Shown here: piece by piece, positions 1-64,000 of the stretch
Position numbering within the stretch: the stretch's first letter is position 1
Layout: the number at the start of each line of letters is the position of its first letter
Source of the DNA: Candidatus Berkelbacteria bacterium
GTDB lineage: Bacteria; Patescibacteriota; UBA1384; 2-12-FULL-50-11
Direction: 5' to 3'
Length of the DNA stretch: 64,000 nucleotides
NCBI GenBank assembly: GCA_016213365.1
Contig: JACRAP010000023.1
Span: 15,871 to 79,870 of the forward strand
The notes under the pieces: generated by a model
Databases searched by the model: none
The model's input: the letters and a program-made list of their open reading frames with translations, nothing else
What the model was told of the DNA's origin: nothing
Position numbers and translations under genes: made by a program

Positions 1-35
1 GAGCCCTTGGCGTAAGCCAGAGACTCTCGGGGTGG

Positions 36-755
36 TCATTTTGCGGCTGCCGACGAGCTGGACGCTGCGGCAGCAGCGGCAGCGGCGGCGGCCGCTTCGG
101 CGATGATATCGCCGATCGAGAGCGAGTTGTTGATGTTCATGCCTCCGAAGAGGCCACCCAACGAACTTGAGCGTTGGACGATGGTCGGCGGCGCGATCGT
201 CGCCGTTTGCTGCAGAGCTACCGAGTAGATGCGAACAAACTGGACGACTGGCACCTCTTCGCGGACGTACACGGTGCGCGTTTGGTAATGGTGGACAGGG
301 ATCTCGATTCGCTCACGGACGATCTTCGTCCGCTCTCGTTCAAATACACGCGTCTTGAGCGGAATTCGCTTCCGCTGCCAGACATAGTTTTTGCACGACT
401 GGACCTGAATCGGGTTATCTTCCCCGTCACAGATCACCTTCCTACCTGCAAGGCTTTCGTACTTCCACTTTCCGGTATTCCGGTAGTGGACGTACCCGTA
501 CTCGTCTTTGCGACCGGTACGAACATGAGTCCGTCCGGGAGCGGGCGTCAAGTAGTAGTCGACTCCCTCTCGAGAGTCGACCGCCTTCAGTCCACCATCT
601 TCGTGAGTGATGGTGACCTTAGGCTCACCATGGACGATCCGTTCGTCCTGAACGCTGGCGGACGAGCCGCTAGAGCCAGCGTCTTCGAAGACGACTTGGC
701 CAAAGCCAATAGCCGCCACAAGGGCGGCAAGAACTAACGTAAGAAGCCGTTTCAT
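36..755 (-). CDS. Secreted hypothetical protein with an N-terminal Sec signal peptide and a poly-Ala/Ser C-terminal tail, in the high-GC island
   Basis: ORF with N-terminus MKRLLTLVLAALVAAIGFGQ (signal-peptide-like). Local GC is about 55-60% versus about 38% elsewhere. It overlaps the upstream gene by 4 nt, suggesting an operon. Confidence 0.5.
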   Translation of the reverse strand: MKRLLTLVLAALVAAIGFGQVVFEDAGSSGSSASVQDERIVHGEPKVTITHEDGGLKAVDSREGVDYYLTPAPGRTHVRTGRKDEYGYVHYRNTGKWKYESLAGRKVICDGEDNPIQVQSCKNYVWQRKRIPLKTRVFERERTKIVRERIEIPVHHYQTRTVYVREEVPVVQFVRIYSVALQQTATIAPPTIVQRSSSLGGLFGGMNINNSLSIGDIIAEAAAAAAAAAAASSSSAAAK

Positions 756-1903
756 CGAATTTCCTCCTTGCTCACCACTATGAGCGCTGATCGACGGCCT
801 TGGCCGTCGGAAACGACGATCTCATCACCTAACTTCGGCGTCATTTTGAAGAACGCCGCGTAACGGCCGTTCGACTTTTTGCCCTTGGTGCGAAAGATGA
901 TGTTTCCGTCCCTCACAACTTCTACGTCGAACCCGCCGTCCGATCGAAGGAGTAGATAAAGGCGGTGTCCTGCAACGATATACGAGCTCCTTGCCTCGAA
1001 CGATTTCGGCTTGTCGCTGGAATCGATATCCTTAGCAATTCGCTCATCGCTCCAGTTGGTGGTCGACGGCACATAGCCGTATTTCCACACAACCTCGCTC
1101 GACTCGCGTCGAGTCGCAATCCCGGGAGTTGGTGCAGATTCAACCGTTTGGCTGACTTCTGGGTGTTCCACGGTTACCTGGTTTGAACTCCCCATAACAG
1201 CTTGTAGCTCGGCCTCGGTCGCAAAGTTACGAACTCTGCCGTCAGAAGTCATTCCCCAAACCGAGGGAGCTTGGGGGTTCATTACCTGCCCAGCTCCATG
1301 TACCGCAGCGCGCACTTTCTCGCTGTTGTACATCGAGAAGAACTGATCCATTGGGACATTGTGAAATTGGAAAAGAGCAGACTGCCCATCCCCCCATGAC
1401 ACACCTATACCAATAGCCCCCAAAGGCATCTCGTCCAACCATAAGATGGGGGATTCTGTTGGGTTACCGTTCTTGTCGATGAACCCCGCGTTATTGGAAA
1501 CGGTGCCGTCTGAGTGGACTTTTCCCCCACGAACACGCAACCGTAACTTCTTACTCGGCCCGTAGGCTGAGAAGATTGATATGTCAACATTTCGTGGCAT
1601 GTGCGAGGTATTGATCATTGGCACAGGCTGTAGTCCCACAGACCCGTTACGGTCCAAAGAAACTACATAAGAGAGTCCTCCATTGATTGACGAGAAGTAC
1701 CGCTCCCTTCCTTCGTGCCTCACAAAAACGTTCATCGAGCACACACCTGCAGATACAACCTCCTTCTTTTCAAGCTTGTCACCCGCAAGGGCGAAAATCA
1801 ACCTGAGTGGGTCGATCTGTGCCGAACTGACGGTCGGCAACGTGGCGACTACGAAAGTCGCCAAAAGTGCGAGAAAAAGGCGAACGTTTTTCATCGTCGC
1901 CAC
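752..1903 (-). CDS. Secreted hypothetical protein (383 aa) with a Sec signal peptide, in the high-GC island
   Basis: N-terminus MATMKNVRLFLALLATFVVATLPTVSSAQ. No recognisable catalytic motifs. GC-rich codon usage unlike the rest of the window. Confidence 0.5.
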   Translation of the reverse strand: MATMKNVRLFLALLATFVVATLPTVSSAQIDPLRLIFALAGDKLEKKEVVSAGVCSMNVFVRHEGRERYFSSINGGLSYVVSLDRNGSVGLQPVPMINTSHMPRNVDISIFSAYGPSKKLRLRVRGGKVHSDGTVSNNAGFIDKNGNPTESPILWLDEMPLGAIGIGVSWGDGQSALFQFHNVPMDQFFSMYNSEKVRAAVHGAGQVMNPQAPSVWGMTSDGRVRNFATEAELQAVMGSSNQVTVEHPEVSQTVESAPTPGIATRRESSEVVWKYGYVPSTTNWSDERIAKDIDSSDKPKSFEARSSYIVAGHRLYLLLRSDGGFDVEVVRDGNIIFRTKGKKSNGRYAAFFKMTPKLGDEIVVSDGQGRRSALIVVSKEEIR

Positions 1904-2674
1904 CTCCTATTTTCACGTTTTTATAGTTGATTCGCGTACAACTTTCGTTTCCGTTATGTTAACCTGCGCGTGCAAGGACATTACGGAGACTGTCTCAGCC
2001 AGGAAGAGGGAAGGAGGGAAATTGCCGAGAGTAGCAAGCTACTCAAAGTGGCAACTCTCCCTAATCCCAGCCGAGACAGTCCCCATAAAGCTCTATCGTC
2101 ACGTACGTCGCGATAATAGCATATACTTTCTCTGTTGTCAATCGATAATACCCTAATTTTGCATTATTAATAAAATAAGGAGCTCTGGTGGCCATACGGC
2201 AACACACAGAGCTCCCAGGAGCACCGTTACGAGCTTCGGTTAGGGCTAATCGAGTTACCCTGTTCCTTATATGGAACGTATATATCAAGTGCATTGCCGC
2301 AGCGATTTGCCTTGATTTTCTCTTGTAAACGGTGAAACCTCAAAACTCTCGACAAATCGAGAGTAAAGCGTTTGTTAACTTGGCCAATTTTAAGAACCTG
2401 AAGTAGGTCCACCAAGTTTTATATTTTGGACGGCAACGTCGTTGTCGCCTCCAAGCAGCCCACGAAACACGCAAATATTTTTATCCTAAAAGTGCGTTGC
2501 GCGATCGTGAGCTATTTGGAGTTAATGTTAAGGTGGGCCAATTTGGCTGAAAGCTCTTTAGACTTTCCCCTCTCGGCCTGTGTTATGTTTTTAGCATAAC
2601 GTCGGGATAATAGCATATGCTAATCAAAAAGTCAAGGGATTCGAGCATTATTTTAAATATCAATAAATAGTTTG

Positions 2675-2817
2675 CAGGTAAATTTCGTAACAACCGAAGC
2701 CGAAGGCGAGGTTTGTTGAAATTTACACCACACCCCTGTGGGAGCGACGGAGGAGGCTGGGGAGTTGTAGAGGGGTAGGGCGCGGCCTTCGCAACTCTGA
2801 GCACCCTACCCCTCTAC
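2675..2817. repeat. Inverted-repeat copy A (about 143 bp, GC-rich, with an internal 16-bp-stem hairpin), immediately 3' of cysS
   Basis: The sequence caggtaaatttcgtaacaaccgaagcc...ggagttgtagaggggtagggcgcggccttcgcaactctgagcaccctacccctctac is the reverse complement (about 95% identity) of 4528..4669. Confidence 0.85.
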
Positions 2818-2824
2818 AAAGTTA

Positions 2825-4159
2825 CTACCTTGAAAGGTAAACAGTCCCTTCTGGTGTATCCAATACCTCAAATCCGGCTTGTTCTATCTCTTTCTTCCTA
2901 TTATCTGCAGTTAAGTAATCTGCACCAGATCGTGCCTGTTCGCGTTGAGCTACTAATTCCTGAAGTGCCGGGTTGTTAGAAATTGACATATGCTTTAACC
3001 CTAATATTTCAAATATTTGCTCAAATTGCTCCTTATTAAAATCGTTTGTTTCGGTAGAAAGAATTTGTAGAGCTTTTGGCGTGTCCAAGTCGTCGTTTAG
3101 TGCTTCAATAAACCTGTTAAAAGCGTCTGTATTGGCGTTTTCTTGAGTATTAGCATATGCCATAAAAAGCTTATGTCTTAACGCCACTCCTTGCGCTAAC
3201 GATTCCTTGGTGTAATCAAACGGTTTACGGTAATGCGTACCATATAATGCCAATTTTAGCTCGTTTGCTGAATACTCCTTTAAAGCGTCTTTTACTAAAA
3301 CTGTGTTGTGAACTGACTTGCTCATTTTTTGACCATTAATTGTAAGCATTCCGGCATGCACCCAATAATTTGCCATTGGTTTATTAGTTAAAGCTTCTGA
3401 TTGGGCGATCTCGTTTTCGTGATGTGGAAATACATGTTCAACAGCAGAGCCATGAATATCGAAAGTATCACCAAGGTATTTTCGAATCATCGCCGAGCAT
3501 TCGATATGCCAACCTGGGTATCCGCGTCCCCAAGGCGAATCCCAAACAAATTCGTGACTCATAACGGGTGACGCTTTCCACAGAGCAAAATCCGCTGGAT
3601 TACGCTTATCCTTAGCGCTATCAACTCTTGTGCCGGTAATAACTTCCGCTAACGTTCGGTGACTTAGTTTGCCGTAATCGGCTTTTTTGGTAACACTAAA
3701 ATAAATATTATTCTGGTTTGTAACATATGCGTAATTATTTTCGATCAATCCTTGAATGAATTCTACAATTTCTTGAATGTGCTCGGATGCTTTTGGGAAG
3801 TTTGCGGCTGATAATATATTCAACGACCTTAAATCTTCTAGGTGCGAATCGGTATACATATGAGCGATATCCGACACCGACTTGCCGAGTTCGTGTGCTT
3901 TTTGTTGAAGTTTATCGGCGCCAACTTCTGCGTCGTTTACCAAATGTCCTACGTCGGTAATATTTTGTATGTAGGTAACGTCGTAACCTGAATATCTTAA
4001 AAATCGGTTTAATAAATCGAACGACAGATACGTTCGGGCGTGACCGATGTGATCGTAATCGTAAACAGTTGGACCGCAGACATACATACCAACTTTCTTT
4101 GGCTGAATCGATTGAAATTCCTCTTTACTACTAGTGAGAGTATTGTATATCTGGAGCAT
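2825..4159 (-). CDS. cysS: Cysteinyl-tRNA synthetase
   Basis: HIGH-type motif region [17 protein letters not shown] and KMSKS motif present. Class I CysRS architecture, 444 aa. Confidence 0.95.
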
Positions 4160-4202
4160 TACGGAGTAATAGTACTAGAAATAGAACCGAAGTTAAAGTT
4201 GT

Positions 4203-4481
4203 TTACTCGTCGTCGCCGTAGGAGTCGTTGGAGTAACTTTTTAGTTCTTCCTCTTCTTCGTCTGACTGTAATTGTTCTAGCGATAACGGCGATGACATAT
4301 CGTCGCCTGTATTTATTAAATCTGAAAAATCGTCGTTTACTAATTCTTCATCGCCTTCGGCGGCCTTTTCGGGAGAGAATGTCTTCATTGGCAAACCGCA
4401 ATCCGGACAGACTGCGTTTTGGGTTGGAGAGGTATAACCACAATTTTCGCAAACGTAATCTTCTTGTAACTCAGCTTTCAT
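4203..4481 (-). CDS. Small acidic zinc-ribbon protein (CxxC-x11-CxxC N-terminus, Asp/Glu-rich tail), co-directional and upstream of cysS
   Basis: Protein MKAELQEDYVCENCGYTSPTQNAVCPDCG..., 92 aa with a very acidic C-terminus. There is a 43-nt gap to cysS. Confidence 0.5.
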   Translation of the reverse strand: MKAELQEDYVCENCGYTSPTQNAVCPDCGLPMKTFSPEKAAEGDEELVNDDFSDLINTGDDMSSPLSLEQLQSDEEEEELKSYSNDSYGDDE

Positions 4482-4527
4482 ATTATTAGGTTAAAATATC
4501 TGGGATTATTGTCAAGGGATTTATTTC

Positions 4528-4669
4528 GTAGAGGGGTAGGGTGCTCAGAGTTGCGAAGGCCGCGCCCTACCCCTCTACAACTCCCCACCCTGGCCGTCGC
4601 TCCCACAGGGGTGTGGTGTAAATTTCAACAAACCTCGCCTTGGGCTTCGGTTGTTACGAAATTTACCTG
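4528..4669. repeat. Inverted-repeat copy B (about 142 bp), upstream of the zinc-ribbon/cysS unit
   Basis: Reverse complement of 2675..2817. It contains the same internal hairpin gtagaggggtaggg...ccctacccctctac. Confidence 0.85.
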
Positions 4670-4705
4670 ATACTATTAGATAGTCATCTTGAGATAATAC
4701 TTTTA

Positions 4706-5350
4706 TTAGTTATAACTCCTACGTCCTTCGAGGGCTCGTGAGAGCGTTAGTTCGTCTGCGTACTCTAAGTCGCCGCCTACGGGCAATCCACGAGCGATAC
4801 GCGTAACTTTTATGTCCTTTGTAATTTTGCCTGCTTCGATTAATTCTTTTATTCTATCGTCGATATATAGCGCTGTTGCTTCGCCTTCAAGCGATGGGTT
4901 AGTTGCTAGTATCACTTCTTTTACCTCCTCGCCCTTTAAGCGCTCGATTAACTCGTTAATTTTTAAATCTTCCGGAGAGACGTTATTGATCGGTGAAATT
5001 TGTCCGCCTAAAACGTGATACCGTCCGTCAAACCGGGCTTTTTCTAGCGCTAAAACATCGAGCGGCTCTTCCACAACCGCGATCTTACCGACTTGCCGTG
5101 TAGTATCGCTACAAATACCGCACGGATCAGTTTCGGCAACTATTTGGCAAACCGAGCATTTAGTAAGATTTTGTTTTAAGCTAGAAAATGCTAATCCGAA
5201 CTTAGCAAGTTCGTCGTTACTTCTGCTTAGTAAATAAAAAGTTAAGCGGTTAGCAGTTTTCGGTCCAACGCCCGGTAAACTTGCTAGCACTTCAGAGAGC
5301 GCCTCGATTGATTTTGGTAAAACGTTCCTCATTCTTGGGTATAATCGCAC
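4706..5350 (-). CDS. recR: Recombination protein RecR
   Basis: HhH motif region LPGVGPKTANRL, a C4 zinc finger (CSVC...CGIC) and a C-terminal Toprim region. 214 aa. Confidence 0.9.
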   Translation of the reverse strand: MRLYPRMRNVLPKSIEALSEVLASLPGVGPKTANRLTFYLLSRSNDELAKFGLAFSSLKQNLTKCSVCQIVAETDPCGICSDTTRQVGKIAVVEEPLDVLALEKARFDGRYHVLGGQISPINNVSPEDLKINELIERLKGEEVKEVILATNPSLEGEATALYIDDRIKELIEAGKITKDIKVTRIARGLPVGGDLEYADELTLSRALEGRRSYN

Positions 5351-7533
5351 TGACTACAGCTTAAACCGCCTTTTTTCTTGACTAATAAATTATTACATTT
5401 GGGGCATTTTTGATCGACCGGCTCGTACCAAAACGCTGTTTTGCATTTTGGGTAATTACCGCATCCCCAGAAAACCTTACCCCTGCGGCTATTTTTGCGC
5501 AATATTTCACCGCCACAATTTGGGCATTTCACCTCGGCGGCAATACTTATAGATTTGGTATATTTACATTTTGGATAATTAGAACAGCCAATAAAATTAC
5601 CGAAACGACTTTGCTTTAAAGCCAGTTCACCGCCACAATCTGGACATTTTTCTTTCACCTCTTCTTGGATCTGTTCCTTTTCTTGTTCGCTAACATTATC
5701 TGAAAGGTACGGCGCTCGGTAATCACAGTCTGGGTAGCCAGAACACGAATAAAATTTCCCGTAGCGACCAAGTTTAATTACAACAACTTTACCGCACTTG
5801 GGGCATTTTTGGTCGGTTTTTTCTTCAACTAGTGCTTTTTTCTCGATCGTCTTATCTTTCTCGGCTAATAATTTTTCAAACGGTCCGTAGAACTCCGCCA
5901 ATACCTTCTCGAATTCTTTTTTGCCGTCGGCGATATCGTCCAAGCTCTCTTCCATATCGGCGGTAAAATTGTAATCGACTATCGACGGGAAATTCTCTAC
6001 CAACAAGTCCGTAACTACCTCTGCAACCGATTCGGGAATGAAACGACCAGTTTGTTTGGTTACGTATCCCCTATCAACGATCGTGCTCATAATCGGGGCG
6101 TAAGTTGATGGTCTGCCGATGCCACGCTTTTCTAACTCTTTTACTAAGGTCGCTTCAGAGTATCTTGCCGGTGGTTCGGTAAAATGTTGCTCGCTCAAGA
6201 GTTTTTGAACTTTTACTTTTTCGTCTTTTTTTAGTTTAGGCAGTTCGACATATCTTTCAGTCACTTCTGGATAAACTTTTAAATACCCATCAAAGATTAG
6301 TTTTCTACCTCTTGCTTGAAAATTTAAGTCCTTTCCGGCGGTAAGTGTTGCGACGGTGGTTTTGACTTGAGCTGGCGCCATCATCGAACCCAGCGCCGTT
6401 TTGTAAATCATTTCATAAAGCCGTGCGTGATCTCGAGATAAGTGTTTCGCCGCTTGTTCTGGAGTTAAAGTAAAATCTGAAGGACGGATCGCTTCGTGCG
6501 CTTCTTGTGCGCCCTTAACTTTTTTTGTAAAAATGTTTGGTTTTTCTGGCAAGTACGCCGCCCCAAATTGCTTACCAATTAAGTTTGTAGCTTGGTTTCG
6601 TGCTGACTGGGCGATATTAAACGAATCAGTACGCATATAAGTAATTAAGCCGACTGATTCACTAGAGCCCACTTCTATACCCTCGTATAACTCTTGAGCG
6701 ATTCTCATCGTGCGCTTTGCCGAAAATCCGTACAAACGCGCTGCCATTTGTTGTAGGGTCGAGGTAATTAGCGGCGCGACCGGTCGAGTTAACGACTCTG
6801 ATTCGCTAATATCGTTTACGGATAAATCCTTACCTTTTAGTATCTTCGTTAACGCATCGATCTCTTTTTGCGTTGAAACCTCCAATTTACTACCATCTTT
6901 ATGTAGCGCGGCGGCCTTGAAATTGCCCGACTCACTTTTGCAATCAGCTTCTAGCGTCCAAAATTCCCTAGTTTTAAACGCTTTAATTTCGCGTTCGCGC
7001 TCTACGATTAAACGTACCGCCACCGATTGAACCCGCCCTGCCGACAAGCCGCGATAAACTTTTTTCCACAGTAGCGGTGAGAGCTTGTAACCTACTAATC
7101 TATCTAAAATTCGTCTGGCTTGTTGGGCGTCGACTAAATCCATACTTAACTTGCGTGGTTTGGCGACTGCTTCTTGAACTGCAGATTTAGTAATCTCGGT
7201 AAACGAAACTCTAAAGGTTGGTTTTTTAGTTTTAAGTAACTCGGTTAAGTGCCACGCGATCGCCTCGCCCTCTCTGTCTGGGTCGGGCGCTAAATATAAG
7301 GCATCGCTTTTTTCTAGTTCTTTTTTAAGATCGCTGATAACGTTTTTTGCTTTGGCGATCGGTAGATAATCGACGTCAAAATTATTTTTTACATCGATTC
7401 CAAGTTTTGTTTTTGGCAAATCGCGTACATGACCGTACGACGCTTTAATTACAAAACTATCACCCAAATATTGGCCGATAGTTTTGGCTTTTGCTGGACT
7501 CTCCACGATTAATAAATTTCTTTTCTTCTCCAT
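5329..7533 (-). CDS. topA: DNA topoisomerase I with C-terminal zinc-ribbon repeats
   Basis: N-terminus MEKKRNLLIVESPAKAKTIGQYLG (Toprim), a type IA core, and four C-terminal CxxC...CxxC zinc ribbons. Confidence 0.95.
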   Translation of the reverse strand: MEKKRNLLIVESPAKAKTIGQYLGDSFVIKASYGHVRDLPKTKLGIDVKNNFDVDYLPIAKAKNVISDLKKELEKSDALYLAPDPDREGEAIAWHLTELLKTKKPTFRVSFTEITKSAVQEAVAKPRKLSMDLVDAQQARRILDRLVGYKLSPLLWKKVYRGLSAGRVQSVAVRLIVEREREIKAFKTREFWTLEADCKSESGNFKAAALHKDGSKLEVSTQKEIDALTKILKGKDLSVNDISESESLTRPVAPLITSTLQQMAARLYGFSAKRTMRIAQELYEGIEVGSSESVGLITYMRTDSFNIAQSARNQATNLIGKQFGAAYLPEKPNIFTKKVKGAQEAHEAIRPSDFTLTPEQAAKHLSRDHARLYEMIYKTALGSMMAPAQVKTTVATLTAGKDLNFQARGRKLIFDGYLKVYPEVTERYVELPKLKKDEKVKVQKLLSEQHFTEPPARYSEATLVKELEKRGIGRPSTYAPIMSTIVDRGYVTKQTGRFIPESVAEVVTDLLVENFPSIVDYNFTADMEESLDDIADGKKEFEKVLAEFYGPFEKLLAEKDKTIEKKALVEEKTDQKCPKCGKVVVIKLGRYGKFYSCSGYPDCDYRAPYLSDNVSEQEKEQIQEEVKEKCPDCGGELALKQSRFGNFIGCSNYPKCKYTKSISIAAEVKCPNCGGEILRKNSRRGKVFWGCGNYPKCKTAFWYEPVDQKCPKCNNLLVKKKGGLSCSQCDYTQE

Positions 7534-7554
7534 AATAAAAACCGTCCATACGGC

Positions 7555-8646
7555 TTATACTGACTGTTTTAAAGTATAATCGCCGTTACTTGTTAGCGCA
7601 ACCAGTCCAGATAGCTCTAGCTGGGTCAACTCTGTTAATATTTCATTGATACTTGAATTTGTAAGGTTTTGCAGTACATCTGCATTTGCGCTTTTCGTTT
7701 TTAATATTTCAACAATCGCACTACCAAGTTCTGTTAGCTCTATTTTTTGCGCGGATAATTTATAGTAACTGTTTAGTATTTCACTATTAATAAGCGGCGT
7801 TGCGCCGCAGGAAATTAAAAAGTTCGGCCCTTGGGAGGTGGGACGGGTGATATCGCCGGGAATTGCCATTAAATCGCGATTGTAGTCGATTGCGGCGCGA
7901 GCGGTAGTAAGCGTACCGGATTTTATTACTGCCTCAACAACTAATGTTAACGGCGCAAGACCGGCTAAAATGCGATTTCGAATTGGAAACTGATGCGCTT
8001 GCGGTAAAACTAGCGGCGGATACTCGCTAAGAATTACCCCACCGCTACCAATTATTTGTTCCGCTAATTTTTGATGTGCCTCAGGATAGATTCTATCTAA
8101 TCCCCCCGCTAGCACTCCAACCGTTTTACCACCGTTATTTAACGAAATTTCGTGGGCAATTTTATCGATTCCGTACGCTAAGCCACTGGCGATTACAACA
8201 CTACTGGCGAGCTGATCGCTAATTAAATTTTGCAACGCGTTTACGCCGTACTCAGTTGGTTTCCGAGTTCCAACGATCGTTAAAGTTGGGTTATTTAAGA
8301 TGGAAATATCGCCCCGATAAAATAACCAAAGTGGCGGATCGGTAATTTCTTTTAGTAATAACGGGTATTCGTTACTATCAATGGAGCAGATTTTTATATT
8401 AACTTTATTCATCAATTCAAGTTGTTTTTTTACGTTTTTTGGTCGAGATAAAAGCAATTTGGTTTGTTTTTGGCTAAATCCCCTACTAATTAATTCCGTA
8501 GAATTTGCTCGTAAAAAATCGTTAAAAGACTGAAAGCTCTTGTATACTTTTTGGCATATGTGCGGCGTTAAAAAATTGATCGAAGTAAAGCTAATTACAT
8601 CGCTTAAATTGGCTCCTAAAAACCACTGTTTTGCTGTTGACATCAT
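7555..8646 (-). CDS. dprA: DNA processing protein DprA/Smf
   Basis: Rossmann-like DprA core (VVIASGLAYGIDKIAH...VLAGGLDRIYP). 363 aa. Confidence 0.85.
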   Translation of the reverse strand: MMSTAKQWFLGANLSDVISFTSINFLTPHICQKVYKSFQSFNDFLRANSTELISRGFSQKQTKLLLSRPKNVKKQLELMNKVNIKICSIDSNEYPLLLKEITDPPLWLFYRGDISILNNPTLTIVGTRKPTEYGVNALQNLISDQLASSVVIASGLAYGIDKIAHEISLNNGGKTVGVLAGGLDRIYPEAHQKLAEQIIGSGGVILSEYPPLVLPQAHQFPIRNRILAGLAPLTLVVEAVIKSGTLTTARAAIDYNRDLMAIPGDITRPTSQGPNFLISCGATPLINSEILNSYYKLSAQKIELTELGSAIVEILKTKSANADVLQNLTNSSINEILTELTQLELSGLVALTSNGDYTLKQSV

Positions 8647-8828
8647 TTTATAAATATGTTAAATTACAAAAACTTGTCGAAATCAATATCGACTAGAGTA
8701 CATAAGACATGTAGCGCTCTCGAGAAATTGAGAGTGTTACTGCCTTCTGTACTACACTATCAGCGGCATAATAAATTCTGGTCGTTAAAAATGCAATGCA
8801 GGATAGTGAGAGTGCAAGGGGGTTAAAG

Positions 8829-8858
8829 AAAAAGCCACGGCGCAAGCTGTGGCTTTTT
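8829..8858 (-). terminator. Rho-independent terminator-like hairpin downstream of rplK
   Basis: Minus-strand sense gaaaaagccacagcttgcgccgtggcttttt followed by a T-run. Lies between the rplK stop and the dprA start. Confidence 0.5.
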
Positions 8859-8929
8859 CTAAATAAGAATTTTATTACTTTGCAACTTCAACTGCGAGCA
8901 ACTTGTTGCGAGAAGTGAAGTTGGCTCCG

Positions 8930-9355
8930 TTAGGAGATAACTTCAATCCCCATCGATTTAGCAGTTCCCTCGATAATTTTAACGGCTTGTTCGATTGTGC
9001 GGGCGTTTAAGTCGCTCATTTTATTTTCGGCGATAGCGCGTACTTGTTCAGCTGTAACTTTACCAATTTTTTCTTTGCGTGGTGTTTGCGAACCCTTTTC
9101 CAAGCCCGCTGCTTTCAATAACTGGTTTGCAGCTGGAGAAGTTTTGGTTACAAAGTCGAATGTTCGATCTTCGTAAATTGAAATTTCAACCGGAACGATC
9201 GAACCCATTTGTGCTTTAGTTCGCTCGTTAAACTGAGTGATGAAATCCATCATATTAACGCCGTGGGGACCAAGTGCGGTACCGATTTGCTGACCCGGCG
9301 TCGCCCGTCCTGCTGGTGCTTGTAGCTTAATAATTGTTTTTACTTTTTTTGCCAT
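8930..9355 (-). CDS. rplK: 50S ribosomal protein L11
   Basis: [38 protein letters not shown] is the canonical L11 N-terminus. Confidence 0.95.
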
Positions 9356-9357
9356 TT

Positions 9358-9957
9358 TTATATTTTTTTAACTTGTAAGAAATCTAGATTTACCGGTGTT
9401 TCGCGGCCGAACATCGACACAGAAACTTTAATTTTGCCTTTTGTGGCGTCGACTTCGGTAATTTTGCCTTCGTATCCTTTAAGCGGACCGTCGTTGATAC
9501 GAACTAAATCGTCAACACTTAAATCAACCGTGTGTTCCGGCTCGTCGCGCTCCATTTTAGATTTAATTGCAACGATATCTGAATCTGGAATTGGAGTTGG
9601 GCGAACGCCGCTACCTAAAAACCCGGTAACGCTTGGGGTGTTTCGAACAACGTACCACGATTCGTCGGTAACGATCATATTTACAAACACATATCCCGGG
9701 AAACTGCGCTTTTCAACAGTTTTGCGCTTGCCGTTTTTAATCTCAACTTGTTTTTCTTTTGGCACAATTACATCGAAAATGTAATCCTGTAATCCCATAT
9801 TACTTATGCGTTGTTTTAAATTTTCAGCTACTTGATCTTCGTAACCGGCGTAAGTGTGGATAACGTACCAACCAGCTTCGCCGCTTTGACGCGCGACAGA
9901 ATCGTTAGCATCTGCTTTTTCGGTTTCTTCTGTATTTACTACTTCTTCTTGTGTCAT
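9358..9957 (-). CDS. nusG: Transcription termination/antitermination factor NusG
   Basis: NGN domain ([22 protein letters not shown]) and a C-terminal KOW motif. 199 aa. Confidence 0.95.
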
Positions 9958-10130
9958 TATTTTAATGCCAATACAACTAATTCTTTAAAACCTAAATCAA
10001 TTCCCGCAATTATTAATGTCGCAATAATAATTGTTACTACAACCATAATACTGTGCTTGGCAACAGTTTCGCGCGTTGGCCAAATAACTTTCTTTGCTTC
10101 TTCAACTAACGAGCCGATGAATTTTTTCAT
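9957..10130 (-). CDS. secE: Preprotein translocase subunit SecE (57 aa); not in the supplied ORF track
   Basis: Manual translation gives MKKFIGSLVEEAKKVIWPTRETVAKHSIMVVVTIIIATLIIAGIDLGFKELVVLALK: a single TM helix and the KxxWP motif. The stop overlaps the nusG start by 1 nt. Canonical secE-nusG-rplK order. Confidence 0.8.
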   Translation of the reverse strand: MKKFIGSLVEEAKKVIWPTRETVAKHSIMVVVTIIIATLIIAGIDLGFKELVVLALK

Positions 10131-10504
10131 TTCTTAGCGCTCTTTTTTGCTTTAGTTGTTTTTTTGGGTTCTGCAGCTTTTTTTGGTTCAACCGCTTTTG
10201 GCGAAACTTTTGCGCTTTTTAGACCGATAGAAACTACTTCCAGATTTGTTAGTAATTGTCGGTGGCCGTAGCGTTTTAAATATCGAACTTTGTTTTTAAA
10301 CTTTAAGCCGTTAATTTTTTCGCCTTTTGAGTGATCTTTAACTTTCAATGTTACTTTTTCGCCGTGCAACAGATCTTCGGCAACGATAGTTTCGCCTTCT
10401 TGATTGGGCATACGGTTAACGGAAACATTCGCACCTTCAACAACCAGCCGCTGTGAGCCGTTTAATTTGATAATCGCGATTTTTTTAGTGTTGGTATTTT
10501 CCAT
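10127..10504 (-). CDS. rplU: 50S ribosomal protein L21 with a Lys-rich C-terminal extension
   Basis: Aligns with L21: GEKINGLKFKNKVRYLKRYGHRQLLTNLEVVSI matches [33 protein letters not shown]. Overlaps the secE start by 4 nt. Confidence 0.8.
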   Translation of the reverse strand: MENTNTKKIAIIKLNGSQRLVVEGANVSVNRMPNQEGETIVAEDLLHGEKVTLKVKDHSKGEKINGLKFKNKVRYLKRYGHRQLLTNLEVVSIGLKSAKVSPKAVEPKKAAEPKKTTKAKKSAKK

Positions 10505-10553
10505 TGCTTAACAGATATCATTGTACTAAAAACAGATTAGTCCGTCAACGCTA

Positions 10554-11669
10554 CTAGGATTTATATTTAGCCATATGATGTCGGATATTGATACTTTGCA
10601 AAATACCGATTGACGCCATATCAATTACTAATGCCGTACCGCCGTAACTCATAAACGGCAACGGGATTCCAGTAACTGGCATAATGCCGATATTCATTCC
10701 GATGTGTACAAAAGATTGAAAAGCAAATTTACTAGCAATCCCGATCGCTAAATATTTTCCAAACAAGTCGGTACTATCCCTGGCAATATTGACCGATCGA
10801 TACACCAGCACAAAATATAACAACACTAAAAACGACGAACCAATAAATCCGGTCGCTTCGGCGTATCCGGCGAAAATAAAATCGGCGTGCGGAACCGGCA
10901 AAAAGTTTAAGACTGTCTGCGAGCCCTGCCCAAATCCTTTACCCATTAAACCACCCGACCCAACAGCAATAATCGCCTGACTAACGTTATAACCCGCGCC
11001 TTGCGGATCGCTTCCCGGATTAAGAAAAGTCTGAACGCGCCTAACTTGATAAGGTTTTAGATTTGAATAAAGTGTTGGGAGTAAGATTAATACTATAATT
11101 GTTAAACTAAGTAGTAATTTATACGACGGCCTAGAAGCAAGGAAAATTGAACTCATAACCACAAGTACAACCGAAGCCGTACCTAAATCAGGTTGGAGTA
11201 CAATTAATCCAAACGAAACAATTGTTATTAACAAATAAACAATTAGCGTAATTGGCTTAACGTTTCCTTCTTTACTGGCGATAAACTTTGCGGCAAAAAT
11301 CGCCGCAGTTAACTTTAATATTTCTGCCGGTTGAAATTGAATCACTCCAAAATCAAGCCATCGATGAGCGCCAAAAACCTTCAACACAAACGGAATTTTG
11401 CTTGCCCAAAAAGGCAATAACGGCACCAATAGTGCAAGCGTAAGGATAAATATTATCCAGCTGTAATTTCCAAGCTGGCGATAATCGGTAAACATAAATA
11501 CAATAAGTAGTATTAAGCCAAAGATTCCGAACATCGCCTGACTAAGGGCTAAACTGGTACCGTTATTGGCAAATGTAATTGTGTATATCGTTACTGCCCC
11601 AACAGTAATCAGCAAAATTGTGATAATCAAGATTACCCAATCGATCGGCTGTTCAAAAAATTTGCGCAT
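10554..11669 (-). CDS. rodA: SEDS family peptidoglycan glycosyltransferase (RodA-like)
   Basis: FtsW/RodA/SpoVE family membrane protein with 10 TM helices and the C-terminal SYGGTALV motif. A second SEDS paralog (FtsW) sits in the dcw cluster. Confidence 0.85.
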   Translation of the reverse strand: MRKFFEQPIDWVILIITILLITVGAVTIYTITFANNGTSLALSQAMFGIFGLILLIVFMFTDYRQLGNYSWIIFILTLALLVPLLPFWASKIPFVLKVFGAHRWLDFGVIQFQPAEILKLTAAIFAAKFIASKEGNVKPITLIVYLLITIVSFGLIVLQPDLGTASVVLVVMSSIFLASRPSYKLLLSLTIIVLILLPTLYSNLKPYQVRRVQTFLNPGSDPQGAGYNVSQAIIAVGSGGLMGKGFGQGSQTVLNFLPVPHADFIFAGYAEATGFIGSSFLVLLYFVLVYRSVNIARDSTDLFGKYLAIGIASKFAFQSFVHIGMNIGIMPVTGIPLPFMSYGGTALVIDMASIGILQSINIRHHMAKYKS

Positions 11670-11670
11670 T

Positions 11671-12084
11671 TTAGCTATCTAGGGCGATATTACCCAGTTT
11701 ATCGGCACGAGCGTTGTCGCTACGTCGAACGGCTGTAAAAGTTACAGTATTACCCTTAGCAACTAACTTATTTTTCAGATCAATAATTGCATCAAAATGG
11801 GGCTTTAATAGCATATCTTTAACTTTATACTGGCCGTTTAATTGTTTTACCATAAGTTCGCTATCAGCAAAACATTTAATGTTATAGTCTGAAAGTAGGT
11901 GCTCGTTTACTGCGCTAAGTGCGGCCACAAGCGCCTGATACTCCGCCTGATTATTAGTTGTAATACCGATCTTTTCGCCAAATTCGATATCGTGATTTGC
12001 TAAACCTTCAATAACATATGCGATCGCGGCGTTACCCGGGTTGCCCCTAGATGCGCCGTCGGTATGAATAATAATCTCTTGCAT
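11671..12084 (-). CDS. rnhA: Ribonuclease HI-like protein
   Basis: DEDD residues in RNase H context: HTDGASRGNPG, TNNQAEY, CFADSEL and SDNARAD. 137 aa. Confidence 0.75.
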   Translation of the reverse strand: MQEIIIHTDGASRGNPGNAAIAYVIEGLANHDIEFGEKIGITTNNQAEYQALVAALSAVNEHLLSDYNIKCFADSELMVKQLNGQYKVKDMLLKPHFDAIIDLKNKLVAKGNTVTFTAVRRSDNARADKLGNIALDS

Positions 12085-12118
12085 TGGTTACCAGTATGCC
12101 AGAAAGATTACAGATAAG

Positions 12119-12994
12119 CTATGGTTTGATGTTGCCGGTTCCGCTATATGCGTTAAATTCGTAAATACCGATTAATTTATCGCTAGTTCGATCAACTAAA
12201 GCCACTAACGTTCGCTTTGCGTTACCGTAATAACCAGTAGCGGTGATGGTTGTATTAAGCGAGTCAAATTCAATTGGTGGGTTAGTACTTCCACTTACAG
12301 ACGCTTCGAATGTAATATCACAGTAATATGGGGTAAACCTAACTTGTAAAACATTTGAAGCACTATTAATAAGAATTGGCGTTGTGCTGTCAGTTGACCA
12401 AGTACCGGTGTTATTAAAATTAGCTACAATATTCTGAATATTATTTGTGGAATCCAATATTTGGATTTGTACAAAAGAGGAGTCTTTTCCGCTACCGACT
12501 GCAACGCCATCGTCTACGCAGGTCGTATCAGTTCTTTTAAAGAATAAATTTAAATATACCGAGTCTGCCACCTGAGTAAATCCAGATAGTGTTATAGTGC
12601 TATTTCTAATTAACTCACGTGTTTCAATTTTGTTGGTTTTATATTCTATTCCTAAATCATAACTTTGCTGATTAGCTTTTTGTTTAAAGTTTGTGCCGTC
12701 AGTTCCTGCGCGCAAATCATACTTAAACTCGCTACCTTTAGGAATTTCTACGTTTTTACTGGTTCGGTAACGAAGTAGCCCGTCTTCAATACCGGCTTTG
12801 GCAGCATAATAGGCGTATAAATTATCTTCTTCGCTATTGGCTTGATTGTATTGAACCAGCACAATTCTTTGAGTGCCAAAAATAACGGTAATAATGCCTG
12901 CAACCACTAACAGTACTAAAATTAAACTACTTGCGCGTTGTTTTTGTTTCATTAATATACTCCAGGAACTATTGTTGTTCTTAAATTGTAACAT
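12119..12994 (-). CDS. Hypothetical N-terminally membrane-anchored protein in the pilus operon (PilX/PilW-like minor component?)
   Basis: Single N-terminal TM (ASSLILVLLVVAGIITVIF), Ser/Thr/Asn-rich beta-type remainder. The likely real start is the internal Met (MKQKQ, about 12952), overlapping the upstream pilin stop. Confidence 0.4.
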   Translation of the reverse strand: MLQFKNNNSSWSILMKQKQRASSLILVLLVVAGIITVIFGTQRIVLVQYNQANSEEDNLYAYYAAKAGIEDGLLRYRTSKNVEIPKGSEFKYDLRAGTDGTNFKQKANQQSYDLGIEYKTNKIETRELIRNSTITLSGFTQVADSVYLNLFFKRTDTTCVDDGVAVGSGKDSSFVQIQILDSTNNIQNIVANFNNTGTWSTDSTTPILINSASNVLQVRFTPYYCDITFEASVSGSTNPPIEFDSLNTTITATGYYGNAKRTLVALVDRTSDKLIGIYEFNAYSGTGNIKP

Positions 12995-13608
12995 CTACCG
13001 CTTGTTGTTTGTCCGGACGCAAAACACTGTGTTAATTCAGCGTCTTTTGTTGTAACATCGATAGCTACCGAACCTGATAAACTAGAGGTTGATAATTTAT
13101 GAGTTACAGTCATTTTCGTAAGTCCGTAATCAATTAGATACTGTCCCTGATTTAAATTTGATCCATCGCCGATTGCTGCTCTAGTTAGCGGGCAGTTAGT
13201 AACTGTGTTAGAATCTATACCACTTAATTCGTCAATAATTTCGCAATCTCTCACTTCCGCAACCCTAACTCGACCGTTAATTGCAAATCGATATTTTTTG
13301 ACTGTATAATTTGAATCTCCTGGATATTTTAGTAATAAACTTAGATCTTTTTCTGCATCGCGATAACAAAATCCTAAATATTCGAGGTTTTCGGTACAAA
13401 ACGGCGGGTGGGTTTTAATATCCACATACCTTAAATCGTTAGCAATTTGATCGATGATACTGCGTGTTACTTGGGTTTGTTCCCTAACAGCATTAGATTT
13501 ATTAGCAGAATTTGCGCTACGAGCAAAAACACCGATCGATAAAATAATAAGTCCTGAAAAAATTGCGATCGACACAAGTACTTCGATTAATGTAAATCCC
13601 CTATTCAT
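12952..13608 (-). CDS. Type IV minor pilin / pseudopilin (prepilin N-terminal methylation motif)
   Basis: MNRGFTLIEVLVSIAIF has the class III signal G|FTLIE. Confidence 0.75.
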   Translation of the reverse strand: MNRGFTLIEVLVSIAIFSGLIILSIGVFARSANSANKSNAVREQTQVTRSIIDQIANDLRYVDIKTHPPFCTENLEYLGFCYRDAEKDLSLLLKYPGDSNYTVKKYRFAINGRVRVAEVRDCEIIDELSGIDSNTVTNCPLTRAAIGDGSNLNQGQYLIDYGLTKMTVTHKLSTSSLSGSVAIDVTTKDAELTQCFASGQTTSGRCYNLRTTIVPGVY

Positions 13609-14339
13609 TAGTTTTGCTCAAAACCTTTCCAGTTTGTAAGTAAGGTCGACATTTCAGTAGTTTTCCACTCACCGCGATCTTCCCAAATTATTACAGAGCG
13701 AACCCGGACCACATTACCGGGTAATACAAAATAGTCCGAAACTCCCGTGGGTTTATTTTTATTTAACGACTCCTTTGAGGCGATACAGTAATTATCTGCG
13801 CTATCACAGTCGCTGTAACCCTGTAATCTATTACCGTCCTTTTTATCAGCGTAAGTTTCCGCACCTTCTACCTCGGCGTTACAATCAACAAAATCTTCGG
13901 ATGTGTAGCTTTTGGCGCCGTAAGCTTCGATACAAATTAATCTGTAACCAGTAAGACCGGATGTACTAGTAATTACTGCACCGGTCAGTTGTGATTCTTG
14001 TGCAGTAAGTCCATCAAACGTTAGTCTTTTTTGTAAGCTAGTTTTAGTTGCAGAAGTGGAACTTACGCTATACCACCCATACTCATCGGAACTGACCGCC
14101 GGAGCAAACCAAACTTTTTCACTATTTACCAAAACACCACCGGAAGCAACGTTGTCGTTTCTGACTTTTGTAACAAGCTCTAATCCTTCGCTCGCCCAGC
14201 GATTTGTTTCGGTGTTATCGGCAGTTTGACTGGTTCCTTGAATGATCGTATTTGTAAGCCCAGCAACGGCGCCAGCCACCATAAACAAAATACCGGCGGC
14301 TATAAGTACTTCTATTAATGTAAATCCCCTCTTTTGCAT
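13608..14339 (-). CDS. Type IV minor pilin (prepilin-type N-terminal cleavage/methylation domain)
   Basis: MQKRGFTLIEVLIAAGILFMVAG. Confidence 0.75.
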   Translation of the reverse strand: MQKRGFTLIEVLIAAGILFMVAGAVAGLTNTIIQGTSQTADNTETNRWASEGLELVTKVRNDNVASGGVLVNSEKVWFAPAVSSDEYGWYSVSSTSATKTSLQKRLTFDGLTAQESQLTGAVITSTSGLTGYRLICIEAYGAKSYTSEDFVDCNAEVEGAETYADKKDGNRLQGYSDCDSADNYCIASKESLNKNKPTGVSDYFVLPGNVVRVRSVIIWEDRGEWKTTEMSTLLTNWKGFEQN

Positions 14340-14340
14340 A

Positions 14341-14943
14341 TTAATTAAACTTAAAACTTAACTTTCCGGTAACGTTATTCACACTTAGCGTGGCAGTTTT
14401 TTCGCCGTTATTCAAGCTAAGATCTGAAAAATCTATCCAGCTAGAATAGACAATATTTTGCGGATCGACAATTTCAATTCCAACATTTGGCGTATACTGG
14501 GCTTTAAATAGTTGCTGGGTTGGTACTTTAAATAATACAAAGACAGGACTAGTTGTTTGGTGTGTAACACCGTTACTTAACGGAATTTTTTCAACTACAC
14601 AATCCCCATATGTTTGTGAAATAACTTCTGAATTTGTAAAACTTGATATTTTACACGTTGCGGTGGGGTTATCAGTTGTATCATCAACTCTTAATATGTA
14701 GACATCTTTATTACTATCAGACGGAAAGTAAAGGGCGTAATAGCCCTTGCCGCTGTCGAACTGTTGAGTTGAGCCAGCAAGTAATCGAACTTGTTCGAGT
14801 TTTGCCTGGAGTAACTGGGCATCGTTGGCGATATTGTTTTTAGATAGCGAGCGGTTGATATTTGGAATTAATAGCGTCGCCATTAAAGCGATAATCGCGA
14901 TTGTGATAAGTACTTCAATTAAAGTAAATGCTTTTTTTATCAT
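14341..14943 (-). CDS. Type IV minor pilin
   Basis: MIKKAFTLIEVLITIAIIALMATLLIP. Confidence 0.75.
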   Translation of the reverse strand: MIKKAFTLIEVLITIAIIALMATLLIPNINRSLSKNNIANDAQLLQAKLEQVRLLAGSTQQFDSGKGYYALYFPSDSNKDVYILRVDDTTDNPTATCKISSFTNSEVISQTYGDCVVEKIPLSNGVTHQTTSPVFVLFKVPTQQLFKAQYTPNVGIEIVDPQNIVYSSWIDFSDLSLNNGEKTATLSVNNVTGKLSFKFN

Positions 14944-15713
14944 TAACTACTCAACCCCAGATACCAGCGTAACAAATACTCACCCCAAAACAAAGCAACA
15001 ATTGCACCGGCTACTAAAAACGGCACAAATGGAACGGCTGATGTGGGCTTGGCTTTTTTGGTTAATATTAATATTGCTCCTATTAATCCGCCGCCGATAA
15101 ACGCAGTCGCGAGCATTACCCAAACGTTGGGGTACGCCACCAACAATCCTAGGGCCAGCGCAATTTTAATATCGCCCTTACCCATCCATTTTTCGCCAGA
15201 CGGATATACTAAAACTAAAATCGGTACAACGGCGGTGATTGCGCCTATTGCCAAGACGCTAACTTCGCCCCAATACATAAAACCAAAAATCGCAGCGAAT
15301 ATTATCAGTAAGTAGCTTAAAGTGTCGGAAACGAGCATTTCGCTTAAGTCTTGTACAATTAATATTACCAGCAAGGAAAAAATTACGATTAGTATTTTGG
15401 TTAAAATTATTTGAGTGGTTAAGTCGGCGCCAAAGCTTGAAATTAAAAACCAACTGCTTGCAGTCAAAATTCCCATTGCCAATTCAACAACTGGGTATTG
15501 GTACGAGATCGGCTTTTTACAGTATCTGCATTTGCCGGCAAGCATTAAGTAACTTACAAGTGGGATTAAATCGCCGGCATGGAGTTTATGACCGCATTTC
15601 GGGCATTTGGACCTACCAGTTACTGCCGAGCTTAAGTCGTCGAATCTTGCGATAACTACGTTTAGGAACGACCCAATAACTAAGCCGAAAATAAATAGTA
15701 CAAAGTAGGTCAT
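14943..15713 (-). CDS. pilD: Prepilin peptidase (A24 family) PilD
   Basis: N-terminal C4 zinc-binding CPKCGHKL...CRYCKK and a polytopic membrane protein with conserved Asp region. 256 aa. Confidence 0.9.
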   Translation of the reverse strand: MTYFVLFIFGLVIGSFLNVVIARFDDLSSAVTGRSKCPKCGHKLHAGDLIPLVSYLMLAGKCRYCKKPISYQYPVVELAMGILTASSWFLISSFGADLTTQIILTKILIVIFSLLVILIVQDLSEMLVSDTLSYLLIIFAAIFGFMYWGEVSVLAIGAITAVVPILVLVYPSGEKWMGKGDIKIALALGLLVAYPNVWVMLATAFIGGGLIGAILILTKKAKPTSAVPFVPFLVAGAIVALFWGEYLLRWYLGLSS

Positions 15714-15797
15714 AATTTTAGATTAACAGCATATCCGCAGAAGTGCTATTGCAATCAATCTTCATGGGATATTTCACCCTAGAATAGTTAATTACAA

Positions 15798-16385
15798 CTA
15801 TTGTGGGCCGTAAGTGACGAACAGTCTTTGGGATTCAACATTTGTTGTGCCAAGCGCACCAATTTGAATAGTTGTATTGGACGCGACACAACCAGAAATG
15901 CAGAGTTGGCTTGCGATTGGTTCGTAAGTGCCATTTCCATTCGTAACTAATCCATCAGACGAGCCACTATTTTTAGTTGTTTCTTGCTTGTTTTCAAGTT
16001 CCCACGCAAGTAGGTACTTTTCACCCCCTGTAGTGGTTCTAAATCTAGCAAATGTTCCACCGGACGGATCTGGATCTTTACACACTGACTCGCTACTCAT
16101 ATATCCGTTGTCAACTAAATCTGCCTTAAGACCACGGCAATGATTTCCATCGCCCGATACTTCCTGTAAGAATATTGTAGTTGATTTGATGGGATAAGAA
16201 TTTTTATCCACAGCATATTGCTCCATTGCTAGCGAAATTGCTTTCGCATTGTTCTTCCTTTGCGTATCTCGTGCTCTACGTTGTGCACCGCTTAGGGCAA
16301 CAATAATTAAAGCAGCAAGAATACCGATGATAGCGATAACTACCAACAGCTCGATTAAGGTGAAACCTTTGTTTTTATTTAGCAT
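15798..16385 (-). CDS. pilA: Type IVa major pilin PilA-like (paralog 1)
   Basis: [59 protein letters not shown], 195 aa, with C-terminal Cys residues. Confidence 0.8.
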   Translation of the reverse strand: MLNKNKGFTLIELLVVIAIIGILAALIIVALSGAQRRARDTQRKNNAKAISLAMEQYAVDKNSYPIKSTTIFLQEVSGDGNHCRGLKADLVDNGYMSSESVCKDPDPSGGTFARFRTTTGGEKYLLAWELENKQETTKNSGSSDGLVTNGNGTYEPIASQLCISGCVASNTTIQIGALGTTNVESQRLFVTYGPQ

Positions 16386-16461
16386 TTAATCCCTCCAATT
16401 GTTATTACAGCTTTTAGACTGTCTCTAGGAGAGCACGCTCCCCTAGTAGACAAACTAAGAG

Positions 16462-17025
16462 CTACTGTGGACCGTAAACAACGAAATATTTTACATTTGT
16501 AGTTGCATCAAGCCCTGTTAGGGTTAGCCCGTTAACTGTTAAGCTACCTGAAGTAGGTCCATATACACCATTACCCGACGTACCAGTTTTTGCGATTTCT
16601 TGGGTATTCTCAAGCAACCAAGCTAAAATATACGAAGACCCCAATGTTGCTGAACCCGTAGAGTAAGCAGCATAACTTGCTGTTTTTCCTGTAGTTGGAT
16701 CCTTACAAATTGCATTACTACTCATATAGGATGCGGTAATGAGCGTCGTAATCGCCGTAGGACAATCATAAGTTGGTACTGGGAAGTTTGCCTGAGCCGA
16801 AGCTGGATAAGAGCCGCTGTTATCCACAGCATATTGCTCCATTGCTAGCGAAATTGCTTTCGCATTATTCTTCCTTTGCGTATCTCGTGCTCTACGTTGT
16901 GCACCGCTTAGGGCAACAATAATTAAAGCAGCAAGAATACCGATGATAGCGATAACTACCAACAGCTCGATTAAGGTGAAACCTTTGTTTTTTATATTTA
17001 TTTTCATTTTTCTCCTTTCGGACAA
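16462..17025 (-). CDS. pilA: Type IVa major pilin PilA-like (paralog 2; first 60 aa identical to paralog 1, divergent C-terminal domain)
   Basis: Same N-terminal 60 aa. About 175 bp of DNA (16822..16995) is near-identical to 16205..16378. Confidence 0.8.
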
Positions 17026-17148
17026 AATTTATACTTTAACTTTCGTCGACCGCCCCTCTCGGTTTGAAAAGATCGGTGAAAGCCCTCAAATACAATATCT
17101 ACCTTACAAAAATTCCTGTCAAGTTTTAGCAGATTTTACATATACAAA

Positions 17149-18219
17149 TTACTGAATTGCCCCGGCAAGGCCGTAAATCGGCACTATAATCGAGAACACT
17201 AAGAAGGCAACGCCAAGCCCTACGATAATAAACACGAGCGGTTCGATTAACGAAGCGAAATTTTTAGTTGATTGATTGGTTTCAGCTTCGTAAAAGTCGG
17301 CTAGCTTGCCTAATACTTGTTCAAGCTTACCGGTACGTTCACCGGCGGCGATCATTTCGGTAACGGTTGTTGGGAAGTCTTTATACTTCATCATCGTTTG
17401 TGAGATCGGTGCGCCACGCTCAACGTTGCGGGCAATTTGCTTGAGCGCTTCGCGGAAAATTACCGAATCCATTACTAAAGCTACGGAGTCAATCGCTTGG
17501 ATAATCGGCACTCCGGCTTGCATCATAATACCCAAAATCCTAGTAAATCGTGCCATCTCTAAATCTTTAATTAAAATTCCCACTACCGGCGTTTTAAATA
17601 ATAAATTATTGAGCACTCTTTGCCCCTCGATCGTCATTAAATACCTTGTAAGTAAGAAAATTAAAAACGCGATTGCGGCGATATAGATATACCAGTAATG
17701 GATAATAGAATTTGTAATTGTAACTACTAACTGGGTGGTCCACGGCAAGTCTAAGCCGGATTCGATAAAGACCGACTCTAGCGCCGGAACAATTCTGGTT
17801 ACCATAATTACACCGACAATAAACATCGATACCACAATTAACGCCGGGTATAACATCGCACCGATTACCCTGCTTCTAAAGGCGTAGTCACGCTCTAACT
17901 CGTCGGCAAGTAAATTTAGGGCAACGTCAAGCTTACCAGAAGATTCCCCGGCCGCTACAACAGAAACAAAAACGTGGTTGAAGATTTTCGGGTGTTTTTT
18001 GATCGCATCGGACAGTCTGTAACCGTTTTCAAGGTCGTTCACCAGTTCAATTAATGAGTCGTAAACAATTTGGTTTTTAGTTTGCTCTGAAAGCGATCTA
18101 ACGGTTTGTACTAACGGTAGCCCCGCATCAAGCATTACTGCCATCTGCCGAGCAATAAACGAGCGCTCTTTGGCAGAAACCCTATTTAGTACATTAAAAC
18201 TGAACTTTCGGTTTGACAT
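17149..18219 (-). CDS. pilC: Type IV pilus assembly platform protein PilC (GspF family)
   Basis: Two GspF repeats and three TM segments. 356 aa. Confidence 0.9.
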   Translation of the reverse strand: MSNRKFSFNVLNRVSAKERSFIARQMAVMLDAGLPLVQTVRSLSEQTKNQIVYDSLIELVNDLENGYRLSDAIKKHPKIFNHVFVSVVAAGESSGKLDVALNLLADELERDYAFRSRVIGAMLYPALIVVSMFIVGVIMVTRIVPALESVFIESGLDLPWTTQLVVTITNSIIHYWYIYIAAIAFLIFLLTRYLMTIEGQRVLNNLLFKTPVVGILIKDLEMARFTRILGIMMQAGVPIIQAIDSVALVMDSVIFREALKQIARNVERGAPISQTMMKYKDFPTTVTEMIAAGERTGKLEQVLGKLADFYEAETNQSTKNFASLIEPLVFIIVGLGVAFLVFSIIVPIYGLAGAIQ

Positions 18220-18223
18220 ATGT

Positions 18224-19291
18224 TTAATAAACCATCATTTTGAACGCTTTTGGATCGATCGCCCAAGATAGGGCGGTGTCGATTGTAATTTCTCCCCTAC
18301 TTACAAGTTCTGCCATTACTTTATCGAGCGAAATCATTCCCTCGGCGGCGGAAGTTTGGATAATATTGTTTAGTTGATGGGTTTTACCTTCGCGGATGGT
18401 GTTACGCACTGCCGAATTAGCAACCATTATTTCTGTTGCTAGAATTCGACCGGATTGAGCTCTTGGCAGAAGTCTTTGCGAAACAACGCCGAGCAATACG
18501 TTAGCAAGTTGCATTCTAACCTGTTGTTGTTGGTGTGGCGGAAAGACGTCGATAATTCTGTCTGCTGTTTGGGCGGCGCTGTTGGTATGAAGCGTGGTAA
18601 ATACAAGATGACCGGTTTCAGCCAGCGTTAAAGCGGCTTCGATCGTTTCTAGGTCGCGCATTTCACCAACTAGAACAACGTTTGGATCTTCACGCAAACT
18701 TGAACGCAAAGCACGGGCGAACGAGTTAGTGTCCGAACCGACTTCTCGTTGTACAATCATTGACTTTTTATGATCGAAAACGTATTCGATCGGATCTTCG
18801 ATGGTAATAATATGTTCGGCGCGCTTTTGGTTGATCGCTTCTATTAACGCCGCAAGCGTGGTCGATTTTCCGTGACCGGTTGGACCGGTAATAATCACAA
18901 AACCTTGACTTGGTTCGGTAAATCTTTCAAGAATCGGCGGAACCCCTAAATCTTCAAGACTTCTAATTACACGTGGGATTAAACGTAGGGCGACAGAAAT
19001 AGAACCTCTTTCGTAAAAGGCGTTGGTTCGAAAACGCATCGATTCGTAGCCGAACGAGAAGTCGATTTCACGACGTTGTTGTAGGCGCTCCATCTGTTCG
19101 GCGGTCATAATGCTCATAAGCAAGCGTTGGGCAGATTCTGGGGTAACAGGTGAGGCACCGTCAACTGGCATTAATTTACCGTCGATACGAATTGTTGGTG
19201 GCATACCAACTGTAATGTGTAAATCGCTTGAACCACGCGAAATAGCGGTGTCTAAAAGTTGCTTCATCTCTGCTGTCATTGCTTCTGTCAT
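18224..19291 (-). CDS. pilT: Twitching motility retraction ATPase PilT
   Basis: Walker A GPTGHGKSTT, Asp box, Walker B and His box. 355 aa, typical of PilT. Confidence 0.9.
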   Translation of the reverse strand: MTEAMTAEMKQLLDTAISRGSSDLHITVGMPPTIRIDGKLMPVDGASPVTPESAQRLLMSIMTAEQMERLQQRREIDFSFGYESMRFRTNAFYERGSISVALRLIPRVIRSLEDLGVPPILERFTEPSQGFVIITGPTGHGKSTTLAALIEAINQKRAEHIITIEDPIEYVFDHKKSMIVQREVGSDTNSFARALRSSLREDPNVVLVGEMRDLETIEAALTLAETGHLVFTTLHTNSAAQTADRIIDVFPPHQQQQVRMQLANVLLGVVSQRLLPRAQSGRILATEIMVANSAVRNTIREGKTHQLNNIIQTSAAEGMISLDKVMAELVSRGEITIDTALSWAIDPKAFKMMVY

Positions 19292-19335
19292 ATGTATACC
19301 TCACATTCTACGTTAATGATTGTTTTTAATTATGT

Positions 19336-22011
19336 CTACATCGTGCTCGAAATATCTCTAATTGATGCGGTTGTTACCCGCATTACTTCGTCCACTGTTG
19401 TTATTCCTTTTAAGGCCTTGATTAAGCCGTCTTGCATCATTGTTATCATACCCTCTTTTATGGCTTGATTTTTCAATTCCGAGGCCGGTACTTTTCTATT
19501 TGCCAGCGCTTCTATGCCCGGTGTCATCGGCAACACTTCGAAAATTCCAATTCTACCCAAGTAACCGTTTGAGCATTTAGCACAGCCCTTACCGTGATAA
19601 AAAGTTAATTGCTCTTTGTTGATATTTTTTAGCTGACCGGTCGGAATTTCAGAGATATGCTTTAGGGCAAAATCCTTTACGGCCGATGGCAACTCAACAT
19701 GCTCTTTACAGTTATCACAAATTTTTCTAACTAAACGTTGGGCGATTACTGCGTTAATCGACGAGGTAATCAAAAACGGCTCAACACCCATATTAATTAA
19801 TCGTGGTAAGGCGCCGGAAGCGTCGTTGGTGTGAAGCGTCGAAAGTACCAAGTGTCCAGTTAAGGCCGAGTGCGTTGCCATCGCCGCTGTTTCTAGATCG
19901 CGAATTTCACCGACCATAATTACGTTAGGGTCTTGGCGCAAAACCGAACGTAAGCCGTCTGCGAAGTTGAAACCGATTTGTGGTTTTACCTGTGATTGGT
20001 TGATGCCAGGGAGCTCGTATTCAACCGGGTCCTCAAGCGTCACGATATTTACCCCCGGTTTACTAATTCTATTTAGAATTGCGTAAAGCGTGGTGGATTT
20101 ACCAGACCCAGTCGGACCGGTGGATAGGATAATTCCAAACGGTTTGTCGATATTTTCTACCAGTCGGTCGAAGTTAGTGCCTGTTACGCCAAGTTGCTCA
20201 AGCGTTAAAATACCAGCGCTTTTGTCCAGTAAACGCATAACCACTTTTTCACCGTGAACGGTTGGTAACGTTGAAACACGAATATCAACCTGGTGTCGAT
20301 CGATAATAACATCGAAACGACCGTCTTGCGGAACGCGTTGTTCGTCGATTTTCATTTTTGAGAGAATTTTAACCCTAGAAATTAGCGGCGAGCTTAAAAA
20401 TCCTGGGACACGCAAGACATCGTGCAAAATACCGTCGATTCTGTAACGCACCCGAACTGTTTCTTTTTCGGATTCAAGATGAACATCGCTGGCTTTCATC
20501 CTAATTGCCAGAAAAATTGTTGAGGCGATAATCTCTGGGATTGCGCCCTTTTTATAAACATTTGCTAGTTCCTGTATGCTGGTGACTTCTTTTTGAATTA
20601 GGGCGTCAAGATTTTCGTTTTCAAGTGATTTTGTTTGCTCGCTAGCTAATTCTTCTAACTGCTCGTTTTGCAATTCGTTAGGTTTATTTATGATTTCACT
20701 TGCTTCGACCGTTACACCACCCTCTAGAGGCGGGGGTGGAATTTTTTTAAATGACGGTATTTTAGCGGGCTCGGTTTTTTGATCTTCGGGCTTGTTTTGT
20801 TTTAGCGCCCCTGGAGTTGGTTGTTCCTTTGGTTTGTCCGACTCAAATTCTCTGCTTGTTGAAATAGTTTGCTCTTTGGGTTTGGTTAAAGTTGGCGGTG
20901 TTGTAACGACTGCTTCTTTTGTGGGTTGTTGAGTTGGCGCCTGAACAGGTTTTGAAGGATAGAATTTCAGAGCGTGTGTTAGCGACTCCTCGTCGGTAAT
21001 ATAGCGATCAACCAAAACTTTATTTTTTTGCTCGATGTAATGCAAAATTTCTTTTACGTGGACGTTTTCGGGGTTTACAACCGCCACTTTTATTTGCGGT
21101 ACTTCGTAACCGCTACCGGATTTTGTTTCGCCAAAAACGACTAATCGATATTTACTTGCAACCTCCTGCGGAATTTTTTTAATAATATTTTGTGGAATTT
21201 CCAGTTTGCGTAAATCAACGTGTTTAATCCTTGGCTCAACTTCGTTGATTAAATCTTTTTTATTTAATGCCTGTATCGGTTGGAATTTTCCGAGGATTCC
21301 GCCGCTTTTTTCTTGTTCCTGAGGTTTTGGCTCGGCTTTTAATTCCGGCTTTACCTGTTCTACTGGTTTTACTGTTTCGGTTTTGGGTTGTAGCGGTACA
21401 GTTGGTTGCTGGGGCGGTAACTCTGGTTTTACCTCTTCTGGAGATTTTGTTTGTGGAGTTACTGTTTTGGGAACAGATTCAATGCTCGGTACTTTAGTTA
21501 GTTTAGCGGTTTCGGGGACAAACGGCTTGGGCATCGCCAGTTGTTTAACGCGTTGCTCAAGTACTTTTATTAACGCCTTAAGCTGGGCTGGGTTAACAAG
21601 CGACAAATGAATTCTAAGCCCTTTTTGTTGGCGGATATTAGCGATAATTTTGGGCGCGTCTTTTTGAAGTTTCGACGGTTTGCCGATCGCCAAATAAAAA
21701 TTATTGCCTTCGATTTTATAGGGTACAACTTGATATTGCTTAATTATCTCGATCGGGATCATCCGGGCAACTGCCGGACTAATTGGTACGTTTGTTAAAT
21801 TTACAATATCTAGATCGAAATATTCGGCGAACTCGTCGACAATCTGCTCGATAGTTAAAAGACCTTTTTCGATTAAGTAATTTTCAATCTGCTCGAGATC
21901 TTTGCCTTTTAAAATATCTTTAAACCCGGGCTTAAGTAGCTCTCGCTGAATTAACTGCGAAACAAAGGCGCTATCGGCTCTGCTAAAATTTCGGGTGGAG
22001 TTGAACGCCAT
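19336..22011 (-). CDS. pilB: Type IV pilus assembly ATPase PilB (GspE family) with an extended N-terminal region containing Pro/Lys/Glu-rich linkers
   Basis: Walker A GPTGSGKSTT, a C-terminal tetracysteine (CDNC...CAKC), and GSPII_E N-terminal domains. 891 aa versus about 570 typical, with long low-complexity PT/KPE linkers. Confidence 0.9.
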   Translation of the reverse strand: MAFNSTRNFSRADSAFVSQLIQRELLKPGFKDILKGKDLEQIENYLIEKGLLTIEQIVDEFAEYFDLDIVNLTNVPISPAVARMIPIEIIKQYQVVPYKIEGNNFYLAIGKPSKLQKDAPKIIANIRQQKGLRIHLSLVNPAQLKALIKVLEQRVKQLAMPKPFVPETAKLTKVPSIESVPKTVTPQTKSPEEVKPELPPQQPTVPLQPKTETVKPVEQVKPELKAEPKPQEQEKSGGILGKFQPIQALNKKDLINEVEPRIKHVDLRKLEIPQNIIKKIPQEVASKYRLVVFGETKSGSGYEVPQIKVAVVNPENVHVKEILHYIEQKNKVLVDRYITDEESLTHALKFYPSKPVQAPTQQPTKEAVVTTPPTLTKPKEQTISTSREFESDKPKEQPTPGALKQNKPEDQKTEPAKIPSFKKIPPPPLEGGVTVEASEIINKPNELQNEQLEELASEQTKSLENENLDALIQKEVTSIQELANVYKKGAIPEIIASTIFLAIRMKASDVHLESEKETVRVRYRIDGILHDVLRVPGFLSSPLISRVKILSKMKIDEQRVPQDGRFDVIIDRHQVDIRVSTLPTVHGEKVVMRLLDKSAGILTLEQLGVTGTNFDRLVENIDKPFGIILSTGPTGSGKSTTLYAILNRISKPGVNIVTLEDPVEYELPGINQSQVKPQIGFNFADGLRSVLRQDPNVIMVGEIRDLETAAMATHSALTGHLVLSTLHTNDASGALPRLINMGVEPFLITSSINAVIAQRLVRKICDNCKEHVELPSAVKDFALKHISEIPTGQLKNINKEQLTFYHGKGCAKCSNGYLGRIGIFEVLPMTPGIEALANRKVPASELKNQAIKEGMITMMQDGLIKALKGITTVDEVMRVTTASIRDISSTM

Positions 22012-22014
22012 TCA

Positions 22015-22281
22015 TTAAAAATTCTCGAAGGCGTTAGCGCGACCCAAATTACTTGAATCAACCGTTACCGGTACTTTTGTTGGAACTGTTAGTTTATTTA
22101 ATTGCTGTATAACTTCGTTACTACTAGAGAATAAATCCTCCGGAACGTTTTGTAAGGGTTTTGCTTCGGCAGTAATCGCTTCTTGTTTCGGTAGGTTTGT
22201 TAGTAAGGTAAAGACAAATGCGATTATCGCAACAAATAGTAGCGCAACGCCGATTAAAGTTTGAATTTTATTTCCGCTCAT
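22015..22281 (-). CDS. Small single-TM hypothetical protein in the pilus operon
   Basis: 88 aa with a TM helix IGVALLFVAIIAFVFTLL. Overlaps the upstream gene by 4 nt. Confidence 0.35.
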   Translation of the reverse strand: MSGNKIQTLIGVALLFVAIIAFVFTLLTNLPKQEAITAEAKPLQNVPEDLFSSSNEVIQQLNKLTVPTKVPVTVDSSNLGRANAFENF

Positions 22282-22829
22282 TGGTTTCCTCCCCCTTGAT
22301 ATACTAACCCAAGTTGCATCGTTACGGTTAATATTCCGCTTTTATCAGCAGAGATGGTTTGTGACTGAACTTTTGCGGTTCTGATATTTGTATTTATTGC
22401 GCTAATAAATTTAGTAACGCTTGTTAGCGTGCCGTTAAAAGATACTGTAACCGGAACTTCTGCAATTGTTGAGGCGTCGGTGCCTGGTACGGTTTGATTA
22501 GCTGTTGTATTACCGACCGTTACGCCTGAAAATACGATTCCGGAATTAGCGCCGATAGTCTCGATCATTACCAAAACTTCAGGAATTTGGTTTTGTTTTG
22601 GCATCGCTAAATACATCGCTCTTAAGGTTGATTGTACTTGCTCGCCTTTTTCTTTGATTTGTTTCAAATCAGCGATTCTGGTTTTGTACGATTCCAATTC
22701 AACTGAACGGGCTTTAGCATCGAGTGATTTTTCGCCAAAAACCGTAATTTGTCCGCGTAGAAATGCAAACCAACCAAAAACTGCCAGTATTAAAAGAAAT
22801 ATTCCTAATCGTGAGTGTTTATTTTCCAT
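22278..22829 (-). CDS. PilO-like pilus biogenesis inner-membrane protein
   Basis: N-terminal TM plus coiled-coil and a periplasmic beta domain. Position after the PilN-like gene. Confidence 0.5.
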   Translation of the reverse strand: MENKHSRLGIFLLILAVFGWFAFLRGQITVFGEKSLDAKARSVELESYKTRIADLKQIKEKGEQVQSTLRAMYLAMPKQNQIPEVLVMIETIGANSGIVFSGVTVGNTTANQTVPGTDASTIAEVPVTVSFNGTLTSVTKFISAINTNIRTAKVQSQTISADKSGILTVTMQLGLVYQGGGNQ

Positions 22830-23422
22830 TATTTAACCTTACTTAAATCTATTTGAGCTGAAATAGAAAAAGTTACCCTTCTAGCATCTTCGCCGCTGGT
22901 AAAACCGTTACTGGTTAATGCAACCGAGCTAAATGGAGTAGCAGAACTTTGCGTACCGTTTTGCCATGAAACTAATAAATGAGCGAGACTGGAGAGTGTA
23001 GCGGTTTCGCCGTCAGCTTTAAAGGCGCCGTTACTGGAGATATTGATAGCGGTAAGACGAACATTCTTAGGGGTAACGGCGTTTAGTTTAGCGTAAAAAC
23101 CGTTCCAATTTAACTTGCTAGCCAGGACGGTTGAAAGTTTTTCGCTACCGGTTAGTACTTCTTCAACTTGTTTATTGAGATTTTTATATTCTTCGGAGTT
23201 AAGTTCGGTTTTAGCTTGCTGAATATCACTCTGAAGTTTTTCAATTTTGTTGGTTTGGAAAAAATTTAAACCAAACATTAAGGCAATCTCGATCGCTACA
23301 ACTACGAAGATGATTTTACCAAAAATATCGAGCGGCTTGCCCGAATCTTCAACAGATGCAATCGGGTCTTGCGGGTCTTGCTCGTGCGGCTCTTTTGTAA
23401 CTAAGCGATCTTGAGTATCCAA
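22829..23422 (-). CDS. PilN-like pilus biogenesis protein
   Basis: Cytoplasmic N-terminus, single TM (IIFVVVAIEIALMFGL), and a coiled-coil periplasmic region. First gene of the operon; no pilM seen. Confidence 0.5.
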   Translation of the reverse strand: MDTQDRLVTKEPHEQDPQDPIASVEDSGKPLDIFGKIIFVVVAIEIALMFGLNFFQTNKIEKLQSDIQQAKTELNSEEYKNLNKQVEEVLTGSEKLSTVLASKLNWNGFYAKLNAVTPKNVRLTAINISSNGAFKADGETATLSSLAHLLVSWQNGTQSSATPFSSVALTSNGFTSGEDARRVTFSISAQIDLSKVK

Positions 23423-23522
23423 CGCCCCTCCTTTTTTATCCTATGAATTTACTTTACTTGGCATTACTAGAAGCTGTCAACATTTGTAAGTTTGTAGTGA
23501 ATTATCTGCTTTGAGATTATTG

Positions 23523-23598
23523 GCAGGGGCGACAGGAGACGAAAGTCGCACTGCGAGCTCCTAGATTCTCGCTGGCTTAGCTAGCTCGAAACCGAACC
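23523..23598. repeat. 76-bp direct-repeat copy 1 (tRNA-Trp 3'-end-like 16-mer, Shine-Dalgarno sequence and GTG start)
   Basis: gcaggggcgacaggagacgaaagtcgcactgcgagctcctagattctcgctggcttagctagctcgaaaccgaacc is about 93% identical to 24354..24430. Confidence 0.75.
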
Positions 23599-23642
23599 AG
23601 TAAATACAAAAGTTAATACTATCAGCTATTCGGCTAAGACTT

Positions 23643-24383
23643 TCATTCGTAGAATTGCGTCCACCCTTCCATCGTTCCCTCATTACGAAATGCTTGATTT
23701 AGCTTTTCTTCTAAATCTGGCTTCGACCTATAAAGACTCTTATAAAGATTAGGGTAAAGAGGTTGGAGATAATAATATTGGGGGTATTTCACCTTCATCG
23801 CTTCGTATAACCCCGTCCAGAAAGTAAATACTTTTTTAGCATCATAAAAGCAAATCTCGCTCGGTATCGCGTTAAGCCCCAACTTATGTGTTTTATAGGT
23901 TATCTGATCCACAACCCTCTTCCATGTCTTATCGTTAACTAACGCAAGTATCTGAACATTAATAATTTCCCTGTCATTCGTACGCTCAGTTTCATAGATA
24001 TGTGAGTGAGTGAGGGCGTTTCGCACTACTATTACTTCATCATAATCCTGCTTTAAGGGGTGCGTTCCTCCAATTAGTTTATTGAATTTACTGCCAACCC
24101 TTTCATTTAGTAAGTCGGCAGACCAATTATTATTTTTTATTAACAAATATATAACCCTGTTGAAGTACCCTTCTATACTATTAACTAACAGAATTATTGC
24201 CTCAGCTGCTTGAGTGCTTTCCCCGCAGGATATTGGCTTACCTGCTTTGTGATTTGGGTTCCTCTTTGAATACTCGTATGCCAATAAGTAGTGATTCAGG
24301 GCATCTTCAGCTGTAAAAACTGGGGATATTTCCAAATGATTCATATTATATTTTGCAGGGGCGACAGGAGACGAAAGTCGCAC
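23643..24383 (-). CDS. Hypothetical 246-aa protein bounded by the 77-bp direct repeats; possible HEPN-like (Rx4H) motif
   Basis: GTG start preceded by AGGAG at a 6-nt spacing, both encoded within repeat copy 2. Motif VVRNALTHSH. No integrase or transposase signatures. Confidence 0.5.
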   Translation of the reverse strand: MRLSSPVAPAKYNMNHLEISPVFTAEDALNHYLLAYEYSKRNPNHKAGKPISCGESTQAAEAIILLVNSIEGYFNRVIYLLIKNNNWSADLLNERVGSKFNKLIGGTHPLKQDYDEVIVVRNALTHSHIYETERTNDREIINVQILALVNDKTWKRVVDQITYKTHKLGLNAIPSEICFYDAKKVFTFWTGLYEAMKVKYPQYYYLQPLYPNLYKSLYRSKPDLEEKLNQAFRNEGTMEGWTQFYE

Positions 24384-24430
24384 TACGTGCTCCTAGATTC
24401 TCACTAGCTTAGCTAGCTCGAAACCGAACC
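24354..24430. repeat. 77-bp direct-repeat copy 2, followed by a 20-nt tRNA-Trp T-arm remnant (24425..24444)
   Basis: gcaggggcgacaggagacgaaagtcgcactacgtgctcctagattctcactagcttagctagctcgaaaccgaacc, then tgcgacctacggtt, which equals part of tRNA-Trp. Confidence 0.75.
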
Positions 24431-24457
24431 TGCGACCTACGGTTGACGTACTGCTTA

Positions 24458-24533
24458 TGGCAGGGGTGACAGGATTCGAACCTGCGACCTACGGTTTTGG
24501 AGACCGGCGCTCTACCAACTGAGCTACACCCCT
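24458..24533 (-). tRNA. tRNA-Trp (anticodon CCA)
   Basis: Manual fold of aggggtgtagctcagttggtagagcgccggtctccaaaaccgtaggtcgcaggttcgaatcctgtcacccctgcca: 7-bp acceptor stem, anticodon loop CUCCAAA, T-loop TTCGAAT, CCA encoded. Confidence 0.9.
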
Positions 24534-24722
24534 GCCATAAGCAAACTATCACAGCGCTCTTCCGGGGTTTAAGCGTCGCAAGTATGCGACAAGCTTAAAC
24601 CCGTCTCGGAGGCTCGAACTGAAACTGTTCAGTTCTCGCTGGCTCCTCGACCCAACTGAGCTACACCCCTAAGACTGGCAGTGCCAGTTACATAATTTTA
24701 CCAGTTTTTTATGAGTAATCTA

Positions 24723-24887
24723 TTACTTACTCTCTTTGTGAGTAGTCTTGGCTTTACAGCGATTGCAAAATTTGTTCAGCTCTAGGCGAACCGTCGTGTT
24801 GGTTTTATTCTTTTCGGAATAATAATTTCTTTCTTTGCAAACAGAGCACTCAAGTGTGATCGGTTCGCGAGTTTTTTTCTTTGCCAT
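24723..24887 (-). CDS. rpmG: 50S ribosomal protein L33 (54 aa); not in the supplied ORF track
   Basis: Manual translation MAKKKTREPITLECSVCKERNYYSEKNKTNTTVRLELNKFCNRCKAKTTHKESK shows the C4 zinc-ribbon L33 pattern. Confidence 0.85.
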   Translation of the reverse strand: MAKKKTREPITLECSVCKERNYYSEKNKTNTTVRLELNKFCNRCKAKTTHKESK

Positions 24888-24931
24888 GATTAGTAGTTAT
24901 TTTACCTTAAATAATTAATAATTTAAATACT

Positions 24932-25007
24932 TGGAGCCAGGAACGGGGATTGAACCCGTGACCTCGTCATTACCAATGACGTGCTCTACCAACTGAGCTA
25001 CCCTGGC
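24932..25007 (-). tRNA. tRNA-Thr (anticodon GGT)
   Basis: gccagggtagctcagttggtagagcacgtcattggtaatgacgaggtcacgggttcaatccccgttcctggctcca. Anticodon loop UUGGUAA; CCA encoded. Confidence 0.85.
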
Positions 25008-25011
25008 AATG

Positions 25012-25095
25012 TGCTGGGTGAGGGATTCGAACCCCCGAAGGCACAAGGCCATCGCGTTTACAGCGCGCTACGTTTGACCACTTCGCTAACCCAGC
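25012..25095 (-). tRNA. tRNA-Tyr (anticodon GTA) with a long variable arm
   Basis: gctgggttagcgaagtggtcaaacgtagcgcgctgtaaacgcgatggccttgtgccttcgggggttcgaatccctcacccagca. Anticodon loop CUGUAAA. Confidence 0.85.
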
Positions 25096-25742
25096 ATATT
25101 ATTTATTGCGTATCTTATGTCGTCCATTAGGTTATCCCACAAACGCTTGTCTGCATAGCGTATATGAACTAATCCGTTTTTCATTTTATCATTATGATTA
25201 CTGGTTAGTCCAGATTTAATATATGGTTTTGTAAACTGAGATTTAGGTATATCTAGTAGTTTAGACCAGTAACTAATAATTTTACCAACATCCCTATTTT
25301 CATGCGTGTATAAATAAACCCTTAGCTTCTCTTCATTGATTTGATAAATCTCCCTAAGCATTCTTAAGAAAATAGAAATTACTTGCGGATCTGAATTTGC
25401 TAGGTCTACAACACCGAATGATTTTTTTGAACCTTCACCTAGATATATAAAGAGTCCGGCAATAAATAACTCATTTTGTTTTGTGTTCAGTCTTGTTAAC
25501 TTCGAGTAACTCAATGGTTTTGATAAAAAAGTTAGCTTATTTGAATATACCGTTGTTCTTCTAGGAATTTCTCTCCGTTTAAGGGTTCTATATATTGACC
25601 ATTGAGAAATATTCAAAATATTTGCTATTTGTGGCGCACTCTTTCCCTGTGAATATAAATCACAAATCGATATATCTATATTTTCTTGCATTTGAATAAT
25701 AATACACAAATCAGTATCCACTTGCACTTCAAACCGAGCCAC
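25086..25742 (-). CDS. HTH plus LAGLIDADG-like (homing-endonuclease-like) protein wedged between tRNA-Tyr and tRNA-Thr
   Basis: N-terminal HTH (SAPQIANILNISQWSIYRTLKR) followed by ELFIAGLFIYLGEGSKK, which resembles a LAGLIDADG motif (GLxIxLG-acidic-G). The ORF ends overlap both flanking tRNA genes; alternative start at the MQEN Met (25691). Confidence 0.45.
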   Translation of the reverse strand: MARFEVQVDTDLCIIIQMQENIDISICDLYSQGKSAPQIANILNISQWSIYRTLKRREIPRRTTVYSNKLTFLSKPLSYSKLTRLNTKQNELFIAGLFIYLGEGSKKSFGVVDLANSDPQVISIFLRMLREIYQINEEKLRVYLYTHENRDVGKIISYWSKLLDIPKSQFTKPYIKSGLTSNHNDKMKNGLVHIRYADKRLWDNLMDDIRYAINNMLG

Positions 25743-25808
25743 CTGTCGGATTCGGACCGACGACCTGCTGTTTACAAAACAGCTGCTCTACCGCTGAGCT
25801 AAGGTGGC
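25737..25808 (-). tRNA. tRNA-Thr (anticodon TGT)
   Basis: gccaccttagctcagcggtagagcagctgttttgtaaacagcaggtcgtcggtccgaatccgacaggtggct. Anticodon loop UUUGUAA. Confidence 0.85.
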
Positions 25809-25854
25809 AATAACCATACAATTTTACCAAAACTAGCAACAAATCTCTAGATAA

Positions 25855-26502
25855 CTAACCGTTTAATAGCTGTTCTAACAGCTGTCGGTATTTCTGCGTA
25901 ACTGGATCAAGCGTTATTGCTTCGCGCACGCTGGCAATCGCTTTTTGGGTGTCGCCGTTTCCCATATACGCCAGCGATAAATTATAGTGCCGGCTCGGGT
26001 TGTACTTATCTAGTTTTGCCGCAACTTTCAGCGACTCGATCGCATCTGAAAAATTCTTTTGCTGTAAATATAACAAGCCGAGTCTGGCGTAAACTTTCGG
26101 GTCGCCCGGGTTACTGGTTGCGGCCTTAATAAATAACTTTTCTGCTTGTTCGAAGTCCCCTCTTTTAAACAATTTGTCCGCTTCGTCGAAGTGCGACGAA
26201 ATCTCGACCCTACTTACGGGCGACTCTTCGTCCCAAAAGGCGTATGAATTAGAGCTACTTACCCGAGTAGGCGTACTTTTTACGCCACCGCGATTTTTTA
26301 ACTTGGATTTAAATAAATAAGTAAGTTCTGTTCCTATACTTAAAATTAATTTCACTACCCATGCTAAGCCACTAATAAAAACGTTGGGCGCGCCGCTAGC
26401 GGAGTTTGAGATATTTTTAATAGCAGCTGCTCCGGCAGATTTACGCAGTAAAATTATTATAACCAGTGCCACCGCAGTAAAAAATATAACCTGACTCCAC
26501 AT
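25855..26502 (-). CDS. Membrane-anchored tetratricopeptide (TPR) repeat protein
   Basis: N-terminal TM and C-terminal TPR-like repeats (AEKLFIKAATSNPGDPKVYARLGLLYLQQKNFSDAIESLKVAAKLD...). Confidence 0.7.
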   Translation of the reverse strand: MWSQVIFFTAVALVIIILLRKSAGAAAIKNISNSASGAPNVFISGLAWVVKLILSIGTELTYLFKSKLKNRGGVKSTPTRVSSSNSYAFWDEESPVSRVEISSHFDEADKLFKRGDFEQAEKLFIKAATSNPGDPKVYARLGLLYLQQKNFSDAIESLKVAAKLDKYNPSRHYNLSLAYMGNGDTQKAIASVREAITLDPVTQKYRQLLEQLLNG

Positions 26503-26507
26503 AGTAA

Positions 26508-27104
26508 CTACTCTTTACCTGATTCTCGGGTAATTCGCAAGGTTAAATCGTCAATTACGATTTTTGTGTTAGCGTTACTGGAAATTCTATTGATCGCATT
26601 ATCAATAGCGATAACTTTTTTAACAGATACGGCGTTGGGTTCTTTTAGCATTTCGGCCTTTGCGCCGCCAAGTAATTTACTCAATTCAGCTATCATATCC
26701 GGTCTTTCTTTAATTTTAACTAAATTATTTACGCGACTGTCCCAATCAATTTTTTCCGATTCGACAAATTGTGAGCCAATTTTATTTTCAATTCTCGAGC
26801 GAAGCGTCGGCAACAATACTTCTATATTATTTAACTCGAAAACTATCGTCAGCTTTGCCGGCGGTTCTTCCACGATTTTTAACAAGGAATTTTGAGATAT
26901 TTCGCTTAGTTTGTTTGCCTCTTCTACCCAAAGAATTCTTCGGCTACCAAACGGCGATTGATGGGCTTGGTTAATCACGCGCCTAATTTCTTCGATTGGG
27001 ATCGAACCGTTAAATAACACAAAATCAACCCTTTCTACTCCTAGTTGCGCTAAAAGCTCGTTTGTTGGTTTAAAATTTACCGCATACGAACGCCCAATTA
27101 ACAT
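26508..27104 (-). CDS. holB: DNA polymerase III delta-prime subunit-like protein, short (lacks about 60 N-terminal residues)
   Basis: ILWVEEANKLSEISQNSLLKIVEEPPAKLTIVFELNNIEVLLPTLRSRI aligns with the delta-prime region VVWVTDAALLTDAAANALLKTLEEPP...LLATLRSRC (sensor motif). Confidence 0.6.
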   Translation of the reverse strand: MLIGRSYAVNFKPTNELLAQLGVERVDFVLFNGSIPIEEIRRVINQAHQSPFGSRRILWVEEANKLSEISQNSLLKIVEEPPAKLTIVFELNNIEVLLPTLRSRIENKIGSQFVESEKIDWDSRVNNLVKIKERPDMIAELSKLLGGAKAEMLKEPNAVSVKKVIAIDNAINRISSNANTKIVIDDLTLRITRESGKE

Positions 27105-27133
27105 GCTCGAATTGTACTAATAATTCTGTTAGA

Positions 27134-27424
27134 ATGAAATCAATGGAATTTCAGGATAAAACACTTATTTGTAAAGAATGCGGTAACGAATTTGTTTGGA
27201 CCGCTGGCGAACAAGAATTCTTCGCCCAAAAAGGATTTAGAAACAAACCAACCCGCTGTAAAGATTGCCGAAAAGTTAACCGTCAAAAAGTTGAGGCCGA
27301 ATACTTTAAGATTACTTGCTCGGGTTGCGGCCAGATCGGCGAGGCGCAATTTCAGCCAAGCGATAAAGAGGCAAAAATATTTTGTAAGAATTGCTTTGAA
27401 ACAAGAGTGCTAGTTAAGCAATAA
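27134..27424 (+). CDS. Zinc-ribbon domain protein (two CxxC pairs)
   Basis: CKECGNEFVWTAGEQEFFAQKGFRNKPTRCKDCR plus a second CSGCG...CKNC pair. 96 aa. Confidence 0.5.
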   Translation: MKSMEFQDKTLICKECGNEFVWTAGEQEFFAQKGFRNKPTRCKDCRKVNRQKVEAEYFKITCSGCGQIGEAQFQPSDKEAKIFCKNCFETRVLVKQ

Positions 27425-27602
27425 CGGCGAATTTTTTTAGCGATTTTCGGCAACGGTTACAGATTAATAAACCGTTCCATTTTTGCAAGTTAGGTAAAAT
27501 AACTCTACTGGTTTTGTGTAGAGATTTTGGGCGGTTAAAGCCAAATTGAGCGGTTTTACCGCACAATTCACAGCTATTTTTGGCTCTGTGGATTTTCTTC
27601 AT
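27414..27602 (-). CDS. rpmB: 50S ribosomal protein L28
   Basis: CELCGKTAQFGFNRPKSLHKTSRVILPNLQK fits the L28 pattern C..CGK...GN..SHA.N.T.R...PNLQ. Confidence 0.8.
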   Translation of the reverse strand: MKKIHRAKNSCELCGKTAQFGFNRPKSLHKTSRVILPNLQKWNGLLICNRCRKSLKKFAVIA

Positions 27603-27664
27603 TACGTATAATAATAGTCTAAAATCGGTTGTTTTTCAAGGACTGAGATATATATAATAGATAA

Positions 27665-28276
27665 ATGGAATTATTAATTGGCATAATTATTGCTTTAATC
27701 GTTTTAGTGAGTTTATCAATTCACGAGTACGCTCATGCGTTAGTTGCAAGTTTGTTTGGCGACGACACCGCCAAACATGCCGGTAGGTTAACCCTAAACC
27801 CGATCGCGCATTGGGATAACGTTGGGACTACCTTGCTTGTTGGGCTAATTATTTTACGATCATTGGGTTTAGCGCTACCCGTTTTTGGCTGGGGAAAACC
27901 GGTACCGATCGACGAGGGAAAATTTGAGAATCCACGTTGGAGCAGTTTTAACGTTGCGATCGCTGGTCCGATGAGTAATTTTGTAATCGCTTTTATACTT
28001 GCCGTTATTTACAAACTTACCGATGGCGGTACGTTTATTGACTCTATATTAATCTTAAGTGTGAATTTAAATGTCTTTTTGGGCTTATTTAATTTGTTAC
28101 CGATCGCGCCGCTTGATGGCTCGAAATTATTACGGCTTTTTATTCCGGAAGAACTCTACATAAATCTTCACACTAACCCCCTACTATTTTACGGAATGAT
28201 TTTGCTGGTTTTTTGGTTTTTACTTACCCCGTTACAAATTTTTGCCCAAAACATCAGTCAGTTTTTGCTTGGTTAA
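27665..28276 (+). CDS. Site-2 protease family (M50) membrane metalloprotease
   Basis: HEYAH (HExxH) motif in the first TM, polytopic, with an LDG motif (NLLPIAPLDGSKL). Confidence 0.7.
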   Translation: MELLIGIIIALIVLVSLSIHEYAHALVASLFGDDTAKHAGRLTLNPIAHWDNVGTTLLVGLIILRSLGLALPVFGWGKPVPIDEGKFENPRWSSFNVAIAGPMSNFVIAFILAVIYKLTDGGTFIDSILILSVNLNVFLGLFNLLPIAPLDGSKLLRLFIPEELYINLHTNPLLFYGMILLVFWFLLTPLQIFAQNISQFLLG

Positions 28277-28682
28277 ATTTAAGAAAAGCGCGAAGGCGAA
28301 TTTTATGATGAGAAATAACCTTTGGGTGCGATAAGTAATCGTTAATTTCCATAAACTTCCAACATTGTCCTTCGTTACCGAGTTTAATTTCTTTTACTTG
28401 CTGATCGGTTAAATTAAGAGCATATAACTGAGTTGTTTTACCGGGATTTACATCAGAAATAACTTCTAATTGCCAAATCACATCTCGTTCAAATATTTTT
28501 ACATTTACCTCTTCCATCACTTCTCGCTCTAAACATTCAAAAGGCGTCTCGCCTTCCTCGCGCCTTCCGCCAGGTATATCCCACATATCCGGGAAGTTAA
28601 TTTCAGGATTGTTATCGCGCAGTACTGTAAGGATTTTATCGTTATATAATAGAAAAGCTTTCGCGCCCCGTATTTTATCCAT
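28254..28682 (-). CDS. NUDIX hydrolase
   Basis: Nudix box GGRREEGETPFECLEREVMEEVNV (Gx5Ex7REUxEExGU). Confidence 0.8.
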   Translation of the reverse strand: MDKIRGAKAFLLYNDKILTVLRDNNPEINFPDMWDIPGGRREEGETPFECLEREVMEEVNVKIFERDVIWQLEVISDVNPGKTTQLYALNLTDQQVKEIKLGNEGQCWKFMEINDYLSHPKVISHHKIRLRAFLKFNQAKTD

Positions 28683-28740
28683 TAGTTATAAAAGAATAGC
28701 TTGCTTTTGCGTTTGCTTCAAGGTATACAAAACTGGAAGC

Positions 28741-30567
28741 ATGATAACAAAACCGACGATAATACAACTCGGTTATAAAAATAAACCCCAAGATCGGTTT
28801 ACTGCAACTTTTGTAAACTCAACGCTTGTGCTTGGTAAAGAGGTGCAACTAATTTCGATAGTGGAGATTAAGAATGCTTATCACCCTGCCCGTACCAGCG
28901 GTATGGAAATAGTGCAATCGTTTAGCCGATATTTTATTCGTAGCACTCATCAAAGTACGCTTACAAAATTTGAGGACGCTCTTAAAGGTTGCAACACGAT
29001 AATCGAATCGGCGATAAAAACTTTAGATTCCCCGATCAACTGCGCAGTTCTCGCAATTTCTGGTAACGACGTTTACTTATCGACACTCGGTAACGCCAAG
29101 ATCTATTTGCGACGAGACGGACGCTTAAACCAAGTCAGCGCTCGAATTCAAGAAGCCGAACACGGTCAGTTCGCGTCGGTTACAAACGGAGAAATCATTA
29201 AGGGCGATTGGGTTTTTATGGCTAATGAAGAATTGGTGAATTACCTTCAAGAATTCGAGCAGGACTTGCCAGACGACGCGATCGTGCTTGAAAATCAAAT
29301 CAAAAATTTCTACGCTAAATTTCCAGAAACTAACTTTTGTGGCATCTTAATTAACGTAGAGCCAGATCACCCGTTTCAAATCACGCTTTATTTAGACGAG
29401 GTCGATAAGAAAATACCGATAACTTTACCAAAAATTAATATACCCGCCATTGAAGTGCCAAAATTAAATTTTTCAAAATTTAGTACTTTTTTTGCGATGT
29501 TATTGAAAAAATTTAAGAAAAATTCAGTAATTAACGAAGAAGAGCCAAAAATTAGAAAATTTCCAAAATTTCCTAAAATAAAAAATATAAAAATTATCGG
29601 CGCAGTTGCGGTACTGTTGTTTGTAATAATATTTTTCTTCCGCTTGCCAAATAATAATCAAAACAATACCAGCGACCAAAAAGCTAATCTTTTAGTTAGC
29701 GCAATAAACCAAACACCGGTTAAGATAACCGACATTATTACGAATTTAAACGAAGTAAATTATAACGCGCTAACGGAAGATGAGCGCTTACAGTTAGTAA
29801 TGCATTTAAAAACGAACAATCTAACATTTATCTCCCCAGCAAATATAATCAATAAATTTGACTCGGATATTGTATCGGTTGATGCTTTCGATGATTTGAT
29901 AATTGTTGTTGATAAAGAGAACAATATCTGGAAAATTACTGATAAAACTCCTGAAAAAATCGAGCATAAAAAAACCATTGTGGATATTAAATCAGCAACT
30001 GTTATCTATAATGACTTAGTAATTATTAGTACCAGCACAAATAAATATTGGAAGATAATTTTATCTGAAAACTCTGCAAATGAAATTCCAATCAGTGATG
30101 CCCTATCGGGTGCTCAGTTAATTTTTGAAACCTATAATAATAATCTTTACGCCTACAATCCCAAAAACAACACCGTATTTAGGGCGTTAAACTTTAACGG
30201 TGATTTAAAAAAGTTTGCCCCCTACACGAAAGTTGGCGTGTTAAAAAACAGCAACGTTACTGATATCGCAATTAACGGCGATATAATTTCCGTTTCAAAT
30301 ATTGGGTCGATGGAACGATTTGTACGAAATATCCCCAGACAATTCGTTAAACGAAACGATCCAACTAGCGAAAATCATCTGGTGGCATTAATCCCACTTA
30401 TTTATCGCGCCCAAAATAACGAGATAAGTACATATAACGACAAAACCCTAAAACAAGATCCTGATAAATATATAACTTATAGCGAAGATAAAATTACTAG
30501 TTTATCGCTAATAAATAACCGTTTGTTATTTTCGATTGGTAAAAATTTATACGAAATTAATCTTTAA
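28741..30567 (+). CDS. Large hypothetical protein with a central TM segment (608 aa from the MITKPT start)
   Basis: ORF 28609..30567. The ATG at 28741 avoids overlap with the convergent NUDIX gene. TM IIGAVAVLLFVIIFFF. No recognised catalytic motif. Confidence 0.5.
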   Translation: MITKPTIIQLGYKNKPQDRFTATFVNSTLVLGKEVQLISIVEIKNAYHPARTSGMEIVQSFSRYFIRSTHQSTLTKFEDALKGCNTIIESAIKTLDSPINCAVLAISGNDVYLSTLGNAKIYLRRDGRLNQVSARIQEAEHGQFASVTNGEIIKGDWVFMANEELVNYLQEFEQDLPDDAIVLENQIKNFYAKFPETNFCGILINVEPDHPFQITLYLDEVDKKIPITLPKINIPAIEVPKLNFSKFSTFFAMLLKKFKKNSVINEEEPKIRKFPKFPKIKNIKIIGAVAVLLFVIIFFFRLPNNNQNNTSDQKANLLVSAINQTPVKITDIITNLNEVNYNALTEDERLQLVMHLKTNNLTFISPANIINKFDSDIVSVDAFDDLIIVVDKENNIWKITDKTPEKIEHKKTIVDIKSATVIYNDLVIISTSTNKYWKIILSENSANEIPISDALSGAQLIFETYNNNLYAYNPKNNTVFRALNFNGDLKKFAPYTKVGVLKNSNVTDIAINGDIISVSNIGSMERFVRNIPRQFVKRNDPTSENHLVALIPLIYRAQNNEISTYNDKTLKQDPDKYITYSEDKITSLSLINNRLLFSIGKNLYEINL

Positions 30568-32164
30568 CCATTCTTGACGGCGCTGAAATACCGATTAAAT
30601 CGAGGGTTTTTTTAATGGTTAAACTGGTTGCTTTTAGAATTGTTAAACGCGACTGAGCGATCTCGTTATCTTCACCTTGTACCCGAAGCTGTTCGTAAAA
30701 CGCGTGCAAATCTGAAGCGAGTGCGTAAGCGTAATGCGTTAGTTTATGCACCTGCAAATCGCCGGCGATCTCCTCTACCAAATCTGGGAACTGAATTATG
30801 CGCAAGAGTAGTTGTTTTTCAAGCGGATGAGAAATGGTAATTTTATCTGGAATTACAAACTCGTCTTCTTTAGTAAACTGCCTAAAAATCGAGGAGATTC
30901 GTGCGTAAGCGTACTGAATATAAAAAACTGGGTTTTGGCTCGTTGCCGCTTTAGCTAGATCGATATCAAAATCGATTTGAGTATCAACCGATTTACTAAG
31001 GAAAAAGAATCGGGTTACGTCGCTACCCACCTCATCTATTAATTCGTCTAGCGGTACGTAACTACCAGTACGTTTTGACATCTTTATTTCTTTACCATCT
31101 TTAAACAAACGGACGATTTGGTGCAAAACAAAATCCATTTTACCGCCCCACATAAATTGATCTCTTAGTGCGCCTTCGATGATTTGATTTAAAGTTTTAG
31201 CTTCGGCGGCGTGATCAGCACCAAGCTCGGTAATTAATCTGTGATAACCGCGTTCGATTTTATAACTATGGTAGGCGATATCACTGGCAAGATAGGTTTG
31301 TTCGCCGTCAGTTTTAACTAGTACCCGGTCTTTGTCGTCGCCGTAACGAGTTGTACTTATCCAAGTTGCGCCGTCGGCGTCGTATATTAACCCTTTAAGT
31401 TTTAATTGCTCAATCGTTCTTTTATAAACTCCGGTTTGATATAGCGACTTTTCGGAAAAATATTGATCGAAATTTATACCGATATTTCGTAGCACCGGCT
31501 TTATCATCTCTTCTAAAATTATTGCTACCGCTTGTTCGCCGGCGGCGCGAGCGTCTTTTTCTTTTACGCGTTTTTTAATTTCGTCTAAATATTTGCCTGC
31601 GTATTGCTCGCCAGCGCCGATAATAGTTTTACCGAGTTCATCAACCTGATTACCGCGATCGTTAATATAACACTCTCGCATTACGGTGCAGCCGTACTGC
31701 TCTAGTACTTTTGCGATCGCCTCGCCCACAAATGCGCCGCGGCCGTTAGCGAGCGTTAGCGGACCGGTTGGATTTGGCGAAACGTACTCAACCAAAACTC
31801 GAATTTCTTTACCAAGATCGCTTTTACCGAACTTATCTGGCTTAGCGATAATCTCACGAAGCACCGTTAATAAATGCTCTGGACGGATAACGAAGTTTAT
31901 AAACCCTGGGGTCGTAACAGAAACGGAATGGAAAATCGGACTTTGCTCGAGCTCGTGAACCAGTTTTTGAGCAAGCAAGACTGGGCTGGTGTTTAAATCT
32001 TTTGCGGCAACCATGGCGACATTTGTCGAGAAATCACCGAACATCTTTTGTTTTGACGGTTCAACAACAAAAATCGGCGGTTCGCTGTCGAACGCTTTTT
32101 TATACGAACTACGAATTGCCTGATGTAATTGACCTAAAATCATCGAATAAGAATTAGCGGACAA
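30557..32164 (-). CDS. argS: Arginyl-tRNA synthetase
   Basis: Class I ArgRS: N-terminal add-on domain, HIGH-like region, and C-terminal DALR anticodon-binding domain ending in RM. 535 aa. Confidence 0.9.
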   Translation of the reverse strand: MSANSYSMILGQLHQAIRSSYKKAFDSEPPIFVVEPSKQKMFGDFSTNVAMVAAKDLNTSPVLLAQKLVHELEQSPIFHSVSVTTPGFINFVIRPEHLLTVLREIIAKPDKFGKSDLGKEIRVLVEYVSPNPTGPLTLANGRGAFVGEAIAKVLEQYGCTVMRECYINDRGNQVDELGKTIIGAGEQYAGKYLDEIKKRVKEKDARAAGEQAVAIILEEMIKPVLRNIGINFDQYFSEKSLYQTGVYKRTIEQLKLKGLIYDADGATWISTTRYGDDKDRVLVKTDGEQTYLASDIAYHSYKIERGYHRLITELGADHAAEAKTLNQIIEGALRDQFMWGGKMDFVLHQIVRLFKDGKEIKMSKRTGSYVPLDELIDEVGSDVTRFFFLSKSVDTQIDFDIDLAKAATSQNPVFYIQYAYARISSIFRQFTKEDEFVIPDKITISHPLEKQLLLRIIQFPDLVEEIAGDLQVHKLTHYAYALASDLHAFYEQLRVQGEDNEIAQSRLTILKATSLTIKKTLDLIGISAPSRMVKD

Positions 32165-32193
32165 GTAAATACTACTAAAAAATTTACCCTTTG

Positions 32194-32727
32194 TTAATTA
32201 CCGGTAACGAAATACTCTCCTAAATCGCTATTCGTACAACCCACCTGTGATCCGCCAAAACTTACCGTCCAAATATTATTCTGTCTAGCACATTCTGCCT
32301 TGATGGTATTAGTTACATTTTCCAATTTCGTGCGCAGGCGATAATGTTTTCTATCGCTGGTTAAATTGTACTCGTAGGTATCTGTTGATTTGGGCGGCGA
32401 AGGAATGGTTGGTAAGTATTGGCTAAACGGATTACAGTCGGTTGAAGTTTTAGTTTTAAGAGAACTGACATTTAGCCAAGTTTTTGTGGCATTCGGACTT
32501 TCATCAGTAATCGGGTAAATACCAATTGTTAACGGGTCTGAACAAGTCCTGTCTAACTTTCTTGCTTCAAAGGCCTGGCCGATCGCGTAAAGGTCGGTTT
32601 TTCTTTTGCCATCGCGAGCATTTCTTTGAGCGCGCAGGGTTGAAACTGTAATTAGCGTTGCCAAAATCCCGATAATGCCGATTACCGCCATCGATTCAAT
32701 TAAAGTAAAAGCTCTACTTTTTGTCAT
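32194..32727 (-). CDS. Pilin-like protein (prepilin N-terminal methylation motif) between argS and tyrS
   Basis: MTKSRAFTLIESMAVIGIIGILATL. Overlaps the tyrS stop by 4 nt. Confidence 0.7.
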   Translation of the reverse strand: MTKSRAFTLIESMAVIGIIGILATLITVSTLRAQRNARDGKRKTDLYAIGQAFEARKLDRTCSDPLTIGIYPITDESPNATKTWLNVSSLKTKTSTDCNPFSQYLPTIPSPPKSTDTYEYNLTSDRKHYRLRTKLENVTNTIKAECARQNNIWTVSFGGSQVGCTNSDLGEYFVTGN

Positions 32728-33914
32728 TCTCCTTTATATACTAGCTTAAAAAAGCGATGCTTGCCTACCTGCAGTTGTGGCGAATCGATAATTTCAACTT
32801 CGTGGAGGTAGTCATCGACCACCTCTGAATTTAACTTGATCGCCCCTTGATCAATTAATCTACGAGCTTCCGAGCTACTGGTGGTAGTGCACCTTGTAAC
32901 TGCTTGAATTAGCGGCACCGAACGTTCTGGAAAAGTTACTTCTCTAATTAGATCCGTAGCAACACTGCCGCCGATACTTGAAAAAGTGTTAGTAAACGAT
33001 GCTTCGGCGGTTTTTGCACTTTCCGTTCCGTGATAAATTTCTACAATTTTTTTTGCCACAAACATTTTACGCTCTTTTGGGTGAGTAATTTCGCTAGGGA
33101 TAATAATCTCGTGACTTTCGGCGTAAGCATCAGTAAGTTCGTCTTTTATGCGCATTAATTTACCGAACATTTGGTTTGGAACTTCGTATAATCCGATGTA
33201 GTTATTTAAACTTTTACTCATTTTTTTAACGCCATCGGTGCCAATTAACGGTTTAACCAATACCAGCGACTGTTCTGGGTAGCCGAGTTTTCGCTGTAAC
33301 TCCCTACCTGTTAGTAAATTTAATCTCTGATCCCAGCCGCCAATTTCTACGTCGGCTTTTAGATGCACCGAATCGATCCCCTGAACCAACGAATACATTA
33401 CTTCGTGTAAGCCGATCGGCTGATTTTCGCTAATTCTTTTTGCGAAATCTTCGCGCTCTATTACTTGTTGGAGCGTTACGTTCATAGTGTATTTGAAGAA
33501 TTCCGACAGCCCCATAGTTTTTAGCCACTGGGAGTTATAAACGATATGAGTTTTCTCTAGATCTATTACTTTTGCCGCCTGTTCAACATAGGTTTGCATA
33601 TTGTGGCGGATTTCTTCGGAAGTTAGAACCGGCCTGGTTTTATTGGCGCCGGCTGGATCACCGATACTGGCGGTAAAATCTCCGATTATTAAAAATGTTT
33701 GATGCCCGGCTTCTTGAAATTGCGCCAATTTTCGTAAAACTACCGCGTGTCCCAAATGTAGGTCTGGACTAGTTGGGTCAACTCCCAGCTTGATATTTAA
33801 CGGTTTGCCGCTTCTAAGTTTCTGCTCAAGCTCTTCTGCATTAATAATCTCTTGGACGTTGCTCTTTAAGATTTTCTCAATCATAGTAATATTATACCCA
33901 TAAATCTGATACAA
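32724..33914 (-). CDS. tyrS: Tyrosyl-tRNA synthetase
   Basis: HIGH motif (DLHLGHAV), KMSKS, and a C-terminal S4 domain. Confidence 0.9.
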   Translation of the reverse strand: MYQIYGYNITMIEKILKSNVQEIINAEELEQKLRSGKPLNIKLGVDPTSPDLHLGHAVVLRKLAQFQEAGHQTFLIIGDFTASIGDPAGANKTRPVLTSEEIRHNMQTYVEQAAKVIDLEKTHIVYNSQWLKTMGLSEFFKYTMNVTLQQVIEREDFAKRISENQPIGLHEVMYSLVQGIDSVHLKADVEIGGWDQRLNLLTGRELQRKLGYPEQSLVLVKPLIGTDGVKKMSKSLNNYIGLYEVPNQMFGKLMRIKDELTDAYAESHEIIIPSEITHPKERKMFVAKKIVEIYHGTESAKTAEASFTNTFSSIGGSVATDLIREVTFPERSVPLIQAVTRCTTTSSSEARRLIDQGAIKLNSEVVDDYLHEVEIIDSPQLQVGKHRFFKLVYKGE

Positions 33915-33921
33915 TTATATT

Positions 33922-36753
33922 ATGGTAAGGTTCCCGCGTATTAGCTTTCCATTTTCAAATCCGGTTAGACTAACAAAACTTCGTAACCGTCTTTTTGGAG
34001 TGAAAAAAGTCAGGAAATTCACCCTTAAAAAGCTTGGAAAATGGATCTTGATCTTTATCGGACTATGTATTTTTTCGATAATAATTTTATTTGCTTGGTT
34101 TGCAAAAGACTTACCAACGCCGGGTAAAATTATCACGCTTGCACCAACATCCTCAACTCGTTTATTTGATAGAAACGGCAAACCGCTTTATACAATTTCA
34201 AACGAACAAAAAAGAATTATCGTTGAGTCTAAAGATATCCCGGATGTTGTTAGGCACGCAACAATCGCTATCGAAGATAAGAATTTTTATAACCATATTG
34301 GGATCGATGCTAAAGGCCTTGCAAGGGCGGTAATTTTTGGCGGAAATAGAGGGGGCGGTTCAACAATCACCCAGCAGTACGTTAAAAATGCCGTATTAAA
34401 AGATAATAAGCGCAAAATTGTTCGAAAAGTTAAAGAGGCGATTTTAGCGATAGAGCTCGAGATAATGTACAGCAAGGACGAAATTTTAACGATGTACTTA
34501 AACCAAATCGGTTACGGCGGTAGTATCTACGGAATTGAAGCGGCCGCACAATCATATTTTGGTAAGAGCGCTAAAGAGCTTACGGTTGTTGAAGCCGCCA
34601 CGCTTGCCGCGCTTCCGCAGGCCCCAACAACACTTTCACCGTACGGTACCAACACTGATCGATTAATTGCCAGACGTAATTTAGCGATCGACAATATGGT
34701 CGATCTTGGCTACATCAAAAAAGAAGAGGCCGATACGGCTAAAAAAACAAAATTATCCGTAAAACCAAAAAGGGATTCGATCGTGGCGCCACACTTTGTG
34801 ATGTACGTAAAAGAGTGGTTGATAAAGTTTTTTGCCGAACAGTTGGGTGATGAGCAGCTAGCCGATCAAAAACTTAATCAGGGTGGCTTTAACGTTACAA
34901 CCACGATTGATTTAGATAAACAAAAACTTGCCGAAGAAACGGTCAAAAAATATGCCGATACGCTCTTAAAGAGTACTGGTGCAACAAACGCCGGACTGGT
35001 CGCGATCGATCCAAGGGTCGGCGAGATCCAAGCGATGGTCGGGTCGATTGATTACTTTAACGAAAAGTTCGGCGCGTTTAATATTGCCACCGCCAAGCGA
35101 CAGCCAGGTTCTTCGTTCAAGCCGATTGTTTACGCCGCCTCCTTTAAGGAGGGTTATAACCCCGCAACTACTATCTTTGATGTTAAGACAGACTTTGGCG
35201 GAAATTACGTACCCCAAAACTACGACAGTAAATTTAGGGGTCCGGTTACAATCAGACAAGCCCTGGGTAACTCGCTTAATATTCCTGCTGTAAAAGTTCT
35301 GGCACTTACTGGAAATGAAACAACTTTCAAAACCGTTGAGGATTTGGGAATAACAACCTTAAAAGATAAACAGCGCTACGGACTATCGCTAGTTCTTGGA
35401 GGCGGCGAGGTGATGTTAACTGAAATGGCGCAAGCATATGGAGTGTTTGCGACCAACGGAAAACTTGTGCCAGTAACCCCAATACTTAACATTAAAGAAT
35501 CGGGCGGGAAAGAAATTTATAAACACGAACCGGAAAAACTAGCAAAACAAGTACTTGCGCCGGAGATCGCTTATCAAATTACCGATATTTTAGCAGACGT
35601 TAACGCAAAGCGACCGATGTTTGGAAGATTGCTTGGCAACCTAACCTTACCTGGTCGAGTTGTTGCGGTAAAAACCGGTACTACAAACTCAATCAGAGAT
35701 GCTTGGACAATAGGTTACACCCCACAATTAGTAACCGCTGTTTGGGCGGGTAACAACGACAATACCCCGATGAATCGTGGTGGCGGTTCGGTAGCCGCGG
35801 CGCCAATTTGGGCAGAATATATGAGAAAAGCTCTTGCTGATGTTCCGGCAGAAAGGTTTACAAAGCCAAATGGACTGCAAACAATTTCAGTAGATCGACT
35901 ATCAAATAAATTACCAGTAGAAGGATCGGAAGTTATTAAGGATATTTTCGCTAAGTGGCAGATTCCAAAAGATAAAGATGATTTTCATTTAACTATTAGG
36001 GTATGCAGGGAAAACGGTTTAATCGCCCAAGACGACATCCCAGACGAATTAACAGAAGAAAGAACGTTCTTAAATATTCGATCGGAACGACCAACCGTAC
36101 CGGCATGGGAAGTGCCTGTCCAACAGTGGTTGAAAGAAAATAATTTGATTAATCCCCCACCTAAGGAAAATTGCCAGCTTAATTCACTTAGTCAACCAAC
36201 AGTCACTATTACCTCGCCAACTAGCGGATCTACGGTTTCTGGTACATTTACCATCTCGGCCACCGCAAGCGCAACATCTGGAGTTAAATCAGTAGATTTT
36301 TATATCGACGACACCGCGATCTTTAGCGATAACAACAGTCCGTATCAAACTACTTATAACGCATCTAATTTATCAAACGGTAGTCACACCATTAAAGCGG
36401 TGGTAATTAGTAAAAACGGTTCAACCACAACTACCACAGTAAGCGTTATCTCAACAACTGATTCCCAAGCTCCTGCTGACGTATCAAATTTGCTTGGCAT
36501 ACCAGGACCGGGCGCAAATAAAGTAACCTTAACTTGGGACAATCCAAGTGATACTGACTTTGCTTCGGTAAAAATTTATGTTTATATCGATAGCACAAGT
36601 ACTTTAGTAAAGACTGAAACTGTATTAAGCCCAACAGATAATACAATTATCTCAGGTCTTAATAGTTCTGTAGCGTACAAGTTTTTAGTAAAGTCTGTTG
36701 ACACTTCTTTAAACGAAAGTGGCGGAACTTTCGTAATTCTTACGCCTTTTTGA
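33922..36753 (+). CDS. mrcA: Class A penicillin-binding protein (transglycosylase plus transpeptidase) with C-terminal Ig/fibronectin-like beta domains
   Basis: GT51 motif EDKNFYNHIGID, transpeptidase SxxK (SSFKP) and KTGTT, and a C-terminal Ser/Thr-rich beta-sandwich repeats. 943 aa. Confidence 0.9.
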   Translation: MVRFPRISFPFSNPVRLTKLRNRLFGVKKVRKFTLKKLGKWILIFIGLCIFSIIILFAWFAKDLPTPGKIITLAPTSSTRLFDRNGKPLYTISNEQKRIIVESKDIPDVVRHATIAIEDKNFYNHIGIDAKGLARAVIFGGNRGGGSTITQQYVKNAVLKDNKRKIVRKVKEAILAIELEIMYSKDEILTMYLNQIGYGGSIYGIEAAAQSYFGKSAKELTVVEAATLAALPQAPTTLSPYGTNTDRLIARRNLAIDNMVDLGYIKKEEADTAKKTKLSVKPKRDSIVAPHFVMYVKEWLIKFFAEQLGDEQLADQKLNQGGFNVTTTIDLDKQKLAEETVKKYADTLLKSTGATNAGLVAIDPRVGEIQAMVGSIDYFNEKFGAFNIATAKRQPGSSFKPIVYAASFKEGYNPATTIFDVKTDFGGNYVPQNYDSKFRGPVTIRQALGNSLNIPAVKVLALTGNETTFKTVEDLGITTLKDKQRYGLSLVLGGGEVMLTEMAQAYGVFATNGKLVPVTPILNIKESGGKEIYKHEPEKLAKQVLAPEIAYQITDILADVNAKRPMFGRLLGNLTLPGRVVAVKTGTTNSIRDAWTIGYTPQLVTAVWAGNNDNTPMNRGGGSVAAAPIWAEYMRKALADVPAERFTKPNGLQTISVDRLSNKLPVEGSEVIKDIFAKWQIPKDKDDFHLTIRVCRENGLIAQDDIPDELTEERTFLNIRSERPTVPAWEVPVQQWLKENNLINPPPKENCQLNSLSQPTVTITSPTSGSTVSGTFTISATASATSGVKSVDFYIDDTAIFSDNNSPYQTTYNASNLSNGSHTIKAVVISKNGSTTTTTVSVISTTDSQAPADVSNLLGIPGPGANKVTLTWDNPSDTDFASVKIYVYIDSTSTLVKTETVLSPTDNTIISGLNSSVAYKFLVKSVDTSLNESGGTFVILTPF

Positions 36754-38041
36754 ATAGATCTGTAAGCGCTTTAACGTTATAAATACCTTTATTACTTACA
36801 TATTTTAATCTTGTTATTTCTTTAACTCTTGTTGCGTGATTTTGCGCCGGACGCACCTCGCCCAGTAACCCAATCTCGCCTATTAAAATTAATTTTTTAC
36901 TCAAGCTTATTTGATAGTAACTAGACAGGATCGCACAAGCGATCGCCAAGTCAGTGCCAGGATCTTTAACGCTAAAACCGCCAACAACATTTACATAAAC
37001 ATCAAACGAGCTTAGCGGCACTTTTAATTGATTTTCCAGTACTGCAAGTAGTAATGTTAATCGATTGACATCAATTCCTTGGGCGGTTCGTTTTGGGAAT
37101 CCGTAAATAGTTTTAGTAACTAACGCTTGGATTTCAATAATAAATGCCCGACTCCCTTCGTTAATTACGCTGAGCGATCTACCGGGTGAGTTTTCATCTA
37201 CTAATTTTAAAAATAAGCTTGCCGGATCCTCAACCTCTACAAAGCCGTTGCTTTGGAGTCGCCAAATCCCGACTTCGTCGGTCGGGCCAAAACGATTTTT
37301 TTCGCCCCTTAACATTCTTAGCCCAGTATTTTTATCGCCCTCAAGGTATAAAACTACATCGACTAAATGCTCTAGTACTCTCGGTCCAGCGACAACACCT
37401 TCTTTGGTAACATGCCCAACGAGCAATATTGCAACGCCCTGCGATTTTGCTAATTGTTGGAGTCGCCAACAGTTCTCTCTAACTTGCGTAACCGACCCTG
37501 GGGTGCCAGCGATGTCTTGATCGTAAACAGTTTGTATTGAATCAATTACTACTAGTTTTGGTTTTTCTTGAATTATTGTTGCGACTACTCTATTTAAGTC
37601 TCTCTCGCTTGAAAGGCGCATCGAACTATTATTAATATTCAATCTTTTCAGTCGTCCTGAAATTTGCTCCAGCGATTCTTCGCTTGAAAAATAAAGCGAA
37701 TCATTTATAGACGAGCAAACTTGAAGTAATATCGTACTTTTACCAACTCCAGGGTTTCCCGCCAGTAATATAATTGAGCCAGTTACAATACCGGGGTCAT
37801 CGCCACCTAACACTCTGTCAAATTCCTTAATGTTAGTTTTTATACGTTCGTGCGTTACTTGGCTAAGCTCGGAGACTTTTTGTAAAGTCACCGCGGTTGC
37901 GTTGTTGTTTTTTTTATTTATTACGTCTAATTGTTCCTCTATTATCGTGTTCCACTCGCCACAAGTTTTACATTTACCGGACCACGACTGGGTAACGGCG
38001 CCGCAATTTGTGCACGAAAATTGGGTAATAGGTTTAGACAT
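36740..38041 (-). CDS. radA: DNA repair protein RadA/Sms
   Basis: N-terminal C4 zinc finger CTNCGAVTQSWSGKCKTCGEW, Walker A GNPGVGKST, the KNRFG motif, and a Lon-like C-terminus. Confidence 0.9.
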   Translation of the reverse strand: MSKPITQFSCTNCGAVTQSWSGKCKTCGEWNTIIEEQLDVINKKNNNATAVTLQKVSELSQVTHERIKTNIKEFDRVLGGDDPGIVTGSIILLAGNPGVGKSTILLQVCSSINDSLYFSSEESLEQISGRLKRLNINNSSMRLSSERDLNRVVATIIQEKPKLVVIDSIQTVYDQDIAGTPGSVTQVRENCWRLQQLAKSQGVAILLVGHVTKEGVVAGPRVLEHLVDVVLYLEGDKNTGLRMLRGEKNRFGPTDEVGIWRLQSNGFVEVEDPASLFLKLVDENSPGRSLSVINEGSRAFIIEIQALVTKTIYGFPKRTAQGIDVNRLTLLLAVLENQLKVPLSSFDVYVNVVGGFSVKDPGTDLAIACAILSSYYQISLSKKLILIGEIGLLGEVRPAQNHATRVKEITRLKYVSNKGIYNVKALTDLFKKA

Positions 38042-39680
38042 CTAACTCCTTAATTAGCGCAGAAGCTGGCAGTATGTCAACTAAATTTATTTGCAGCTTG
38101 GTATTGCCGTTCCAGGTATTTTTTTCAATGTTCCCAAGTAGATGCGCAGAACTTGTTGGAATTTTTTTTTGCGCAAACGAAAAACCCAGCACATCAATGT
38201 CGTTTTCGATCTGCCACTTAAAATGATTTTCGTTTGCGCCCATTTTGCGCGCAGATCCTAAATTAATATCTTTTAAAATAAATAACGGTTTTGGGTTTTG
38301 GTATCCAAACGGCGCAATTCTATCTAATGAATTTATTAAATCGAACTTTATTTCGTTAATAGTTATGAGTGAATCTGCGACGTAAGTTTTTTGCAAATCA
38401 GCTGATTTTAATTTTGTTTCGGCGTAATGCTTTATGTTATCTACAAATTTTGCGGCGTTTTTTTCGTTAAGCGTTAATCCCGCCGCTTGATCGTGTCCCC
38501 CAAAACGAGATAGATGAACTGACGCAAACTGAAGCGCCTCAGCAATCGAAAAATTACTAATTGATCTAGCGCTAGCTGTAACGTTGCCGTTACTAACACT
38601 ACCAATAATTACTGGGCGATTATATTTCTGAGCTATTTTACCGGCAACTAGTCCCAGTACACCACCTGGCCAATTCTTACCAAACAGAATAAACAATTTA
38701 TCTTCCGGATTATTTTTAATAAATAACTCTGTTTCAGCTTCATTTTGTACATTTAACACTAGTTTTTGTCGCTCAATATTATTGTTGTTTAATTCAATCG
38801 CTAATTTATTTGCTGTGATCGGATCTTTTGTTATTAGTAACTCAAACGCCGGTCGGTTATCGCTAATTCTACCGGAGGCGTTAATGCGCGGACCGATAAC
38901 ATATCCTAATCGCTCGGCATCAATACTTGCAACGTCAACGCCGCTAACTTCCATTAGTGCCTTCAACCCAACTCTACGATTTTTCTTTAATACAATTAGT
39001 CCGTAATAAACCAGTACTCGATTCTCCCCTGTTATCGGCACCATATCTGAAACGGTCGAGATAGCGACCAAATCTAAAAACCATTTCGTTTGATCGCTGG
39101 AAATTTTGTTTGGAAAATATTTAGTTAATGCAAGTGCAAATTTATACGCCAAAGCACAAGCGCATAAATATTTATACGGATATTTTGAGTTCTTTAAAAA
39201 CGGGTCGATTATCGCGCCAGCTTTTGGCAAGGTTTCTTTTGGCAGGTGATGATCAATAATAATTACGGGCATTTTGAATTCGTTAATCTCCTGATTAGCA
39301 GTAATACCGGTGTCGACGGTAATTAACAATTTTGTGCCAGAATCAATTTTTTTTATCGTTTGACTATTTAGGCCGTAACCCTCTTGTCGCGTTGGTAGTA
39401 ATACTTGGACAAGAAATCCCAGTTGCGTTAATAATTCATAAAGTAAGGCGGCGGCTGGAGTGCCATCGGCATCGTAATCGCCAAAAACAGCAATCTTATC
39501 TCCCAGCTTCAATTTCGCTACTAGTTTGCAAGCTTTTTCCATATCTGGCAATAAAAAAGGGTCGTGCAAATGCTTGTCGTAGCTTGGATCAAGCCACTCA
39601 GTCTCGATTTTTCTAACTTTTAGTAAGTGTGTTAATAAATCGTCGTCACTGCGCTTATAGGCGCTCCAGTTGCTTTCCAT
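38034..39680 (-). CDS. recJ: Single-stranded-DNA-specific exonuclease RecJ
   Basis: DHH motifs (VFGDYDADGT, IIIDHH) and a DHHA1 domain. 548 aa. Confidence 0.9.
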   Translation of the reverse strand: MESNWSAYKRSDDDLLTHLLKVRKIETEWLDPSYDKHLHDPFLLPDMEKACKLVAKLKLGDKIAVFGDYDADGTPAAALLYELLTQLGFLVQVLLPTRQEGYGLNSQTIKKIDSGTKLLITVDTGITANQEINEFKMPVIIIDHHLPKETLPKAGAIIDPFLKNSKYPYKYLCACALAYKFALALTKYFPNKISSDQTKWFLDLVAISTVSDMVPITGENRVLVYYGLIVLKKNRRVGLKALMEVSGVDVASIDAERLGYVIGPRINASGRISDNRPAFELLITKDPITANKLAIELNNNNIERQKLVLNVQNEAETELFIKNNPEDKLFILFGKNWPGGVLGLVAGKIAQKYNRPVIIGSVSNGNVTASARSISNFSIAEALQFASVHLSRFGGHDQAAGLTLNEKNAAKFVDNIKHYAETKLKSADLQKTYVADSLITINEIKFDLINSLDRIAPFGYQNPKPLFILKDINLGSARKMGANENHFKWQIENDIDVLGFSFAQKKIPTSSAHLLGNIEKNTWNGNTKLQINLVDILPASALIKELDV

Positions 39681-40486
39681 TATTTAACGTATCCATACCC
39701 CGGCACCCTAACGTCGATTTGGCTGATCGAGCTTTTGCTATTTTTATTAATTAATTGTTCGGCAACGGTAATTTGACTTGAGGCGGGGTAACTTGTTGTC
39801 ATTAAAATAGTAATTGGGTTTTCTAATTTTTTCTTTCCAACTTCGGTAACATTAATACTGAATTGATAATATGTTTGCTTGATACTAAACCCATCAAATA
39901 CTATTCCTTTTTTGTCGGCTTCAGTCATAACTTCGTTATAGAAACTTATTATCAGTTGCGTTGCTACCTCATCGCCAATTTTTACTTTTTGTTTTGCCGT
40001 GTCAATAATCAATAGGTACTTTGACTTTGGTAGCTCTTTAATTTGCGAAAAAATAAAGCCGTCGTTATCAAATGCAAATATTTCTTGGTCTGTTTTCCAA
40101 TAGCCAGAGATACTCCTAAGCTGGGCCTCACAACTAATTGTATCTGGCAACCCTTTCGAACAGTTAATTTTTTTAACGACCGGATCAGTTTTGGAAATAT
40201 TTGAAATTTTATAACTTAGCTCTCTTGAAAATAATCCTAGTCCAATTAATTTCTCTAAACTCGGTTTTACGTATACTTCGTTAACTTGAACGTACTTTAC
40301 CGGGAAAAGCGACAATCTTGAGATGAAAAAAATTATCACTACAAAAAAAAGTAGGACAATTAACGGCTTCAAGTTTTTATCGGATTTTTGAATTTTTTTG
40401 GGTTGTGTTGTCCTGCCGGTGTAATATAAATTTGGTGACCTACTAAATTTCCTCTCCATTGTTTTGCCAGTATCCCAAATAACCAA
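39680..40486 (-). CDS. FtsQ/DivIB-like cell-division protein (single TM plus POTRA-like domain), terminal gene of the dcw cluster
   Basis: Position after murB; N-terminal TM LIVLLFFVVIIFFI. No strong motif; inferred by synteny. Confidence 0.4.
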   Translation of the reverse strand: MVIWDTGKTMERKFSRSPNLYYTGRTTQPKKIQKSDKNLKPLIVLLFFVVIIFFISRLSLFPVKYVQVNEVYVKPSLEKLIGLGLFSRELSYKISNISKTDPVVKKINCSKGLPDTISCEAQLRSISGYWKTDQEIFAFDNDGFIFSQIKELPKSKYLLIIDTAKQKVKIGDEVATQLIISFYNEVMTEADKKGIVFDGFSIKQTYYQFSINVTEVGKKKLENPITILMTTSYPASSQITVAEQLINKNSKSSISQIDVRVPGYGYVK

Positions 40487-41393
40487 CTCTTTGTCTAAGC
40501 GTGTCTTTACTTAAATTTTCTATTTGTATAAATAAATTTCTTAAATCAGTAGAGGTTACTCCTTGTTTAAATTCAATAATATCGCTATCCTTTTTATTTT
40601 GGCTAATTAAGCGATTTGTAAAAATTTCTTTTTTAATATTATTATCGATAAGCTCTTTGATTGAATTATTAAAAACATATGCGTAAGAACGATTAATTTT
40701 TTCAACTTGCCTAATTTGTCGATAATTTTTTATTCGCGTTAATACTTCTCGGATAGTTAAACTGGTTAGTTGTAGTTTTGCCGATAATATTACGGGGGAA
40801 TTAAGCGCATTATTAAATAATAACTCGCCCTTACCCACCCTAAACTCATCGGCTTTGAAAGTTTTAATCTCTGATTTGCCATCCTCGTTTACTAGTAGAT
40901 TAATTTCTTTAACTATTTGCCAGATATATTTGTCGTTAAAATATACACCGGTGGCAATCGCACCACCAACTGTGCCTGGGACCGTTACTAAGTACTCGCA
41001 ACCGCCAAGTCCCCTACCAGCGGCCGTTGTTACAAAATGTTGCAAGTTAACGCCGCTATCGGCAACTACTTGGCTAGAATTATTTACGAAAAATAAATTA
41101 CTGGTTTTATTTACAATAACCAAGCCCTTTATACCGCCGTCACTTGGCAAAGTTGCGTACATCGAACCAACCACCCAATAATTTATTTTGTGGCTAATTG
41201 CTAGCTTAACTAACTCAACTAATTGAGATAAATCGTAAGCAATACTAACAAATTCTGCCACTGCCCCAAGTTTACTTGGCGAATATTCACTGATAGACAC
41301 GTGGGAATGGATTTGCAGTCCTTTGTGAGCGGCTTCGTAAAGGAAAAGCTGGTTACTTGTCGTTAAGTTTTTGGAAGATTTTGTAGACATCAC
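40443..41393 (-). CDS. murB: UDP-N-acetylenolpyruvoylglucosamine reductase
   Basis: FAD-binding PCMH-type domain with VTVPGTVGGAIATGV. 316 aa. Confidence 0.85.
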   Translation of the reverse strand: MMSTKSSKNLTTSNQLFLYEAAHKGLQIHSHVSISEYSPSKLGAVAEFVSIAYDLSQLVELVKLAISHKINYWVVGSMYATLPSDGGIKGLVIVNKTSNLFFVNNSSQVVADSGVNLQHFVTTAAGRGLGGCEYLVTVPGTVGGAIATGVYFNDKYIWQIVKEINLLVNEDGKSEIKTFKADEFRVGKGELLFNNALNSPVILSAKLQLTSLTIREVLTRIKNYRQIRQVEKINRSYAYVFNNSIKELIDNNIKKEIFTNRLISQNKKDSDIIEFKQGVTSTDLRNLFIQIENLSKDTLRQRVGYLGYWQNNGEEI

Positions 41394-42762
41394 CCGCTCC
41401 TACTAGTAAAACAACGTCCTTTTCGCTTACACTACCGGCTAAAAATTGGGCCGCTTCGTCAATTGTTGAGCGATACTCAAAATCATTGCGATATTTTTTG
41501 AGTTCCACTATTAAATCTTTAATTGTTACATACCCACTTTTTTCCCTCGCCGACGCCCAAATATTTAACAATAATAGTTGATCGGCCTTTGAAAGCGATT
41601 TGGCAAACTCTTTTAGAAATTTTCCAGTTCTACTATAAGTATGTGGCTGAAAAACAACGATAATATTTTTTCCTTCAAAGCGATTTTTTGCTGATTCGAT
41701 TAAATAATCGATTGCGGTTGGGTGATGGGCGTAATCGTCGTAAAACTTTGCGCCGTTAAACTCACCTAAATATTCAAATCTTCGTTCCGGGGATCTGATT
41801 TTAGAGAGAGTTTCGATAATTTTCTGCTCGGAAACGCCTAGCTTTAAACACATCGCCAGCGCTGCGGTTGCGTTTAAAGCGTTATGTCGACCGGGTAACG
41901 AGATAGTAATTGGACCGATTACGCCGTCTTTGGTTCGAATTTTGAATTCTGTTTGTTCGCCTTCTTTAAAATCGGTAATTTGATAGCTGGAATTGGCGGC
42001 AAAGCCGTAAGTTATTACCTTTCTATCTACCATTCTAGAAACTAATCTGCGAACTAACGGCCAATCAGTACAGGCAACGATACTACCGTCGCGAGGAATT
42101 TTTAAAACAAACTTATAAAACGCGCCGTAAACCTCTTCGGCTGTTGAAAAAACATCGGGATGATCTAACTCGATACTGGTAATGACGGCGTGCTTGACTG
42201 GGTAATCTAAGAATTTTGGCGAGAGGTCCTCGTCTGATTTTTTATATTCGTCTGATTCGACGATAAAAAATTTACCATCACCGATATCGGAACTACTATC
42301 TAAGCCAGGTACATGACCCGTTCCAATCATATAGCTTGGTGAAAATCCAGCGTTTTTTAAAATTAATGTGATTAAAGATGTTGTTGTGGTTTTACCGTGG
42401 ATACCCGCAACACCAACACCCTCGTATTTTGCGATAAAGCTACCAAGTAGTTCGGACATCGATAAGGATTTAATTTTTTTTGTTTTTGCGGCTTTAACTT
42501 CTGGATTTTGAGCGCCGTAAGCGGCAGAAATTATCACCACGTCTGGTTTTTGATCTAAATTTTGCGCATTGAATCCTTCATTAATTGCGATGTTATTTTT
42601 GTGAAGCACCTCGTCGGTTATAAATTTATCTGGAACATCGCTACCACTGACATTAAACCCTAGTTTTTTTGCCATTACCGCCAGACCGGTCATCGCCACT
42701 CCTTTAATGCCGATAAAATATAAATCTTTAATTGGTTTTTCTTTTTTAGTCATTAATTCCAA
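41353..42762 (-). CDS. murC: UDP-N-acetylmuramate--L-alanine ligase
   Basis: FIGIKGVAMTGLAVM and the P-loop GIHGKTTTTSLI. Confidence 0.9.
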   Translation of the reverse strand: MELMTKKEKPIKDLYFIGIKGVAMTGLAVMAKKLGFNVSGSDVPDKFITDEVLHKNNIAINEGFNAQNLDQKPDVVIISAAYGAQNPEVKAAKTKKIKSLSMSELLGSFIAKYEGVGVAGIHGKTTTTSLITLILKNAGFSPSYMIGTGHVPGLDSSSDIGDGKFFIVESDEYKKSDEDLSPKFLDYPVKHAVITSIELDHPDVFSTAEEVYGAFYKFVLKIPRDGSIVACTDWPLVRRLVSRMVDRKVITYGFAANSSYQITDFKEGEQTEFKIRTKDGVIGPITISLPGRHNALNATAALAMCLKLGVSEQKIIETLSKIRSPERRFEYLGEFNGAKFYDDYAHHPTAIDYLIESAKNRFEGKNIIVVFQPHTYSRTGKFLKEFAKSLSKADQLLLLNIWASAREKSGYVTIKDLIVELKKYRNDFEYRSTIDEAAQFLAGSVSEKDVVLLVGAGDVYKIFQKLNDK

Positions 42763-43840
42763 GTGATTCTATTACTTTTTGAGTCGTTTTATCTTCGTCG
42801 AAATAGGAATTTAATTTTTTACCGAGCTCTGTTTTTTTATTAGTTGAAATTATTTGATCAATTTTTTCGATAAATTTTTGGGGATTAACCTGATGTTCTT
42901 CGATGTATTCAAGCGCTCCGGCTTTACTTAAGAGTTTTGCGTTTTGTAGTTGGTGGTTATTAGCAGAACTTGCGAGCGGTATTACAAACATCGCTTTTGA
43001 AAAAACTGACGCTTCAACAATCGCTGTGGCGCCACTTCGACCGATAATTAAATCCGCAAGTTGCATATAATACGGCAATTCCCTACCGATAAAATCGTGC
43101 GGTCGATAATTATCTCTAATTTCTTCGCTTAATTGGTTTTTTAGCTTAATAAAATCCTCAATATCTGTCGTTCCGGTAGAGTGGATTAATTCGTACTTTG
43201 ACAAAAGTGTATTTATTTCTGATTTGATAAGATTATTTACGAATCGCGACCCTTGCGAACCAGAAAGAACTAAAATTACTGGTTTCTTTTTTTGTGGTGA
43301 TTTTAATTTTGCTGATTTTAGTAAAGATCGACGCACCGGAATTCCAACTTGAATAAATCTGCTATCTGCATCTGGAAAAACTTTGGGATCAAACGCAGTT
43401 AATACTTTATCGGCAAACCGCGCACCGATTCTATTTGTAAGACCCATTATCGTATCCGATTCGTGTACAACTAATTTTCTGCCCAGTAATTTTGTTGCAA
43501 ACACCATCGGAAGCGCTACATAACCACCTTTGCTTAATACCACTTTGGCGCGGCTTGCGCGAAGTAATTTTATACATTGAAAAAATCCGTAAATTACGCG
43601 GAAAACATCAAAAATATTTTGAAAAAAAGATTTAAACTTAACGTATCTTCGCCATTTTCCGGCGTTAATGGCGATAAAGTCTATTTTTTCTTCCTTGGCT
43701 ACCTCTTCTTCTTTGCTATTTTTTGTACCAACATAAGCAAAAGAGATACCCCTTGCCTTAAGCTCCTCGGCAACAGCTATTAACGGATAAATATGCCCGC
43801 CTGAACCGCCCCCAACTAACAACACGCTATATTTCTTCAT
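42746..43840 (-). CDS. murG: Undecaprenyldiphospho-muramoylpentapeptide beta-N-acetylglucosaminyltransferase
   Basis: GGSGGHIYPLIAVAEEL, GT28 family. Confidence 0.9.
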   Translation of the reverse strand: MKKYSVLLVGGGSGGHIYPLIAVAEELKARGISFAYVGTKNSKEEEVAKEEKIDFIAINAGKWRRYVKFKSFFQNIFDVFRVIYGFFQCIKLLRASRAKVVLSKGGYVALPMVFATKLLGRKLVVHESDTIMGLTNRIGARFADKVLTAFDPKVFPDADSRFIQVGIPVRRSLLKSAKLKSPQKKKPVILVLSGSQGSRFVNNLIKSEINTLLSKYELIHSTGTTDIEDFIKLKNQLSEEIRDNYRPHDFIGRELPYYMQLADLIIGRSGATAIVEASVFSKAMFVIPLASSANNHQLQNAKLLSKAGALEYIEEHQVNPQKFIEKIDQIISTNKKTELGKKLNSYFDEDKTTQKVIESLGIND

Positions 43841-43879
43841 ACGAGTATATTTATATCATTTAACCATAAAAAAGATAGA

Positions 43880-44992
43880 CTATTTTTTTATTTCTCGGCT
43901 AATATTTGTCAGTAAGCCCAACATTCCCATCGTAATTATTAACGACGATCCGCCGTAGCTTATCAGCGGTAACGGCACACCAGTTAACGGAATAATGTGT
44001 AAAATTCCGCCGACATTAATTAATACTTGAGCAAATAGCGCCGTAGTAATACCGACCGCTAAGTATTGCACAAATTTTGAGTTAGCAAATTTGGCAATTA
44101 AAAATCCGCGCCATGCGATAATAAAATACATCGAAAAAATTGCGGCTGTTCGAATAAAGCCAAGCTCCTCAGCGATTACCGCAAAAATTGAGTCTGTGTG
44201 AGACTCGGGTAAATAATGTTGTTTACTTGTTCCTTGTCCAAACCCGACTCCCCATAAACCGCCGCTTCCGACCGCTATTTGCGCTTGGTAATTTTGATAA
44301 CCGGAACCGAGCAAGTCTTGGGTTCCGTTTTGTCCTTCAAAGTAATTCTTTAATCGCTCAACTCGGTACGGAGCGAGATAAACTAGTATCAGCAAACAAA
44401 CTAGCCCCAGTACCACCACTCCAAAATAATGTAATAAATCAGCGTTGGCGACAAAATATAAAACCATACCGATTGTTAATATCACAATCATCGTACCCAT
44501 ATCCGGTTCTTTAATTATCAAAAATCCGACAATCGCCATCACAAGTAGAAATGGGGTTAGGCCGCTGGAGATTGTTGAGATATCCTTACCTTTTACTGCA
44601 AACCAACCGGAAAAGTAGATAATCATAAAAAGTTTGGCGAATTCAGCTGGCTGGAAACGAAAGAATCCGACGTCGATCCAACGGTGCACCGACGCAATTC
44701 TTGGCCCAAAAATAAGCACGCTAATTAGTAAAATAATTGTCACGATTAAATAAGTAGAGCGTTGATTATAAAGTCGTTCAATCGGCACTTTTAAAAAATA
44801 AAAAAATGCGATTACTCCAATCACCCAACTAAAAAGTTGCCGAGCGAAAAAATAATAGGCGTTACCGAAATTTTGTGCCGCCGCAAACTGCGATGACGAA
44901 AGAATCATCACTAAACCCGTAATAGACAGAATTGCCCCCACCGTTGGGATAACGGTATCGTAGTTTTGGCGTAGTTTAAACAGCCCCGACAT
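43880..44992 (-). CDS. ftsW: SEDS family cell-division protein FtsW
   Basis: FtsW/RodA family; sits between murD and murG in the dcw order. Confidence 0.85.
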   Translation of the reverse strand: MSGLFKLRQNYDTVIPTVGAILSITGLVMILSSSQFAAAQNFGNAYYFFARQLFSWVIGVIAFFYFLKVPIERLYNQRSTYLIVTIILLISVLIFGPRIASVHRWIDVGFFRFQPAEFAKLFMIIYFSGWFAVKGKDISTISSGLTPFLLVMAIVGFLIIKEPDMGTMIVILTIGMVLYFVANADLLHYFGVVVLGLVCLLILVYLAPYRVERLKNYFEGQNGTQDLLGSGYQNYQAQIAVGSGGLWGVGFGQGTSKQHYLPESHTDSIFAVIAEELGFIRTAAIFSMYFIIAWRGFLIAKFANSKFVQYLAVGITTALFAQVLINVGGILHIIPLTGVPLPLISYGGSSLIITMGMLGLLTNISREIKK

Positions 44993-46358
44993 CGCTTCCC
45001 TTCACTGCGTTCACAAATCGTTCACCTCGATCAGCGGCGCTTTTAAACATATCTAAGCTAGCACAAGCCGGCGAGAGTAGTACTGCTTCACCGCTTTTTG
45101 CGTTACTTATTGCTATCAATACTGCTTGCTCGATACTTTCGGCACGTTCTATTTTAAATTTTGGATTTACTTGTTTTATGGCCTTTTCAATTCGATCAGC
45201 TTCTTGGCCAAGTAATATCGCTAAAGTTGCTTTTTGATTAACGATTTTGGCTAATTCTTCAAAATTTGCGCCTTTTGTTGAGCCACCGCCGATCCAAACA
45301 ATCGGCTCGTCGAACGCTTTTATAGCAGAAATCGCCGCATCGGGGGCAGTGGCGTACGAATCGTCCCAATAACTTACGCCGCCAATGGTCGCAATTTTTT
45401 CAAGTCGATGCGGTAGCGGTTGATAATTTTTAATACCTAATTTAATTTGTTCGATAGTTACACCTAATTCAAGCGTTAGTGCCGTCGCTAATGCGGCATC
45501 TAGAAAGATATGCTCTCCCCTTAATCCTAATTCTTTAAAATCTATTATTTCTTCTCCGTTTTGTAAGAATTTTCCCTCGGCCGTGTAATAAAAGTCTGCT
45601 GATTTTGTCAATCCAACCGAAATTTTTCGAGCATTTGAATTTTCGGCGATACTACTGCTGTATTGGTTGTCGGCGTTAAACACTAATAAATCGTTTGGTG
45701 TTTGAAAAGCGGTAATTTTAGATTTAGCATTTACGTATACGTCCATACTTTTATGAAAATTTGGGCTACGAGCGGATAACGGTTGCAAATGATCTATACC
45801 CATCGGCAACATCACGGCAAATTTTGGGCTATGAGTAACGTCTTCTAGCTGAAAGCTGGAGAGTTCAAGTACGGCGATATCGTCTTCGGTCAGTTCTGGG
45901 TAAACGTCGAAGACCGGTTTGCCGATATTGCCAAGCACATAAATCTTCTTTTCTGTTTGTTCAAGTATTGAACCGATCAAAGTTGAGGTTGTTCCCTTAC
46001 CCTTTGTACCAGTTACGCCGATTGTAATCGCAGGACATAACGCTAAAAATAAATCGATCGCTGATGTACGTATCGGTTGATTTTCCTTACCTGCCAAGCT
46101 CTTATCTATTCGCTCAATTGGTACACCCGGAGAGCGAAATAAGACGTCGAATCTATCTAAATTTTCCAGATGTTGCTCTCCAATTATCTGTTCGACCTTA
46201 GGAAACTGTTGTTTTATTTTTTCGAGCGTTGGACTCTTCGATTGTTCGCAAATAGTTACGTTCGCACCAGATTTTACCAGTAATGGCAAAACGCTTAAAT
46301 TTTCTACCGCACCGCCAATTAAAGCAACGCGCTTAAACGCGAAGTCAGTTAATTCCAT
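44976..46358 (-). CDS. murD: UDP-N-acetylmuramoylalanine--D-glutamate ligase
   Basis: P-loop GVTGTKGKGTTSTLI. 460 aa. Confidence 0.9.
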   Translation of the reverse strand: MELTDFAFKRVALIGGAVENLSVLPLLVKSGANVTICEQSKSPTLEKIKQQFPKVEQIIGEQHLENLDRFDVLFRSPGVPIERIDKSLAGKENQPIRTSAIDLFLALCPAITIGVTGTKGKGTTSTLIGSILEQTEKKIYVLGNIGKPVFDVYPELTEDDIAVLELSSFQLEDVTHSPKFAVMLPMGIDHLQPLSARSPNFHKSMDVYVNAKSKITAFQTPNDLLVFNADNQYSSSIAENSNARKISVGLTKSADFYYTAEGKFLQNGEEIIDFKELGLRGEHIFLDAALATALTLELGVTIEQIKLGIKNYQPLPHRLEKIATIGGVSYWDDSYATAPDAAISAIKAFDEPIVWIGGGSTKGANFEELAKIVNQKATLAILLGQEADRIEKAIKQVNPKFKIERAESIEQAVLIAISNAKSGEAVLLSPACASLDMFKSAADRGERFVNAVKGSDVGAV

Positions 46359-46390
46359 ATCATCAGTATGTCAAATTATTAGGTTTAGTT

Positions 46391-47425
46391 CTACCTACTG
46401 ACCAAGTAGAAGAACAATCCCAGCATCGCCGAAACGGCCGAGATAATCCAAAAGCGCATTGTAATTTTTGGTTCCGGCCAACCGATCGCTTGAAAATGGT
46501 GGTGGATAGGCGCCGATAAGAATATTTTTTTGCCGTTTCTAAATTTTTTCGATGCGATTTGTACTGCAGCCGATAGCCCTTCGACATAAATAACCAGCGC
46601 AATCAACGGTAAAATGAAAACTGTGTCTGTTAAAAATGCCAGCACTCCCAAAGTCATTCCGAGTGCCATTGCACCAGTGTCACCCATAAAAAACCGGGCG
46701 GGATAAATATTAAACCACAAAAATGCCAAGAGCGATCCAAGGATCGTGCCACAAAAAGCTGCGAGTTCTGTCTTGCCTTGCAGTAAGGCGATAATCCCAA
46801 AGGCGGCGAAAGCGCTTGCCATCGTACCGGCAAGCAACCCGTCCAACCCATCGGTTTCGTTGGCCGAAAATGTTGTAAAAACAATTACTGCGATAAAAAG
46901 CGGTATGTACCAGGCGCCGATATCAACCTGTCCGATACCTGGCACCAACAGAACGTTCCAGCCGAGTTTTGAATAAAACCACCACGCGCCAACTGCCGCA
47001 ATGGCAACGTAAATAAATAACTTAGAGCGGAATCTAAAGCCGCCGCGATTCGGGCCGATACCGTAAATATTAAATAAATCATCGAGCGCACCGACAACAC
47101 CGGTTGAAACTAATGCAAAAAGCGGTAGCCATGTTTGAGTTCTGGTTAAATTCATAAGTAACGTGATTACGGCGGTTGTAATCCATATTAATAAGCCGCC
47201 CATCGTTGGCGTATTCTCTTTGTGTTTATGAAGAGAATAAAAAATTGGAGCTTTTTTGGCGTCGAAACTGGTTTGGCGGATACGTTTGCCGAGTTTATTT
47301 TTATAAAGAAAATCGGTAAATAACGGCGTCCAAAGTATCGCAACCAAAAACGACAAACTCGCTAACCAAAATGTTTTTGCTAGTGCGAACTCAGATGCTT
47401 CAAATATCGACATTTTCTCCTCCAA
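46391..47425 (-). CDS. mraY: Phospho-N-acetylmuramoyl-pentapeptide transferase
   Basis: NETDGLDGL motif; polytopic membrane protein. Confidence 0.9.
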   Translation of the reverse strand: MEEKMSIFEASEFALAKTFWLASLSFLVAILWTPLFTDFLYKNKLGKRIRQTSFDAKKAPIFYSLHKHKENTPTMGGLLIWITTAVITLLMNLTRTQTWLPLFALVSTGVVGALDDLFNIYGIGPNRGGFRFRSKLFIYVAIAAVGAWWFYSKLGWNVLLVPGIGQVDIGAWYIPLFIAVIVFTTFSANETDGLDGLLAGTMASAFAAFGIIALLQGKTELAAFCGTILGSLLAFLWFNIYPARFFMGDTGAMALGMTLGVLAFLTDTVFILPLIALVIYVEGLSAAVQIASKKFRNGKKIFLSAPIHHHFQAIGWPEPKITMRFWIISAVSAMLGLFFYLVSR

Positions 47426-48482
47426 ATTTATTTTTAATTCTATCTACAATTACTTGCATATTAACAGACTTGGAACCCTTTACTAAAACAGTATCGCCTT
47501 TTTCGATAAATTCAACAACTTTCGCTGATGCTTCAGCGCTACTACTATAACACCTCCTTGCTCCGAAATGCTTTGCTTCTAACCCAACTGCCACAATTTC
47601 ATCGCAGTATTTTTGTGCGTATTGACCGATTTGCTGATGATATTTTTCGCTGTCGCTACCGAGCTCTTTCATCGATCCTAAGATTGCAACTTTTCTGCCA
47701 GGAAATTTTTTAAGCACATGCAGAGCCGCTTTGACCGCAAGCGGGCTAGAATTATATGTATCATCAATTAAAGTTACGTCGCCAAGCTCGATTATATTTA
47801 AGCGATGCTCTGGGCGTTTAATGTTTTTTATATATTCTTTGATTAATTCACGCTCAACACCCAGTTCAATCGCGATCGCTTCGGTAAATTTTTGGGCAAT
47901 TAGTTCAAGTGGAGTAATTACATTTACAACACGCGCCTTAGCCCTGCGATAATAATCGGTTAAAAATTCATCGGAGCTGTTTACAAAAACAATACCGTTT
48001 TGCTTTGTTCGCTCGGCGATATAACCCTCGTCTTTTACAACCTCTCGCATCGACGGATAATTCGCCAAGTGTGCCGGACCGACGATGGTGATTACGCCGA
48101 TATCAGGGGGGAGTTGCTCGGTTATCGCTTCAATATCCCCTGGCTGATCGGTCCCGTATTCTAAAACAAGGATCTTTGGTAATTTTTTGAAAAACGAGCG
48201 TAAAATTGCTCTTAGTAATATTTTAAACCAAGCAAAATAGCCGATTTTTTGTTTATAGAAGTCTAATTCGAAACCAAATATAGATAACGGCACGCCGAGC
48301 AAACTGTTCAAATTGCCGTAGCCAACCCTGACTTGAGTTGGAAATTGTTGGTTTAGCAACTCTCCCAATGCGGTTTTGGTAGATGTTTTTGCGATCGCAC
48401 CGCCGATAGCGATTATCTTTGGCTTATCTTTAGCAATTCTTCGCTTTGCGGCCCACCATAGTATTTTTTCTCTGATACCCAT
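47400..48482 (-). CDS. murF: Mur ligase, most likely MurF (UDP-MurNAc-tripeptide--D-Ala-D-Ala ligase), lacking the usual N-terminal domain
   Basis: P-loop GGAIAKTSTKT, and NSSPLAVKAALHVL...VAILGSMKELG matching the MurF-type DDSYNANP...GDMxELG pattern. Only 360 aa. No second Mur ligase between ftsI and mraY. Confidence 0.65.
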   Translation of the reverse strand: MGIREKILWWAAKRRIAKDKPKIIAIGGAIAKTSTKTALGELLNQQFPTQVRVGYGNLNSLLGVPLSIFGFELDFYKQKIGYFAWFKILLRAILRSFFKKLPKILVLEYGTDQPGDIEAITEQLPPDIGVITIVGPAHLANYPSMREVVKDEGYIAERTKQNGIVFVNSSDEFLTDYYRRAKARVVNVITPLELIAQKFTEAIAIELGVERELIKEYIKNIKRPEHRLNIIELGDVTLIDDTYNSSPLAVKAALHVLKKFPGRKVAILGSMKELGSDSEKYHQQIGQYAQKYCDEIVAVGLEAKHFGARRCYSSSAEASAKVVEFIEKGDTVLVKGSKSVNMQVIVDRIKNKFGGENVDI

Positions 48483-48518
48483 AAGCTGATGTTAACTCGA
48501 ACAGGTGAAAGTTACAAC

Positions 48519-50213
48519 CTACCTTAACTTATAATAATTTGCCATCCAGTTTGCGATTCTTTCAAAAGTTGGGGCAACGAAAGCGCTGGCAAATTGCGCG
48601 GTTTTTGGGCTATCGATCCGGACTACCATTACGTATTTTGGATCTTCTACCGGAAAGAAGCCAGCAAATGTTCCGATATATTTGTTTTTATAGTATCCGC
48701 CATCAGGCGACGGGATTTGAGCAGTACCAGTTTTACCAGCAACTGTTACCCCAGGCACACTAACACGCTTTTTCCCAAAATTTTCAATCACCGCTTTAAG
48801 CATCTGTTTTATTTCAGCGCTAACTTCTTTTGAAATAATTTGCTCACCAGATGTTTTACGTTCTATCACAATTTCTTTCCCGTTTTGAATCGTACTTTGT
48901 ACAATATACGGATTTACACTTATGCCTCCGTTGGCAAGCGTGCTATACATTTTTGCAAGCTGTACAACAGTCGCCGAGATTCCTTGGCCGAAGGCGGCAG
49001 TCGAGCGCAGTAAATCGTTCCATTCTTTTTCTGGCGGCAATCTACCCGATTGTTCGCCGATAATATCTATATTAGTCTTTGATCCTAAGCCAAATTTTTC
49101 AAAATACTCGCGTTCTTTTTTTGCTCCAATTAAACTACTTACCCATACCATCTGCACGTTGTCGGAGTTAACTAGCACTTCTGTCATCGTTTCGTTTCCA
49201 AATGCCTTGTCTTCTGCGTTGGTTATTTTATAACCCAAAACCTCAACCTCTGCGCCGGCGTTATGCTGTGTGTCTGATTTTACTAATTTCTCGTTTAGTG
49301 CCATCGACATTGTAATTGGCTTAATAACACTTCCTGGTTCGTAAATGTTACTAGCGGCACTAAGCAAGAATCTCGACTGCTCTTCGCCGCTTAATTTATT
49401 GTAATTGTTTGGATCAAACGTTGGTTGCGATGCCGCTGCGATGATCGCACCGGTTTTTGGGTCCATTACTAGTACCGATCCACGCTCGGCTTTAAAATCC
49501 TTAATTGTTTTTAACAATTCTTGCTCAACCACGTACTGCAAATTGTAGTCGATCGTTAATACGATATCGTTTCCGTTCACCGAGTCTCTGACTCCTAAAA
49601 TGCTAATTAATTTTCCAAAGGCGTCGTTTCTAACTGTTTCACTGCCGCTTTTACCGCTTAGCTCGTTATCGTAAATTGCCTCAACGCCGTATTTACCCTT
49701 GCCGTCTGCGCCCACAAAGCCCATTATTTGGGCCGCTATCTTATCTGCTTCTGGATACACCCTAACAACACGTGGCTGAAGGGTAACGCCTCGATAATCT
49801 TTTTCTTTAATTTTACTGGCTGTTTCGGTTGTTAAATTATCGAGAATCGCAGGCACATAAACTTTATCGTTATTAATTTTGCTATACACTTCCTCGATAT
49901 TTAATTGTGGCAAATCTTCTTTTAGTAGTTCAAGTAATTTTTTCTTATCCTTTACTGAGCGCGGAGTGATAAGTAACGAGTATTGCCACTCGCTTGCGGC
50001 TAAGGAGTAATATTTACCGTCACGATCTTTTGCTAAAATCTGCCCTCGCTGTGCCGGAGTTGCGCTAGTACTTATCGATTGTTCCTCTGCTTTTGAGGCG
50101 TAACTTTTATGATCTAAAACTTGTTTTTCAAACAGAAAAAACATATACAAACCACCGGCAAAAAAGAGCAGAGTGTAAATTGTAAATATTCTGTCAATCT
50201 TTGCCATAGGCAA
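48519..50213 (-). CDS. ftsI: Penicillin-binding protein FtsI-like (class B transpeptidase)
   Basis: N-terminal TM plus dimerisation domain; SxxK (SVIKP), SDN and KTGTA motifs. Confidence 0.9.
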   Translation of the reverse strand: MPMAKIDRIFTIYTLLFFAGGLYMFFLFEKQVLDHKSYASKAEEQSISTSATPAQRGQILAKDRDGKYYSLAASEWQYSLLITPRSVKDKKKLLELLKEDLPQLNIEEVYSKINNDKVYVPAILDNLTTETASKIKEKDYRGVTLQPRVVRVYPEADKIAAQIMGFVGADGKGKYGVEAIYDNELSGKSGSETVRNDAFGKLISILGVRDSVNGNDIVLTIDYNLQYVVEQELLKTIKDFKAERGSVLVMDPKTGAIIAAASQPTFDPNNYNKLSGEEQSRFLLSAASNIYEPGSVIKPITMSMALNEKLVKSDTQHNAGAEVEVLGYKITNAEDKAFGNETMTEVLVNSDNVQMVWVSSLIGAKKEREYFEKFGLGSKTNIDIIGEQSGRLPPEKEWNDLLRSTAAFGQGISATVVQLAKMYSTLANGGISVNPYIVQSTIQNGKEIVIERKTSGEQIISKEVSAEIKQMLKAVIENFGKKRVSVPGVTVAGKTGTAQIPSPDGGYYKNKYIGTFAGFFPVEDPKYVMVVRIDSPKTAQFASAFVAPTFERIANWMANYYKLR

Positions 50214-50215
50214 GA

Positions 50216-50542
50216 TTACTCAGTAACGGTAATTGTTTCAAGCGTGTCGCCGACGCTAACTAACCCCTGTTTGGTTGCCGATTCGCTAAGACGAGTTGTG
50301 CTTTGCAGTCTTGATGCATTTAGCTCGAGCGTTTTTAATTCTTTGTTTAATTCAATTTTTTGATTCTCAATAACGTTTATTTCAATCTTTTTATCCGAGC
50401 CCTGTGCCGCTTCGATTAAATACATCAACGTAAATAAACCGATAAATAAAATTATCACGTAACGGGCAGTCGTTGGACCGATACTAAAAACGCTACCTGA
50501 TTTATAGATTCCTCTGCGATATTGATTTCTTTGAAATTGCAT
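50216..50542 (-). CDS. ftsL: FtsL-like cell-division protein
   Basis: Small single-TM coiled-coil protein between rsmH and ftsI. Confidence 0.6.
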   Translation of the reverse strand: MQFQRNQYRRGIYKSGSVFSIGPTTARYVIILFIGLFTLMYLIEAAQGSDKKIEINVIENQKIELNKELKTLELNASRLQSTTRLSESATKQGLVSVGDTLETITVTE

Positions 50543-50593
50543 TAACCTCCTACTTATTTATAAGGAAATTTCTAAATTGGTTCAGAAATCTCA

Positions 50594-51430
50594 TTACAAA
50601 TTTATGCTAACGCGTAACTTTGCGCTTCTACTGCTTGGATTTACTTGAATCTCTTGCAGTGTTGGTGTAACTGGTTTTTTAGTTACCACTTTCATCTGCT
50701 CTTTCATAAAATTTTTAACGATTCGGTCTTCGATCGAGTGAAAGCTTATTACCGCTAGCACCCCGCCGACTTTCAGGCATTTTTTAATCTCTCTTAAGCC
50801 GAATTTTAAGTGATCGAGTTCGTCGTTTACTTGAATTCGAAGCCCCTGAAACAATCTGGACAACACCGCTGGTTCACTGGTGCCGATAATCTCAACGAAA
50901 TCGCCGACCGTCTTGATCGCTTTTTCTCTTCTTGATGCAGTGATTTTCGAAGCTAAGTGTTTTGCGTATCTGTCTTCGCTGTACTCGCGGAAAACTTTTT
51001 CAATCTGGCTTACGCTTGCTTGATTTAAAAACTGCCAAGCCGATTGCCCGCCATTTGCGTCGTAGCGTAAATCGAGTAGCTCATCGGTTTTTGTGTGGCT
51101 AAACCCTCGCCCTGATGAGTAAAGCTGATCGGTAGAAAATCCAAGGTCTAAAATCGCTCCGTCGAACTGTTTCTCAAGATCTTCAACTTCTAGATAGCTA
51201 AGCGGGAAGAAATGAAAGTTTTTTGACTTTAAGGTTTTGGCAAAGCGAATTGCGGTCGGATCACGATCGAGCGCGTACAAGTGACCCTTCGGACCAAGCC
51301 GTTCCAAAATCGCTCTACTATGTCCGCCACCACCGAAAGTTCCATCTAGATAATTTCCGTCTTTTTTAATTTCAAGGAAATTAATTATTTCGGAAACTAA
51401 TATGCTCTTATGTTTTGACAATTCTTCCAT
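50594..51430 (-). CDS. rsmH: 16S rRNA (cytosine1402-N4)-methyltransferase RsmH/MraW
   Basis: SAM-binding motif DGTFGGGGHS. Confidence 0.9.
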   Translation of the reverse strand: MEELSKHKSILVSEIINFLEIKKDGNYLDGTFGGGGHSRAILERLGPKGHLYALDRDPTAIRFAKTLKSKNFHFFPLSYLEVEDLEKQFDGAILDLGFSTDQLYSSGRGFSHTKTDELLDLRYDANGGQSAWQFLNQASVSQIEKVFREYSEDRYAKHLASKITASRREKAIKTVGDFVEIIGTSEPAVLSRLFQGLRIQVNDELDHLKFGLREIKKCLKVGGVLAVISFHSIEDRIVKNFMKEQMKVVTKKPVTPTLQEIQVNPSSRSAKLRVSINL

Positions 51431-51798
51431 AGTTTTATCTTCTTGATGATTTTATGCTTTATTTAAGCTGTTTATGTACAAATATGTTGGCCAAACGGCA
51501 GGGGGACTTCAAGTGCGGCTGGCTGCCGGGCGTGGAGTCCTCGCAAATTACTAAGCTTAGACAAATCCCAACAGCTCCATCCCTTATTCAGGGCACTGCA
51601 CCTACTCCATGAAATAAAATTTCAATAACCAGATGTCAGAAACCCGCATAGAGGTTCCCCCACCGCTGGTACCAAAAGTGTTGGAATACTGGGGCGCAAG
51701 CGCCAAAGTATTAATTTTCGTATTCGCGAAATACTGCGTTACTGCGCTGACACTGCGAAATACAAAATTTAGTGCTCTAAAAATTAAAGCGACTATCA

Positions 51799-52230
51799 TT
51801 ATATTCCCCACTCTCCTAAACCTTCGGCGTTCTTTTCGGAATTCTCTTCGGCGGCTTTACTATATTTCTCCCACGCTTGCGGCTCCCAAATTTCAACCCT
51901 GTTAAATACGCCGGCAACAACCGACTCGTTTTTGATTCCTGCATATTCTCGTAAATAAGAAGGTAATAAGGCGCGTCCTTGTTTATCGATCTCTACTTCC
52001 ATCGCACCGCTAAGCATCATTCGGGCAAAAGCACGAGCGTTCGGATTGGTGATTGGTAGTGATGCGAGTTTATTTGCCATTACTTCCCATTCGCCTTTAG
52101 GGTACAAGAACAGGCACGAGTCTAGTCCTCGTGTAACAATCGCCGACGATCCCAAGTCGCTGCGAAACTTCACCGGTACCGACATTCGGCCTTTGGCGTC
52201 TAAGCTGTGTTTGTACTCTCCTAGAAACAT
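51799..52230 (-). CDS. mraZ: Transcriptional regulator MraZ
   Basis: MFLGEYKHSLDAKGRMSVPVKFR and a second DxxxR repeat. 143 aa. Confidence 0.9.
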   Translation of the reverse strand: MFLGEYKHSLDAKGRMSVPVKFRSDLGSSAIVTRGLDSCLFLYPKGEWEVMANKLASLPITNPNARAFARMMLSGAMEVEIDKQGRALLPSYLREYAGIKNESVVAGVFNRVEIWEPQAWEKYSKAAEENSEKNAEGLGEWGI

Positions 52231-52318
52231 CGATTTTTGTTGTTGTTTTTGTTTGTTTATATATTGCGTCGATCATTGGTTGGCTTCCCCTCGGAGCCGT
52301 GCTAGCAGTGAAGTTTTT

Positions 52319-52364
52319 CCACAAGGTTTTCCACTTTTCCCCACTTTTTTCCACTTCTCTCCAC
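52319..52364 (-). promoter_or_regulatory. Candidate MraZ operator: five direct GTGG(A/G)RAA repeats with 10-12 bp periodicity, about 90-135 nt upstream of mraZ
   Basis: Minus-strand sense gtggagagaa gtggaaaaaa gtggggaaaa gtggaaaacctt gtggaaaaa. MraZ is known to bind GTGG-type direct repeats upstream of its own gene. Confidence 0.5.
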
Positions 52365-52397
52365 TTGCTGGAATTACAATATGTTCATTTAAGATGC

Positions 52398-52428
52398 TTG
52401 TCAAGTACTTTATTTTTAGGTGTATAAT
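52398..52428 (+). promoter_or_regulatory. Sigma-70-like promoter (TTGTCA, 19-nt spacer, TATAAT, with TG immediately upstream) driving the small gene at 52481
   Basis: cttgtcaagtactttatttttaggtgtataat; divergent from mraZ. Confidence 0.4.
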
Positions 52429-52480
52429 TAACCCACGTTTCTCAGCGTTGAGGGGCGAATTTACTCAAAGGAGAGTAAGA

Positions 52481-52678
52481 ATGGAAGGGAACTTGTCGGA
52501 ACGGCAGCAAATACTTGCGCTCAAAAGGGCCGATCAGAAGCTCGATGATGCGCTTAGACAGATGGCTGTGCGTGCCATCCGAAACTTGCCCCCAGAACAC
52601 AGGCTAAAGGAAGCGAATTTCTGGGATACGTTTCATCCGGTAACGGACTGTGGGACAACTGGTCAAGGACGACATTAA
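52481..52678 (+). CDS. Small GC-rich ORF (65 aa) with a strong RBS, or alternatively a small structured RNA
   Basis: GGAGAG, 7 nt, then ATG. About 52% GC against a 38% background. Followed by the hairpin gcggccccgataaggggccgc. Confidence 0.35.
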   Translation: MEGNLSERQQILALKRADQKLDDALRQMAVRAIRNLPPEHRLKEANFWDTFHPVTDCGTTGQGRH

Positions 52679-52681
52679 ACC

Positions 52682-52702
52682 GCGGCCCCGATAAGGGGCC
52701 GC
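52682..52702 (+). terminator. GC-rich stem-loop 3' of the small ORF (no clear U-run)
   Basis: gcggcccc-gataa-ggggccgc: an 8-bp perfect stem. Confidence 0.35.
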
Positions 52703-52728
52703 TGAATTAATAGTGTATATTTGATTTA

Positions 52729-53058
52729 ATGGATAAATTATCAAGTGGTAAATGCGTTCCGTGTGAGGGCGGAGTTCCGCCGATCGAAGGCGAGCGACTA
52801 ACCGAGTTAAAAAATCAGCTCGACCAAGAAGCGCCCGGTTGGGAGTTATCCGATCCAAAACATTTACAAAAGACCTATAAATTCGCCGATTTTAAAACGG
52901 CGCTGGAGTTTGTTAATAAAATAGGCGAAATTGCCGAGCAAGAAGGACATCATCCAAATATTGAATTCGGTTGGGGGTTTGTGAGAGTTTTGCTTTGGAC
53001 GCACGCAATCAACGGCTTAAGTGACAACGACTTTATTTTAGCTGCTAAGTTAGAGTAA
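52729..53058 (+). CDS. phhB: Pterin-4-alpha-carbinolamine dehydratase (PCD/DCoH)
   Basis: EQEGHHPNIEFGWGFVRVLLWTHA matches the PCD signature E-x3-H-H-P-x5-W-x12-H. Confidence 0.85.
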   Translation: MDKLSSGKCVPCEGGVPPIEGERLTELKNQLDQEAPGWELSDPKHLQKTYKFADFKTALEFVNKIGEIAEQEGHHPNIEFGWGFVRVLLWTHAINGLSDNDFILAAKLE

Positions 53059-54361
53059 CTCTTTTTTGCTCCATACTGTCACGATCGCGTGCGGTGACGG
53101 TGCCTTTGTGCTGGCCGTCTTCTATAGTTTCAAAATCAACGGTGTAACAGACCGGCGTACCGATCTCGTCTTGGCGGCGATACCTTCGACCGATCGAACC
53201 GGATTCGTCGTAGAAAACGTTTTTGCCATCGGCGCGTAATTTATCCACTAATTCTTTGGCAAATTTCTGAAGCGGTTCTTTTTTAATTAACGGCAGTACG
53301 GCTGCGTCGTAGGCAGCGATTCGCTGATCGACGCTTAACATTACCTCTAAATCGTTTGGATCGGCCGACTTATCGGCATTGCCGCTACGACCGTTCTTAA
53401 AGTCTTGCCAAGCGTCTAGCAGTAAGACCAGTAGCGCCCGGTCTAAACCGGCGGCTGGCTCGATTACCCATGGAATAAATTTTTCTTTTGTTGTCTCGTC
53501 GAACACCGACATATCTTTTCCGGAATGTTTTTGATGTTGCGTTAAATCAAAATCTCCCCGGTTGGCGATACCTTCAAGCTCGCCCCAACCCCACGGATAC
53601 TTGTATTCAATATCGGTTGTACCCTTAGAGTAATGCGCTAGCGCTGATTTCGGGTGCTTCACTAACTTTAAGTTCTCTTTTTTTATGCCCAAATTGATAT
53701 ACCAATTCAACCGTTCGTTTACCCAAAATTCAAACCATTTATCCGCTTCATCTGGGCGCACGAAGAACTCCATTTCCATCTGTTCGAACTCGCGAGTTCT
53801 AAACGTAAAATTCCCCGGGGTTATTTCGTTACGAAAACTTTTTCCGACTTGGGCAATGCCAAATGGAATTTTTTGCCTTGATGTTTCAAAAACTTGTTTA
53901 AAATTAATAAAAATTCCCTGACAAGTTTCTGGGCGCAAATACGCAACCGAGGCATCTTCTTCAACCGGACCGATTGAAGTTTTGAACATTAAGTTAAAAT
54001 TTTTTACTTCCCCAACTGGATTGCCATCTGGACTTTTAGTTGGATCTTCTAAATGATCGGCGCGATATCTTTTGTGTGTTACCAAATCTTCAACCAACGG
54101 ATCAGTAAAATTCTCGGTATGCCCCGCCGCCTCCCAAACTTTAGGATTTAAAATAATTGCTGAATCCAATCCCACGATATCGTCGCGCGACTGGACCATC
54201 GTTCGCCACCAGTGGGCGCGAAGTTTATTTTTCATCTCAACGCCGATAGAACCGTAATCGTAAGAATTACTTAAGCCGCCGTAAATTTCTGAAGAAGCAA
54301 AAATAACGCCGCGACGCTTCGCCCAAGCTACAAATTCCTGCATTTTATCTTGCGTAACCAT
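53045..54361 (-). CDS. glyQS: Glycyl-tRNA synthetase (dimeric class II GlyQS type)
   Basis: N-terminus MVTQDKMQEFVAWAKRRGVIFASSEIYGGLSNSYDYGSIGVEMKN, class II motifs, and a C-terminal anticodon-binding domain. Confidence 0.9.
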   Translation of the reverse strand: MVTQDKMQEFVAWAKRRGVIFASSEIYGGLSNSYDYGSIGVEMKNKLRAHWWRTMVQSRDDIVGLDSAIILNPKVWEAAGHTENFTDPLVEDLVTHKRYRADHLEDPTKSPDGNPVGEVKNFNLMFKTSIGPVEEDASVAYLRPETCQGIFINFKQVFETSRQKIPFGIAQVGKSFRNEITPGNFTFRTREFEQMEMEFFVRPDEADKWFEFWVNERLNWYINLGIKKENLKLVKHPKSALAHYSKGTTDIEYKYPWGWGELEGIANRGDFDLTQHQKHSGKDMSVFDETTKEKFIPWVIEPAAGLDRALLVLLLDAWQDFKNGRSGNADKSADPNDLEVMLSVDQRIAAYDAAVLPLIKKEPLQKFAKELVDKLRADGKNVFYDESGSIGRRYRRQDEIGTPVCYTVDFETIEDGQHKGTVTARDRDSMEQKRVTLT

Positions 54362-54396
54362 ACGCTAAGTTTAATGGAAATTAACTTAAGATGGAA

Positions 54397-55293
54397 CTAC
54401 TGATAGTAATCTAGTATTATCGCGACGTATTGATTTAAATACTGCGAAATTGTGCCAGAAGTATTTAAGCCAAAGTACATTACCGCACTTAGCAACAAGA
54501 AAATAAATAGAATAAATTTAAAGAATCCTTTGCCTTTTAAAAATAGTGCTAGTAGAAAACCTAAACCAGTTAACGCAAAACTTGCTAAAAAGCCAATCGT
54601 ATTAATTGCAAGGTATAACGAGCTGTCTAAATAATCTCGGTACAACGGAGCGGCAAGCATTATTAAAAGCATAATAATTCCCGTGGAGCCGACCACTTCG
54701 CCAATTACGCCAATTACCGATTGTTGTGGCTCGTTCTTCGGTTCATCGTAAAATTTATTTTGGTTTGGGCCGCTGGTATCTACCCCAAGCGGTGTTTTTG
54801 AGACTTGCGGATAAATTCCGGCAAGCGAATCGTGATTTGTTGGTTTAGCGTTATTAATCGGCACTTTATGTTCTTGATCTTGTTTATTTTGAGTTGGAAT
54901 TGGTTGCTCGTTTTGGACGGGAGCTTGAGTAGCGGTCTCTGTGACTGGTTGTGTAGCTTCGTTATGGACTATTGGCTGAACTAATGTTTGTGGTTGCACC
55001 GCAGACACTTGTGTTGGCGAAGGAACTTCGGTAGTAACTGGGGTAATTACTTCAACGGGCGCAGGGGGCGTACTTGGGATTTGGCTTGGTTGTTTTGAAG
55101 TCGCCTGCTCCACCTCTTCTTGAGTAATTATGAGCGGTTCTTCAGCGGTAGTTGGATCATAGTTTTGCACGGGATTATTATCGATCGGCAAATCGGTCGA
55201 CACAGCGTTAGTCGGCTCAGTAGTAGTTTGATTTGTCTGCGAATCTTCCATTACCCTCCTATTATTGATAGACCCTTGGCAGTATTGTGCCAA
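54397..55293 (-). CDS. Hypothetical membrane protein with a long Pro/Thr/Gln-rich N-terminal region
   Basis: Low-complexity PTQ-rich segment, then 3-4 TM helices; likely start at internal MEDSQ. Confidence 0.5.
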   Translation of the reverse strand: MAQYCQGSINNRRVMEDSQTNQTTTEPTNAVSTDLPIDNNPVQNYDPTTAEEPLIITQEEVEQATSKQPSQIPSTPPAPVEVITPVTTEVPSPTQVSAVQPQTLVQPIVHNEATQPVTETATQAPVQNEQPIPTQNKQDQEHKVPINNAKPTNHDSLAGIYPQVSKTPLGVDTSGPNQNKFYDEPKNEPQQSVIGVIGEVVGSTGIIMLLIMLAAPLYRDYLDSSLYLAINTIGFLASFALTGLGFLLALFLKGKGFFKFILFIFLLLSAVMYFGLNTSGTISQYLNQYVAIILDYYQ

Positions 55294-56410
55294 GTCTTGT
55301 TATAATCTCATGATGACGAATCCCGACGTCGCTGGCAAGTTCGGCAACTAATATTTGGGCTTCGCTGTCGTCGTTGGCTTTTTGTTTGCCGATAATTACA
55401 ACCTCGTCGCCGCGTTTACATTCAATATCGCTTAAGTCGAAAATTATATGATTCATACAAATCTGCCCTAAGACTGGGGTTTTTTTGCCGCGCACCAATA
55501 CATTCATTTTACCCTTGAAACATTGCGACAATCCATCGGCGTAACCGATATTTGCCACACCGATTGTCATATCTTTTTGGGCGATAAACAAATGACCGTA
55601 ACTTACGCCATCGCCTTTGTGAATTTTTTTAAGTTGCATTATCTGACTTTTTACTGAAAAACTCGGCTCTAAATTCGGCAATACACTGTCTACTCCGTAA
55701 AGAGCTAAGCCCAAACGGACCGCATCTAGATATCCCTGTTTAAAATGCCCAAGCGAATAACTACTGCAAAGATGCATCGGCAGTGGCTCAATTTTAGAGC
55801 TAACTTTTGAGATTAATTCTTGTAAGATTTGAAATTGTTTGGCGCTATCAACGCTACTAGACGCTTTATATAAATGCGAAAATATCGCTTCCGTTTTAAC
55901 GTGTTTATATCGATCCTGATTAAGCAAGAAATCTTCCGCTTCTTCAACGCTAAAACCAAGCCGGTTCAACCCCGTTTCAATTTTCAGTTGTACTCTAACG
56001 ACTTGATTAATCCGCTCGCCGATTCGCTCTATTTGGAGTAACTGTTCTTTGTCGTAAAGACTTATAATATAATTCGAGTCGATTGCGTCTAGAATCTCTT
56101 TATTATCTAAATAACCAAGTACTAATATATCCTTACTAGTTTGCGCGGCGACTTTGTCGGCTTCTTCGATAGTGTTAACGGCATAGGTTTTAATGCTTTC
56201 AAACGAATCGATTGTTTTTACGATTTCGGTAATCCCATGCCCGTAAGCGTCGCTTTTAACCACCGCTATAATATCAATTGATCTACCGATATTTTGCTCG
56301 ATAACTCTGATATTGCTTCGAACTGCACTTAAATTTATTTCGGCATAAGCTCTCATTTTAGATTGCGCTGTAATGTTGCCACGGCTTATTAAACCACTGG
56401 GTAATTTCAC
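55262..56410 (-). CDS. alr: Alanine racemase
   Basis: PLP-binding AVVKSDAYGHG motif. Confidence 0.9.
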   Translation of the reverse strand: MKLPSGLISRGNITAQSKMRAYAEINLSAVRSNIRVIEQNIGRSIDIIAVVKSDAYGHGITEIVKTIDSFESIKTYAVNTIEEADKVAAQTSKDILVLGYLDNKEILDAIDSNYIISLYDKEQLLQIERIGERINQVVRVQLKIETGLNRLGFSVEEAEDFLLNQDRYKHVKTEAIFSHLYKASSSVDSAKQFQILQELISKVSSKIEPLPMHLCSSYSLGHFKQGYLDAVRLGLALYGVDSVLPNLEPSFSVKSQIMQLKKIHKGDGVSYGHLFIAQKDMTIGVANIGYADGLSQCFKGKMNVLVRGKKTPVLGQICMNHIIFDLSDIECKRGDEVVIIGKQKANDDSEAQILVAELASDVGIRHHEIITRLGTILPRVYQ

Positions 56411-57098
56411 GCAGATAAACTTCTTCTACTTCTTTTGCTACTATATCAGGAATTTGCAGGCGTAAAACGTAATCAAATTTATTTTTATTTAAAACCTGGA
56501 TTACTTTAATCAAATTTTTAGAGATTTTTTTATACTGCAGTCGTTCGTGTAAACAACTATTACAAATAAATCTTCGATCGCTTAGAATTATCGCCGCGTC
56601 TTCTTGAATTTTTTTAGCGCAATTTAGGCAAGTAAAATCGGTTATCGAGATTCCAAGTTCATCGGTTAAGTTTGATAGAAAAGTCAGCCAAACGTTATTC
56701 CAGGCGTATTGTTCGTCTAAGCGTGTTAAGGCATCGAGCGTAAATTGAAAGATAGTTTGTTGGGATATATCTTCGAGGATCACTCGTTCAATTATTTTTG
56801 TAATCGCAAAGGACTTTTCAAGTAACGTGAAGCTAGAGCGAATATTATCGAAAGATTCCACTAGTTCGGCGCTGGTGATTTTTGGTAGATCGTCTTGTCT
56901 TGTAAGGATTAGTTGCGACACCATCATTGTATCCAAGTGACCGGCTAGTTTTGAGAGCGGTTTGCGGACCGCCCTTGCAACCACTCTTTTTTTACCAAAA
57001 ACAGGACTAAAAATTGTGATTATCCGATCTGTTTCACCTAAATTCTGTTTTTTTAAGATAATTGCCAGGGTTTTTTGCATACACAATATTCTAACCAT
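56358..57098 (-). CDS. recO: DNA repair protein RecO
   Basis: N-terminal OB fold (LAIILKKQNLGETDRIITIFSPVFGKKRVVARA) and a C-terminal C4 zinc finger (CLNC...CNSC). Confidence 0.8.
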   Translation of the reverse strand: MVRILCMQKTLAIILKKQNLGETDRIITIFSPVFGKKRVVARAVRKPLSKLAGHLDTMMVSQLILTRQDDLPKITSAELVESFDNIRSSFTLLEKSFAITKIIERVILEDISQQTIFQFTLDALTRLDEQYAWNNVWLTFLSNLTDELGISITDFTCLNCAKKIQEDAAIILSDRRFICNSCLHERLQYKKISKNLIKVIQVLNKNKFDYVLRLQIPDIVAKEVEEVYLREITQWFNKPWQHYSAI

Positions 57099-57122
57099 AA
57101 ATTAATCTGCTATGCTAATAAT

Positions 57123-57704
57123 ATGAAAAAGGGTTATACAATTATCGAGCTATTAGTAGTGATTTCTATCGCTGGAATTTTAATGAGTTTGGGCGCCTAT
57201 TCCTGGAATTCGGTGGCATCAAGATCGCGCGACAATACTCGTAAAACTGATCTTGAGCGGATAAAAACTGTTTTGGAACAGTACGCTAGCGATAATAGAA
57301 GTTATCCGAAAGTAAATACAGATAGTGGTATGAAATTAGTTGCCGAGTATCAACTAAATAACAGCTGTACTGGTTCAACTGAAGATAGTAGATTGTATCC
57401 AAAATACATTGCAATAATTCCTACCGACCCAAAAAAGAAAATCGAAAATTGTTCAGACGTAACTGTTACAGACCAACATGGCTATTATTTGTATTTGAGT
57501 TCCGGCGATCCATCACAACAAGGCAACGCAACCGGTTATGCATTAATGGCTACCCTGGAAAAAGAAACTGATAGGATTTCCGACAACAACAATCCGCTGA
57601 AAAATGGGTCTAATTTGTTAAATTATTCAGTTTATAAAAATAACGAAAGTGCTTTCGATCAAAATTATATAATTTTCGGCGGATTAAATCGAAGCTCAAA
57701 TTAG
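57123..57704 (+). CDS. Pilin-like protein (prepilin-type N-terminal cleavage/methylation domain)
   Basis: MKKGYTIIELLVVISIAGILMSLGAYSW. ORF 57075..57704; ATG at 57123. Confidence 0.7.
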   Translation: MKKGYTIIELLVVISIAGILMSLGAYSWNSVASRSRDNTRKTDLERIKTVLEQYASDNRSYPKVNTDSGMKLVAEYQLNNSCTGSTEDSRLYPKYIAIIPTDPKKKIENCSDVTVTDQHGYYLYLSSGDPSQQGNATGYALMATLEKETDRISDNNNPLKNGSNLLNYSVYKNNESAFDQNYIIFGGLNRSSN

Positions 57705-57934
57705 TTTTTGCCTGCTAATACAAACAGAAAAGCGCTGATTCCAACCGAGCCAAAGCCGCTCCAAAGTAGTATTGTACTTAAGTCGTAACCGGTATTTTCT
57801 ACGCTCCCGGCTTTTAAATCGCCACCGCCAATAACTGTTGTGGCGATAAGAATTACACCAAGAATAATAAATAAACTGGCGAAAATTATTTTTACTTGTC
57901 TGCTCATTGGCTTAATAATAGCAAAAAAAGCCAT
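57701..57934 (-). CDS. Small two-TM hypothetical membrane protein
   Basis: 77-aa ORF with two hydrophobic helices; weak support. Confidence 0.3.
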   Translation of the reverse strand: MAFFAIIKPMSRQVKIIFASLFIILGVILIATTVIGGGDLKAGSVENTGYDLSTILLWSGFGSVGISAFLFVLAGKN

Positions 57935-58077
57935 CGTTGGCTTATTTCTGTTTTTATTAATAGTGCGAGAAATGCATTCTCGAACGATTTTTTGGCGCTT
58001 TGCCTTATTATAGGCGTGACCAATCCTGCGAAGCGTTAAAGATTAGTGAGAGGATGTATTTTTCGCGCATTAAGTTC

Positions 58078-58344
58078 TTTGTCTTGGCGCTGGGCTTCCG
58101 AAAGCTGGCGGATTCCCGGGAGCTGTTAGCTCCGAGTATACTCGGCTTGCGCCTCGTTACTCGTCGTCCAACCTCGCTTTATTTAATCCTTAAGTGTTTT
58201 GTCTTGGCGCCGGTCTACGACGAACGAGCGAAAGCGAGTGAGGCGCAGACAAGTGCCTAGTTTTTTTGAGTCCTTAGTCTTGGCACTGGGCTACGGCGAG
58301 CCGCAGGCGAAACGCAGAGCGGCGCCTGTTTTGGTTTGAGTGTT
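58078..58344 (-). repeat. Three tandem degenerate copies of the 5S rRNA 3' portion, downstream of 5S
   Basis: ttgtcttggcgc(c/t)gg(t/g)ct recurs at 58078, 58198 and 58275, and in the real 5S at 58345. Unit 1 also repeats cccgggagctgttagctccgagtat from within the 5S. Confidence 0.6.
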
Positions 58345-58345
58345 T

Positions 58346-58468
58346 TGTCTTGGCGCCGGTCTACTTTCCCGGGAGCTGTTAGCTCCGAGTATCATCGATG
58401 CTGATGGGCTTAACTGCTCTGTTCGGTATGGGAAGAGGTGTACCCCCATCGCTTTAAGCACCAAGACA
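58346..58468 (-). rRNA. rrf: 5S ribosomal RNA
   Basis: Minus sense tgtcttggtgcttaaagcgatgggggtacacctcttcccataccgaacagagcagttaagcccatcagcatcgatgatactcggagctaacagctcccgggaaagtagaccggcgccaagaca. Helix I pairing and conserved CCGAAC/AGUA motifs. Confidence 0.85.
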
Positions 58469-58730
58469 AAAAACTCAAAATGTTCGAGTGTGTTCCAAAC
58501 TAAAGTTGAAGATACTTCTTCTAGTAGCTGTTTACTCTTTCCTGCCTAGAAATATCGCAATTACATAAACGATGCTATCGAGATTGCTCTCGACAGTTAA
58601 ACAGAAAAGAGAAAGTAATTCATGGACCTATAAGTATCCCTTGGCTCAACGCGTTACCGCGCTTACACCTAGGACCTTTCAACCCGGTAGTCTTCCGGGG
58701 GTCTCATAACGAAGATTAATCTTGGGACCT

Positions 58731-58761
<31 letters not shown>

Positions 58762-59039
58762 AGTTATGATCGTAGCTACTCGACAGTGCCCTTGGCAGGA
58801 CAGCCGATACACCAGCGGATCATCCGCTCCGGTCTTCTCATACTAGGAGCCGCCTCCCTCAATCTTCCGCGCTTACAGCAGATGAGGACCGAACTGTCTC
58901 GCGACGTTCTGAACCCAGCTCGCGTACCCTTTTAATTGGCGAACAGCCAAACCCTTGGGACCTTCTCCAGCCCCAGGATAGGATGAGCCGACATCGAGGT
59001 GCCAAACTGCGCCGTCTCTGTGGACGATTGGGCGCAATC

Positions 59040-59076
<37 letters not shown>

Positions 59077-59236
59077 GCCGGCCGTCTCGTACTGAAACCG
59101 GCTGGATCACTTACGCCTGCTTTCGCACCTGCTCGGCTTGTAGGCCTCACAGTCAAGCTCGCTTTTGGGTATACCCTATCGGTACGATTTCCACCCGTAC
59201 CTAGCGAACCTTTGCACGCCTCCGTTACCTTTTAGG

Positions 59237-60123
59237 CAATTTTGTTAACTTAGTTTGTATTTCATCGAGGGAATTATATGGTTTGACACCAATAAGGTAA
59301 ATTTCTCAATTTGACTGGCGGGAATATAGATCTGGTACCCGTCTAACTGCCTCCGAAGCGTCGTCGTAATTACGAATTGGTTCTTCAACAAATCTTGCAA
59401 ATAACTAACACTTTGAACATCAAATGCTTGAGTATTTAGTATTTTTGCGCGATGTTTAGCTGACTTGGATGACCCATCATCCATAAACCAAACCGCTAAT
59501 GATAATTGCGTGACAAATCGTGAAATTGTTCCTGGAATTATCTTTTTTCCTTCTCGATAGAAGAGCTTTCCATACGGCGACAAAGACTCAAGGCCCAAGG
59601 TATTAAAGTAGTAGTTTCTACTTTGCTTACCATTCCTATGCTTTTCTTTTGCTTTTGGTTTCGTCCTTACAAGATTATGTAGTTCGGAGTAAATCCATTC
59701 CACATACTCTTTGTGAGCGAACGATTGCTCAACTTTCAAACGATATGTTCTGCCGTTATTCTGAGTTTCTAAATGTCCGTCACCCAACATTAGTCCGACA
59801 ATTATTTCTATTTGACGGGGCGTTAGATTAACAGATTTTGAAATATCATGAATTTCTGCGGTATTCATACCTATTTAAGCGTCTTGTACAAAGACAAGAC
59901 TCTGTATGTCGCCATACAGTTCAGACTATATCTTCGCTAGAATTTGTAAATACTATTTTCTAGCGCTCGGCGTGTAGTCGTTGAGGGGTCAATTCATTTC
60001 TGAACGACTTCCCTGCTGATTGTCTCCATAGTCCAACCGATTACTCGTTGGAATTTTAGAGAGGTCCCAGCATATAGCCAAGATGCCCCTTTCTGATCGT
60101 TATTATACTGGTGATCATGGTCA
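59237..60123 (-). mobile_element. Group I-type intron in 23S rRNA domain V (887 nt) carrying a homing endonuclease ORF
   Basis: Conserved exon sequence gactggggcggtcgcct | cctaaaaggtaacggagg is interrupted. The 5' exon ends in U and the intron ends in G. An ORF fills the 3' two-thirds. Confidence 0.6.
59245..59868 (-). CDS. LAGLIDADG homing endonuclease (double-motif) encoded within the 23S intron
   Basis: Motif 1 RQIEIIVGLMLGDGHLE and motif 2 LSLAVWFMDDGSSKS. 207 aa. Confidence 0.85.
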   Translation of the reverse strand: MNTAEIHDISKSVNLTPRQIEIIVGLMLGDGHLETQNNGRTYRLKVEQSFAHKEYVEWIYSELHNLVRTKPKAKEKHRNGKQSRNYYFNTLGLESLSPYGKLFYREGKKIIPGTISRFVTQLSLAVWFMDDGSSKSAKHRAKILNTQAFDVQSVSYLQDLLKNQFVITTTLRRQLDGYQIYIPASQIEKFTLLVSNHIIPSMKYKLS

Positions 60124-61415
60124 AGGCGACCGCCCCAGTCAAACTACCCATCTGACACTGTCTTAGTTGTTTTTGCAACTAGTGAGTCTCAAAACAAACG
60201 AAGGGTGGTATTTCACTGTTGTCCGAAGACTCCCACCTATGCTACACATCATGTGCCCTGAAACAATATCAAACTGTAGTAAAGCTCCACGGGGTCTTTC
60301 CGTCTTGCTGCAAGTAGCCGGCATCTTCACCGGCAGTGTAATTTCACCGAGTCCCTCTTTGAGACAGTTTTCAAGTCGTTATGCCATTCGTGCGGGTCGC
60401 TACTTATGCGACAAGGAATTTCGCTACCATAGAACGGTTATAGTTACCGCTGCCGTTCACTCGGGCTTAAATTCGAGCCTCGTCCCGCACTTTGAACACA
60501 AAGTGCTAAATCCTAAATCCTAAGTTCTAAACCCTAAACAGACAAATCCGTTTTGAGTTTAGTGTTTCGAATTTTGAATTTTCACCTTGTGCGCAAGGTG
60601 CGGGAGTCAGCCCTCCTCGTAACCTACGAGCACTGGGCAGGCATCAGCCCCTATACATCTCGTGAGAGATTTGCAGAGACCTAAGTTTTTGTTAAACAGT
60701 CGCTTGAAAGTCATTTGCTGCGGCCAGCACCGCTGCTCCGCACCAGTAAATCCTAAATAACAAGTACTAAATTCAAAACTTGAATTTAGTGTTTTGTGCT
60801 TAGAATTTGCCAATGCGAAGCATTGGGACTGGCAGTCCATATTCCGAAGTTACGGACGCTTTTTTGCCGAGTTCCTTAAAGAGGGTTCACTCGACCACCT
60901 GAGGCTACTCGCCTCAACTACCTGTGTCGGTTTGCGGTACGGATACTAAACATAGTTGACTTAAGAATTTTCTTGCCAGACTTTGAGGTGCTTTCGAAAT
61001 CCAATAATCTTAGCACCCACGGGTCCGTGTCTTCTTAAGGTAGTTGTTTAGTAGTGACGGAATATTAACCGTCTGAACATCGGGGTATTCCCTTAGATCC
61101 GACTAACCCACAGACGATTGGCGTTGCTGTGGAAACCTTAGATATGCGGTGACCAGGGTTCTCACCTGGTTTTCGTTACTCATGCCAACATTCGCACTTC
61201 GTATCGCTCCACAGTCGCTTACGCTTCTGCTTCACTGCAATACGAACGCTCCTCTACCACTCGCAGATAAATCTGCGAATCCTAAAATTCGGTACCTAGC
61301 TTAAGCCCCGTTGAATTTTCCGCGCAAAAAGGCCTAGAGGATTTCTACGCCGCGAAGGCTTTCGCCGACACATTGTAGAGAATCGTAGGATCGACTAGTG
61401 AGCTGTTACGCTTTC

Positions 61416-61447
<32 letters not shown>

Positions 61448-62033
61448 TAGTTGTCTACGCCTTTCCACTTCGTTTTCCACTTAGCTAGAATTTAGGGACC
61501 TTATTTGTAGGTCTGGGCTCTTTCCCTTTAGACCATGCAGCTTAGCCCGCACAGTCTGACTGTATATCCCAAACGGTGTGTATTCGGAGTTTGATAGGAG
61601 GTGAGAGCTTGCGCCCCCAAACTCCTTTCAGTGCTCTACCCCACACCATGCGGATATACGCTATACCTATATATATTTCGAGGAGAACCAGCTATCTCCG
61701 GGTTCGATTAGTATTTTACCGCTTACCACAAGTCATCCCCCAATTTTGCTACATTGGTGGGTTCGGCCCTCCCTGCTAGGTTTCCCTAGAGTTCAGCCTG
61801 CTCATGGCAAGATCACCCGGTTTCGGGTCTAATCCCTGCTGCTAACAGTCGCGCTATTAACACTCGCTTTCGCTTCGCGTTCGATGCATAACATCTTACA
61901 CTCGCAACAAAGATTAACTCGTTGGCTCATTCTTCAAAAGGCACGCCGTCATCCGCCAATTGGCGGACTCCGACTCCTTGTATGCACATAGTTTCAGGTA
62001 CTATTTCACTCCCATACTCTGGGTACTTTTCAT

Positions 62034-62064
<31 letters not shown>

Positions 62065-62975
62065 TAGATATAGTATTTAGCCTTACGGCACGATCACCGT
62101 ACCTTCCGACTGGATTACACGTGTCCAGCCGTACTCAGGATCAGTATCCAAACGGTAAAGTAGTTTAAAATACGGGACTATCACCCCCTATGGTGGTCTT
62201 TTCCAAGATCCTTCTTCTACTACTTTTTGAACTCGTTCGATTTTACAATCTGATACTGCCCTATAACCCTCGCGCATCTCATGTTGGACGCAAGCAAAAA
62301 CAAATTTTCAAAAGGCTAGATCCATTAATTTTAAAGAATCGCCTGTTACTTACTTACGCCCAAGATGAGACACACGAGTTTGGGCTTTTCCCTATTCGCT
62401 CGCCGCTACTGGGGGAATCGTTACTACTTTCTTTTCCTCCGGCTACTAAGATGTTTCAGTTCGCCGGGTGCCTCTGTCGCTTCGCTTCAAACTCAAAATT
62501 ACAAACTCTAAATCCAAAATCAAAATATCCGTTTTGAGTTTTGAACTTTGAGCTTTGAATTTAAAGTGAAGCGACATAATGTCGGTTCACGACATTGGGT
62601 TTCCCCATTCGGAAATCGCCGGATCAAAGCTTGTTGTCAGCTCCCCGACGCTTATCGCAGACTACTACGTCCTTCATCAGCTATATCTACCAAGACATCC
62701 TCTATGTGCACTTTGGTGAATTACTTACTCTGTCTTTCACGGAAAGTGAATTAGACAGAGTTACTTGACCAACTTTTTCCATTTCTGGGATACAGAAATT
62801 TGAAAGTTGGACTTTTTTGCTAAAAGTTGAAATATCTTCAACTTTAGCTTGGAACCTAGTTGTTAAGATGACGCAAGTTAACAAAAAGCCGCTGTTGGCG
62901 GCCGTAAAGTCAACCAAAAAACAGTTGGCTTTTAACCGGCTCCTCCTTTGGTTTTACTTAACATGTACCTAACAA

Positions 62976-63004
62976 TTTTAATTGATTCGTTAAGGCGTGT
63001 CAAC
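62976..63004 (-). promoter_or_regulatory. Candidate rRNA operon promoter (TTGACA, 17-nt spacer, TAAAAT) overlapping the 3' end of dut, about 230 nt upstream of the 23S 5' end
   Basis: Minus sense gTTGACAcgccttaacgaatcaatTAAAATtg. Confidence 0.45.
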
Positions 63005-63451
63005 AGGTGAATTTGCGCCCGTACTACCAAAACCACCGCGACTTTTGCTTGATAGCTTGTCCTTAGAAATTTCAACAAATTTTATTTTTGGTACTGGTAA
63101 AATCATCGCTTGGGCGATTCGCTGATATTTTTCTACTTTTACCGGCTTGTTAGTGTTATTTTGTACGATAATTTTTACCTCGTCAGTTGCCCCGCAATAG
63201 TCTGAGTCAACTGTACCTGGTGAGTTAGCGATCGAAAGCCCAGTTTTAGGAGTGCTAGATCTTGGGACAACAGCCATGTAATACCCCTTTGGAATAACAA
63301 AAACTAGGCCAGTCGGGAGATAAGCGATGCTACTAGGTTCAATAGTAACATCTTCAATTACTTCTAAGTCAAAACAGGCGGCGCCTTCGGTTTGGTATTT
63401 AGGGATATTGGCGTCTGAATTTATCCTGTGAATCTGTACATCCATACACAA
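62990..63451 (-). CDS. dut: dUTP diphosphatase
   Basis: dUTPase motifs AACFDL, VPRSS, GTVDSDYCG and a C-terminal GGFGSTG. Confidence 0.85.
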   Translation of the reverse strand: MCMDVQIHRINSDANIPKYQTEGAACFDLEVIEDVTIEPSSIAYLPTGLVFVIPKGYYMAVVPRSSTPKTGLSIANSPGTVDSDYCGATDEVKIIVQNNTNKPVKVEKYQRIAQAMILPVPKIKFVEISKDKLSSKSRGGFGSTGANSPVDTP

Positions 63452-63484
63452 AAAATAACCTAAATTCAGACAATATCAACTCAG

Positions 63485-63901
63485 TTAAAGCACCTGAATA
63501 CTGTTCAGGATATCCTTTATTTCACCTGTTACTGCCTGTGGCGTGTTTACTTCTTTTAATAGTAGCTGTGTTACCACAGTTGTGCCCGGAACGGTTAACA
63601 CAACATAAGGTTGAAGAGCGGTGCCGTTAGCTACCCAGTAACAAGTAGTTTCATCGATAACGGTGGTGCCTATCTTTTCTGTAAGTACAGGGTTAGTTGA
63701 ATTAAAACTAGAGCTACCGTCGGCGACAAATACAGTTTTCGTTTCCTCGCCTGCGAGCGCTTTTGCGTAATCGGCGCTGTTTTTTATGGTACAGCTATTT
63801 CGTAGATTGGCTTCTTGGTTAGTTGTTGCCTGGGAACATTGCTCGGACACCTTAAAACTATTTAACTGAAGCGAGCTATTAGCGGCGACCTTAAATAACA
63901 C
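63485..63901 (-). CDS. Hypothetical Ser/Thr-rich secreted or pilin-associated protein
   Basis: 138-aa ORF with no motif; Thr/Val/Asn-rich beta-type composition resembling pilin C-terminal domains. Confidence 0.35.
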   Translation of the reverse strand: MLFKVAANSSLQLNSFKVSEQCSQATTNQEANLRNSCTIKNSADYAKALAGEETKTVFVADGSSSFNSTNPVLTEKIGTTVIDETTCYWVANGTALQPYVVLTVPGTTVVTQLLLKEVNTPQAVTGEIKDILNSIQVL

Positions 63902-64000
63902 CTCAATTAGCTGTACTGAATCTGTAGTTGATGAAAGACCGGAAATGTAGTTTTTTGTATCTGTATAGTTAGCGGCACTGAAATAGAGTATCGAGTTATC

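Follow-up and report, generated by a model that had tools for sequence, protein, structure and literature searches.

The window analysed here, a stretch of 64,000 nucleotides from a Candidatus Berkelbacteria genome, contains a cluster of tRNA genes in which an open reading frame occupies the gap between tRNA-Thr(UGU) and tRNA-Tyr. Three tRNA genes on the same strand surround the reading frame, as recognized by ARAGORN and Rfam, and rpmG comes after the cluster. A second region of interest is the 23S rRNA gene. The features are listed below, with strand and basis where these were assigned.

25821..25849, minus strand: promoter-like site TAGAGA-17-TAAAAT, TG-extended, upstream of tRNA-Thr(UGU) (consensus scan)
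25736..25808, minus strand: tRNA-Thr(UGU), bordering the insertion on its upstream side (ARAGORN, Rfam)
25692..25742, minus strand: upstream in-frame extension to GTG 25742 (list of reading frames; the homologue alignment begins at the ATG)
25086..25691, minus strand: coding sequence of a 201-aa HTH plus LAGLIDADG-like protein, ATG at 25691, stop codon TAG at 25086-25088 (translation)
25521..25691, minus strand: N-terminal helix-turn-helix (HTH) DNA-binding domain, residues 1-57, four helices
25092..25484, minus strand: C-terminal LAGLIDADG-like domain, residues 70-200
25428..25466, minus strand: LAGLIDADG-like motif FIAGLFIYLGEGS, with the invariant Glu86-Gly87 (putative catalytic acid) (translation)
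25011..25095, minus strand: tRNA-Tyr(GUA), intronless, its first 10 nt being the last codons and stop of the reading frame (ARAGORN, Rfam)
25052..25068, minus strand: tRNA-Tyr anticodon stem-loop, GCGCG-CTGTAAA-CGCGA (sequence)
24932..25007, minus strand: tRNA-Thr(GGU), 3 nt 3' of tRNA-Tyr and in the same tRNA cluster (ARAGORN, Rfam)
24723-24887: rpmG, after the tRNA cluster
58611-62726: 23S rRNA
59902-60151: group I intron of the 23S rRNA (Rfam)
59245-59868: LAGLIDADG_2 reading frame in the 23S rRNA (E=1.6e-43)

The mechanically called reading frame, 218 aa with a GTG start (25086..25742, minus strand), is present in the window and was described in the first-pass annotation as filling the whole gap and overlapping the tRNA genes on both sides. 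The overlap with tRNA-Tyr stands and is exactly 10 nt long (25086-25095), the stop codon TAG coinciding with positions 8-10 of the tRNA. The overlap with tRNA-Thr(UGU), 7 nt, exists solely if the frame is read from its most upstream GTG. ATG 25691 is favoured as the start both by the alignment of homologues and by the deposited annotation, and this start leaves a 44-nt spacer to tRNA-Thr(UGU) and zero overlap; the segment 25692..25742 is then probably an untranslated leader or spacer. No obvious Shine-Dalgarno sequence was seen in the spacer upstream of ATG 25691. The 201-aa product is 100% identical to a deposited protein of the same length from a Candidatus Berkelbacteria genome (P0001). Since it also has 115 homologues, the best non-identical one at E=1e-59, the reading frame is a real gene and not a chance one.

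The gene lies outside any intron or intein, with complete tRNAs on both sides and no intron recognized by Rfam at the locus. Since the scan for promoters and terminators gave weak consensus matches only (7 promoter-like sites against 4.3 +/- 2.1 expected, which is weak evidence), transcription of the gene together with the tRNAs is stated here as probable, and the site at 25821..25849 as a possible promoter of such a tRNA-ORF-tRNA transcript. An integrase-type island at the tRNA was considered separately and is ruled out, as neither direct repeats of tRNA ends nor att-like repeats flank the gene, no integrase is present and the gene is single-copy in the window.

LAGLIDADG homing endonucleases are Mg-dependent enzymes that cleave both DNA strands at specific sites and leave 4-nt 3' overhangs. 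An N-terminal HTH combined with a single LAGLIDADG-like motif had been claimed for the protein at first reading, and both elements were recovered, the motif at 25428-25466 and the HTH with a weak score for a single sequence (HTH_7, E=7e-4, under the Pfam cut-off). The check on the fold likewise turned out positive, as the AlphaFold model (pLDDT 95.2) predicts the alpha-beta-beta-alpha-beta-beta-alpha core of the LAGLIDADG type, with an extra helix between strands in the second half of the domain. In this model, Glu86-Gly87 are located at the C-terminus of the domain's first helix (residues 70-86), an arrangement that matches the LAGLIDADG helix that ends in a conserved acid followed by Gly, and Glu86 may well be catalytic. 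Neither residue varies among 58 homologues, and viral relatives keep both in the form AEG or GEG; the family motif follows the pattern AG-x-(M/L)LYW(A/G)EG. A structure search of BFVD gave weak matches to phage LAGLIDADG endonucleases, and a LAGLIDADG relationship was not detected by Foldseek against the PDB. As there is one nuclease domain per chain, the protein is presumably a homodimer. We infer its activity from a fold prediction and a single conserved acid.

At the sequence level the protein is very remote from known nucleases. The comparison with Pfam LAGLIDADG_1, _2 and _3 that the first-pass annotation had proposed came out negative, since neither the protein nor any of 58 family members matches these models at E<=1. 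Searches of NCBIfam and PHROGs, together with phmmer and profile searches of the PDB, returned HTH matches only and left the nuclease domain unmatched; there was no match to GIY-YIG in Pfam or NCBIfam. The same annotation had correctly pointed to a further LAGLIDADG element in the window, as the 23S rRNA intron also carries a LAGLIDADG_2 reading frame. An hhalign comparison with this protein was not significant (probability 0.45%); the motif of the window protein was nonetheless paired with the first motif of the intron protein, and this non-significant alignment suggests that the present motif has two extra residues relative to the classical one. The family is so far undescribed, with no model for its nuclease domain in Pfam, NCBIfam or PHROGs.

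The family comprises at least 261 clusters at E<=1e-30. It had been suggested to look for the reading frame elsewhere: the window itself holds one copy, and relatives do occur in other genomes, 113 being confirmed with a patchy distribution in a scan of 185,579 species genomes that relied on one peptide pattern, so that this number is a minimum. The hosts are Patescibacteria (CPR) and Omnitrophota, in which the gene is found at the 5' flank of tRNA-Tyr. Its position is strict: in 72 of 80 species genomes the gene is directly upstream of tRNA-Tyr on the same strand and ends within a few bases of it, with a median of -5 nt between stop codon and tRNA start. One sub-clade, and also the relative L096, has the gene directly upstream of tRNA-Thr(GGU) instead, and many members have no tRNA-Thr upstream. 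Distant relatives occur on large viral contigs (11 cases), most of them among same-strand tRNA genes. The viral relatives are known from metagenomic contigs only, and neither the window protein nor a viral relative had a tBLASTn match in 50,697 GenBank phage records. The clades of the protein tree largely track the type of tRNA-Tyr of the host, which points to long residence and mostly vertical descent, not to frequent jumps.

With respect to the integrity of the gene, all 78 copies that are uncut by contig ends (80 genome loci) have a full-length reading frame, which could also fit selection for a host function. A decayed copy exists in L211, where the catalytic core is deleted and the adjoining tRNA-Tyr bears an intron.

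At the locus itself, the gene is absent from the Thr-Tyr spacer in 9 of 9 distinct syntenic Berkelbacteria-type relatives, synteny being based on an M50 peptidase, a zinc-finger gene, holB, a TPR gene and tRNA-Thr(UGU) upstream, or on the rpmG cluster downstream. The comparison of tRNA spacing in related genomes, recommended at first reading, thus indicates that this is not a conserved housekeeping gene at this site. Four of the nine relatives have a short spacer free of reading frames (15 nt in L094, 22 nt in L096, 60 nt in L219 and 132 nt in L095), while three (L092, L097 and L225) have a PD-(D/E)XK nuclease gene of PF11645 (E=5e-30 for L092), unrelated to the gene of the window. The spacer of L222 contains a CYTH-domain gene, and in L223 no tRNA-Tyr was seen near rpmG. 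Presence/absence polymorphism at one locus and a patchy distribution, as expected of a free-standing homing endonuclease gene, are thus both observed.

These observations bear on the possibility that the protein is a domesticated DNA-binding protein, i.e. a WhiA-like regulator or host factor of the tRNA-Thr/Tyr/Thr-rpmG cluster that neither cuts nor moves. WhiA (DUF199), broadly conserved in Gram-positive bacteria, is a domesticated transcription factor of LAGLIDADG fold that has two degenerate domains and a C-terminal HTH and has lost the catalytic acids. The protein studied here differs from it in each of these respects, having one domain, an N-terminal HTH, the invariant Glu86 and a patchy distribution. 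A host function would agree with the separate HTH, with the intact frames in every copy uncut by a contig end, with protein-tree clades that largely follow host lineages and with a position beside one tRNA operon that is kept across phyla. It is difficult to reconcile with the invariance of the acidic residue in the motif, with the overall rarity of the gene, with its absence at this spot in all nine syntenic relatives, three of which have the unrelated PD-(D/E)XK gene instead, with the existence of a decayed copy and with relatives in viral tRNA arrays. We consider this explanation unlikely.

An important aspect of the family is its association with group I introns. In 13 of 80 genomes the tRNA-Tyr adjoining the gene is split by a group I intron that has no reading frame, so that the arrangement typical of collaborative homing, a nuclease gene beside an intron-bearing gene, is found in these relatives; it does not occur in the window, where tRNA-Tyr is uninterrupted, as it is in 59 of the 80 genomes. 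The intron splits the anticodon site and is found in many Omnitrophota and some CPR genomes, with the nuclease gene 37 nt upstream of the insertion site. A comparison of tRNA-Tyr introns at CPR loci (5/62) with those in complete genomes (1/95; PMC13011429) gave p=0.036, and is superseded by a dedicated metagenome scan. The test set of that scan consisted of 105 tRNA-Tyr genes of one type, with the commonest stem throughout and picked irrespective of the nuclease gene. The gene was found beside 4 of 7 intron-split and 0 of 98 uninterrupted tRNA-Tyr genes (Fisher p=7e-6, not corrected for shared ancestry), and the four intron-linked copies all resemble one protein.

Such a link could also be expected if the protein served as a splicing helper (maturase) or another RNA-binding factor for tRNA-Tyr, the more so since the gene lies directly 5' of the split tRNA in the 13 genomes and LAGLIDADG maturases are known. 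A maturase would have little to do, however, beside the intronless tRNA-Tyr of 59 genomes and the window, and introns of the same kind occur without the gene in L094, L119, L189 and L214. Furthermore, the viral relatives adjoin other tRNAs that have no intron, and neither the HTH nor the avoidance of the commonest anticodon stem described below would be explained. This possibility is very unlikely in our view.

The commonest tRNA-Tyr anticodon stem-loop, GCAGA-CTGTAAA-TCTGC (GCAGACTGTAAATCTGC), is carried by L096 and L222, for example, and that of the window (GCGCGCTGTAAACGCGA) differs from it at two stem base pairs. Where tRNA-Tyr is uninterrupted and lies beside a family member, the commonest stem-loop was found in 0 of 60 cases, as compared to 11 of 12 where tRNA-Tyr is split by the intron. 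In relatives without the gene it was present and uninterrupted in 3 of 8 (p=0.001, uncorrected for shared ancestry), the background, obtained via rpmG neighbours (17 L33 homologues, 7 loci), being small and covering Berkelbacteria-type genomes only, with 8 distinct tRNA-Tyr sequences. The protein tree shows the contrast between gene and stem at least four times, in separate clades. Some uninterrupted tRNA-Tyr genes beside the nuclease gene are one base pair off the commonest stem (e.g. L008, L042), and simple inspection revealed no single diagnostic stem position among them. Part of the link between intron and stem may be caused by the intron itself, since it probably needs the commonest exon sequence. 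Avoidance of one anticodon-stem sequence would not be expected from a regulator of the tRNA cluster.

The same data should be considered in view of a mobile nuclease with a different target, such as the empty tRNA-Thr/tRNA-Tyr junction or a nearby site, e.g. the T-arm. In that case, shared ancestry and the sequence needs of the intron would have produced the intron and stem links secondarily, which is conceivable as the association statistics are uncorrected for phylogeny. The 3' boundary of the gene is flush with the 5' end of a tRNA in three settings (tRNA-Tyr, tRNA-Thr(GGU) and viral tRNAs), a site that extends across the empty spacers of L094 and L096 (15-22 nt) would be split if the gene were inserted, and a T-arm motif is what SegB recognizes (PMC2330249). 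On the other hand, a tRNA-Thr is missing on the upstream side in many members, which would leave a junction site without a conserved left half. Moreover, a target elsewhere does not predict that the commonest uninterrupted stem is found in none of 60 cases beside the gene, as opposed to 98 without it, nor that the stem contrast recurs in at least four clades. A target of this kind therefore seems improbable.

With a probability that we estimate at about 0.68, the reading frame is a free-standing homing endonuclease gene from a very divergent and undescribed family of LAGLIDADG fold, with the tRNA-Tyr anticodon region as its probable target. The homing endonuclease reading of the first-pass annotation is supported in this respect, nuclease activity and mobility being predicted properties. 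The protein would cut the tRNA-Tyr region in genomes without the gene, after which a copy carrying the gene would serve as the repair template, the conserved tRNA genes on either side providing the homology arms. In this way the gene, along with anything that adjoins it, would be transferred to the genome that had been cut. We regard CAGA-CTGTAAA-TCTG, the commonest tRNA-Tyr anticodon stem-loop at the DNA level, as the probable target; as a pseudo-palindrome, it would match the symmetry of a homodimer. A genome could escape cleavage in two ways. An ORF-less group I intron may split the site at the anticodon, in which case the intron would owe its spread to a nuclease gene located outside it, a process termed 'collaborative' or trans homing. 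Alternatively, the anticodon stem may be changed, as in the window, and we propose that the stem-loop at 25052..25068 is a version of the homing site that would resist cleavage.

A more far-reaching interpretation, which we put forward tentatively and rate at clearly less than an even chance, is that the family is the missing engine of the 'HEG-less' tRNA group I introns in Patescibacteria and Omnitrophota, acting by cutting the commonest anticodon stem-loop. An RNA hairpin, when present as double-stranded DNA, would offer a ready-made pseudo-palindrome to a homodimeric enzyme. Repair of the cut would carry the nuclease gene and the ORF-less intron together into new genomes, which could escape by retaining the intron or by re-pairing the anticodon stem, and sister lineages would act likewise at tRNA-Thr(GGU) and in viral tRNA arrays. 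If this is true, the nuclease exerts an unnoticed selection on the sequence of the tRNA-Tyr anticodon stem in two phyla.

Collaborative homing is a proposed route of mobile intron formation that, to our knowledge, has so far been documented in phages. The present family would give a natural example in bacterial chromosomes, and may explain the spread of gene-less introns between tRNA genes. It also leads to the prediction that the anticodon stem of an essential tRNA may have its sequence shaped by a selfish nuclease. In a 2026 survey of group I introns in tRNA genes of Patescibacteria, most introns were without endonuclease genes and horizontal transfer was therefore considered to be limited (PMC13011429). 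That survey used standard profiles and searched inside introns only, and surveys of this design cannot see the present family. An intron-linked nuclease gene located 37 nt 5' of the insertion site would alter the conclusion for tRNA-Tyr. From an enzymological point of view, the compact HTH-plus-LAGLIDADG architecture with a defined candidate target would enlarge the natural set of meganucleases.

It is useful to compare the protein with systems that have already been described. The homodimeric single-motif LAGLIDADG enzymes of the type of I-CreI, I-CeuI and I-MsoI resemble it in having one motif per chain and a conserved acid at the end of the first helix, an architecture that implies a homodimer and a pseudo-palindromic target. 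In contrast to these enzymes, the present family cannot be related by sequence to Pfam LAGLIDADG_1, _2 or _3, its motif is altered, it has an extra helix and an additional N-terminal HTH, and the gene is free-standing instead of encoded in an intron or intein.

The phage T4 seg genes were invoked in the first-pass annotation as an analogy, which holds for the lifestyle and fails for membership of the Seg family. SegB, whose gene stands alone within the tRNA gene cluster of T4, is a homing endonuclease with a recognition site that includes a conserved tRNA motif (PMC2330249). Both cases involve a free-standing nuclease gene among tRNA genes and related genomes without it, and distant relatives of the present family are also found in viral tRNA arrays. 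However, SegB is a GIY-YIG enzyme with an unrelated fold, whereas the window protein is predicted to be LAGLIDADG-like and its family is chromosomal in CPR and Omnitrophota and tied to tRNA-Tyr. Another nuclease associated with tRNA genes is I-Ssp6803I, a PD-(D/E)XK endonuclease (PF11645) encoded in a group I intron of tRNA-fMet (PMC3984707, PMC13011429). Its Pfam family occupies the same Thr-Tyr spacer in L092, L097 and L225; its fold differs from that of the window protein, and it is intron-encoded, whereas the spacer reading frames of the relatives lie outside the tRNA.

The closest parallel to the proposed process is trans or collaborative homing, as described for F-CphI with the psbA intron of cyanophage S-PM2 and for T4 mobE with the I-TevIII intron (PMC6083498, PMC2790892; reviewed in PMC3984707). 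There, as in the present family, a free-standing nuclease gene adjoins a gene with an ORF-less group I intron, and the insertion site of the intron is the proposed target. Since tRNA-Tyr of the window is intronless, only the 'intronless homing' half of the collaborative model would apply to this genome. In the family as a whole, the host gene differs from that of the phage systems in being a tRNA gene instead of a protein-coding gene, and the nuclease belongs to a different family.

The open reading frame (ORF) that the first-pass annotation had placed between tRNA-Tyr and tRNA-Thr is real, with its start codon corrected to the ATG at 25691. The relevant features of the window are the following.

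58611-62726, minus strand: 23S rRNA, exceeding the Rfam model by about 1.2 kb
59902-60151: group I intron core in the 23S rRNA
59245-59868: LAGLIDADG_2 endonuclease ORF of the 23S intron (PF03161, E=1.6e-43)
25736-25808, minus strand: tRNA-Thr(UGU), upstream neighbour of the ORF and on its strand
25086..25742, minus strand: mechanical ORF with GTG start, 218 aa
25428-25466, minus strand: LAGLIDADG-like motif FIAGLFIYLGEGS
25011-25095, minus strand: tRNA-Tyr(GUA), downstream neighbour, uninterrupted
25052-25068: tRNA-Tyr anticodon stem-loop GCGCG-CTGTAAA-CGCGA, a changed stem
24932-25007, minus strand: tRNA-Thr(GGU), after tRNA-Tyr
24723-24887: rpmG, after tRNA-Thr(GGU) and followed by tRNA-Trp
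23643-24383, minus strand: 246-aa ORF without Pfam match, just after tRNA-Trp

Both the alignment of homologues and a deposited Candidatus Berkelbacteria protein of 201 aa, with 100% identity, begin at the ATG at 25691, which leaves a 44-nt spacer to tRNA-Thr(UGU). Judging from these starts, the overlap that had been noted with tRNA-Thr is an artefact of choosing the longest ORF. The overlap with tRNA-Tyr stands: the ORF ends 10 nt inside this gene, of which positions 2-10 are its last codons CTG GGT TAG. The single LAGLIDADG-like motif was also located. The ORF occurs once in the window and no att-like repeats were found around it there, by which an integrase-borne island was ruled out.

A weak match to an N-terminal helix-turn-helix (HTH) is the sole signal obtained by sequence methods. 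For the C-terminal two thirds, nothing was found with Pfam and NCBIfam on the protein, with PHROGs, with Pfam on all 58 aligned homologues, or by sequence and profile searches of the PDB; membership in the LAGLIDADG families by sequence profile is not supported. The alignments indicate a large and well-conserved family: 115 homologues, each about 200 aa long, were found in CPR and Omnitrophota, and a profile search at E<=1e-30 gave 261 cluster representatives (clusters at 50% identity). Ten alignment columns are invariant, among them Glu86-Gly87 within the consensus AG-x-MLYWAEG. AlphaFold2 with the homologue alignment gave a very confident model (pLDDT 95.2, pTM 0.85) of four N-terminal helices, next a domain that begins with helix 70-86, and an alpha/beta core after it. 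The LAGLIDADG motif has its catalytic acid where the first helix ends, and in the model Glu86-Gly87 occupies precisely this C-terminal position in the domain's first helix. Foldseek gave no convincing match in the PDB and weak matches among viral models, some of which are annotated phage LAGLIDADG endonucleases, and a non-significant hhalign comparison with the window's own LAGLIDADG_2 protein aligned IAGLMLYWAEG with IVGLML--GDG. Of the earlier HTH plus LAGLIDADG proposal, the fold is supported by the model and the invariant Glu-Gly, and a profile match is limited to the weak HTH. The prediction supports a protein with a single, very divergent domain of LAGLIDADG fold and an HTH added at the N-terminus, for which we infer catalysis.

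In nine distinct syntenic relatives, gathered via the neighbouring TPR protein and via L33 and recognized by the M50 peptidase, zinc-finger gene, holB, TPR gene and tRNA-Thr(UGU) upstream or the rpmG cluster downstream, the gene is absent from the Thr-Tyr spacer (0/9). This spacer measures 15 nt in L094, where tRNA-Tyr carries a group I intron, 22 nt in L096 and 60 nt in L219, and it is an ORF-free 132 nt (3732-3863) in L095, a complete 768-kb Berkelbacteria genome (CP066697.1). Three relatives have a PD-(D/E)XK endonuclease gene of 131-134 aa in the spacer (L092, 4791-5195; L097, 3753-4154; L225, 1777-2172). It belongs to PF11645 (E=5e-30 for L092), which is also the family of I-Ssp6803I, the endonuclease of a tRNA-fMet intron. 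In L222 a 656-nt spacer holds a CYTH-domain gene of 196 aa (1433-2023), next to a tRNA-Tyr with the commonest anticodon stem, and near rpmG in L223 no tRNA-Tyr was seen. The gene is not a fixed host gene, as the first reading had anticipated in speaking of a possible intruder; the pattern of presence and absence does not fit a housekeeping gene or an integrase-borne island and is what a selfish nuclease gene would show at an insertion hot spot. To judge from the three relatives with PD-(D/E)XK genes, unrelated nuclease genes use the spacer as a landing pad. That the HTH protein is a domesticated regulator retains some probability.

L096 carries an intact, very divergent paralogue (4198-4857, 219 aa, 28% identity) between tRNA-Tyr and tRNA-Thr(GGU), which was missed by the source's gene caller; it reads into tRNA-Thr(GGU), so that its last 28 codons are translated tRNA. 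The spacer of L095 contains two decayed additional copies of the tRNA-Thr 3' end (TCCGACAGGTGGCTC), which may have been left behind by former insertions or repairs.

A search with a single peptide pattern of one genome per species revealed at least 113 relatives among 185,579 species, a lower bound. The position at the 5' edge of tRNA-Tyr is strict: a same-strand tRNA-Tyr(GUA) directly follows the gene in 72 of the 80 loci kept, with a median of -5 nt between stop codon and tRNA start. The reading frame of twelve loci extends 38 nt into the tRNA and ends at the anticodon-loop TAA. In six other loci the gene occupies the next spacer, between tRNA-Tyr and tRNA-Thr(GGU), where it ends at the tRNA as well; five of these form one clade in the protein tree. 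The remaining two loci are cut by contig ends. Eleven distant relatives (26-38% identity, 209-246 aa) with the same architecture and AGCMLYWAEGSK core lie on large viral contigs from metagenomes (41-527 kb; L081-L091), mostly among same-strand tRNA genes (23 tRNAs within 5 kb in L083); no relative was found in GenBank phage records.

The tRNA-Tyr next to the gene is uninterrupted in 59 of the 80 loci and split in 13, with roughly 200-280 nt inserted into the anticodon loop; ARAGORN sees these split genes only if introns are allowed. Rfam scored nine inserts at or above the group I gathering threshold and three just below (L023, L030, L057), and gave nothing at E<=1e-3 for that of L041. ARAGORN, with introns allowed, also called a 197-nt anticodon-loop insert in tRNA-Thr(GGU) of the Liptonbacteria locus L057 (2411-2681, minus strand), which is unconfirmed; Rfam gave no group I intron there. 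Many Omnitrophota-type tRNA-Tyr genes contain an ORF-less group I intron of 198-276 nt in the anticodon. Default tRNA scans overlook these split genes, and gene callers run the upstream ORF through the 5' exon, yielding a spurious conserved protein tail (...W-AGTQVAKGGRLSKGSVL...). Such introns split tRNA-Tyr at genome loci L046, L049, L052, L059, L060, L067, L075, L076 and L080 and at metagenome loci L102, L105, L119, L189, L211, L214 and L217.

Beside the gene, the commonest stem-loop, CAGA-CTGTAAA-TCTG, is present in the exons of 11 of 12 intron-split tRNA-Tyr genes called by ARAGORN and in none of 60 uninterrupted ones, that of the window included. Independently of the nuclease gene, metagenomes were scanned for one tRNA-Tyr 5' half (acceptor stem GGGCAGG) plus the commonest stem, giving 120 loci, 105 of them evaluable. 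Here tRNA-Tyr was uninterrupted in 98, none with the gene adjoining, and split by a group I intron in seven, all with the arrangement tRNA-Thr(UGU), optional nuclease gene and split tRNA-Tyr; tRNA-Gly comes next in the three with a long enough contig (L189, L211, L217). An intact copy lies directly upstream of the split gene in L102, L105 and L217, and a short empty spacer in L119, L189 and L214. The copy in L211 (6171-6662 in the orientation analysed) has an internal deletion of the LAGLIDADG catalytic core, ...KPQFKINENL being joined to INQFTKPYV..., and looks like a decaying homing endonuclease gene. The association of gene and intron (4/7 split versus 0/98 uninterrupted) has a Fisher p=7e-6, which ignores shared ancestry, the four copies being close to one another. 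Uninterrupted commonest stems occur in 3/8 distinct tRNA-Tyr sequences of gene-less window relatives (L096, L097, L222) versus 0/60 beside the gene (p=0.001, again ignoring shared ancestry), and at least four clades of the protein tree contrast intron plus commonest stem with no intron plus changed stem. The intron, too, probably depends on the commonest exon sequence. A role of the protein as splicing helper has some probability.

The simplest reading of these sequences is that the commonest anticodon stem-loop, as DNA, is the homing site, so that the gene would be kept only where the site is intron-split or changed. This DNA is a pseudo-palindrome of 15-17 bp, suiting a homodimeric LAGLIDADG enzyme, and a compensatory change in one stem pair alters both half-sites together. 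A caveat to this reading is that some changed stems are only one base pair off. Some probability also attaches to a mobile nuclease with a different target.

The predicted fold and the patchy presence at the spacer support the original interpretation of the ORF as a free-standing homing endonuclease gene in a tRNA cluster, from an undescribed, profile-less LAGLIDADG-fold family specialised in tRNA genes, with cleavage as its putative activity. The protein would dimerise and cut susceptible tRNA-Tyr genes, the HTH probably adding contacts to adjacent tRNA sequence, and a gene-bearing genome would be the template for repair of the break. The highly conserved tRNA genes on either side would serve as homology arms, which would make tRNA spacers good landing sites even between distant genomes. 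Co-conversion could bring in either a resistant tRNA-Tyr allele from the donor ('intronless homing', to which the window corresponds) or the ORF-less intron, which lies 37 nt from the gene; the latter would be 'collaborative' or trans homing, known from F-CphI and mobE (PMC3984707, PMC2790892, PMC6083498). One possible reading is that ORF-less tRNA-Tyr introns owe their spread to this family, which would also shape the tRNA-Tyr anticodon stem. A signal scan gave a weak promoter-like site upstream of tRNA-Thr(UGU) and no terminator, which weakly suggests co-transcription of the ORF with the tRNAs; RNase P processing would then remove the stop codon where ORF and tRNA overlap and, speculatively, could hold expression low.

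The 23S group I intron with its classical LAGLIDADG_2 ORF, correctly noticed at first reading, is a mobile element separate from the tRNA-Tyr gene. The 246-aa ORF may be another insertion beside a tRNA, since L095 and L219 have no gene of its size between tRNA-Trp and the PilO-type genes.

Compared with known systems, the ORF resembles phage T4 SegB in its way of life, SegB being a free-standing endonuclease in a tRNA cluster with a site that includes a tRNA motif (PMC2330249); the proposed seg analogy holds to this extent and not for the protein family, as SegB is a GIY-YIG enzyme. Single-motif LAGLIDADG enzymes are alike in predicted fold, but the ORF product fails all their sequence-profile tests and has the HTH as an extra. 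It does not resemble WhiA: there is a single domain, the HTH is N-terminal, the acidic residue is kept, and the family is patchily distributed. Group I introns in the tRNA genes of Patescibacteria were surveyed in 2026 (PMC13011429); among 95 complete genomes, tRNA-Tyr had an intron once, at position 35/36. Endonuclease genes were sought there within introns only and by Pfam only, and limited transfer was concluded from the lack of such genes in the introns; to this approach the nuclease family described here would have been invisible.

Follow-up and report, generated by a model that had tools for sequence, protein, structure and literature searches.

Organisation of the locus

The DNA analysed here is a 64-kb stretch (hereafter the window), and the interval under study is the control region of the dcw operon in a Berkelbacteria-like Patescibacterium. 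The MraZ encoded here has an identical counterpart in NCBI under the name Candidatus Berkelbacteria bacterium. The features of this interval are compiled in Table 1. The operon runs on the minus strand, with mraZ followed by rsmH and by ORFs resembling ftsL and ftsI. On the opposite side of the mraZ promoter there is a 65-codon ORF on the plus strand, and 50 nt past its stop codon begins the gene for pterin-4a-carbinolamine dehydratase (PCD), with which the ORF is possibly co-transcribed. The gene for glycyl-tRNA synthetase is next beyond the dehydratase gene, on the minus strand, and relatives keep the synteny glyS - PCD - (small ORF) - mraZ. For comparison we used a set of 160 related mraZ loci (individual loci are given L numbers below). 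The closest MraZ, as judged by searches of GTDB representatives, JGI metagenomes and a 5.8-billion protein set, was 78% identical and came from L162.

A scan of the whole window against Rfam at gathering threshold returned rRNA, tRNA and a group I intron only. The intron (match 59902-60151, 71.9 bits) is located inside the 23S rRNA gene (58611-62726, minus strand), which extends over 4116 nt compared with the 2925 positions of the model.

Table 1. Features of the dcw control region and neighbouring genes (positions in the window)
Feature	Position	Strand	Details
ftsI-like ORF	48519-50213	minus	
ftsL-like ORF	50216-50542	minus	
rsmH	50594-51430	minus	
Conserved box GYACWUAAAMA	51469..51479	minus	From alignment; downstream of RNA element
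Structured RNA candidate, roughly 180 nt	51491..51670	minus	Between mraZ and rsmH
Closing helix P1	51657-51667 with 51494-51504	minus	
Long hairpin P3	51595-51639	minus	
Hairpin P4	51581-51593	minus	
Unpaired GGGAUGG stretch	Between P4 and H2	minus	
Helix H2	51567-51573 with 51524-51530	minus	Encloses P5
P5	51559-51562 with 51537-51540	minus	
mraZ	51799..52230	minus	143 aa; Pfam MraZ, 5e-41
MraZ operator, five GTGG boxes	52319..52364	minus	GTGGAGAGAA, GTGGAAAAAA, GTGGGGAAAA, GTGGAAAACCTT, GTGGAAAAAC
Putative mraZ (dcw) promoter	52376..52404	minus	TTGACA-17-TATTGT; consensus scan
Putative small-gene promoter	52398..52428	plus	TTGTCA, 19-nt spacer, TATAAT; from sequence
65-codon ORF	52481..52678	plus	65 aa plus stop, MEGNLSERQQ...GQGRH
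Terminal hairpin	52682..52702	plus	Perfect 8-bp GC stem, 5-nt loop; GCGGCCCC-GATAA-GGGGCCGC
Pterin-4a-carbinolamine dehydratase gene	52729..53058	plus	Pfam Pterin_4a, 3.7e-30

The mraZ promoter and the MraZ operator

The original prediction described five phased GTGG repeats upstream of mraZ, and all five are present. Read on the mraZ strand, the boxes begin at 52364, 52354, 52344, 52334 and 52322 (CCAC on the plus strand at 52361, 52351, 52341, 52331 and 52319), which gives spacings of 10, 10, 10 and 12 nt. The phased triple GTGG-N6-GTGG-N6-GTGG occurs at this single site in the 64-kb window and was obtained in none of 100 dinucleotide-preserving shuffles. The start of mraZ transcription, inferred from the promoter scan, falls a few nt upstream of the first box, and the -35 motif TTGACAAG is found at the same place in relatives. 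With regard to the cognate regulator, the MraZ product carries two DXXXR motifs, one within LDAKGR at residues 10-15 (with K13 and R15) and one as DKQGR at residues 82-86 (with R86); K13, R15 and R86 of MraZ are known to contact bases (PMC12957436).

The same prediction had also turned on whether relatives carry the repeats, and phased GTGG repeats were found upstream of mraZ in nearly all of the 160 related loci. At MraZ identities of at least 65%, most loci display four boxes spaced at 10 nt and a fifth at 12-13 nt (L002, L003, L006, L014, L016, L017, L039, L082-L086 and others), and four boxes are present in the remaining loci. The reading of the repeats as autoregulatory MraZ boxes thus finds support in their architecture, in the position of the promoter, in the K13/R15/R86 residues of MraZ and in the layout in close relatives. 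We regard the five boxes as a standard, conserved MraZ operator, for which binding and repression by MraZ are predicted from work in E. coli, B. subtilis and Mycoplasma. In such a scheme, a sigma-70-type promoter (TTGACA-17-TATTGT) would fire leftwards into mraZ, with the five boxes lying directly downstream, at roughly +3 to +50 from the predicted start. An MraZ oligomer seated on the boxes would repress its own operon, its neighbouring subunits reaching with K13, R15 and R86 into consecutive major grooves along a single face of the helix.

Sequence features of the divergent small unit

The strong Shine-Dalgarno sequence (SD), the 65-aa ORF and the perfect 8-bp GC hairpin that had been assigned to the divergent unit were all recovered. 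The SD, AAGGAG, is located at 52468-52473, 7 nt before the ATG of the 65-codon ORF, and the hairpin starts 3 nt past the stop codon. Since no U-run follows the hairpin on the plus strand, it is not a canonical intrinsic terminator. The claim of a near-consensus promoter was borne out in part: the -10 element TATAAT (52423-52428) is perfect, but the one good -35 element, TTGTCA (52398-52403), lies 19 nt away, and the promoter scanner did not call this promoter because of the 19-nt spacer. L162, the closest relative, also has the -10 block GGTGTATAA. The small-gene -35 and the mraZ -35 overlap at 52398-52404, one on each strand, and share a palindromic TTGTCAA/TTGACAA. A similar adjustment applies to the GC anomaly. 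The ORF indeed has 51.5% GC, but the window has 41.4% rather than the 38% first given, and the anomaly must be considered modest since 4.4% of the 198-nt windows across the window equal or exceed the ORF in GC.

A local hairpin with a 6-bp stem at 52460-52477 (TTACTC AAAGGA GAGTAA) has the SD in its loop and 3' arm and could modulate translation initiation.

No homologue of the 65-aa product was detected. A word-based protein search of the 5.8-billion set and phmmer against 1.84 billion representatives were both negative, and two phmmer matches were rejected because they are repeat proteins in which weak matches add up. There was no significant Pfam or NCBIfam match for the ORF or for nine positional analogues, searches of all fetched loci with the ORF by tblastn and blastn yielded chance-level matches only, and an exact-protein look-up returned no called gene with this product. 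AlphaFold2 run on the single sequence confidently predicted one long helix over residues 7-34 (pLDDT about 90), with a short one at 44-51, and the product is most likely a soluble, alpha-helical protein.

The small-ORF slot in relatives

The slot between dehydratase/glyS and mraZ is a variable spot that contains different small ORFs or none. In L162, L163, L166, L039, L006/7, L014, L025, L034, L086, L159 and L117 the slot is taken by a divergent ORF of 60-101 aa, in most cases together with a -10-like box, an SD-like site and, downstream, a hairpin that in some loci has a canonical U-tract. The slot is without an ORF in about half of the clade; the dehydratase gene directly faces mraZ in L016, L093, L164 and L167. 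As in the window, the slot ORFs of L006, L014, L025, L034, L039, L086, L117 and L159 have a GC content above that of their own locus, by 1.6 to 9 points.

The slot proteins are mostly without detectable homology to the window ORF or to each other. Those of L025 and L034 are homologous (E 1e-17), with an in-frame indel and a dN/dS of about 0.43, and those of L006 and L014 match at an E of about 1e-3. The window ORF and its counterpart in L162 have in common a 10-residue motif near the C-terminus, KE.xF[WR]DTFH (E 0.001), located at an equal distance from the hairpin in both, and two of the three nucleotide differences within the FxDTFH core are synonymous third positions. A likeness of the form '..L..LPP..' among slot ORFs was dropped for want of statistical support, since a profile of L006, L007 and L014 misses the window ORF. 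Two further features were noted in L162, namely a terminator-like hairpin at 2775-2800 (GGGGTTGA-AAAA-TCAACCCC-TTTT, as read on the minus strand) immediately beside the mraZ -35 and a second copy of TTATCAAG before the small-gene promoter.

Peptide gene, RNA or neither

The original prediction held a structured small RNA to be as plausible as a peptide gene, a parity that could not be upheld. A structured or dual-function small RNA at 52436-52710, divergent from mraZ and acting on division genes, would be in keeping with a GC content 10 points over the window mean, with the lack of protein homologues in the databases searched, and with the 9-bp hairpin at the 5' end and the perfect 8-bp hairpin at the 3' end, which make the whole unit more stable than its shuffles (folding z = -2.88). 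This excess stability is, however, located in the two terminal hairpins, whereas the 198-nt body of the ORF (52481-52678) folds like shuffled sequence (z = -0.74). A cmscan of 51300-52900 against Rfam, the check that had been proposed for the unit, gave 0 matches at E ≤ 10. Among 166 related loci, no part of the unit had an alignable nucleotide homologue except a 20-nt island that keeps the reading frame, which leaves no conserved nucleotides for covariation, and what relatives retain is an SD-preceded ORF rather than the sequence or the fold. Moreover, an SD and ATG combined with an ORF of such size marks mostly long ORFs elsewhere in the window: ATG ORFs of at least 55 aa with AGGAG or GGAGG 5-17 nt upstream number 13, and the other 12 are 88 to 446 aa in length, nine of them above 180 aa and one being the ORF in ftsL position. 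A small RNA acting on division genes appears quite improbable on these grounds, and a peptide gene is favoured, albeit not proven.

The ORF might instead be non-functional, either as a chance or decaying frame in the 5' leader of the dehydratase gene or as something transcribed from a promoter that is weak and spurious. Its orphan status and its atypical codon usage and GC3 would fit such an origin (its codon score is at the 5th percentile of real-gene chunks and its GC3 is 0.52 vs 0.39 in the window's genes), yet among the six frames the annotated one scores best for codon usage (+0.078, the others ranging from -0.21 to -0.58), and only 0.7% of off-frame chunks score above it, although possible stop codons lower off-frame scores. 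The 19-nt promoter spacer and the hairpin without U-tract, as a result of which transcription may continue into the dehydratase gene, likewise speak for a non-functional frame, while the strong SD 7 nt from the ATG and a stop codon that abuts the hairpin speak against it. The comparison with relatives is similarly divided. The slot is empty in about half of them, the counterpart ORF in L162 has no well-placed canonical start codon, and L006 and L007 differ by three nonsynonymous and one synonymous change, a neutral-looking pattern drawn from four differing sites only; on the other hand, the arrangement of SD, ORF and hairpin recurs in most of a dozen relatives, L025/L034 bear the mark of purifying selection and the peptide motif is kept in L162. 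We consider a non-functional ORF unlikely, although less so than a small RNA. Least credible of all is that the small gene belongs to the MraZ regulon as a division-related factor co-controlled through a shared promoter region. Because of the overlap between the two -35 elements (52398-52404, opposite strands), the promoters could be coupled in their occupancy by RNA polymerase, but the five boxes are all downstream of the mraZ start, beyond the mraZ -10 and at least 34 bp from the small-gene -35. In relatives the small-gene promoter is 40-60 nt from the mraZ -35, other relatives have an empty slot with the dehydratase gene there instead, and the small proteins are not conserved. The layout thus offers nothing for MraZ control of the small gene, and the co-regulation with division genes that had been suggested from its position is not supported, the boxes being on the far side of the mraZ promoter and the relatives' slot being empty or filled with unrelated small ORFs. 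The divergent unit is probably an orphan, fast-evolving, lineage-specific gene for a small protein. As such it would form a small separate transcription unit back-to-back with the mraZ promoter, composed of TATAAT, AAGGAG, the 65-codon ORF and the GC hairpin, and its transcription may read through into the pterin dehydratase gene.

A structured RNA candidate between mraZ and rsmH

The candidate structured RNA of this locus appears to be not the divergent unit but an element on the opposite strand, 800 nt from it, in the gap that separates mraZ from rsmH. This gap measures 219-468 nt both in the window and in all relatives whose MraZ identity exceeds 65%. In many more distant Patescibacteria it is -16 to +27 nt, and in others it reaches up to about 215 nt without containing the element. 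In all of 24 loci the element was found in this gap, on the coding strand, and the gap contains conserved blocks in the order ACCAGyGGUGGGGGA ... CUGUCGGG ... GGGAGGAC ... CCCGGCAG ... CCCCUGCC..UGG. The conserved box GYACWUAAAMA downstream of the element is 6-18 nt before the rsmH start codon in most relatives; its pairing with an internal loop was considered by eye and rejected as inconsistent across sequences.

The element is non-coding. Stops occur in all three frames in 19 of the 24 orthologues, element lengths across orthologues fall into all classes modulo 3, and the translation 'FGTSGGG' is in a frame that differs between loci. Gene callers place ORFs of 42-56 aa on the element in several assemblies. 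With regard to transcription, the element is probably part of the operon transcript: in several loci about 25 nt separate it from the mraZ stop codon, too little for a promoter to fit, and a promoter scan of the mraZ-rsmH gap in the window predicted none. No U-tract follows the element. The frequent G-U pairs establish the strand as that of mraZ.

The topology common to three minimum-energy structures inspected is a rod with three arms, and all 23 orthologues folded more stably than their dinucleotide shuffles (z from -2.6 to -9.1, mean -5.2). RNAalifold on a plain MAFFT alignment produced a long closing helix and an internal helix. A full covariance model (186 positions, 41 pairs) scored 102-160 bits on 24 distinct sequences, and in the corresponding alignment 89% of the cells were paired as compared with 45-56% in slid controls. 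Compensatory changes were observed in 29 of the 41 pairs, against 14-18 with slid partners and 16.2+/-2.2 in shuffles, and none of 500 shuffles reached the observed count. It should be kept in mind that this alignment had been fitted to the model, for which reason the MAFFT alignment served as a separate control. There, 94.5% of the cells of 23 pairs were paired vs 44-56% with slid partners, and 13 of the 23 pairs had compensatory changes vs 2-6 when slid. The plain alignment agrees with the model-based picture for three helices. Column-wise scans for an extension of P1 gave no single register. A covariance model of the 3' half matched 27 loci, all of this clade and with one match in the window, and had no match in about 130 other loci. 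The element is thus restricted to relatives whose MraZ is at least 65% identical.

In two sub-lineages the P4 arm is enlarged by well-paired insertions of roughly 50-70 nt, of which there are two different ones (L084 1821-2056, L167 3020-3255, L083 871-1102, L098 3010-3256, L106 943-1189 and L117 1130-1377), as is typical of a variable peripheral stem. Between the mraZ stop and the element (51671-51798, minus strand), the window has three copies of CGCAGT (TTCGCAGTGTCAGCGCAGTAACGCAGTATTTCGCGAA) followed by a GGCGC-TT-GCGCC hairpin; these repeats and the hairpin are specific to the window and are not conserved in relatives.

The element had no Rfam 15 match at E ≤ 10 in the window, and the orthologue in L008 gave spurious snoRNA and SmY matches only. 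Identities as SRP, 6S, cobalamin or SAM riboswitch RNA were rejected on the basis of sequence, architecture and the lack of an Rfam match, and a full-text literature search found no description of the element. It is a good candidate for a new structured RNA in the division operon. Our best guess is that it acts in cis as a leader or processing element for rsmH-ftsL-ftsI. More tentatively, and at somewhat less than an even chance, it may represent an undescribed class confined to Berkelbacteria-related Patescibacteria, co-transcribed within an MraZ-repressed operon and acting in cis on rsmH-ftsL-ftsI, be it as a leader that responds to a ligand or a protein or as a site for processing or standby; its function would then be analogous to that of the actinobacterial mraW motif.

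Significance and relation to known systems

The present results bring the candidate phyla radiation into the known range of the MraZ box operator, here in a five-box (4+1) variant that is conserved, and add one more orphan small ORF, but the operator and the ORF matter little alone. The RNA element matters more, as few regulators are recognised in the uncultured, genome-reduced Patescibacteria. A clade-wide RNA supported by covariation suggests a second, post-transcriptional layer of control on division genes, and its defined sequence and covariance model can be used for search, probing and testing.

The small unit resembles orphan small proteins in general in that it is short, helical, preceded by an SD, without homologues and located in a variable intergenic slot; these, however, are a category rather than a family.

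With regard to the operator, the E. coli dcw promoter has three MraZ boxes. Three GTGG[A/T]G repeats are needed for repression in B. subtilis (bioRxiv 10.1101/2022.02.09.479790), and M. genitalium has four MraZ boxes with the start site inside the first (PMC12957436). The GTGG boxes described here match the published GTG(G/T) architecture with its 6-nt spacer, the (predicted) start site is in or beside the first box as in published MraZ operators, and the cognate MraZ has K13, R15 and R86 as in the published systems. The differences are in the number of boxes, five as opposed to three in B. subtilis or four in M. genitalium, and in the offset of 12-13 nt of the fifth box, a 4+1 layout that is kept across the clade.

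Two RNAs linked to dcw clusters invite comparison with the RNA element. UpsM is an sRNA derived from the 5' leader of the dcw cluster of Rhodobacter sphaeroides, where it is located in the 5' UTR preceding mraZ and has a Rho-independent terminator at its end (PMC5089854). The similarity is that UpsM, too, is an RNA with a physical link to mraZ and the dcw operon, but neither the divergent unit nor the mraZ-rsmH element has the position of UpsM or a U-tract terminator. The mraW RNA motif (RF01746) of Actinomycetales has been listed as a cis-regulatory candidate (PMC2864571). Both this motif and the element described here are conserved structured RNA candidates upstream of mraW/rsmH in the dcw operon; they differ in that the motif belongs to another phylum and gave no match at E ≤ 10 in two orthologues of the element (window and L008). 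Furthermore, the mraW motif is essentially a single hairpin, whereas the RNA element of the present locus is about 180 nt long and is built from a closing rod and three arms.

Follow-up and report, generated by a model that had tools for sequence, protein, structure and literature searches.

Probable remnants of the 5S rRNA gene behind the intact 5S gene of a Berkelbacteria rRNA operon and their counterparts in related lineages

Introduction

Genes for tRNA and tmRNA that flank genomic islands carry partial duplications of their 3' ends, known as att repeats. Homology-facilitated illegitimate recombination occurs in natural transformation, where it was reportedly described by de Vries and Wackernagel in 2002 and by Prudhomme et al. 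in 2002. For 5S rRNA genes, remnants have been found downstream of the normal 5S gene in Peptococcaceae and Pseudoalteromonadaceae (Pseudoalteromonas), and these remnants have missing termini, contain insertions and are sometimes present in several copies (Stepanov and Fox, RNA 2021, PMC7812874). In the CPR, a survey of 645 5S genes identified no insertion of at least 100 bp (Tsurumaki et al. 2024, PMC11270868).

Here, we describe an intact 5S gene that is followed by three 5S-derived units in a stretch of 64,000 nucleotides from a Candidatus Berkelbacteria genome, below called the window, and compare the locus with its counterparts in related lineages and with the described systems.

The intact 5S gene and its surroundings

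Along the minus strand, the 23S gene is followed by the 5S gene, by units A, B and C, and by a terminator. The features that surround the units are the following:

62726..58611, minus strand, 23S rRNA gene (Rfam RF02541, 2256.8 bits)
60151..59902, minus strand, group I intron in the 23S gene (Rfam RF00028, 71.9 bits)
59868..59245, minus strand, LAGLIDADG endonuclease ORF in the 23S gene (Pfam LAGLIDADG_2, E = 1.6e-43)
58466..58610, minus strand, 23S-5S spacer (35% GC)
58335..58479, minus strand, extended leader/trailer stem that encloses the 5S gene (inverted repeat; fold)
58465..58348, minus strand, intact 5S rRNA gene (Rfam RF00001, 85.6 bits against a gathering score of 38; model positions 1-120, full length)
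57944..58069, minus strand, distal trailer (no 5S similarity; 39% GC)
57921..57943, minus strand, intrinsic-terminator-like hairpin AAGCCAACGATGGCTT with a T-run (terminator scan; terminator site 57943..57928)
57701..57907, minus strand, small membrane-protein gene of 68 amino acids (conserved; no Pfam family match)

The 23S gene has a length of 4116 nt because of insertions, which include the group I intron and the LAGLIDADG endonuclease ORF. Within the window, there is no 16S gene ahead of the 23S gene, and a dUTPase gene is located in that place. The 5S gene, which is presumably functional, is the only one identified by Rfam in the 64-kb window, and no 5' fragment of a 5S gene was detected in the 23S-5S spacer when the sequence upstream of the live gene was searched by nhmmer with a clade-specific 5S HMM. 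The two arms of the leader/trailer stem, at 58479..58458 and 58356..58335, are 22 nt in length and 91% complementary, and the stem folds with an energy of -55 kcal/mol (z = -5.3). It is likely the processing stem of the 5S precursor. Since this 22-bp stem encloses the live gene, it explains why the repeat described below runs beyond the 3' end of the gene.

The site at 57943..57928 is the first terminator-like site past the 5S gene on the rRNA strand and is located after all three units. The same hairpin is also covered by weak Rfam alignments to terminator-bearing families. Past the terminator, the gene order is the 68-amino-acid membrane-protein gene, which is the downstream neighbour in every relative examined, a convergent pilin-like gene with an N_methyl motif, and RecO. 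The RecO protein has 100% identity to one that NCBI assigns to a Candidatus Berkelbacteria bacterium, which places the window in a CPR/Patescibacteria genome; further exact look-ups of this protein returned no record.

Anatomy of the three units

The preliminary description of this DNA had noted that a motif from the 3' end of the 5S gene recurs three more times behind the intact gene, in units of about 70-120 nt, and both observations were confirmed. Each unit repeats the last ~17 nt of the 5S gene together with ~12 nt of its trailer. The degenerate 29-nt pattern GWAGMCCRGYGCCAAGACWAARRACTYAA, which was built from the four copies, has four matches, all of them on the minus strand, while shuffled sequences give an expectation of 0.00, and the start-to-start spacing of the copies is 70, 76 and 120 nt. 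The copies of the motif and the units that contain them are located as follows:

58364..58336, minus strand, 29-nt motif, live 5S copy, i.e. the last 17 nt and 12 nt of trailer (pattern match)
58294..58266, minus strand, 29-nt motif, unit A copy (pattern match)
58218..58190, minus strand, 29-nt motif, unit B copy (pattern match)
58098..58070, minus strand, 29-nt motif, unit C copy (pattern match)
58266..58334, minus strand, unit A, the most decayed stub: GC-rich filler GGCGCCGCTCTGCGTTTCGCCTGCGGCTCGCC, then the 5S 3' end and trailer (58294..58266)
58190..58265, minus strand, unit B, a 5S with its interior deleted: helix I remnant, antisense small hairpin, 3' end and trailer
58070..58189, minus strand, unit C, a 3' part of 5S: filler with a small hairpin, helix IV/V copy, 14-nt insert, 3' end and trailer

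With the unit B copy of the motif as the reference, the identity is 97% for the copy at the 5S end, 76% for unit A and 83% for unit C. Unit B retains ~12 nt of a degenerate 5' strand of helix I (CTTGTCTGCGCC, 58253..58242), followed by an antisense copy of a conserved small hairpin (58241..58222) and by the 3' end and trailer (58218..58190), which are identical to the end of the live gene at 28 of 29 positions. In place of 5S positions ~13-100, it contains filler. The filler of unit C includes the small hairpin AACGAGGCGCAAGCCGAGT, the core of which extends from CGA to GAG at 58156..58141, and is followed by an exact copy of the helix IV/V segment at 58140..58113. When 58144..58113 is aligned to 58397..58366 of the 5S gene, the identity is 94% over 32 nt, with an exact core of 27 nt. 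The internal 5S segment that had been reported as duplicated in one unit is thus present, and the 19-nt replacement said to accompany it is approximately right, in that 14 nt that form a hairpin (TCCGCCAGCTTTCG, 58112..58099) are located between the helix IV/V copy and the 3' motif where the 5S gene has a single A.

Two types of 3' ends alternate along the tail. The native gene and unit B share the end GTAGACCGGCGCC, while units A and C share G[TA]AGCCCAG[TC]GCC; the latter, the "type 2" end, has the form GTAGCCCAGTGCC in unit A and is located at 58098..58070 with its trailer in unit C. The alternation suggests that a block of two units may have been duplicated once more.

The 5' two-thirds of the 5S molecule are missing from each of the three units, which retain only 17-50 nt of it. 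None of them contains the three-domain 5S fold with helices I-V: unit A has the 3' strand of helix I only, unit B has degenerate helix I strands only, and unit C combines helix IV with the 3' strand of helix I. A search with the Rfam 5S covariance model (RF00001), a check proposed in the preliminary description, gave no match to units A, B or C even at E <= 10. With the clade-specific 5S HMM, which was built from 12 intact Berkelbacteria 5S genes, unit C was matched over positions 67-116 (E = 2.4e-5, the only significant unit), unit B was matched marginally over positions 102-118 (E = 2.4), and unit A was unmatched. The earlier suggestion that they are pseudo-5S copies is supported, as the units contain 5S-derived segments while most of the molecule is missing.

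Tandem Repeats Finder reported no array (0 rows at a minimum score of 30), and Rfam searches at E <= 10 over the tail returned only chance-level matches to microRNAs, sRNAs and riboswitches. BLAST searches of the tail against the window gave matches outside the locus only at chance level (E 0.08-4.8), namely a 14-mer within the 23S gene and further short exact matches, 11-13 nt in length. The GC content of the 5S-derived debris is 54%, similar to that of the 5S gene itself, while that of the neighbouring spacers and genes is 35-39%. Old neutral DNA in an AT-rich, streamlined genome is expected to drift or vanish, and the GC content of the debris does not sit easily with its being merely dead sequence.

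Folding, pairing and termination

The claim that each unit can form a hairpin resembling helix I was not borne out, since only unit B has kept the 5' strand of this helix, and in degenerate form. When folded alone, the units have z-scores of -0.07 (A), -2.2 (B) and -2.1 (C), and the z-score of the whole tail is -1.95. However, any of the four 3' copies is predicted to pair with the only 5' leader/helix I strand present, that of the live gene: the energy is -32.1 kcal/mol for the native copy and -29.2, -29.9 and -32.9 kcal/mol for the copies in units A, B and C, respectively, as compared to -13.3 +/- 3.0 kcal/mol for shuffled controls. In a hand alignment of the copies, seven of the eight substitutions in the pairing region preserve or improve the pairing, which is weakly significant given the transition bias. 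Such near-native pairing energies in all three stubs are not what would be expected of sequences that are simply decaying.

There is no T-run on the rRNA strand behind any of units A, B and C, and no terminator-like site was found on the minus strand between 58347 and 57943; a plus-strand terminator-like site is located inside unit B (58241-58258). The units are not terminators, and the proposal that they are reiterated terminator hairpins of the operon is not supported, as the sole good minus-strand terminator is placed past all three. Since this first terminator (57943..57928) follows all units, the stubs are located within the predicted transcription unit, and they are probably transcribed as part of a ~400-nt 3' trailer of the pre-rRNA.

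Distribution of 5S fragments in related lineages

A comparison of the region downstream of the 5S gene in related genomes, which the preliminary description had also recommended, placed such fragments in four further lineages. For this comparison, RecO homologues were aligned and 14 syntenic loci were collected from species-representative genomes, and more loci were added by exact-protein look-ups. Fragments are present beside an intact 5S gene in five of about 14 lineages, namely the window, L002, L004, L014 and L036/37. In the four relatives, the loci are arranged as follows:

L014: 5' fragment (HMM positions 2-61), intact 5S, 3' fragments (73-109) and a further 3' end
L004: 5' fragment (HMM positions 2-44), intact 5S, 3' fragment (66-118)
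L002: 5' fragment (HMM positions 3-18), intact 5S, 3' fragments (23-43 and 37-117)
L036/37: no 5' fragment, intact 5S followed by a terminator, 3' fragment (101-118) with trailer, then a second terminator

No two carriers agree in the content, order and number of their units. In about 10 lineages (L003, L006, L007, L008/9 with L039-45, L010, L012, L013, L015 and L035), the 5S gene is followed directly by a terminator, and the P0027 lineage also has a simple locus, like L008. The gene order from 5S to RecO is kept in all relatives. The contigs of the closest relatives according to RecO (82%, 62%, 63% and 60% identity; including L032-L034) end at the small gene, just before the 5S tail, and the order of events in the window can only be suggested by analogy with the relatives listed above.

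Intact 5S genes nested within broken 5S genes

In L004 and L014, the intact 5S gene is located inside a broken resident 5S gene, and the outer fragments, together with their flanks, align colinearly to the one 5S gene and flanks of a sister lineage. The sisters have simple loci, and the RecO identity is 82% for L004 and L007 and 66% for L014 and L013. The 3' flank of L007 is 83% identical to that of the outer copy in L004, as compared to 60% for the inner copy. Similarly, the 3' end and terminator of L013 are 73% identical to the outer copy in L014 and 52% identical to the inner copy. The leader and trailer of the inner intact genes differ from those of the outer copies in both genomes. The live 5S genes of L004 and L007 differ at 27 of 118 positions although their RecO proteins are 82% identical, and the live 5S gene of L014 is closer to that of L008 (12 differences) than to that of its sister L013 (21 differences).

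Judged from these comparisons, the inner intact 5S gene of L004 and L014 is not an orthologue of the sister's 5S gene. In at least two relatives, the resident 5S gene was thus disrupted and functionally replaced by a copy with its own processing stem. A search of the type used by Tsurumaki et al. (PMC11270868) returns the intact inner gene, so that nested outer 5S copies would be missed by the survey.

Shared filler and possible exchange between live and dead copies

The filler sequences in the window resemble those in the debris of the relatives. In comparisons with L014, scores as high as those observed were obtained in two of 2000 shuffles for the unit C filler, in four of 2000 for the interior of unit B and in one of 2000 for the interior filler of unit A against a B-like unit, and the corresponding count for L014 against L036 was 12 of 2000. 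Lineages with RecO proteins that are only about 45-57% identical have filler without 5S homology in common. That such filler has been kept over these distances is unexpected for pseudogene stubs.

In the window, L014 and L004, the helix IV/V stub has the same starting base (ATACTC). Stubs of this kind are present in four genomes, and in every one of them the 27 nt match the live 5S gene of that genome without a difference, while 2-8 nt set them apart from most other genomes. The identity within each genome, together with the shared breakpoint and filler, points to gene conversion between the stub and the live gene or to repeated re-creation at a hot spot.

The region is also active in recombination. 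The genomes L036 and L037 have identical RecO proteins and are about 100% identical in their DNA but for two differences: a 70-nt patch right behind the 5S stub, in which one terminator has been exchanged for another, and an indel of 42 nt at the small gene's 3' end. Behind the small gene of L008, L009, L010, L014 and L036, its last 7-13 codons are repeated once or twice, and these repeats encode the same peptide with many synonymous changes. In this region, then, the order of an intact copy with 3' stubs behind it is a rule that two adjacent genes share.

A small hairpin at the stub boundaries

Directly 5' of the stubs, there is a small hairpin that consists of ACGA, a stem of 2-3 bp, a loop, the return stem and GAGT. 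It precedes the 5S stubs in the window (core at 58156..58141), L014, L004 and L002, and the small-gene stubs in L008/9, L010, L014 (twice) and L036. In antisense orientation, it is located inside units from which the interior is deleted, in the window (58225-58238, plus strand), L014 and L036/37. The stub begins with AT in nearly every case. The hairpin copy in unit B and the copy at the small gene of L010 share 16 of 16 nt (0 of 3000 shuffles), and the 14-nt core of the hairpin is identical to a conserved 23S segment (61861-61874). In a hand count, the pair of the inner stem was G-C in six cases, A-T in three and C-G in one, and there is one change in the outer stem pair, from C-G to T-A. These features suggest that the truncations were made by a specific process. 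The placement of a hairpin with compensatory changes at the stub boundaries of two genes is not what random decay would be expected to produce and is indicative of a specific process or constraint.

Several other readings of the hairpin and its surroundings were rejected. In the window, it is not dispersed as a MITE, a REP/BIME or an IS200/IS605-derived element would be: the motif is not enriched, with eight loose matches in 64 kb as compared to 8.0 in shuffles, the full form is present at two sites in the tail only, and the other good match (49651-49668) falls within a coding gene. A comparison by eye with the 23S-5S spacers of the relatives gave no convincing match that would support a derivation from the spacer. 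For the filler and stub of the relatives considered as a structured RNA, the z-scores are only -0.05 to -2.3. A diversity-generating retroelement (DGR) is not supported either, as there is no reverse transcriptase in the gene neighbourhoods of the loci and the differences between the copies are not adenine-specific.

Motif matches in viral contigs had hinted at a link to DGRs, with DGR tail-fibre loci and neighbours of Polynucleobacter-1 RNA among them, but they were at chance level: each pattern has two to four homologous families, which is about what is expected by chance for 17-19-mers in the collection. A scan of the viral contigs with the 5S helix IV pattern gave a single match, inside a coding region. 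A scan of metagenome contigs with ATACTNNNGCTAACAGCNNNNGGGAA gave 13 loci, none of them with a 5S gene, and the HMM matches at the pattern sites were weak and partial (E 0.27-0.74).

Discussion

We believe, with rather more confidence than doubt, that the units are dead remains of earlier 5S copies, i.e. pseudogene stubs that are co-transcribed with the rRNA and have no function of their own. According to this scenario, the 5S locus of Berkelbacteria would have been repeatedly duplicated, or overwritten by another 5S copy, which could stem from the same genome or from a related lineage. Each event would keep one intact 5S gene with its own leader/trailer stem and would leave a piece of the displaced copy, always including the 3' end and ~12 nt of trailer. 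The left-over pieces would then lose their interior by deletion and would be partly re-homogenised with the live gene by gene conversion, and the tail would be discarded once the 5S is cut out at its own leader/trailer stem.

It is also conceivable, although less likely than not, that the only 5S gene of Berkelbacteria has been repeatedly replaced in place by an incoming copy that carried its own stem, landed in or next to the resident gene and left the resident's ends behind as stubs, with the junctions being made by a hairpin-associated process that also remodels the 3' end of the neighbour gene. If this is correct, the three stubs in the window would record at least two or three take-overs. 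We know of no prior description of nested "5S inside 5S" genes or of a truncation rule that is marked by a hairpin.

The stubs could alternatively be the scars of a site-specific or hairpin-dependent DNA process, due either to an element that targets the 5S 3' end for integration, in the manner of islands at tRNA and tmRNA genes, or to a HUH/REP-like enzyme that acts on single-stranded hairpins. Cleavage would then take place at the small ACGA..GAGT hairpin, which would be joined to "...AT" of the target. The repeat covers the 3' end of an RNA gene and its flank, as do att duplications, and the same hairpin abuts the stubs of two genes in either orientation, with stubs that nearly always start with AT. 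However, no integrase, transposase or cargo is present, the repeats are only 70-120 nt apart, and the 5S-to-RecO order is conserved. The lack of dispersal of the hairpin, with its full form confined to two sites in the tail, and the viral-contig matches, which are found in about as many independent families as chance predicts, likewise make such a process unlikely.

A role for the tail as a functional cis-acting part of the pre-rRNA that is kept by selection seems improbable as well. It could provide alternative or back-up partners for the leader, entry or protection sites for RNases, or decoys for a 5S-binding ribosomal protein. Consistent with such a role, the pairing energy with the leader is -29 to -33 kcal/mol for the four 3' copies, as compared to -13 for shuffled sequences, the units are inside the predicted transcript and hold an rRNA-like GC content, the filler and hairpin are conserved over deep lineages with covariation, and four genomes have a helix IV/V copy that shows no difference from their live gene. 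Nevertheless, about 10 of about 14 lineages manage without the units, including the sisters of two carriers, and the units vary in content, order and number in every carrier. The z-scores for folding are weak, and if the leader paired with a distal copy, the 5S would be stuck in an unprocessed precursor, for which a use is hard to see. The idea that the units serve as reiterated processing hairpins could hold given that the potential to pair with the leader has been retained, but most relatives lack the units, and in one of them (L036/L037) a terminator separates the 5S gene from the stub.

A simple and recent slipped-strand tandem duplication of the 5S 3' end in this genome, as envisaged in the preliminary description, would account for direct, head-to-tail copies at distances of 70-120 nt, for the end of unit B that matches the native end at 28 of 29 positions and for the exact helix IV/V copy in unit C, and yet we find it very improbable. 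No array is seen by Tandem Repeats Finder, the units are unlike each other in content rather than copies of one another, and A and C share one end type while the native gene and B share another. Moreover, the non-5S filler of each unit has homologues in the debris of L014, L004 and L036, including distant relatives, which implies that the units predate the lineage of the window or were imported.

That the arrangement is an assembly artefact, with mis-joined or collapsed rRNA repeats, is scarcely credible even though rRNA-related regions are prone to assembly errors and the contigs of the closest relatives (L032-L034) break just before the region, since an independent Logan contig (SRR12113407_2844815) is 100% identical over 1327 nt (57431-58757 in the window; the 23S end, the 5S gene, all units and the next gene), no exact repeat is longer than 27 nt, which is below any read length, and analogous structures are present in four other lineages from unrelated projects.

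If the units are pseudogene stubs, the region should be annotated as 5S pseudogene fragments and not as extra 5S genes or terminators. The single essential 5S gene of a streamlined CPR genome would then turn over by duplication or replacement, with gene conversion between live and dead copies, and in the relatives a copy that looks foreign can serve as the live 5S gene within the remains of the resident one. This bears on the trust that can be placed in rRNA genes as vertical markers in the CPR, and on recombination in organisms that supposedly subsist on scavenged DNA. A concrete lead to the mechanism is provided by the hairpin at the stub boundaries.

Comparison with known systems

Among the known systems, the att repeats resemble the locus in that an intact RNA gene is followed by direct repeats of its 3' end, which can be stacked. 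They differ from it in that no integrase or island is present here, the spacing is only 70-120 nt, and the repeats reach other parts of the 5S gene. There is no credible ORF between the 29-nt repeats, and the flanking genes are the small gene, the pilin-like gene and RecO.

Homology-facilitated illegitimate recombination is a mechanism and not a sequence family. An incoming DNA with one end anchored in conserved rRNA and the other end joined illegitimately leaves a new copy followed by the old 3' part. Replacement from the conserved rRNA side with an illegitimate join downstream would give the pattern of an intact copy followed by stubs, and the 3' stubs of the adjacent downstream gene are likewise in keeping with it. 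However, the 5' stubs of L002, L004 and L014 and the conserved hairpin are left unaccounted for by this mechanism alone.

The insertions and introns in the rRNA genes of the CPR (PMC11270868) concern the same group of organisms and the same operon, which here includes the 23S gene with its group I intron and LAGLIDADG gene.

The greatest resemblance is to the 5S remnants described by Stepanov and Fox (PMC7812874). [quoted passage not shown] For the remnants, as here for the units, it has been suggested that they recombine homologously with the live gene. Unlike the units, each of the remnants is preceded by a putative terminator and is thought to be untranscribed, whereas all three units are placed before the first terminator; only the relative L036/37 has a terminator ahead of its remnant. 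The locus further differs in that there is only one 5S gene in the 64-kb window, in that the stubs are much shorter (17-50 nt of 5S), in the nesting of a live 5S gene within a dead one in the relatives, and in the small hairpin at the truncation points. Remnants of 5S genes are hence an already known kind of feature, which is found here in a CPR lineage, inside the predicted transcription unit, with nesting in the relatives and with a boundary that is marked by a hairpin.

Nested 5S genes in relatives

Three relatives carry an intact 5S gene placed between the 5' and 3' fragments of another 5S gene, and the inner, intact gene has its own leader/trailer stem in all three.

Nested 5S genes (locus and coordinates)
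L004:9364-9636, intact 5S between 5' and 3' fragments of another 5S
L014:2126-2475, same arrangement
L002:1691-2000, same arrangement

At the L004 and L014 loci, the resident 5S gene was split and replaced in place, as shown by the colinearity of the outer fragments with the single 5S gene of the sister lineage.

Stubs of the small gene and strain mosaicism

The small gene, which encodes a 68-amino-acid membrane protein and is the downstream neighbour of the 5S tail, is followed behind its stop codon in several relatives by one or two additional copies of its final 7-13 codons.

3' stubs of the small gene in relatives
L009:9200-9309
L014:2780-2900
L008:9240-9315
L036:735-805
L010:9245-9320

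The peptide encoded by these copies is the same (ISASAE*) and synonymous differences are numerous, and the small gene therefore shows the same pattern as the 5S gene, namely an intact copy followed by 3' stubs. L036 and L037 have identical RecO proteins, and their DNA is ~100% identical apart from two differences at the stub boundaries. The first is a 70-nt patch directly after the 5S stub, with a different terminator (alignment columns ~480-551), and the second is a 42-nt indel at the 3' end of the small gene (alignment columns ~735-780). These differences represent strain-level mosaicism at the stub boundaries. The contigs of L032, L033, and L034, which are the three closest relatives by RecO whose contigs reach the small gene (source genome excluded), end within or just upstream of this gene. 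Since all three break immediately before the 5S tail, repeats or strain variation are suggested at the 5S tail in these populations too.

A small hairpin borders the 5S stubs on their truncated side and occupies the same position at the 3' stubs of the adjacent small gene. It has the form ACGA, a stem of 2-3 bp, a loop, the returning stem, and GAGT, and the changes in the stem are compensatory. No dispersed copies were found elsewhere in the window.

Copies of the small hairpin
58141-58156, minus strand, window
58225-58238, plus strand, window
L014:2366-2378, 2799-2811, and 2867-2879
L010:9278-9291
L036:766-778
L008:9272-9289

Unit B and the rRNA terminator

The interior of unit B, one of the three probable 5S pseudogene stubs, contains CACTCGCTTTCGCT (58227-58240, minus strand), which is the reverse complement of the conserved 23S segment cgaacgcgaAGCGAAAGCGAGTG (61861-61874). 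The match continues to CGTTCG past a 3-nt gap and includes a base pattern specific to the 23S of this genome; it could be due to chance, to filler copied from a template, or to a structural motif that both share. On the plus strand, opposite to the rRNA, the 5' part of unit B folds into a terminator-like hairpin with TTTTTTT after it (58241-58258), and two further terminator-like sites are located on this strand at 57928-57943 and 57966-57982. These sites could block antisense transcription into the rRNA operon from the convergent pilin-like gene.

For the small gene, the longest ORF has its ATG start (57934) in the hairpin loop of the rRNA terminator (57928-57943), and the 68-amino-acid version annotated by NCBI (start 57907) is a better fit to the homologues. 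Because only ~20 nt separate the terminator from the start codon at 57907, the small gene may rely on transcripts that read through from the rRNA operon.

Organization of the rRNA operon

Neither a 16S gene nor a tRNA gene was found within 1.27 kb upstream of the 23S gene (window 62727-64000). This region is instead occupied by a dUTPase gene, and the 23S and 5S genes thus appear not to be linked to the 16S gene. Members of the L008-like lineage contain a small ORF (139 or 80 amino acids) in the 23S-5S spacer (L039:1704-2123; L040:199-441; L045:195-437), and this ORF varies between strains, representing another variable insertion in the rRNA operon.

Features of the window
24461-25808, minus strand, cluster of four tRNA genes (Rfam, 55-73 bits)
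58611-62726, 23S gene, 4116 nt versus 2925 nt in the model
59245-59868, LAGLIDADG_2 homing endonuclease ORF, after the intron (Pfam E = 1.6e-43)
59902-60151, group I intron in the 23S gene (Rfam, 71.9 bits)
62990-63451, minus strand, dUTPase gene, upstream of the 23S gene

[quoted passage not shown]
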